The position numbers and the translations under genes are program-made. Of a stretch of DNA of 24,734 bases, positions 1 to 24,734 are shown piece by piece (the first letter of the stretch is position 1; each line of letters starts with the position of its first letter). The notes below the pieces were generated by a model that did not search any database, had not been told where the DNA came from, and saw only the letters and a program-made list of their open reading frames with translations. Origin of the DNA: a virus (lineage: Duplodnaviria > Caudoviricetes); the IMG/VR virus record IMGVR_UViG_3300032305_001326, positions 1-24,734 of that record; one strand, given 5' to 3'.

Positions 1-480
1 CCCTTAGATGAGAACGCAAGGATTAACGAAGAGGTATTGGCATCTAACCTAAAAATAATCAATGAGAGGTTAATACAGCTAAGAGCTGATTTTAATTCTA
101 TTAAGGATACATTCTACTTTGGTAAGACAAGCACAATATCTACTACTAAATATAACCTATTGGCTTCCGTAGATGATGGGGATGATTACTCCGTTCAAGT
201 TGTTACGAAGGATTCGGTTATGGTGTCCAAAGCACCTACACCTTCTACACAACAATCGGATGTACAATCAAAGGCGGTTGGAGAAGTGCAACAGGCAGTA
301 ACCCAAACCTCAACAACGTTAGCAGAGAAGATAACTCAAAACCAAGCTTCTATACAATCTGCACAATCGGGTGATGCGGCTGCACAAGCTGCTCTTAATG
401 CGCAGGTTACTGAAAGTAAAACGGTAATTCAAAAGTTAAGGGACAGGTTGAAGGCATCAAATCCTAACTTAGATATTTAA
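1..480 (+). CDS. 5'-truncated hypothetical protein (C-terminal part, Gln/Thr/Ala-rich coiled coil)
   Basis: Frame 1 is open from base 1 (PLDENARINEEVLASN...) to TAA at 478-480, so the TTG at 37 is probably not the true start. No recognisable motif. Confidence 0.7.
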   Translation, partial: PLDENARINEEVLASNLKIINERLIQLRADFNSIKDTFYFGKTSTISTTKYNLLASVDDGDDYSVQVVTKDSVMVSKAPTPSTQQSDVQSKAVGEVQQAVTQTSTTLAEKITQNQASIQSAQSGDAAAQAALNAQVTESKTVIQKLRDRLKASNPNLDI

Positions 481-484
481 CTCA

Positions 485-1258
485 ATGGGATTAAAGCGTT
501 ACATATACAAATCCGGCTTAGATATTATCGCTCCACTCAAATGCGGAACTCGTTGGTTAGAGGGATTTGATGTAGAAAATCGTATACGGACTTTCGGATT
601 ACACCCAACGGATTTACCTAACCATATACATAGTGGTACTACTTTTATATGGAGGCCCGTAAGAGAACATTTTATCTCCGCAATACGAACTGAACTTGTC
701 GCTTTTAAGAAAAAGGATATTTTGGGTGTGATTTCGGAAATTCAATCCGGTGAATGTGGACATTGGTATCCTCATCTATATAGAGATTTATATCCCCTAT
801 GGGAGAAGACCGGCTTTCGATTTCACAAACTTCGAGCTCTATCCGAACTTACTCCATCCGCAGGTGAATTGAAATGGACTTCAAATATGTATAAGTTTGA
901 TTTACCAACTGAATGGGATAGCGTTGAAGCGGCTTTGAGTTCTATTCCATCCAAACACCTTAATCGATTAAATAAACTCATTGGTGAGGAGGAGAAGTGG
1001 CTTAAATCTATGCTCCAATCGCAGTATGTTGTTCCAAGCTGGGAAACATATTCCGATTTGGAAGATTTACTCTTTACGTCTAAGTGTAAAGTAAGGGATT
1101 TGGAAGCGGAAGTTGAACTATTCGATAAAAGATTAAAAACCGAATTGGATAAATTATATATTCAAATACGAGAATTAAAAGATTCAAATACTAAATTACA
1201 AGCTAAGTTAGATTATGCTGAATCAATATTTGGAAAACTACCTATCAAACTAATTTAG
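485..1258 (+). CDS. Divergent sulfotransferase-like protein with C-terminal coiled coil
   Basis: IIAPLKCGTRWL resembles the 5'-PSB loop (PKxGT/S). FIWRPVREHFISA resembles the 3'-PB motif (R-x-P-x-x-R-x-x-S). The last ~65 aa are heptad-like. Confidence 0.5.
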   Translation: MGLKRYIYKSGLDIIAPLKCGTRWLEGFDVENRIRTFGLHPTDLPNHIHSGTTFIWRPVREHFISAIRTELVAFKKKDILGVISEIQSGECGHWYPHLYRDLYPLWEKTGFRFHKLRALSELTPSAGELKWTSNMYKFDLPTEWDSVEAALSSIPSKHLNRLNKLIGEEEKWLKSMLQSQYVVPSWETYSDLEDLLFTSKCKVRDLEAEVELFDKRLKTELDKLYIQIRELKDSNTKLQAKLDYAESIFGKLPIKLI

Positions 1259-1305
1259 ATAACTATCAATAGAGATATAAAAATTTTCTTTAAAAAACGA
1301 CTCGT

Positions 1306-1322
1306 CCCCCAACCCCCACCCC
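1306..1322. repeat. Intergenic C-tract (C5-AA-C5-A-C4), G-rich on the minus strand
   Basis: cccccaacccccacccc, seen directly in an otherwise very AT-rich spacer. Confidence 0.85.
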
Positions 1323-1340
1323 TTTTTACATTTATACGTT

Positions 1341-1895
1341 ATGAAGATATTAATAATAGGTACATTAAGAAGTGGAACAACAACACTTATGAATGCTATT
1401 GGGAATGGATTAAATCTCAATATATGCAATGAGCCTTTTTTAAAGTCCAATACGAATACGATATACAATCCAAATGAAAACAATATTGTTTTAAAAACTA
1501 TGGTACATCACCAAACGTTTGAGGAAATGGATGAATTAAGAAACTCCTTTGATAAAACCATTCTATTAAGTAGAAAGGATACCAATACAGTTTGGGAGAG
1601 TATTTGTAATGTTATATATAAGAAAGATGTATTAAAATCAAACGGAGATATCTGGATGAGTCCATATACCCACAACGAAGATTCCCTTAATCCTATCCAT
1701 AAATTCGGAGTAAACCATAGATTAAATTTAATTATAAAATATTCATTTCATTCAAATATGGATATAATATGGTATGAGGATTTATTCTCTCTCAATATGG
1801 ATACAGCAAAAGCAACATTTGATTCTATTGGATTAAATTTGAATTACGATAGTATATATGGATATATGAATCCATCAAAAAGATATAGAAAATAA
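1341..1895 (+). CDS. Sulfotransferase family protein (P-loop, Stf0/Sulfotransfer_3-like)
   Basis: IIGTLRSGTTTL (5'-PSB), NEPF, LSRKD..WES (3'-PB-like) and IWYEDL motifs. Confidence 0.75.
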   Translation: MKILIIGTLRSGTTTLMNAIGNGLNLNICNEPFLKSNTNTIYNPNENNIVLKTMVHHQTFEEMDELRNSFDKTILLSRKDTNTVWESICNVIYKKDVLKSNGDIWMSPYTHNEDSLNPIHKFGVNHRLNLIIKYSFHSNMDIIWYEDLFSLNMDTAKATFDSIGLNLNYDSIYGYMNPSKRYRK

Positions 1896-1902
1896 TTATA
1901 TT

Positions 1903-2529
1903 ATGAAAAGAATATGGTACTTTGGTGATTCTAATACGGAAACATACAATCCTAATTATATATGGGCAAGTAAGTATATAGAGTGGAAAGGATATACGCC
2001 GAAACATTGGACTGAATTATTTGCTGAAAGGATGGGATTACCTTATTCAAATTTGGGATTAGGTGGATGTGATAATTATACAATATTTAAAACCATTTCC
2101 GATAACATTGAAACAATTGGCGATGATGATATTGTTATAATAGGATGGACTATTCCGATTAGAGGTAGAATAGCTAATTTAGATAGTAACAAATGGTTTA
2201 CAATTGTACCTCAAAGCAAACCCGATTTAAAATGTATTACAAATGATGCTATACTACAATTAGTTTCATTGAGGGATTCTCCATTATATATTCAGGAGGT
2301 ATTAGATTGGCAAAAGATAATCAAACGTGCATTAAGAACTAATCAATTAGTATTTTGGTCGTATTTTTCAGAATTCAATAATTGTGGAATAATGGATAGT
2401 AAATATTGGATGGGTAAAACGGAATGTTTATCAATTAATGATGAAACGAAAGGAGTTATTTCGGATGGGCATTTTTGTGAAATGGGAAATGAGATTATAG
2501 CAGATTCAATGTGGAATTATATTTGGTAA
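1903..2529 (+). CDS. SGNH/GDSL hydrolase-like (esterase/acyltransferase) protein
   Basis: Block I FGDSNT, block II NLGLGGCDN, block III-like VIIGWT, and C-terminal DGHFCEMGN (catalytic D..H region). Confidence 0.75.
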   Translation: MKRIWYFGDSNTETYNPNYIWASKYIEWKGYTPKHWTELFAERMGLPYSNLGLGGCDNYTIFKTISDNIETIGDDDIVIIGWTIPIRGRIANLDSNKWFTIVPQSKPDLKCITNDAILQLVSLRDSPLYIQEVLDWQKIIKRALRTNQLVFWSYFSEFNNCGIMDSKYWMGKTECLSINDETKGVISDGHFCEMGNEIIADSMWNYIW

Positions 2530-2553
2530 TATAAAAAAATTATCGTACCTTTA
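2522..2553 (+). promoter_or_regulatory. Bacteroidota-type housekeeping promoter variant (TTTG-N20-TACCTTTA)
   Basis: TTTG at 2522-2525 and TACCTTTA at 2546-2553. Same 20-nt spacing as the three exact copies; 9 nt before ATG 2563. Confidence 0.6.
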
Positions 2554-2562
2554 CGACTATAT

Positions 2563-2865
2563 ATGAATGTAAGTGTTTTGGATAAGTTAGAAAGCGGATG
2601 GATTTCATTGAATTGGAATAAACACCTAAAACGTGTCCACTTAACTCCCAAAAATCTATCAGAGTTGGTTGATAAATTAGATAATTGGAAATCTAATAAA
2701 AAATGTAAAGAAATAATTCTGATTAAATACAAAAAATTACCAGTTTATATAACTATACATAGAAGTGAATTTAAACATATGGCTGATTGGTTGTTGATTA
2801 GGTTAAGTGAATTAGAGATTTATGAAGAATGTGCTAGAATTCAAAAAATATATAATAAATTATAA
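2563..2865 (+). CDS. Hypothetical protein with C-terminal UVR-like helix motif
   Basis: 100-aa basic ORF. Ends ELEIYEECARIQKI, similar to the UvrB/C-type E-x-Y-E-x-A-A motif. Confidence 0.55.
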   Translation: MNVSVLDKLESGWISLNWNKHLKRVHLTPKNLSELVDKLDNWKSNKKCKEIILIKYKKLPVYITIHRSEFKHMADWLLIRLSELEIYEECARIQKIYNKL

Positions 2866-2870
2866 TTAAT

Positions 2871-3140
2871 ATGGGAATAAATTTTAAAAAAATAGCTAAA
2901 GCTTGGATTACAGCAGCTAACCCAACGGAAAAACAATCGGAATTAGCCGAAGCAAGGTGGAGTATATGTGATTCATGTGATAAAAGAAAAACAGTTGCAA
3001 CGATTCCGGTTTGTGGAGAATGTGGATGCCCGCTTAGTAAAAAAATATTTACAATGGAAAATGATGCATGTCCTTTAAACAAATGGTTGGAAGTAGAAAA
3101 AGATTATTTTATTATTAAGAGTAAGAAAACAATTATTTAA
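2871..3140 (+). CDS. Small Cys6 metal-binding protein (DUF6171-like)
   Basis: RWSICDSC...CGECGC...CPLNKW pattern (CxxC, CxxCxC, CPxxKW). Confidence 0.65.
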   Translation: MGINFKKIAKAWITAANPTEKQSELAEARWSICDSCDKRKTVATIPVCGECGCPLSKKIFTMENDACPLNKWLEVEKDYFIIKSKKTII

Positions 3141-3150
3141 TAAAAGTTTA

Positions 3151-3158
3151 TATTTATA
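3151..3158 (+). promoter_or_regulatory. Putative phage late promoter (TATTTATA)
   Basis: Intergenic TATTTATA 20 nt before ATG 3179. The same motif precedes genes at 17312 and 23825. Confidence 0.5.
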
Positions 3159-3178
3159 GGAAACAATAAAGAACATAT

Positions 3179-4816
3179 ATGAAAGCAGTAGTAATAGCGA
3201 CCGATTACGTTAAAGATATAAATGGTGAGTTTAAGGTATTAGAAATGAATACCCAAACAGCTTTACTATTTAAAGATGCAACTAAGTATTTAGATTTGGA
3301 TGGATTAGAACAATTGGTTTCGGATAATGGGATAACTAAAATTGAACTAATTTTACCACAAGTTACGGGTACTAATGTAATAGATACAGAATATACTGAA
3401 ACCGGTTCATTGGGTATATCAATTGAGGGTGCGATTCGTATGCAATATGAATCAAGTAGTGTTAATATAGAAACGCACTATACTACAAAAAATTCTACCA
3501 CCATTCCATTTATAGAAGATAATGATACTACATTAGTTATACGTGTTTCATATGATTCTACCGCTTTAATAGATAGTGTATATTGTGCTGATAATTTTGA
3601 ATTTTTAAAATTAATGTATGATGCAAATCCTACATCAATTCCATCTACATATGTAAATCATACGGATTTAGGATTTGATACAATTGGCGATATTGTTAGA
3701 GATAATGGAGTATATCCAAATTATATAATTAAAGAAAGGTTTCCAACAACAAACTACCAACAATACCCAACGATTCTAAAAATAAATAATTTAGATGAAT
3801 TGAATTCTATTAAATCTAATCTTTTACCAAATACATTATTACAAGAATATGTATTCAATCCAACCGACGTATTTGAAGGAAAATTAAAAACATATAGAGT
3901 TATATCGATGGTATATGGTTCTGAATTGGATATATTAGATTTAACGCATCCATTTGAACATACGAACGGATGTGCATTTGGAGAGACTGTTGATTTCGAT
4001 ACGAATAATACATTAGCTATATGGGAAAGACCTTGCTATATTCAAAAATATTTATCTACCATCGAAGAGAATAATCGTTTTAGGTATCAATTCGATGATG
4101 CATCTAAAATTTTTATGCCGGATGGTTCTATATCAACTGTTCAAAATATTCAATCGGGTTCGGTTTTAAAATCACTTAATTTCGATGGAATGCCATTAGA
4201 TGAATTATTATCTGGTTCCCAAAATTGGAGTAGTAGTTTTTCCGAATTAACCAATGATTTGGAAGTTACAACTACAACTGTTGGCGAGTATTCATCTACT
4301 AATAAAAGTGTATGGATAATTAATTTGGAAATATCTAATGGTTCTAAATTTGCAGATATAGAATATGCTAGATTATTAAGTAAGACAGGTACACAAACCG
4401 AATATAAATTTAATAGATTCTTTGATGTTAATATTGGGGATTATATTATATTATTCAACAATGAAACAAATAGTATACAAGAAGTTAGTGTAACTAATAT
4501 AGAATATTCATATGAAACAATTGATATATTTTCCGTAGATGTTGAACCAATAGATGTTTTATTAACTTCAGAAGAAGGAGTTGAATTCCCTGTATATGCA
4601 ATATATCAACACAATCCACCGGCAGATTGTATTAGGGTATGTTGTTCAAATAGTTACCCTGTAAGTGGTTATCAACAATGTCCAAGTGCAGGTGGTGGTT
4701 GGTGTTACTATTGGCCATATACATATGATGTATGTATAGATGGTTTTTATTATCCTGGAAACTGCTACCAATGTATATCGGCTTGTTTTGGTGAATGTGG
4801 TTTTGCACAAAAATAA
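3179..4816 (+). CDS. Fusion: circularly permuted ATP-grasp-like domain + Hint domain + Cys/Tyr-rich C-terminal peptide
   Basis: The N-terminal ATDYVKDINGEFKVLEMNT (D9...E22-x-N24), YIIK185 and LLQ222EYV are ATP-grasp motifs in permuted order. Residues 304-479 match Hint blocks and end in HN. Residues 480-545 contain 10 Cys and 9 Tyr. Confidence 0.75.
   Translation: MKAVVIATDYVKDINGEFKVLEMNTQTALLFKDATKYLDLDGLEQLVSDNGITKIELILPQVTGTNVIDTEYTETGSLGISIEGAIRMQYESSSVNIETHYTTKNSTTIPFIEDNDTTLVIRVSYDSTALIDSVYCADNFEFLKLMYDANPTSIPSTYVNHTDLGFDTIGDIVRDNGVYPNYIIKERFPTTNYQQYPTILKINNLDELNSIKSNLLPNTLLQEYVFNPTDVFEGKLKTYRVISMVYGSELDILDLTHPFEHTNGCAFGETVDFDTNNTLAIWERPCYIQKYLSTIEENNRFRYQFDDASKIFMPDGSISTVQNIQSGSVLKSLNFDGMPLDELLSGSQNWSSSFSELTNDLEVTTTTVGEYSSTNKSVWIINLEISNGSKFADIEYARLLSKTGTQTEYKFNRFFDVNIGDYIILFNNETNSIQEVSVTNIEYSYETIDIFSVDVEPIDVLLTSEEGVEFPVYAIYQHNPPADCIRVCCSNSYPVSGYQQCPSAGGGWCYYWPYTYDVCIDGFYYPGNCYQCISACFGECGFAQK
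4088..4615 (+). other. Hint (intein-like) domain, predicted C-terminal cleavage only
   Basis: QFDDASKIFMPDGSISTVQNIQSGSVL aligns to block A (CFxxGTxIxMxDGxxxxIEDIxxGDxV) with Gln at position 1. LEISNGSKF, DVNIGDYI, VTNIE and IFSVDVE...IYQHN give blocks B/F/G. The TxxH His is absent and the +1 residue is Pro. Confidence 0.75.
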
Positions 4817-4836
4817 TAATTAAAAAATAAATAATA

Positions 4837-4980
4837 ATGGAAACTAATAAAAATAGAAAATACGATTCAGTTAGAGCAAAGAGTTCTCTAATAAAAAAAA
4901 CAAATAACAGCGATAAAGTATCTTTATTTGCTAATATTAGAAACGTAATCTCTGCAATTAAAGCAAAACATCTTAGTTAA
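4837..4980 (+). CDS. Small basic 47-aa protein (not in the ORF track)
   Basis: ATG 4837 to TAA 4980 gives METNKNRKYDSVRAKSSLIKKTNNSDKVSLFANIRNVISAIKAKHLS. It fills the gap between two genes and has an A-rich leader. Confidence 0.65.
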   Translation: METNKNRKYDSVRAKSSLIKKTNNSDKVSLFANIRNVISAIKAKHLS

Positions 4981-5001
4981 AGTATTTTATACTAAATAAT
5001 A

Positions 5002-5559
5002 ATGGTTATAACAATACTAGCTGAGCCGAGAAGTGGTTCGACTAATTTTACTAATTGGTTTTATTTTAATAAAAACTTTACCACATTGTTCGAACCGGCT
5101 AATTCCGGTTCTAAATGGTTTCAAAGAAATATTGAACCAAAGGATTATAGGTACAAAACCAAACATCTTTGCGTAAAAGAAATATATTATCCAAATATAA
5201 ATTGGGATTCTTTATTATCGATTTCTGATAAAATTATTGTATTATACAGAGAAAATGGTCAAAAGCAATTGGAATCATTTTTATCTGCTATAACTACAAA
5301 TAATTGGTATACGAACTATGTTTATAATATCGAAACAAGCGCATTCATTGATGAAAAAACAAAATACTTTAAAATTTTAAAATCCGAATTTGAAATGAAA
5401 TATGTAAATAGTGAATATTTTACTATTTCATATGAAGAATTATATTTTAAAAATGGAATTGAAAAAGTTAAAAATTATATTGAAATAGATGGATTTGGCG
5501 AATTTCCATTAGGTCAAAAATATAGAATTAATATTGATGATTTAAAAAGTTTAATATAA
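5002..5559 (+). CDS. Sulfotransferase family protein
   Basis: ILAEPRSGSTNF (5'-PSB), LFEP, LYREN..QLESF and ISYEEL. Paralogous layout to 1341..1895. Confidence 0.75.
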   Translation: MVITILAEPRSGSTNFTNWFYFNKNFTTLFEPANSGSKWFQRNIEPKDYRYKTKHLCVKEIYYPNINWDSLLSISDKIIVLYRENGQKQLESFLSAITTNNWYTNYVYNIETSAFIDEKTKYFKILKSEFEMKYVNSEYFTISYEELYFKNGIEKVKNYIEIDGFGEFPLGQKYRINIDDLKSLI

Positions 5560-6305
5560 TGGATAGTTTAAAATATTGGAATACCAAAGATTTTGAAATT
5601 GCATCATTTAAGTTTAATTTATCTGATAGGGTAAATAATACATACAATACATCAGGTTCTGATAATAGTGGTAAATGTATATACACATACAATGAATTAG
5701 GATTTAGAGGTGATACACCATCTAAAAATGGGTTTAAGGTAATGTCTATCGGATGTTCTATAACTGAAGGAGTTGGTGTTAATGATAATGAAACTTGGCC
5801 CCATCAATTATGTAAACTTATACCAAATGCAGTTGATTTAAATTTTGGATGTGGAGGTAGAAGTAATGATTATATTAGTAGATGTTTACTTTCTTTTTAT
5901 GATTATGTACAACCTGATTTAGTTTTAATAATGTACACCGAACCACATCGTAGGGAATTTTATACAGCCGATGGTGGAATTGAGCCATTCTATTATAATC
6001 CATGGGGTTATTTTTCGGAAGATGAAAATGGTAAATTAGAACATACCTCTTTATTAAATTTATCAAATACTCATAGTGATTTTCAAAATTGGTATAAAAA
6101 TCATTTAGTAATAAGTAATTTTTTAGAAACAAAAAAATGTAAATGGTATTGGAATGGATGGTTTATAGATAATCCATATTTAGATGATAATAGATTTGAT
6201 GGAGATTTTTATCCATTCATAGATTATGGAGTAGATGGTTCTCATCCAGGACCAAATACCAACAAGCAATACGCTAAAAAAATATACAATCATTTATATA
6301 AATAA
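5559..6305 (+). CDS. SGNH/GDSL hydrolase-like protein
   Basis: YNELGFRG pre-domain motif, SIGCSITEG (block I), NFGCGGRSN (block II) and DGSHPG (block V). TAATG stop/start overlap with the upstream sulfotransferase. Confidence 0.8.
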   Translation: MDSLKYWNTKDFEIASFKFNLSDRVNNTYNTSGSDNSGKCIYTYNELGFRGDTPSKNGFKVMSIGCSITEGVGVNDNETWPHQLCKLIPNAVDLNFGCGGRSNDYISRCLLSFYDYVQPDLVLIMYTEPHRREFYTADGGIEPFYYNPWGYFSEDENGKLEHTSLLNLSNTHSDFQNWYKNHLVISNFLETKKCKWYWNGWFIDNPYLDDNRFDGDFYPFIDYGVDGSHPGPNTNKQYAKKIYNHLYK

Positions 6306-6314
6306 ATAGATTAG

Positions 6315-6346
6315 TTTGGTAATGTAATAAATTTTTCATACATTTG
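6315..6346 (+). promoter_or_regulatory. Bacteroidota-type -33/-7 promoter
   Basis: TTTG (6315-6318), 20 nt, TACATTTG (6339-6346). ATG follows 5 nt later. Confidence 0.75.
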
Positions 6347-6351
6347 TTACT

Positions 6352-6675
6352 ATGATAATTGTACCCGAAACTCCCATAACAGACATTAGCTTCCAAAAAT
6401 GGAATCCCTGCGTTAGAATAGAAATGAAAGATGAATCCTTAGATGAATCATTTCACTACTATGTTATTCCTCTATTAGATGTATCTCAAAAAGAATTAGA
6501 AGAAGATTTAGATATAATCCCAGCATTATGGTCATCCGAATCTACCGAATTTGAATCCGAAGAAGGAGTCACCTTATATACTATGCGTTTATTCGATGAA
6601 GATATGCCAGAATTAACCACAGAAGAGGAAGTTGAGATACTTTATAAAATTTTAACAAAAAAAGACCTGTATTAA
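6352..6675 (+). CDS. Acidic hypothetical protein
   Basis: 107-aa ORF, strongly Glu/Asp-rich, with its own promoter. Confidence 0.7.
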   Translation: MIIVPETPITDISFQKWNPCVRIEMKDESLDESFHYYVIPLLDVSQKELEEDLDIIPALWSSESTEFESEEGVTLYTMRLFDEDMPELTTEEEVEILYKILTKKDLY

Positions 6676-6707
6676 TTTGGAAATTTGAAAAAAATTTTGT
6701 ATATTTG
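6676..6707 (+). promoter_or_regulatory. Bacteroidota-type -33/-7 promoter
   Basis: TTTG (6676-6679), 20 nt, TATATTTG (6700-6707). Confidence 0.75.
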
Positions 6708-6786
6708 AGGTATCTTTTTATAGTATTATAATAGACAGCACTAGAAAAGCTTAAAAAAAAGAATAATAAAACTTAAATCAAAGAAA

Positions 6787-7434
6787 ATGAAACAAAAGAC
6801 AGAAAAAGAACTGAAAGACAATTACGAGAGATTTATTGCTATCATCAATAAATATTTTACAGGAGAAAGATTAGAAAAACTCTTATTCATGTATTCAGAA
6901 AATGAATTAGGAATTAATTTAGCAATTTCACCAGCAAGTGGAAATATTGGATACCATAATTGCTATACAGGTGGTTACATAGACCATATTTTTAATGTTT
7001 GTAAAAATTCACTAAAAGTAAAAGAATTATTTATTCAATTAGGTGGTAAAGTAGATTTTACTGATGAAGAATTAATATTTTGTGCATTACATCACGATTT
7101 AGGAAAATTAGGTTCTAAAGGTAAACCATACTATATAGCTAATCCTTCAGATTGGCATATTAAGAATCAAGGTAAATTATTTACAGCAAATCCGGAGTTA
7201 ACACATATGACTCATACTGATAGAACAATGTTTCTATTACAGCAATATAACATTAATGTTTCAGAAGCAGAATACTTTGGTATGAAACTTACCGATGGAT
7301 TGTATGATGAAGATAATACTAAATACTTAAAAGTGTTTGATATTAGTAAGAGTATGAAATATAAAATCCCGTATATAATGCATTGGGCAGACCATATGAG
7401 TACGGTAATAGAATCACAAGATAATCAAATTTAA
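6787..7434 (+). CDS. HD-domain phosphohydrolase (YhaM-like HD fold)
   Basis: GYHN...GGYIDH, CALHHDLGKLG and HWADHMS provide the H...HD...D metal ligands. Confidence 0.8.
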   Translation: MKQKTEKELKDNYERFIAIINKYFTGERLEKLLFMYSENELGINLAISPASGNIGYHNCYTGGYIDHIFNVCKNSLKVKELFIQLGGKVDFTDEELIFCALHHDLGKLGSKGKPYYIANPSDWHIKNQGKLFTANPELTHMTHTDRTMFLLQQYNINVSEAEYFGMKLTDGLYDEDNTKYLKVFDISKSMKYKIPYIMHWADHMSTVIESQDNQI

Positions 7435-7478
7435 TGACAATTTGTCAAAATATATTTAAAAAGTATGACTAATCGTCA
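7435..7478. promoter_or_regulatory. Two TGAC-N5-GTCA palindromes upstream of hsp20 (putative regulator sites)
   Basis: TGACAATTTGTCA at 7435-7447 and TGACTAATCGTCA at 7466-7478; centres are 31 bp apart. Confidence 0.5.
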
Positions 7479-7488
7479 TACTTTTTTT
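7458..7488 (+). terminator. Intrinsic terminator-like hairpin after the HD gene (possibly bidirectional)
   Basis: AAAAAGTATGAC-TAATC-GTCATACTTTTTTT: a perfect inverted repeat followed by a T7 run. Confidence 0.55.
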
Positions 7489-7490
7489 AT

Positions 7491-7505
7491 TGGTATATAA
7501 GTTGT
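7491..7505 (+). promoter_or_regulatory. Sigma-54-like -24/-12 element upstream of hsp20
   Basis: TGGTATATAAGTTGT is GG-N10-GT with TTG at -12, versus the consensus TGGCAC-N5-TTGC. Confidence 0.4.
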
Positions 7506-7544
7506 AATATATAACTTACATTTTTAAACTAAAACAAAATTACT

Positions 7545-7928
7545 ATGTACACACAAGATTTAAACAATTTATTTAAATTATTCGAAACCGATTTAACAAA
7601 TTGGAAAACTACATCAACTTATCCAAAATCATCAATTGATTATGCTGTTGTAGAATTAGAAAATGGTAAGCAAGAATTAACATTAAGTGTTTTGGGCCAT
7701 AATCCAAAAGATATTAAGTTAGAAGTTACCGAAGATAAAATTGTAATTAAAGCTAAAAAGGATGAAGAAAGTTCGCAATTGGTAAAAGATATAGATTTAT
7801 CTTTTTCAGTTGGTAAAGATTATGATGGAACTAAAACCGAAGCCAAATTCGTTAATGGGTTACTTATATTATCAATAGATAAGAAAGAAGAGAGAAAAGC
7901 AAAATCTATATCAATTAAAGTTGGTTAA
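7545..7928 (+). CDS. Small heat shock protein (Hsp20/alpha-crystallin family)
   Basis: LSVLGHNPKDIKLEV...AKFVNGLLILSI...KSISIK: alpha-crystallin core plus the C-terminal IxI motif. Confidence 0.9.
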   Translation: MYTQDLNNLFKLFETDLTNWKTTSTYPKSSIDYAVVELENGKQELTLSVLGHNPKDIKLEVTEDKIVIKAKKDEESSQLVKDIDLSFSVGKDYDGTKTEAKFVNGLLILSIDKKEERKAKSISIKVG

Positions 7929-7951
7929 TTCAAATTTTTTCATTACCTTTA
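7920..7951 (+). promoter_or_regulatory. Bacteroidota-type promoter variant (GTTG-N20-TACCTTTA)
   Basis: Same -7 variant and spacing as at 2522-2553; abuts the terminator hairpin. Confidence 0.45.
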
Positions 7952-7985
7952 TGGGTGGTAGGTTTATACTTATCACCCATTTTTT
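7951..7985 (+). terminator. Rho-independent terminator downstream of hsp20
   Basis: ATGGGTGGTAGGT-TTAT-ACTTATCACCCAT: a 13-bp stem with two G-U pairs, followed by a T run. Confidence 0.8.
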
Positions 7986-8016
7986 ATTTAAAAATATATT
8001 TAAAATACTTATTAGT

Positions 8017-8193
8017 ATGATATACAACGAAAAAATACAAATGTTATTGGAATCTTTAGACGGTAAGTTAAGGATTTTGCAAAACGGAATTACGGGCGCA
8101 CAACATATGTCACCCTCGGAAGCTCACACTACTTTAGAAGATGCTAGAAAGATAGCAGAACGAATCTCTGAATTAACTAGAATTAATAGATAA
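8017..8193 (+). CDS. Small helical hypothetical protein (58 aa)
   Basis: MIYNEKIQMLLESLDGKLRIL... The ATG at 8017 is preferred to the TTG at 7921, which would run through the terminator. Confidence 0.7.
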   Translation: MIYNEKIQMLLESLDGKLRILQNGITGAQHMSPSEAHTTLEDARKIAERISELTRINR

Positions 8194-8194
8194 T

Positions 8195-9358
8195 ATGAAT
8201 TGGCTTAAATTTTTAGTCGGATTATCTGCACTAATTATTGCCGGATGTGCAGCATACTTCTCCGTAACAGGTTTGGGTGTTCTTTTCGCAGGAGCATCTG
8301 TATCAGTTATGGTAATGGCTAGCGCTTTAGAATTAGCTAAATTAGTTGCGGCAACATATCTCAAACAAAAATGGGATGAAATTGGAGGATTTAATAAATG
8401 GTATTTAACTATATCAGTAGCAGTATTAATGCTAATCACTTCAGCAGGTATTTTTGGATACCTTTCAAATGCTTTTCAGGCACAATCACTTCAATTACAG
8501 CAAGTAGATAGAGAAATCGCAGTTCATCAAACTAAAATTGACCAAAATACGGCTCAAATTACCCAACTCTCTACTCAAATTACCGAATTTAATACCAATC
8601 AGGGTAAAATATTAGATGGTGGTAAGGTAAATTCACGTCTTATTCGTTCTATTGATAATAGGGATAAAGAAATTAGTAAAATTAACGATAAAATTTCCGA
8701 TTTACAAACTCAAAATGCCGGTGAAACTCAAAAAATCAACGAAATTAAAATAAAAAACTTAGATTTAGAAAAAGAAGTTGGTGGGTTTCGTTTTGTTGCC
8801 GAAGCATTTGGTATGGAATTGAAAAATGTTGTAAAATTCTTCATATTTTTGATTGTAATCGTATTTGACCCGTTAGCAGTAGCGTTAATTATCGCATTTA
8901 ATGGTTTAATCGAAACTAAAAAACAAAAACAAAGTAGACTTTTGGGTGAAATGATGGAAAATGACCAAAAATTGGGTTTATATGAGGTTTATGGTGATAA
9001 CAAAGAAGATATAGTGGAAAATATTTCAAAAAATACCGAAGATAGTGGAAAAAATTTACCAATTGAGAAAGAAACTGAAATTTTAAAAGAAAATATTCGT
9101 ATTCCGATAGATTGTGATGGCGATGGTATTATAGATGGGTATGATACCAATGGCGATGGGATGATTGATGAATGGAAAGAGATAGGTCCTAGAAATGGAA
9201 TTATACCATATTACGCAAAACCTGAATTTAATTGGAATAACAAAAATGCTTGGATAAACGACCAAAATGCAGTAAATTTTTGGTTAAACTCCAAAGGAGG
9301 TACATTCCGAGAACTAACTAGAATCAAAAACGAAAACGATAATATAAAAACTTATTAA
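8195..9358 (+). CDS. Membrane protein: 3 N-terminal TM helices, long coiled coil, TM helix, acidic tail with DxDGDG motifs
   Basis: Hydrophobic segments in the first ~90 aa and around FFIFLIVIVFDPLAVALIIAF, Gln-rich heptads between them, and DCDGDGIIDGYDTNGDGMIDE. Confidence 0.75.
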   Translation: MNWLKFLVGLSALIIAGCAAYFSVTGLGVLFAGASVSVMVMASALELAKLVAATYLKQKWDEIGGFNKWYLTISVAVLMLITSAGIFGYLSNAFQAQSLQLQQVDREIAVHQTKIDQNTAQITQLSTQITEFNTNQGKILDGGKVNSRLIRSIDNRDKEISKINDKISDLQTQNAGETQKINEIKIKNLDLEKEVGGFRFVAEAFGMELKNVVKFFIFLIVIVFDPLAVALIIAFNGLIETKKQKQSRLLGEMMENDQKLGLYEVYGDNKEDIVENISKNTEDSGKNLPIEKETEILKENIRIPIDCDGDGIIDGYDTNGDGMIDEWKEIGPRNGIIPYYAKPEFNWNNKNAWINDQNAVNFWLNSKGGTFRELTRIKNENDNIKTY

Positions 9359-9362
9359 TTTA

Positions 9363-9394
9363 TTTGGTATTCTAATATTTTTTTAGTATATTTG
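9363..9394 (+). promoter_or_regulatory. Bacteroidota-type -33/-7 promoter
   Basis: TTTG (9363-9366), 20 nt, TATATTTG (9387-9394), upstream of uvsE. Confidence 0.75.
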
Positions 9395-9418
9395 GATATA
9401 AAATCTAAAAATATTATT

Positions 9419-10348
9419 ATGAATTTAGGATATGCATGTATTAATATGACAATGGGTAAGAAAGTTACTACTAACCGAACTATGGTTAAAAGAACATTCA
9501 AATCAAAAGGGTTAGACTATGTTTCTGAACTCGCATTACTTAATGCAAAAGATATTATCAAAATTTTAGAGTGGAATCGAATGAATGGAATTAATTTATT
9601 CCGTTTATCATCTGCTCTCATTCCGTGGGGTGATAATATTGATATTACTCAATTAAAAGATTACAAAGAGATTAAATGGGAATTAAAAAAAGCTGGTCTT
9701 TTTGCTAAATTCCATAATATGCGTATTAACTCACATCCAGGTCCATTTAACGTATTAGTTTCACCAAACGAATCGGTTGTACTTAAAACTATCGCTGATT
9801 TAGAATTACATGGTAAAGTATTTGATATGATGGGGTTATCTAAAACAACATATAACAATATTAATATCCATTGTAATGGTGTCTACGGAGATAAAAAATC
9901 CGCATTAGATAGATTCATCAAAAACTTTCAAAGACTCTCTAAATCGGTTCAAAAACGACTTACAATAGAGAATGATGATAAGGCATCTATGTATTCAGTT
10001 AAAGACCTTATGTATGTACATAATGCAATTGGTATTCCTATTGTATTTGATTACCATCATCACCAATTCTGCACCGGCGATTTATCCGAAGAACAAGCCC
10101 TTAAACTGGCATCTACAACTTGGCCTAAAGATATTAAGCAAGAAGTTCACTATTCCGAAAGTAAGGCATTACACGAAAATAACCCAAAAGAAAAGCCACA
10201 AGCTCACTCATTATACATTAACGAATTACCAAATACCTATGGATTAGATTTAGATATTATGGTAGAAGCTAAGGGTAAAGAGTTAGCTATATTACCTTAT
10301 TTAAAATATCAAACAAATGAAAAAGTATCTTGCACAAGCAGCATTTAA
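9419..10348 (+). CDS. uvsE: UV DNA damage endonuclease (UvsE/UVDE)
   Basis: MNLGYACIN, FRLSS, HPGPFNVL, IENDD, VFDYHHH, HYSES, AHS and DIMVEAKGKE motifs. Start moved to ATG 9419. Confidence 0.92.
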   Translation: MNLGYACINMTMGKKVTTNRTMVKRTFKSKGLDYVSELALLNAKDIIKILEWNRMNGINLFRLSSALIPWGDNIDITQLKDYKEIKWELKKAGLFAKFHNMRINSHPGPFNVLVSPNESVVLKTIADLELHGKVFDMMGLSKTTYNNINIHCNGVYGDKKSALDRFIKNFQRLSKSVQKRLTIENDDKASMYSVKDLMYVHNAIGIPIVFDYHHHQFCTGDLSEEQALKLASTTWPKDIKQEVHYSESKALHENNPKEKPQAHSLYINELPNTYGLDLDIMVEAKGKELAILPYLKYQTNEKVSCTSSI

Positions 10349-10715
10349 ATCATCATCGAATGATTTAAAATATTCAATGTATATTGGAAGATGGCAACCT
10401 TGGCACGAAGGACATCGTTGGTTGATTGACCAAAGATTAAATGAAGGTAAAAAGGTTTTAATTTGTATTAGAGATGTAGAGCCTGATGAGAAGAATCCGT
10501 GGACTCCATTAGAAGTTTTACAAAATTTATCAAATGAGTTATTAGATATAATTCAAGAAGGTAAGGTTAAAATTATTATCATACCTGATATCGAATCAAT
10601 TAATATTGGTAGAGGAGTTGGATATGATGTAATTGAACATTGTCCACCCGATGAAATTAAAGAAATATCAGCCACAGCTATCCGAAATCAAATGAAAGAG
10701 GAAGGTAAATTATGA
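10317..10715 (+). CDS. Small HxGH nucleotidyltransferase (cytidylyltransferase-like superfamily)
   Basis: IGRWQPWHEGH, NPW, GRGVGY and ISATAIR (KMSKS-equivalent). Confidence 0.8.
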   Translation: MKKYLAQAAFKSSSNDLKYSMYIGRWQPWHEGHRWLIDQRLNEGKKVLICIRDVEPDEKNPWTPLEVLQNLSNELLDIIQEGKVKIIIIPDIESINIGRGVGYDVIEHCPPDEIKEISATAIRNQMKEEGKL

Positions 10716-10924
10716 TAGTAGAACGTAAGAGACACATTGCTAAAACCATCTCATATCGTATTTTAAGTACCATAATTGGATTCTTATTAATGTGGTTGAT
10801 AAGTGGTTCAATTAAAGTTGGAGCAGCATTTGGAGTAGCAGAGTTGATTTATAAACCCATTCAGTATTATATTCACGAAAGAATATGGTATAAATGGATT
10901 AAATATGGTTTAAAAAATAAATAA
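10712..10924 (+). CDS. DUF2061-like small membrane protein
   Basis: RHIAKTISYRILST...YYIHERIWYKWIKYG signature. ATGA overlap with the upstream gene. Confidence 0.75.
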   Translation: MIVERKRHIAKTISYRILSTIIGFLLMWLISGSIKVGAAFGVAELIYKPIQYYIHERIWYKWIKYGLKNK

Positions 10925-10925
10925 A

Positions 10926-11036
10926 ATGGATAATCAAGGAAAAAGAAAAGAGCAAACTAAATTTTCAGAAGATGCATCATTCTATTCACTAATAGGATTG
11001 TTGATAACTTTACTAATTACAATAATATTAAAATAA
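10926..11036 (+). CDS. 36-aa single-TM peptide (not in the ORF track)
   Basis: MDNQGKRKEQTKFSEDASFYSLIGLLITLLITIILK exactly fills the gap (1 nt after the previous stop, 2 nt before the next ATG). Confidence 0.65.
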   Translation: MDNQGKRKEQTKFSEDASFYSLIGLLITLLITIILK

Positions 11037-11038
11037 AT

Positions 11039-11674
11039 ATGAAATTAATCGTAGACAAAACATCAAATGGATTAACTAATCCAGAGTTTATAAAACATCT
11101 AAAAACGCCTGTACCTAAATCAGAATTAACTCAATTTGAAGCTGATATTTTAAAAGATACTTTATTTGCGGCATTAAAGGGAATGGGTGGCGTTGGATTA
11201 TCTGCAAACCAAATTGGAGTTAATAAGAGAGCTTGTGTTATTAAATTTAATGATACTGAATTATTTTTATTAAATCCTATTATAACAGAACGTTCTAAAG
11301 ATGGGTTCTTATTTTATGAAGGATGTTTATCAATTCCATCAACAATGGAAAAACCTATAAGAACAATTAGAGCTAATTATATTGTAGTACAAACCGATAA
11401 TTTGGGTGAAATTAGATTTGAAATAAACCCAGAAGAAGATAGAGCTGGAGATAAAATATCCGAAGATACTATGAAAACAGTTATTGCTCAGCATGAAATT
11501 GACCATTTGGATGGTATCACTATCAAAGATAGAGTATATTCAACGACTGTTGTTAAAAAGCAAGAGTATGGTAGAAACGATAAGGTTATAATGAAATCAC
11601 CCGATGGAGAACTAATTGAAGTTAAGGTTAAAAAAGCAAACAATTATTTTTTACAAGGATATGAAATAGTATAA
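11039..11674 (+). CDS. def: Peptide deformylase with C-terminal extension
   Basis: All three motifs are present: GVGLSANQIG, EGCLSIP and QHEIDHLDG. Confidence 0.95.
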   Translation: MKLIVDKTSNGLTNPEFIKHLKTPVPKSELTQFEADILKDTLFAALKGMGGVGLSANQIGVNKRACVIKFNDTELFLLNPIITERSKDGFLFYEGCLSIPSTMEKPIRTIRANYIVVQTDNLGEIRFEINPEEDRAGDKISEDTMKTVIAQHEIDHLDGITIKDRVYSTTVVKKQEYGRNDKVIMKSPDGELIEVKVKKANNYFLQGYEIV

Positions 11675-11675
11675 T

Positions 11676-11918
11676 ATGGAATTAATAATAATAATTTTAG
11701 TTGTATTTTTAGTAGCAGCTGGATATACCATATGGAATCTTCTTAATAAATTAGAAAAATATGAAGATTTTTTAGAAGAAGAAACAAAAAGAAACGAAGC
11801 ATTGCTGGAAGCATTAAGAGAAATAGATTCTCGTGAAATGTTTGAGAAGGATGATGAAGTAGGTTCTATATTTTATCAAATAAAAGAAACTATCGAAAGA
11901 TTCAAACAATTCAATTAA
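11676..11918 (+). CDS. Small N-terminally membrane-anchored coiled-coil protein
   Basis: MELIIIILVVFLVAAGYTIW TM helix followed by a charged helix. Confidence 0.7.
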   Translation: MELIIIILVVFLVAAGYTIWNLLNKLEKYEDFLEEETKRNEALLEALREIDSREMFEKDDEVGSIFYQIKETIERFKQFN

Positions 11919-11920
11919 AA

Positions 11921-12610
11921 ATGCCAAGAAAAGCCAAAAGTAAACAATACTTTACAAAAGATACAGAAGATGCTATCGTAGAATATAACTCAACGGATGA
12001 CCAACGAATCAAAGATAGAGTTTATAAAGATAGAATTAAACCCGCATTTGACAAACTTGCGGAAATAGTTTATAACAAATGGAAATTTACATATTTTGAT
12101 GATGACCCACAAGATGTAATGTGTGAGGTTGTTGCCTTTATGATTGAAAAGATTCATATGTATAAAGCTGGAAAAGGTAAAGCATTTTCCTATTTTACTA
12201 TTGTGGCAAGAAATTATCTTATTTTAAATAATAACGCAAACTATAAAAGATATAAGAATACAGATGTAATATCATCTTTGCCAGAAAATTGGGATACCGA
12301 AAATAATTGGGCAGAAGAAGTTCGTAACGATGAACATAGAACTTTTAATGATAGAATGTTATTGTATTGGGATGCACATTTAGAAAACTATTTTCAAAAG
12401 AAAAGAGATATTCAAATAGCAGATGCAGTATTAGAATTATTTAGAAGAGCAAATTATATTGAAAGTTTCAACAAAAAATCTTTGTATCTACTTATTAGAG
12501 AAATGACTGGTTACCCTACTCACTACATAACTAAAGTTGTCAACAAAATGAAAGAAAGACAAATGGAGTTATATAATGAATTTGATAGAGAGGGTGATAT
12601 AAAAATTTAA
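11921..12610 (+). CDS. Phage sigma factor, T4 gp55-like (late transcription)
   Basis: KLAEIVYNKWKFTYF...DVMCEVVAFMIEKIHMYKAGKGKAFSYFTIVARNYL resembles sigma region 2 and the gp55 motif FDPxKxxNPFAYFTQI. Confidence 0.65.
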   Translation: MPRKAKSKQYFTKDTEDAIVEYNSTDDQRIKDRVYKDRIKPAFDKLAEIVYNKWKFTYFDDDPQDVMCEVVAFMIEKIHMYKAGKGKAFSYFTIVARNYLILNNNANYKRYKNTDVISSLPENWDTENNWAEEVRNDEHRTFNDRMLLYWDAHLENYFQKKRDIQIADAVLELFRRANYIESFNKKSLYLLIREMTGYPTHYITKVVNKMKERQMELYNEFDREGDIKI

Positions 12611-12614
12611 TATT

Positions 12615-14321
12615 ATGGTATTATTAGGTATTTCCGCATTTTATCACGATTCTGCGGTATGTTTATTTGAAGATGGTAAAGTAATAGCAGCTATTGAAGA
12701 AGAAAAGTTATCTGGCATAAAGCACGATAACTCTTTTCCAATTAAAGCAATTGAATGGGTTTTAGAATATTCTAAAAAAACTATATCAGATATTGATACT
12801 ATATGTTGGTATGAGGACCCGCAATTAAAATACGATAGAGTAAAAAATACTTTAGGTAAACATTGGTGGAAAAATAGAAAGACTTGGAAATTATTTAAAG
12901 AGGATTTTGAAAGTAAAGAAGGAAATTTAACTACATATTTAGCTAATAAATTAAATTTTGTAGGTAATATTCAATATGTAAAACACCATTATTCTCATTT
13001 AGCATTTTCATATTATACATCACCATTTCACGATGCAATTGGTATATCAATCGATGGTGTTGGAGAATGGGAAACGGCATTAGCTGTAAGATGTAAAGAT
13101 AATCAATTTGAAGAAATAAATTCATTACTATTTCCAAACTCATTGGGATTAGTATATTCCACTATAACTGCATATTTAGGATTCAAACCAAATAATGGCG
13201 AATATAAAGTTATGGGGTTAGCACCATATGGAGATGCTTCCAAATATAAGCACATTTTTGATAAAATGTTTAGGTTTGATAGAGAAGGTGTTATCCAAAT
13301 AAATCAAAAATATTTTACTTGGCAATACTCTAATACCGATATGTACACATATGAATTGGTAAAATTAATTGGATTAGAACCAAGAGAACCCGAATCAAAA
13401 ATAGAACAACATCATATGGATTTAGCTGCGGCTTTACAAATGTGGTATGAGAGTTGTTTTTACTTTTTTGTAAATAATTGTATGCAAAAAGTTGAAACCA
13501 CTAACTTAGTATTGGGTGGAGGCTCTGCTTATAATGGAACAGCTAATGGTAAGATACAAAAACATACATCAGCTAATAATTTATGGATACCATTTGCACC
13601 ATCCGATGCAGGCTCTACAATTGGCGCTTGTTTATATTATTGGCATAATATATTAGATAACCCTAAAGTGATAGGAGGCGATAATCAATCCCCATATTTA
13701 GGACCTGAATGGAGTAATAAAGAAATAACTGATATTATTCTAAAAAATAGAAATAAAGATAATAAATTAAATGCGATGTATTATGAAGCAACTGATATGC
13801 TATGTGAAGAAGTTGCAAAATTAATCAATGAAGGTAATATTATAGGATGGTTTCAAAGTAGAACCGAATTTGGTGCGAGAGCGTTAGGTAATCGTTCTAT
13901 ATTAGCTAATCCACATTTACCGGATGTTAGGGATAGAATTAATAAGGTTGTCAAAAAGAGAGAGATGTTTAGACCATTTGCTCCATCGGTAACATTTGAA
14001 GATTATGAAAAATATTTCTCATCCGAATCGGAAGTTCCATATATGAATCAAGTAGTTAAAGTTACTGATTACAAATCTATACCATCCGTAACGCACGTTG
14101 ATGGTTCTGCTCGAATTCAAACTGTAAAAAGAGAATCAAATCCATTATATTATGATTTGTTAAAAGAGTTTGAAAAAATAAGTGGTACACCAATATTATT
14201 AAATACTTCTTTCAATCTAAGAGGACATACAATGACAAATGACCCACATAAAGCAATTTGGACATTCCTTAATTGTGATATGGACTATTTGGTATTGGGT
14301 AATTATTTGATAAGTAAATAA
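12615..14321 (+). CDS. O-carbamoyltransferase, NodU/CmcH/TobZ family
   Basis: LGISAFYHDSA, HHYSH, IDGVGE, EYKVMGLAPYG, LGGGSAYNG, PSDAG, EFGARALGNRS, KKREMFRPFAP, HVDGSARIQTV and LLNTSFN. Confidence 0.95.
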   Translation: MVLLGISAFYHDSAVCLFEDGKVIAAIEEEKLSGIKHDNSFPIKAIEWVLEYSKKTISDIDTICWYEDPQLKYDRVKNTLGKHWWKNRKTWKLFKEDFESKEGNLTTYLANKLNFVGNIQYVKHHYSHLAFSYYTSPFHDAIGISIDGVGEWETALAVRCKDNQFEEINSLLFPNSLGLVYSTITAYLGFKPNNGEYKVMGLAPYGDASKYKHIFDKMFRFDREGVIQINQKYFTWQYSNTDMYTYELVKLIGLEPREPESKIEQHHMDLAAALQMWYESCFYFFVNNCMQKVETTNLVLGGGSAYNGTANGKIQKHTSANNLWIPFAPSDAGSTIGACLYYWHNILDNPKVIGGDNQSPYLGPEWSNKEITDIILKNRNKDNKLNAMYYEATDMLCEEVAKLINEGNIIGWFQSRTEFGARALGNRSILANPHLPDVRDRINKVVKKREMFRPFAPSVTFEDYEKYFSSESEVPYMNQVVKVTDYKSIPSVTHVDGSARIQTVKRESNPLYYDLLKEFEKISGTPILLNTSFNLRGHTMTNDPHKAIWTFLNCDMDYLVLGNYLISK

Positions 14322-14344
14322 TTATTAGTATATAAACAAACAAT

Positions 14345-14749
14345 ATGAGCGCAGAATTTAAATTATTTGATGGTAAAAACTTATCATCATTATTCAAAGA
14401 TATATACGATAATCAACAAGTAAAGAAGAAGAACATTTCTGAAATGATTGAATCCCTTCGTAAATTGATTAAGAACGTAGGAGAAGCAACTGTACTTGCT
14501 CCAATTATAAGAGATTTAATAGATACATCCGTTAAAAATGATGACCATTTAATTAAACTTGCAACAATCGCACAAAGATTGGCATCTGCGGAAGCCAAAG
14601 GTATTGGTGAAGATGGGTGGTTGAGTGAGCATGAAAAAACCCAATTACTTACCGAATTGGAAGATACGGTAAATGAAATTGATAAAAAGAATGAAGAAAA
14701 ATTGGTTGATATTCAGATAGAATTAGATGAAATTAAATCTAAAATATAA
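14345..14749 (+). CDS. Helical phage protein (weak resemblance to T4 gp16 small terminase)
   Basis: 134-aa helical-hairpin-like ORF heading the structural module. The functional call is tentative. Confidence 0.4.
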   Translation: MSAEFKLFDGKNLSSLFKDIYDNQQVKKKNISEMIESLRKLIKNVGEATVLAPIIRDLIDTSVKNDDHLIKLATIAQRLASAEAKGIGEDGWLSEHEKTQLLTELEDTVNEIDKKNEEKLVDIQIELDEIKSKI

Positions 14750-16023
14750 TGTTTGATATTACAAATAATAATGAATCATTAAATAAAAAATCTAGTAAGT
14801 TAGAAATTTTCTTATCTAAGGTAAATCGAGTATTTAAAACTGAAGATGATTTTTTAGAATTAGATAAGGATAATGACTATGTAAGCGTCTATAATGATAA
14901 TTCGGATATATCGGATAAAGATACCAAATATTACGGGGCAATAGATTTTAAAACCAATGATACATTTTCTTCAGATAAATTATATCACGCATTTCCATTT
15001 GATAAAAATAATTTTACATTTCCATTAGTAGGAGAAACTGTATTAGTTTTAAATTTAAACGCTCAATATTTTTGGTTACCATATAGTTTAACTAACTATC
15101 CAAATTTTAGAGAAGATTATAAAACATCCGAATTATTTAGTAAGTCGGAGTTAGTCGATACCAATACATCTTCGAAATCTAGCGATTATAAAAAGCAAAA
15201 AGAAACGGGAATATCTACTTCTACTGCTGGTAATCAAAAAGAAAAGAAGCCCGAATATACTATTAAAGAAGGTATCAAATTTTTAAAACCAAGCGATGGG
15301 GATACAATATTGACTGGTAGAGTTGGTAATACAATTCGATTTAGTGAATTCCATTTGACAGAGGATGGTAAAACATCATCTCCATCAATATTCATTCGTA
15401 ATAGACAAAATTCTGAATTAGATTCAAAACCAATTGGTACATTGGTAGATGAAGATATTAATAAAGATGGAACATCTATCTACATAACATCCAATAAGGT
15501 AAAAGTTCCATTTACTGAAACTATTAAAAAAAATAAAGTAGGATTTAAAGAATATCCAAACTCCAAAGATTTAAGTGGTGACCAATTATTTATTAATTCG
15601 GATAGAATAGTTCTTTCAGCAAAAGCAAAAGAATTTATTATTTTTGGTAAAGGTAATACTGGCGTTATAACGGATGGCAATTACTCAATAGATGCTGAAA
15701 AGGAAATCTATATACACAATAAAAAGAATGTAACAATTCATTCTGAAGGAGCAAACCAAATATTCTTAAATTCAGAAAATGGTAAGATATATTTAGGTAA
15801 AAATACGGGAGAAGGAGCAGCTGGAGCAGCTGTTCAAAAAATGGTGTTAGGTGGTGAGTTGGTAAAAATAATGAGTGAGTTAATCGATGAAATAACTAAG
15901 CAAGTATATGCAACTCCGGTTGGACCTACTGCACCAGGTCCTACCAACGTAGCAGCCTTTAAAGCTATAAAAGGAAAGTTAAATACTTTATTATCTGCTA
16001 AAAACTATTTAAGTAAATCATAA
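14749..16023 (+). CDS. Baseplate central spike/hub protein (gp5/gpV-like)
   Basis: OB-fold-like FPLVGETVLVL, then GDTILTGRVGNTIRF, beta-strand repeats (QLFINSDRIVLSAK, IFLNSENGKIYLG), and C-terminal VLGGEL...TPVGPT. Lies upstream of gp25/gp6. Confidence 0.65.
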   Translation: MFDITNNNESLNKKSSKLEIFLSKVNRVFKTEDDFLELDKDNDYVSVYNDNSDISDKDTKYYGAIDFKTNDTFSSDKLYHAFPFDKNNFTFPLVGETVLVLNLNAQYFWLPYSLTNYPNFREDYKTSELFSKSELVDTNTSSKSSDYKKQKETGISTSTAGNQKEKKPEYTIKEGIKFLKPSDGDTILTGRVGNTIRFSEFHLTEDGKTSSPSIFIRNRQNSELDSKPIGTLVDEDINKDGTSIYITSNKVKVPFTETIKKNKVGFKEYPNSKDLSGDQLFINSDRIVLSAKAKEFIIFGKGNTGVITDGNYSIDAEKEIYIHNKKNVTIHSEGANQIFLNSENGKIYLGKNTGEGAAGAAVQKMVLGGELVKIMSELIDEITKQVYATPVGPTAPGPTNVAAFKAIKGKLNTLLSAKNYLSKS

Positions 16024-17255
16024 TGTCTTGGACACTATTCAAAGTAAATGTTTTAAAATCTATGGTATCTTTTCAATTTGCAAAAGATATGGATGCGTTT
16101 GCTGAATTTTATGCAAATGAATATGATAGATGTATAAAAAGAGGTGGGGATATGATTTATGGAGTTCCTATTATAAATGGGAATGTTTCCGGAATGATAG
16201 ATGTAATTAAAACGGCTCTTAAAAAAGGACAAGATTCGGATGGTGAAAACTTTAACATATTGGCTGAAATATATCCAAAAGCATTTGATGCATATTGGTT
16301 GGGAGCCGAAATGGCACCAATACCAAGTCCATTATTAAAGCCGGCTGGATGGCAATCAACTCCACCTGCGCCTGGTACAATTATGAATATTGGTCCTAAT
16401 CCAATGATGTTAGCCGCATCAACGGCATTACATAAAGCTGAAGTGAAAGCAATGCAAGCTTTGGAAGATAAACTAAAAGAGCAAACTATTAATATACCAA
16501 AAATTGGTGAAGTTAATGTTTATGAAACTATTCAAAAAATATTAAAAAAAGAACCAATTGATTCAAATATAACAAATCATCCCGCTATTAAAGCAGGTAA
16601 AACTGTAATTCAAAAATTAAAAACCGCAAAGAAGAAGAAACCATCGATTGGTTCTCAAATGAAAAAAGCTATTAAATTTCCATTTCCAGAATTACCAAAG
16701 AAAAAAGAAATTATAGAAAAAGCTAAACAATCTCTATTAGATGCGGCAGTTGAAGAGTTAAAAAAACAACTAATTATACCAATAGAAGCAACTATATTGG
16801 CACCAATTCAAGCTGCAATTCAAACTGCTGTGGAATTATCAAGTAGTATTCCATCACCGAAACCAACTCCCACTCAAATTAAAAAATTTATAAAAGATAC
16901 AATTGATGGAGTAATGCCGGATATAGAACTACCGGGTATTAGTATTCCAAAAATACCTACAAAAGAAGAATTACAAAAAATGATAGATGATGCAACGCCA
17001 ACTAAAGAAGAATTGCTGGCAATGGCATATGATTTAATTAAAGATAAAATACCACAAATTCCTAACATATTTTTTATACCACCAACAATACAATTCAGTT
17101 TTCAAACAAATATAATGATTAACCCATTTGTTAATGTGGCTAAAACCCATTTAATGGGAGCTAGTGGTATAATGTCGGTTATGTCACAATATCCTCCACC
17201 CGCTCCACCCGCTCCAGCTATATTGAATTGGAATGGGTATAAAATCGTAGGATAA
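16023..17255 (+). CDS. Pro-rich putative virion/baseplate protein
   Basis: Coupled to the spike gene by TAATG. Contains Pro/Lys/Ile-rich repeats (PTKEEL twice) and C-terminal PPPAPPAPAILNWNGY. Confidence 0.55.
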   Translation: MSWTLFKVNVLKSMVSFQFAKDMDAFAEFYANEYDRCIKRGGDMIYGVPIINGNVSGMIDVIKTALKKGQDSDGENFNILAEIYPKAFDAYWLGAEMAPIPSPLLKPAGWQSTPPAPGTIMNIGPNPMMLAASTALHKAEVKAMQALEDKLKEQTINIPKIGEVNVYETIQKILKKEPIDSNITNHPAIKAGKTVIQKLKTAKKKKPSIGSQMKKAIKFPFPELPKKKEIIEKAKQSLLDAAVEELKKQLIIPIEATILAPIQAAIQTAVELSSSIPSPKPTPTQIKKFIKDTIDGVMPDIELPGISIPKIPTKEELQKMIDDATPTKEELLAMAYDLIKDKIPQIPNIFFIPPTIQFSFQTNIMINPFVNVAKTHLMGASGIMSVMSQYPPPAPPAPAILNWNGYKIVG

Positions 17256-17283
17256 TACAATTGTATTAAATTTATTCTTTCAA

Positions 17284-17290
17284 TATTTAT
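17284..17290 (+). promoter_or_regulatory. Putative phage late promoter (TATTTAT)
   Basis: Intergenic, 21 nt before ATG 17312, heading the gp25/gp6 gene run. Confidence 0.5.
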
Positions 17291-17311
17291 TATAAACATA
17301 CACACATTACT

Positions 17312-17815
17312 ATGGATTCAAAATTATTAGTAGGTTTAATTAAGGAGGTTGTTAAAAGTGAAGTAAAACAACAAGTTAAAGAAGAATTAGCTAAGTTAAT
17401 TAAATCTGGTGCAGTTACATTAAACTCACAAAGAAAAACAACATCTCCCTCAATGAGAGAGATGGCGGAAGTTACATCTACGCAAGTTAGAAAACAACAA
17501 CCAATTGTACAACAGCAAAGACCTCATCAATCTCAAAAGGAATTTACAAAAGACCCAATGATTAATGAGATACTTAATATGACACAACCATTTACTTCCG
17601 AACAAAGAAAAGAAGGTGCACAAGCGGTGGGTAGTGTGTTAGATATGATTAAACCAGAATTAAGAGTTGATGAAAGTGAGTGGGAAACAATGGACTTTAG
17701 AGAGGTAGATGTACCATCTAATATTCCAAACTTTGAATCAACTGGCGATGGATTGCAAGATGCTACGATAAAAGCATTGACGAGAGATTATAGAGAATTA
17801 GTTAAAAGATTTTAA
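17312..17815 (+). CDS. Hypothetical phage protein
   Basis: 167-aa ORF with an N-terminal LIKEVVKSEVKQ helix and a low-complexity middle, within the structural module. Confidence 0.7.
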   Translation: MDSKLLVGLIKEVVKSEVKQQVKEELAKLIKSGAVTLNSQRKTTSPSMREMAEVTSTQVRKQQPIVQQQRPHQSQKEFTKDPMINEILNMTQPFTSEQRKEGAQAVGSVLDMIKPELRVDESEWETMDFREVDVPSNIPNFESTGDGLQDATIKALTRDYRELVKRF

Positions 17816-17818
17816 TAA

Positions 17819-18256
17819 ATGGCAATAGAGATTGGTAGAGTAAGTACTAAGGATTTAACGAGTAATTCTTATAAATCATTAGGAATTGGAATAAATAGAC
17901 GTTCCGATTCTAATGGTATTTTTGCTACAAACTATACCACTATTAAGCAGACTAGAGATAATTTAATAAATCTGATAATGACCCGAAAGGGTGAGAGGGT
18001 AATGCAGCCCGATTTTGGATGTGATATACATAGATTAATATTTGAACCAATATATGGCGAAGATATTAAGGATAGAGTAATCGATGCAATTGAAGATGCA
18101 GTAGCTATGTGGATGCCATTTGTATCAATAAACGATATAGAATTTCCATTCGATGATAATGATATAGATAACAATAAGATAAACGTTTCTATAAAATTTT
18201 CATTAAGATTAAATCCTAATATATCAGAAACAATAGAAGTAACGATAAATCAATAA
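17819..18256 (+). CDS. Baseplate wedge subunit, gp25-like (GPW/gp25 family)
   Basis: NLINLIMTRKGERVMQPDFGCDIHRLIFEP signature. Confidence 0.9.
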   Translation: MAIEIGRVSTKDLTSNSYKSLGIGINRRSDSNGIFATNYTTIKQTRDNLINLIMTRKGERVMQPDFGCDIHRLIFEPIYGEDIKDRVIDAIEDAVAMWMPFVSINDIEFPFDDNDIDNNKINVSIKFSLRLNPNISETIEVTINQ

Positions 18257-18263
18257 TAACAAA

Positions 18264-20294
18264 ATGGCCATCAAACCTTTAAATAAGAATTGGGGTAGTA
18301 ATAGAGAACTAACATATGTTGGTAAAGATTTTGCTAGCTTTAAGCAAAATTTAGTAGAATTTACAAAAACATATTTCCCAAACCAATATTCGGATTTCAA
18401 TGAAGCATCTCCGGGTATGGTATTTGTAGAAATGGCAGCCGCTATTGGAGATGTTTTATCATTCTACCAAGATACACAATTAAAAGAATCAATGTTATCT
18501 CATGCTACTGAGCGTAAAAATGTGATAGCATTAGCACAATCAATGGGATACAAGCCGAAGGTAACAACTCCGGCTGTTACAACTCTAACTGTTTATCAAT
18601 TAGTTCCATCCATTAGTAATGGAGTAAATCAATATTCACCAAATCCATCTTATTTTTTAAGAATAAAAGATGGTATGGAAATAGTATCAACAACTAATCC
18701 AAATATTATATTTAGAACAACCGATTCTGTTGATTTTTCAAATGAAACCGATAGGGAGATAGATGTTTACGAAAGAAATACTGCTACGGGAGAACCAACT
18801 TTTTATTTAGTTAGTAAAAAAATAAAAGCAATTTCTGCTAGAGAAAAAGATACGACTATTACATTTACGGATACTACCGATTATCCTGTTGCAACTATAA
18901 ATGAAACAAATATAATAGGAATAACATCGGTAGTAACGGATGATACAAACGCTAAATGGTATGAAGTTCCATATTTGGCACAAGAAAGTATATTCGTAGA
19001 ACAACCCAATACAGAATCAAATGCCGGTGGATTAAGTGGAGAATCAAACACAGTACCATACATTTTAGAAGTACAAAAAGTACCACGTAGATTTTCAACT
19101 AAAGTAAATTCTGATAACACAATAGATTTACAATTCGGTAGTGGTGATGTGAATATGAATGATGAGCAAATTTTACCAAACCCTAAAAATATAGGATTGG
19201 GATTAGCTAATTCGGTACAAAGATTAAATCAGGGGATTGACCCATCCAATTTTCTAAAAACAAATACTTTCGGAATAGCTCCATCAAACCAATCATTAAA
19301 TGTAAAGTATTTAGTTGGTGGTGGAGTTGAATCAAATGTAAATTCAGGCGATTTAACTACTATATCCAGAATAGAATTTGAAGAAGATTTATTATCCGTA
19401 GATAATATAGTAACCTATTCTCAAATAAAAAGTAGTGTAGCAGTTGAAAATTTAGAACCTGCGGTTGGTGGAAGAGGAAGTGAATCAATAGAAGAAATTA
19501 GACAAAACGCATTAGGAATATTTGGTTCTCAAAATAGAGCAGTAACTAAGCAAGATTATATTGTAAGAGCATTAAGTATGCCGGAAAGATATGGTAGTGT
19601 TGCTAAGGTATATGTTTCACCTGATGGTGAGATTGATAATAATTCGCCATCATCTATATTGGCTTCTCCAAATAATATTGCAGAATTCGTAGGTGTAGTA
19701 GAAGGATTGCAAAATAAATCTAAATTAGAAATTCAAACCGAATTAGTAAAATATTTAACACAAAAGAAAACATCGATTGCCGAAGTTAATAATCCATTCG
19801 CAATTAATATGTATATATTAGGGTATAATGGTGATAAAAAGCTTACTCAAATAAATCAAGCGGTTAAACAAAATCTTAAAACGTATTTGGGTGAATATAG
19901 AATGATGACAGATGCCGTTAATATCATAGATGGGTTTGTAATTAATATAGGCGTTGATTTTGAAATAATATGTTATCAAAATTATAATAAAAGAGAAGTA
20001 TTATCATCTTGCTTAACCGAAATGCAAAACTACTTTGAAATAGATAATTGGACATTTAATAAACCAATTAATGTTTCTGAATTAGAATTAATATTAGCAA
20101 ATGTGGAAGGTGTAATGAGTGTACCATCGGTAAAAATATCAAATATTTGTAAAAGCGATGGTAATGAAAATTATTCACCAAATAGATACAATATCGATGA
20201 AGCAACTAAAGGTAAGATAATATATCCATCTTTAGACCCTTGCATTTTCGAAGTAAAATACCCTAACAAAGATATAAAAGGAAGAGCTTTATAA
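18264..20294 (+). CDS. Baseplate wedge protein, T4 gp6/baseplate J-like
   Basis: KDFASFKQNL...YSDFNEASPGMVFVE...LAQSMGYKP, LQFGSG, GGRGSESIEEIR and QNRAVTKQDY. Directly follows gp25. Confidence 0.88.
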   Translation: MAIKPLNKNWGSNRELTYVGKDFASFKQNLVEFTKTYFPNQYSDFNEASPGMVFVEMAAAIGDVLSFYQDTQLKESMLSHATERKNVIALAQSMGYKPKVTTPAVTTLTVYQLVPSISNGVNQYSPNPSYFLRIKDGMEIVSTTNPNIIFRTTDSVDFSNETDREIDVYERNTATGEPTFYLVSKKIKAISAREKDTTITFTDTTDYPVATINETNIIGITSVVTDDTNAKWYEVPYLAQESIFVEQPNTESNAGGLSGESNTVPYILEVQKVPRRFSTKVNSDNTIDLQFGSGDVNMNDEQILPNPKNIGLGLANSVQRLNQGIDPSNFLKTNTFGIAPSNQSLNVKYLVGGGVESNVNSGDLTTISRIEFEEDLLSVDNIVTYSQIKSSVAVENLEPAVGGRGSESIEEIRQNALGIFGSQNRAVTKQDYIVRALSMPERYGSVAKVYVSPDGEIDNNSPSSILASPNNIAEFVGVVEGLQNKSKLEIQTELVKYLTQKKTSIAEVNNPFAINMYILGYNGDKKLTQINQAVKQNLKTYLGEYRMMTDAVNIIDGFVINIGVDFEIICYQNYNKREVLSSCLTEMQNYFEIDNWTFNKPINVSELELILANVEGVMSVPSVKISNICKSDGNENYSPNRYNIDEATKGKIIYPSLDPCIFEVKYPNKDIKGRAL

Positions 20295-20295
20295 T

Positions 20296-21360
20296 ATGCA
20301 TAAATTATTCACATCATCATTCGATGCCAGTATCTACCTACAACAACCCGAACAAAACGCAGGTAGAGATGAGATATTAGAGGTTGGTAAACTTTATTAT
20401 GGTTCTACTAAAGATATAGCTAGAACTTTAATAAAATTCGATGTAGCCAATATGGGAATACCATCTGGCTCTATTGTTTATTTAAACTTAAAATCATCTC
20501 AAGCGGAAGAAATTCCATTGGAATATACAATCCATGCTAATGCCGTTTCTCAAAGTTGGACAATGGGAACGGGTACTAAATTTGATAATATAACATCGGA
20601 TGGAGTTAGTTGGTATTATAAAAATGGAACTGATAAATGGATGGATTATGTAGCAGTACCAAATTCATATGTAAGTGGTTCTGATACGGGCTCTATATCA
20701 AATGGTGGTGGTGGTACTTGGTATACCGCATCTATGGCATCCCAATCTTATAATTATGAAGAAGCTGATATCAGAATGAATGTAACTGGTATAGTTAATC
20801 GATGGTTAAGTGGGTCTATACCAAATAATGGATTTGTTGTACATCATACATTAGAAAACGAAGCAAATGGATTAGATTATGGTGTATTGAAATTCTTTTC
20901 TAAAGAAACTAATACCATATACGAACCAAAATTAGAATTAGTTTGGAATGATTTTTCTCATAATACGGGAAGTTTAGCACCAACAACGGGTTCTGCTGAA
21001 GATGGATATAAAGTTGTACTTACAAATTTAAAAAATAAATATCCGGCAAACGAAACTATTAAGATTAGAATAAAAGCTAGAGATGCATATCCATTGAAAT
21101 CTTTTGGAACAACATTTGCATACGACCAAGCGAAGTATTTACCAATAGCATCATACTATCAATTAGAAGATTATAAAACGGGTGAAGTAATATATCCATT
21201 TGGTGAATATACGAAAATAAGTTGCGATTCAACATCAAATTACTTTAATGTTAGTTTAAACACATTACCAATCAATAGAACTTATAAATTAAAAATTAAA
21301 ATTATTGAAGATAGTATTTCAACCATCATAGATGATAAATTAATTTTTGAAATAGAATAA
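20296..21360 (+). CDS. Putative virion protein with DNRLRE-like beta-sandwich domain
   Basis: DASIY...NAGRDEILEV...RTLIKFD...W..G...NNGFVV...FFSKE...PKLELVW pattern. Confidence 0.6.
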   Translation: MHKLFTSSFDASIYLQQPEQNAGRDEILEVGKLYYGSTKDIARTLIKFDVANMGIPSGSIVYLNLKSSQAEEIPLEYTIHANAVSQSWTMGTGTKFDNITSDGVSWYYKNGTDKWMDYVAVPNSYVSGSDTGSISNGGGGTWYTASMASQSYNYEEADIRMNVTGIVNRWLSGSIPNNGFVVHHTLENEANGLDYGVLKFFSKETNTIYEPKLELVWNDFSHNTGSLAPTTGSAEDGYKVVLTNLKNKYPANETIKIRIKARDAYPLKSFGTTFAYDQAKYLPIASYYQLEDYKTGEVIYPFGEYTKISCDSTSNYFNVSLNTLPINRTYKLKIKIIEDSISTIIDDKLIFEIE

Positions 21361-21361
21361 A

Positions 21362-22501
21362 ATGACAGCATTAGAGGCGATTGCACAAAAATTAGATGAA
21401 AAAAGAAAATCGGATTTAGAATCAATACTATCTATCTCTGGCTCGCAAGCTATTGCCAAAAATCAATATGGTGTTACGGTAGTTAATGAAAATAATATTG
21501 CATCATCTTTAGTATTTAAGGAATTAAATAAAAATAAATATGATGAAGATGAATTATTAAAAGCAATTGATTTAGATATTAAGGAATTAAGACCCAATAT
21601 ACCTACTAAAAATTTAAATTTAGTTCCTAAACCATTATATGATGAAGAAGTACTTCAAAATGAAGATTTAAGAAAGCAGGTAGCTGATTTAAACGTAGAA
21701 GTATCTAATTTAAATTCAACTATATCAGACTTAGAATCTCAAGTACAATCTGAAATAAATAATAGATTATCAATTGAGCAAACGAATGATGCGTTAGTTA
21801 ATCAATTAAATACATTGGTGCAAACTATTGATGATTTTGCTTTACAAATACAAAATTCATTACAAAAATCAGTAGAGGAAGGTATTCTTAGAGCATCATT
21901 ACAATCCCAAAATACCGGGTTTAAAGCACAAATTCAGGCATTGATTAAACAAATTGACTCATTGAATTCAATTATTGAAGGTTTACAATCCCAATTAGGA
22001 GCAGTACAAAATCAGCAAGCGATTGTACAAGGTACTCAAGCGCAAGCTATGGCAGCTGGAGCAGATGTGATAAATGATGTAGCTATTGTTAAGTTGGGAC
22101 CAAAAGAAGATTCAAATGGTTTAGATTTATGGGCTAGATTCAGCGCAACAGGTGCACAGCAATGGAAAAATGGAAGCGCATTATCAATAACAAATAATGA
22201 TAAGCAACCGATATCCGTATCAATTACAACTAAAAATCCAAAAGATAGAGAATTTTATAAAATACCTACAAAGAGTTTTAATGTAGAAGCAGGTGGACAA
22301 AAGGATGTAGAATTTACATTAAATATAGGAGCTGTTAATGATTTAGATTCTCGTAAAAAAGGCGGTTGGTTTAATGGTAAAAGCCATTCAGCTGAATATA
22401 AAGATGGTTCATTGAAAGTAACAATAACACGTTCCGATGGAACTGCTAAATCAAAAGAATATACAGCCGGCTTTGGTAAATATCACCCAGATTCATACTA
22501 A
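21362..22501 (+). CDS. Coiled-coil protein with C-terminal beta (Ig-like) domain, putative virion fibre/stalk
   Basis: About 130 aa of Gln/Leu heptads, followed by a beta-strand-rich domain (LSITNNDKQPISVSI...FNVEAGGQKDVEF). Confidence 0.55.
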   Translation: MTALEAIAQKLDEKRKSDLESILSISGSQAIAKNQYGVTVVNENNIASSLVFKELNKNKYDEDELLKAIDLDIKELRPNIPTKNLNLVPKPLYDEEVLQNEDLRKQVADLNVEVSNLNSTISDLESQVQSEINNRLSIEQTNDALVNQLNTLVQTIDDFALQIQNSLQKSVEEGILRASLQSQNTGFKAQIQALIKQIDSLNSIIEGLQSQLGAVQNQQAIVQGTQAQAMAAGADVINDVAIVKLGPKEDSNGLDLWARFSATGAQQWKNGSALSITNNDKQPISVSITTKNPKDREFYKIPTKSFNVEAGGQKDVEFTLNIGAVNDLDSRKKGGWFNGKSHSAEYKDGSLKVTITRSDGTAKSKEYTAGFGKYHPDSY

Positions 22502-22507
22502 TAAATT

Positions 22508-23800
22508 ATGAGTATTAAAAAATATACAAATATAGATAACATAAATAATAATTCGGAAAATGCAGGACAATTTCTGCAAACTGAAGATTTGTTTATTGTA
22601 TCTCAAAATCAAATAGAAGATACCGACTTCGGTGATTGTAGATACGATGTAATGGAAGTATCGGTTTATGATATTAATAATAATTTATTACCACAAAAGA
22701 ATGGTAATAATGTTGCTTATATTAAAACGGGCGATATTAAAAACTATATGTATAACCTTACAAATAAAGGTGGACAAAAAGAGTTAGCAATTGATATTGA
22801 AAAATTATTAAATGATTTAGGATTTACAAATGGAATTCTAAAAGTTAATGTTAATTTTGTTAGAAATAAGGTAGGTAGTGATAATGAGTTAACAAAAGTA
22901 TGGGTACACGAAATATCGCCATCAAGAACTGAAATTAGAATATTACCATTAAAAACAAAAAATAGTAATGTTAATAGTATAACTAATAAAGAATTTTCAA
23001 ATATAAATAATTTAAGTAAAGATTTTAAATATTACAAAAAAAATATATTAGATTCATTAGATTCATTTGAAGCAAACTATTTAGAATCAATAACATCATT
23101 AATGGTTAATAGATTTGGTAAAGATTTTGAATCTATTTTGCGTAAAGATTTTGGATTATCTAATTTTAGTGCTTTCAAAAAAAGAATATTTTTAGATTTT
23201 AAAACAAGCGTAACATATTGGTTAACTAATAAAGAATATATTATTTCAGAATCAAACTATGGAAAACCTTCTATAACTAGATTTGAAGATTGTGAGCAAT
23301 ATGAGTTTAGTAAATTAACATCTGAAATTCAAAACATTTTAAGAAATTGTATAGATTATAATACAAAGACTTTAAATAGAAGAAGTATTAGTATAAAAGT
23401 ATTACCAAAAGAATTTGAAATTACTGAACTTAAAAAAGAGATAAAAGATTTAGTAGGTAATATCGTAATAAATGATACCAAAGTTAGAAATGTTTATAAT
23501 CCACAGGATGTTAAGTTAGATGTGAAAGGAGTAACTGTAAAAGAAGAGCCTATACAAATAACACAGCCACCTCCTATTAAAACTCTTCCAATTGAACCAC
23601 CGATTATAGAAGAACCAATTAAAGTAATTCCAAAACCAGAACCAATTACTGAACCAATTAAAGAAGTAATTCCAACACCATCATATGGTGGCGGAGGTGG
23701 TGGAGGAGGAATCTATTATGATGATAGAAACTTCAATGGTGGATATGGTAGAGAACAAATTGCTGATGGTAATTTATCTGATAGACAAAATATAAGATAG
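22508..23800 (+). CDS. Putative virion structural protein with Pro-rich/Gly8 tail
   Basis: 430-aa ORF with VHEISPSRTEIRI, C-terminal EPI repeats and GGGGGGGG. Confidence 0.6.
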   Translation: MSIKKYTNIDNINNNSENAGQFLQTEDLFIVSQNQIEDTDFGDCRYDVMEVSVYDINNNLLPQKNGNNVAYIKTGDIKNYMYNLTNKGGQKELAIDIEKLLNDLGFTNGILKVNVNFVRNKVGSDNELTKVWVHEISPSRTEIRILPLKTKNSNVNSITNKEFSNINNLSKDFKYYKKNILDSLDSFEANYLESITSLMVNRFGKDFESILRKDFGLSNFSAFKKRIFLDFKTSVTYWLTNKEYIISESNYGKPSITRFEDCEQYEFSKLTSEIQNILRNCIDYNTKTLNRRSISIKVLPKEFEITELKKEIKDLVGNIVINDTKVRNVYNPQDVKLDVKGVTVKEEPIQITQPPPIKTLPIEPPIIEEPIKVIPKPEPITEPIKEVIPTPSYGGGGGGGGIYYDDRNFNGGYGREQIADGNLSDRQNIR

Positions 23801-23802
23801 GA

Positions 23803-23810
23803 TATTTATA
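23803..23810 (+). promoter_or_regulatory. Putative phage late promoter (TATTTATA)
   Basis: Intergenic, 14 nt before GTG 23825. Confidence 0.5.
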
Positions 23811-23824
23811 ATAAACAATAAAGA

Positions 23825-24734
23825 GTGGTAAAAGCATTAGAAAATATTTTTGGAGGAGAACCTACATTGAATTCGTATGAAGGTACGGGTCAATACGCCG
23901 CTTTTATAGATGGCGGTGGCGGAGGTGGGGGAGGATATACTCCACCGGTTGTACCCAACCCAACATTTGTACCACCTACATATTCAAATGAAATCACAAA
24001 TAATTCTATTAGAGTAAATTTAATAGTAGAAGATGGTGGTGAAGTAGAATTTTTAGAAAATGGAAATTCAAAAGGATATGGTGTAAATACTTTCATAGCA
24101 TATTCGCCATCCACTACATTCAATGGTTCTAAAAAATACGAAGTAGTTAAAAATGGATATAGAGCTAACGAACACTATGTAGTTTCTATAACAAAAACAT
24201 ACGCTCCAACTCCAGTTGAACCAACACAACAATATAATAATTATTACAATAATTACATTGGAATTAATTCATTTGGATTAAGTACTTTTCAAAATTCAAA
24301 TATATTCAATTGGAATTATAATATTACACCAACTGTAACAGCTATTGATTATCAATATTCTGAAATGGTTTCTGTACAAAAATATGTATTACAATCCGAT
24401 GGTAGTTATATAGCAGAAGATACCAATAATTTTAATGTTGGTACAATAAATTTACAATTTTCATTACAAGGAAATTCAGTTATACTTCCTCCCCCACCTC
24501 CTATTGATTTTGCAGTAGACCAACTACCTGCACCAATTGAATATGAAGTAGCATTTTCATCAAATTTTAGACAAGATTTAGCTGAAAATGTGGTATTATC
24601 ATATACAATATTTGCAAATGATGGTACAATTTCGGATAGTGGTAAACTTAGTTTATTAGATAGTAATCTAATCAGAAATATAGAAGCTGATAAACTAAAT
24701 GGTAGGGTTGATTTTAAAATAGAATATGTAAATA
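23825..24734 (+). CDS. 3'-truncated putative structural protein (not in the ORF track)
   Basis: GTG 23825 opens a frame (MVKALENIFGGEPTLNSYEGTGQYAAFIDGGGGGGGGYTPPVVPNP...) with no stop before the window end. Confidence 0.8.
   Translation, partial: MVKALENIFGGEPTLNSYEGTGQYAAFIDGGGGGGGGYTPPVVPNPTFVPPTYSNEITNNSIRVNLIVEDGGEVEFLENGNSKGYGVNTFIAYSPSTTFNGSKKYEVVKNGYRANEHYVVSITKTYAPTPVEPTQQYNNYYNNYIGINSFGLSTFQNSNIFNWNYNITPTVTAIDYQYSEMVSVQKYVLQSDGSYIAEDTNNFNVGTINLQFSLQGNSVILPPPPPIDFAVDQLPAPIEYEVAFSSNFRQDLAENVVLSYTIFANDGTISDSGKLSLLDSNLIRNIEADKLNGRVDFKIEYVN

Follow-up and report, generated by a model that had tools for sequence, protein, structure and literature searches.

A phage protein combining a permuted ATP-grasp-like domain, a Hint domain and a hypervariable cysteine-rich tail: a candidate self-processing scaffold

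Introduction

What does a phage do with one polypeptide that appears to hold an amide ligase, a protein-splicing fold and, at its very end, a short cysteine-rich peptide? The question is raised by an open reading frame in a stretch of 24,734 nucleotides of viral DNA (Caudoviricetes; IMG/VR record IMGVR_UViG_3300032305_001326), the whole of which is called the window here. The original prediction, made from the letters and their translation, saw in it a circularly permuted ATP-grasp enzyme, a self-cleaving Hint domain and a cargo peptide, and compared the whole to the graspetide systems. The ATP-grasp and Hint folds and the variable, Cys-rich tail stood up to the analysis reported here, and the likeness to graspetides found no support.

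Results

The gene encodes a protein (P0001, hereafter the hub protein) whose features, together with the genes around it, are collected in Table 1. It has 129 homologues at E<=1e-3 and the reading frame is thus not a product of chance; a profile search with its N-terminal domain (N-domain) gathered 366 family clusters at 50% identity, with members located only on phage or metagenome contigs. A Pfam scan of the protein gave no family at E<=1 and a PHROGs scan no model match, and it was left unmatched by tblastn against 50,697 deposited phage records, no cultured phage among them carrying the family. With so many clusters, no model in either collection and no occurrence in these genomes, the family seems to represent a common phage function that is unnamed so far. 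The full-length model has a pLDDT of 87.2 and a pTM of 0.80. A BFVD search retrieved mainly Hint-bearing viral proteins, the best match being a 506-aa entry, aligned over 462 columns, that is possibly a member of the family. Sequence and models together indicate that a permuted ATP-grasp domain, a Hint domain and a Cys-rich tail are combined in this single phage protein, an architecture of which no description was found in the literature searched, subscription journals lying outside its coverage.

Table 1. Positions of the hub gene, its domains and motifs, and the neighbouring genes (numbering of the window)
Feature	Positions	Strand	Basis
Hub protein P0001 (ligase-Hint-tail), 545 aa + stop	3179..4816	+	ATG start; ORF list and translation
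Circularly permuted ATP-grasp-like domain, aa 1-298 (GspS / YgiC-YjfC / eukaryotic glutathione synthetase type)	3179..4072	+	
D9...E22-x-N24, aa 9-24, predicted Mg2+/ATP-binding strands at the extreme N-terminus	3203..3250	+	Conservation and weak alignments
Hint (hedgehog/intein) fold without N-terminal nucleophile, aa 303-479	4085..4615	+	
H478-N479, predicted Asn cyclisation site (cut between N479 and P480)	4610..4615	+	Conservation of HN
Fast-evolving tail, aa 480-545, 10 Cys, 9 Tyr, 1 Lys; predicted disulfide-rich mini-domain	4616..4813	+	
K545, C-terminal residue and sole tail lysine; proposed tethered amine acceptor	4811..4813	+	Lysine counts in tails
Partner gene P0122, 89-aa six-Cys zinc-ribbon-like protein, ends ...KKTII (tag)	2871..3140	+	HMM linkage in related loci
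Neighbour gene, 185 aa, ends ...LKSLI (tag)	5002..5559	+	Family in 35/75 loci
Neighbour gene, 257 aa, ends ...PIKLI (loose tag, outside the strict pattern)	485..1258	+	Homologues in 9 loci

The residues singled out by the original prediction (D9, E22, N24, IIK185, Q222-E223-Y224 and H478-N479) are all present in the translation, as are the Cys and Tyr residues that it had counted in the tail. Its expectation that structure searches would find a permuted ATP-grasp domain of the GspS type was borne out. The permuted strand order is present in the N-domain, which modelled alone reaches a pLDDT of 87.7, and among the Foldseek matches listed, all 39 at E<=1e-3 are GspS, YgiC/YjfC, glutathione or trypanothione synthetase-type chains, YgiC being matched at 3e-6. 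The acidic-x(12-13)-E-x-N motif of Mg2+ binding can be read in D9/E22/N24, both supporting alignments being statistically weak: hhalign places these residues on D102/E115/N117 of YgiC over 22 columns only (E 0.082), and the biotin-carboxylase motif 'EF..D..G..YFIEMNTR' is matched at E 0.5-1.1. Matches of the N-domain profile to ATP-grasp motifs in PDB sequences were all sub-significant, and a search of the window with PF03738 (GSP_synth) gave nothing, the E. coli and Caulobacter controls being matched.

Conservation adds a further line of evidence. R122, D126, N176, P180, N181, K185, Q222 and E223 are invariant in an alignment of 112 sequences (A2), as is K212, and D9, E22, N24, H478 and N479 are at least 90% conserved there; D9, E22 and N24 are invariant in a second alignment of 37 sequences (A3). 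Of the ATP-phosphate-binding lysines and the flexible Gly-rich lid of such enzymes, K185 and K212 may represent the former, and a Gly-rich loop is not evident by eye. The invariance of these ligase-fold residues (D/E/N, R and K) argues for catalysis as the predicted role of the domain, and predicted fold and sequence together assign it to the permuted ATP-grasps, in the clade of peptide/amine ligases (GspS, YgiC/YjfC, glutathione synthetase).

The Hint fold was likewise found by structure searches and ends at N479, as had been foreseen. Among the 202 family proteins with a Hint match that extends to the end of the profile, 190 finish in HN. At position 1, the residue-303 column is Y in 84 of 112 sequences and the residue-304 column holds H, Q, S, N, D or K, no nucleophile dominating. 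The +1 residue after HN varies (P 47, Y 31, A 31; C/S/T in 10 of 194) and is P480 in the window. A true intein was rejected on the lack of nucleophiles at these two positions, and the protein is set apart from the PT-HINT domains of polymorphic toxins by a ligase fold that begins at residue 1, the absence of Cys1 and a tail that matches no toxin domain; matches to PF07591 are confined to extra Hint domains of distant relatives. That HN is kept without position-1 and +1 nucleophiles is hard to explain unless a C-terminal reaction has been retained, and, judging from its residues, the domain can at most cut at its own C-terminal end. Even this Asn cyclisation may be slow or absent, because the TxxH of intein block B and the His of block F appear by eye to be replaced (F/A-D-I and D459).

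The tail (66 aa, PPADC...FAQK) is the most variable domain of the protein across homologues, yet remains Cys-rich, just as had been anticipated for the region after HN: identity to the hub protein is 0.52 in the N-domain, 0.37 in the Hint domain and 0.31 in the tail (0.22 without Cys). Its pLDDT in the full-length model is 58-72; phmmer against PDB sequences gave 0 matches at E<=10, and an Atlas features search no usable match. The tails of relatives contain 6, 8, 10, 12, 14 or 16 Cys, the number being even in 181 of 187. With counts of 6 and 10 common and even parity, a zinc domain was rejected as the main reading of the tail, and the fixed zinc domain considered at the outset is not what these tails look like. 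Lysine is absent from none of the 187 Cys-rich tails and occurs exactly once in 119; zero-lysine tails number 0 of 177 against 8-73 expected, depending on the null. The single lysine lies 0-3 residues from the end in 96 of the 119, being the very last residue in 63, but in about 23 it sits further inside, 15-33 residues before the end, so its position is not fixed, the last five residues being free of lysine in 35 of 187 tails. By these counts the universal element of the tail is the lysine, not the cysteine framework.

Relatives of the hub protein end in several ways. Cys-free members finish with 'HNK', 'HNKK' or 'HNAKEEV', and P0231 and members like it have tails of 2-6 residues between tandem Hint domains. 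Peptidase_S74, a self-cleaving chaperone, ends 11 of 12 long-form relatives (best E 2e-5), in which a 'K|SD' motif aligns with the first residue of the GA-1 chaperone after its release (3gud), and canonical Cys1 Hint domains come after the tail in other relatives. The hub protein of the window is without S74 and stops at K545.

The gene just before the hub gene belongs to a family that an HMM locates next to the hub in 72 of 75 related loci, where it shares the hub's strand and lies either just upstream or just downstream. The protein corresponds to phrog_13558, has weak matches to DUF6171 and DZR_2, and is invariant at C33, C36, C48, C51, C53, C67, R29, K58 and W72. A C-terminal tag, K-(S/T)-(L/I)-(I/L), is common to unrelated enzyme families near the hub; it closes 321 of 1270 locus ORFs, against an internal rate of 1.4%, and is family-specific. 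Across 253 proteins, position -3 is K in 70%, -2 is S/T in 67%, -1 is L/I/F in 90% and the last position is I/L in 91%. On one whole phage contig, 6 of 20 genes within 10 kb of the hub are tagged versus 2 of 184 elsewhere (p 1e-5), and on a second, 3 of 11 versus 9 of 354 (p 0.004). Only 2 genes of the window match the strict pattern. The tagged 185-aa neighbour has no Pfam match, and its untagged paralogue at 1341-1895 matches Sulfotransfer_3 weakly (E 0.064). A 2OG-Fe(II) oxygenase (PF13640, E 2e-11) is present in 83 copies across 50 of the loci. The T4 late-promoter motif TATAAATA was uninformative, with 4 matches versus 11.3 expected.

Discussion

Our preferred reading, to which we would give a probability of about 40%, is that the hub protein is a single-use, self-processing scaffold: the tail would first be modified at its lysine by the ligase and then be severed by the Hint domain. 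The ATP-grasp domain would attach an amide-linked group to the protein's own C-terminal tail at its single lysine, which would serve as a tethered acceptor and chemically resembles the polyamine amine on which the closest enzymes act. Before the tail is severed, the neighbours that carry the tag (2OG-Fe(II) oxygenases, sulfotransferase-like and other enzymes, and the six-Cys protein) would dock by means of it and tailor the tail. Asn479 would then cyclise and the N479-P480 bond break, the only Hint reaction that still seems possible, and after lysis the freed tail would oxidise to a disulfide-rich peptide active outside the cell. A disulfide-rich product and cytoplasmic tailoring enzymes have differing redox needs, and this counts against the scheme. 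So do the apparent replacement of the intein block B and block F residues, the shifting position of the tail lysine and the small number of window genes (2) with the strict tag. The part of it that makes the tail a peptide product also fits poorly with P0231-like relatives, because their tails between the Hint domains are so short.

Should the tail indeed undergo modification and self-release, the protein would represent a new way of making stable cysteine-rich peptides, with ligase, protease and substrate in one chain, and one in which the tag that recruits the tailoring enzymes is borne by the enzymes and not by the peptide. One might speculate that in lakes and seas such peptides play a part in recognising hosts, in competition or in signalling. 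Protein engineering would also gain useful parts, namely a Hint domain whose cutting is confined to its C-terminal end and a ligase whose lysine acceptor is tethered to it.

The same components could be read in the opposite sense, with the tail lysine receiving a protein: the ligase would activate the C-terminal carboxylate of tagged partners, first that of the six-Cys protein (...KKTII-COOH), and join it to the lysine, the Hint domain then releasing a partner~mini-domain conjugate. We consider this unlikely, and with it a phage counterpart to ubiquitin/Pup-type tagging or to LysW/LysX. It would take the form of a virus-only, self-consuming, ubiquitin-like tagging, in which a GspS-type ligase joins neighbour tags to the single lysine of a hypervariable, disulfide-rich mini-domain, which a crippled intein then cuts off, and for this stronger version too the odds seem to us rather low. 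The closest enzymes do couple a primary amine to the C-terminal carboxylate of a peptide, the tag occurs strictly at the C-terminus and is kept in families that are not related to one another, and both the lysine in every tail and the close linkage of the small Cys-rich partner would be accounted for; 2OG-oxygenase homologues from hub-less cultured phages were untagged in 2 of 2 checked (n = 2 only). The stoichiometry is awkward, however, with one lysine per hub and up to 6-8 tagged proteins per genome, a disulfide-rich module would have no obvious use on cytoplasmic oxygenases, and on one contig (G004, 60% complete) the six-Cys partner is missing although the hub is present with six tagged neighbours.

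S74 intramolecular chaperones are otherwise typical of phage tail fibres and spikes. That an S74 domain follows 23 of the 187 tails thus favours, over the preferred scheme, a structural role: the tail, rich in W, G, P and Y as well as Cys, would be a host-binding knob retained on, or matured from, a virion or adsorption protein, with Hint and S74 serving assembly and the ATP-grasp fold acting as a scaffold or assembly factor. The rapid evolution of the tail agrees with this, as does its even Cys count, which suits an extracellular domain, and baseplate genes share the window; but the hub gene lies 13 kb from the baseplate block and is surrounded by enzyme genes, here and in the 75 loci. A structural role would also leave without a reason the invariant ligase-fold residues, which argue for catalysis, and the conserved terminal HN in the absence of other intein residues, and the model has neither a fibre-like repeat nor a coiled coil. 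On balance we regard it as improbable.

In relatives, both ends of the tail adjoin self-cleaving modules, the family Hint upstream and S74 or a Cys1 Hint downstream. With amide bonds being what ATP-grasp enzymes make, and the lysine so often the final residue, this could suggest that the tail is closed into a ring. The Hint domain would free the tail N-terminus, and the ligase would then activate a carboxylate of the tail, either the C-terminal one or an acidic one (a task that the thioester of the downstream Cys1 Hint might take over in relatives), the ring closing with the new alpha-amine or the lysine to give a cyclic cystine-rich peptide. We find this very unlikely, in either version, since 0 to 11 residues come after the lysine, the +1 residue is often Pro (47/194), tails of 1-9 residues are unable to form such rings, and the ligase is still there in relatives that have a Hint domain downstream.

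Equally hard to credit is a metabolic role, in which the ATP-grasp domain would supply the infected cell with a metabolite of the glutathione or polyamine type. The Hint domain and tail would then be an appendage for regulation or autoinhibition, or else a pearlin-like handle that carries a lysine-derived small molecule during its synthesis and then lets it go. In favour of this, among the matches listed the close folds are all small-molecule or peptide ligases, phages 44RR and phiPMW are known to have canonical GspS homologues, and the minimal relatives ending 'HNK' would release no more than one (modified) lysine. Against it, the 187 elaborate Cys-rich tails and their rapid evolution would be unexplained, the N-domain was always found at residue 1 of a Hint-bearing protein (short matches look like fragments), and it is without the first ~95-120 residues of YgiC and the glutathione synthetases.

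Returning to the self-processing scaffold, its parts can be compared with known systems. The N-domain shares with YgiC/YjfC, GspS and eukaryotic glutathione synthetase the fold, the permuted order and the Mg-binding D...E-x-N strands placed before the ATP-binding part, and the same chemistry would be expected of it, a carboxylate and an amine being joined to an amide via an acyl phosphate. RefSeq names YgiC 'peptide--spermidine ligase'. Unlike these enzymes of 380-620 aa, the N-domain has only about 300 aa, is at 9-14% identity to them, has no Pfam GSP_synth match and is fused to a Hint domain and tail.

BIL and hedgehog domains form a Cys1 thioester at their N-terminal junction. In contrast to BIL domains (BIL2 of Tetrahymena BUBL1, 6tmm/6y75; C. 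thermocellum, 2lwy) and hedgehog (1at0), the hub Hint domain has no position-1 nucleophile and keeps only the C-terminal His-Asn, with its cargo downstream. In long-form relatives, the S-D...K motif of the S74 chaperones (GA-1 gp12, 3gud; endosialidase) comes right after the tail lysine, and the domain follows a Cys-rich mini-domain, not a triple beta-helix.

Borosins are enzyme-precursor fusions of RiPP biosynthesis, and as in borosins, graspetides and pearlins, the hub would carry an enzyme and its would-be peptide in one chain, with tailoring enzymes nearby and proteolytic release. It differs in that release would come from the built-in Hint domain, not from a separate protease, and in that the putative recognition tag is on the enzymes and not on the peptide. 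The graspetide comparison finds no support in the ligase itself, whose nearest folds are peptide/amine ligases of another clade; no microviridin-type ATP-grasp is found among the fold matches listed, and the precursor is fused, not separate. In LysW/LysX and RimK/S6, ATP-grasp ligases work at the C-terminal end of a small zinc-ribbon protein or a ribosomal protein. An analogy with them would draw on gene linkage; LysX and RimK are classical ATP-grasps, not permuted ones, and their acceptor and acidic C-terminal motifs differ from those of the hub system.

The hub gene is a freshwater phage gene. Contigs of 151-309 nt from four freshwater metatranscriptome libraries, with 0-16 differences, lie on parts of it and could stem from transcripts or from DNA carry-over.

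A widespread gene outside the family libraries

The ORF singled out by the original prediction is present in the ORF list of the window exactly as given, and its 545-residue translation (P0001, hereafter the hub) contains all the residues then named, D9, E22, N24, IIK185, Q222-E-Y and H478-N479, as well as the described tail of 66 residues with 10 Cys and 9 Tyr. P0001 has no match in Pfam (E<=1) or PHROGs and is absent from 50,697 deposited phage genomes (tblastn); a word-indexed protein search gave 129 homologues at E<=1e-3, none of them named. Seventy-five hub loci were found in IMG/VR, on contigs of up to 310 kb, and a profile built on residues 1-300 matched 366 clusters at 50% identity among the 1.84 billion representatives searched. 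Among the 150 matches listed, the full-length ones begin at residue 1 of their own protein, and a few short ones resemble fragments. The hub gene is real and widespread, though outside the family libraries.

An unnamed 506-aa viral UniProt entry (A0A1C3NFC6 in BFVD) aligned over 462 columns to the whole P0001 model (Foldseek E 6e-13); judging by this structural match, UniProt may already contain a member of the family. Four metatranscriptome libraries, from lakes and rivers, yielded short contigs that are 90-100% identical to the hub gene, and one piece of 258 nt crosses its HN/tail junction; for all of these, DNA carry-over is possible.

A permuted ATP-grasp fold at the N-terminus

The assignment of the first 300 residues to circularly permuted ATP-grasp ligases of the glutathionylspermidine synthetase (GspS) type stands at the level of the fold, because structural matches, converging motif alignments and invariant residues all support it; membership of Pfam GSP_synth does not, as neither P0001 nor the window matched that HMM. 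The full-length model (pLDDT 87.2, pTM 0.80) and that of residues 1-300 alone (pLDDT 87.7) were used. Among the Foldseek matches listed for the N-domain at E<=1e-3, all are YgiC/YjfC, glutathionylspermidine, (homo)glutathione or trypanothione synthetases or unnamed relatives, the (homo)glutathione synthetases being eukaryotic; E. coli YgiC is the best (E 3e-6, probability 1.00) and D-Ala-D-Ala ligase ranks lower (E 4e-3). In the model, these matches give the picture of a circular permutation, with the closing strands of the classical ATP-grasp C-terminus coming first. Two sequence matches, each weak, converge on one motif, the first 30 residues aligning with the Mg-binding motif of biotin carboxylase (E 0.5-1.1) and the N-terminus with YgiC 101-122 (hhalign E 0.082; D9=D102, E22=E115, N24=N117). 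Across 37 diverse N-domains, D9, E22, N24, R122, Y125, D126, D132, P180, N181 and K185 are invariant. RefSeq annotates YgiC as a peptide--spermidine ligase; the primary paper is Pederick 2023, as cited in PMC12568646.

A Hint domain that keeps its C-terminal His-Asn

The predicted Hint fold of the middle segment was borne out by the model, in which residues ~300-480 match the Mtu RecA mini-intein, the hedgehog Hint domain, Clostridium BIL and Tetrahymena BIL2 (Foldseek E 1e-6 to 8e-6). A Hint profile matched 241 of 263 family proteins, 202 to its end; excluding the 39 partial matches, His-Asn is terminal in 190 of 202 domains, the remainder keeping Asn, with its neighbour shifted or replaced by Ser. 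Position 1 is Tyr in 84/112 and otherwise variable, and HN is followed by Pro, Tyr, Ala and others, with Cys, Ser or Thr in only 10/194. By eye, Thr-x-x-His of intein block B is replaced, and the His position of block F is an invariant Asp, D459. The domain is no intein, and splicing is ruled out, because the nucleophiles at positions 1 and +1 are lost. Cyclisation of Asn at the C-terminal junction would be the sole Hint reaction still possible, and the conservation of HN without the other intein residues argues that it is in use.

A variable tail with an obligatory lysine

Mean identity to P0001 falls from 0.52 in the N-domain to 0.37 in the Hint domain and 0.31 in the tail (0.22 without cysteines); restriction to the 28 closest sequences gives 0.70, 0.64 and 0.49 (0.39). 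The tails are about 28 to about 150 residues long, and at least four Cys occur in those of 187 of 202 proteins, the others having extra Hint domains (10) or short tails (5). The region after HN is thus variable yet Cys-rich, as the original prediction had anticipated. An even number of Cys is found in 181 of these 187 tails and an odd number in 6, which fits disulfides; a fixed zinc site is disfavoured, counts of 6 and 10 being common. In composition, Cys (27x), Trp (3.1x), Gly (2.6x), Pro (2.2x) and Tyr (1.6x) are over-represented in the tails, and charged residues are under-represented. The tail of P0001 has no relative among PDB sequences or in the Atlas.

Lysine is present in all 187 tails. 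It occurs exactly once in 119, lying 0-3 residues from the end in 96 of these, and in P0001 it is the final residue, K545. Among the 177 tails of up to 160 residues, Arg is absent from 87; tails devoid of Lys would be expected 8 times at the body frequency and 34-73 times at tail-like frequencies, and none was observed.

In the long forms (23/187), the lysine is followed by an S-D-x-x-x-K-x-N-I... extension. Of 12 such extensions, 11 matched Peptidase_S74 (best E 2e-5), and the SD aligns with the first residue of the GA-1 chaperone 3gud in its released form (E 0.11). Self-cleavage would leave long and short forms with the same terminal lysine. Other relatives carry one to three canonical, Pfam-recognised Cys1 Hint domains after the family's own, as in P0176 (HN-[29-aa Cys-rich tail]-[Hint]-HN-KK) and P0231 (HN-YE-[Hint]-HN-RPMIGV-[Hint]-HN-K). 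Three kinds of self-cleaving device thus flank the tail across its two ends, and this favours its excision. Some relatives end without any cysteine (HNK, HNKK, HNKPKQPKK, HNAKEEV), so that the common denominator of tails is the lysine and not a cystine framework.

In the tandem Cys1 Hint domains of P0231, P0246, P0251 and P0176, the +1 residue is mostly Lys (VHN-K) and not Cys, Ser or Thr, a layout that differs from inteins and known BIL domains.

A partner gene and an island of C-terminal tags

A small six-Cys protein has homologues in 59 of the 75 loci by BLAST and 72 by HMM, always on the strand of the hub; its gene directly precedes the hub in some lineages and directly follows it in others. 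At its very end, 28 of 29 sequences conserve K-x-K-(T/S)-hydrophobic-hydrophobic. A tag of this kind, [KRNQ][KTSNRVE][ILFMVT][ILFMVY], ends 321 of the 1270 ORFs of the 75 loci and the window, versus 1.4% per internal position; it is strictly C-terminal and common to unrelated families near the hub. In 253 distinct tagged proteins, position -3 is K (70%), -2 S/T (67%), -1 L/I/F (90%) and the end I/L (91%). The tag is carried by 90% of the six-Cys proteins, 83% of a 2OG-Fe(II) oxygenase family, 96% of a 427-aa family and all members of two small families, and by none in many other families. On two nearly whole contigs, it ends 6/20 ORFs within 10 kb of the hub versus 2/184 elsewhere (p 1e-5), and 3/11 versus 9/354 (p 0.004). 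Two 2OG-oxygenase homologues of cultured phages without a hub, two cases only, lack it.

The 2OG-Fe(II) oxygenase gene is present in 83 copies across 50 of the 75 loci, and most copies lie downstream of the hub. Two families (~243 and ~197 aa) whose N-termini show a P-loop resembling that of sulfotransferases (weak Pfam support, E 0.064) occur in 43 and 35 loci. On a 199-kb contig, 60% complete (G004), the hub is accompanied by six tagged neighbours; the partner gene was not detected there, and may be either not obligatory or located in the missing part of the genome.

Features of the window and of two related loci
Feature	Coordinates	Strand	Remarks
ORF with looser tag	485-1258
Six-Cys partner, 89 aa	2871-3140	+	just upstream of hub; CxxC...CxxCxC...C; phrog_13558; weak DUF6171 and DZR_2 matches; strict tag
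Hub (P0001)	3179-4816	+
ORF with strict tag	5002-5559
UvdE UV-endonuclease	9392-10348		PF03851, E 9e-64
Cytidylyltransferase-like ORF, 132 aa	10317-10715		32-base overlap with UvdE gene
DUF2061 membrane protein	10712-10924		directly after cytidylyltransferase-like ORF
Peptide deformylase	11039-11674		auxiliary gene in freshwater myovirus
Nol-like carbamoyltransferase, 568 aa	12615-14321		auxiliary gene in freshwater myovirus
167-aa ORF	17312-17815		just upstream of gp25-like baseplate gene
2OG-Fe(II) oxygenase, locus L034	8471-9031		PF13640, E 2e-11
Hub, contig G004	68739-70250

A possible single-turnover scaffold

Our reading starts from observed features: the three-part anatomy, HN kept without Hint nucleophiles, a lysine that no Cys-rich tail lacks, cysteines mostly in even number, the pairing of the hub gene with that of the six-Cys protein, and the clustering of tags around the hub. 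We tentatively propose, with a probability of about 0.4, that the hub is a single-turnover scaffold whose tail lysine is modified by the ligase, the tail then being freed. The ligase would take this lysine as a tethered amine; in the nearest relatives of this enzyme, a carboxylate is coupled to a primary amine, that of a polyamine or an amino acid. Tagged enzymes would dock via the tag and tailor the tail by hydroxylation and perhaps sulfation, after which Asn479 would cyclise, freeing a tail that would oxidise outside the cell. Several features weigh against this: intein blocks B and F are altered, the lysine position is not fixed, the tails of 2-6 residues in some relatives are unlike a peptide product, and the S74 domain is usually a mark of trimeric fibres.

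The alternatives differ chiefly in the carboxylate donor and in the fate of the tail. Conjugation of the tagged proteins themselves to the tail lysine is unlikely, and a structural or adsorption role also seems improbable. Macrocyclisation of the tail is very doubtful. That the hub is a small-molecule ligase whose tail serves for regulation or as a kind of handle has little probability.

Each part has known relatives, namely the GspS/YgiC clade, the BIL and hedgehog Hint domains and, in hub relatives only, the S74 chaperones. The ideas have precedents too: borosins are one for enzyme-precursor fusion, polymorphic toxins for Hint-mediated release and Tetrahymena for BIL-mediated conjugation, and LysW/LysX is a further one. 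We class the hub both among Hint-domain proteins that process themselves and among fusions of enzyme and substrate, as a variant of each. A full-text literature search returned no description of the ligase-Hint-tail combination, a C-terminal-only Hint, a tethered lysine or an enzyme-borne tag, in line with the earlier view of the architecture as undescribed. Canonical GspS genes, a different thing from the hub, are known in phages 44RR and phiPMW.

The phage and its other genes

The window is a 24.7-kb piece of an uncultured phage, 13% of a genome by CheckV estimate, and metagenomes of freshwater and lakes from many studies contain nearly identical DNA. Its genes include gp25- and gp6-like baseplate, Hsp20, peptide deformylase, UvdE and carbamoyltransferase, the gp6-like protein being nearest to Microcystis phage Mel-JY01 (43%) and the Flavobacterium 'immuto' phages (40%). 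The cytidylyltransferase-like and DUF2061 genes are kept together as a pair in 16 related loci. The 167-aa ORF gives a borderline match to Pfam HalD ('Halogenase D'; PF23169, E 3.5e-6, 27.0 bits versus a cut-off of 26).
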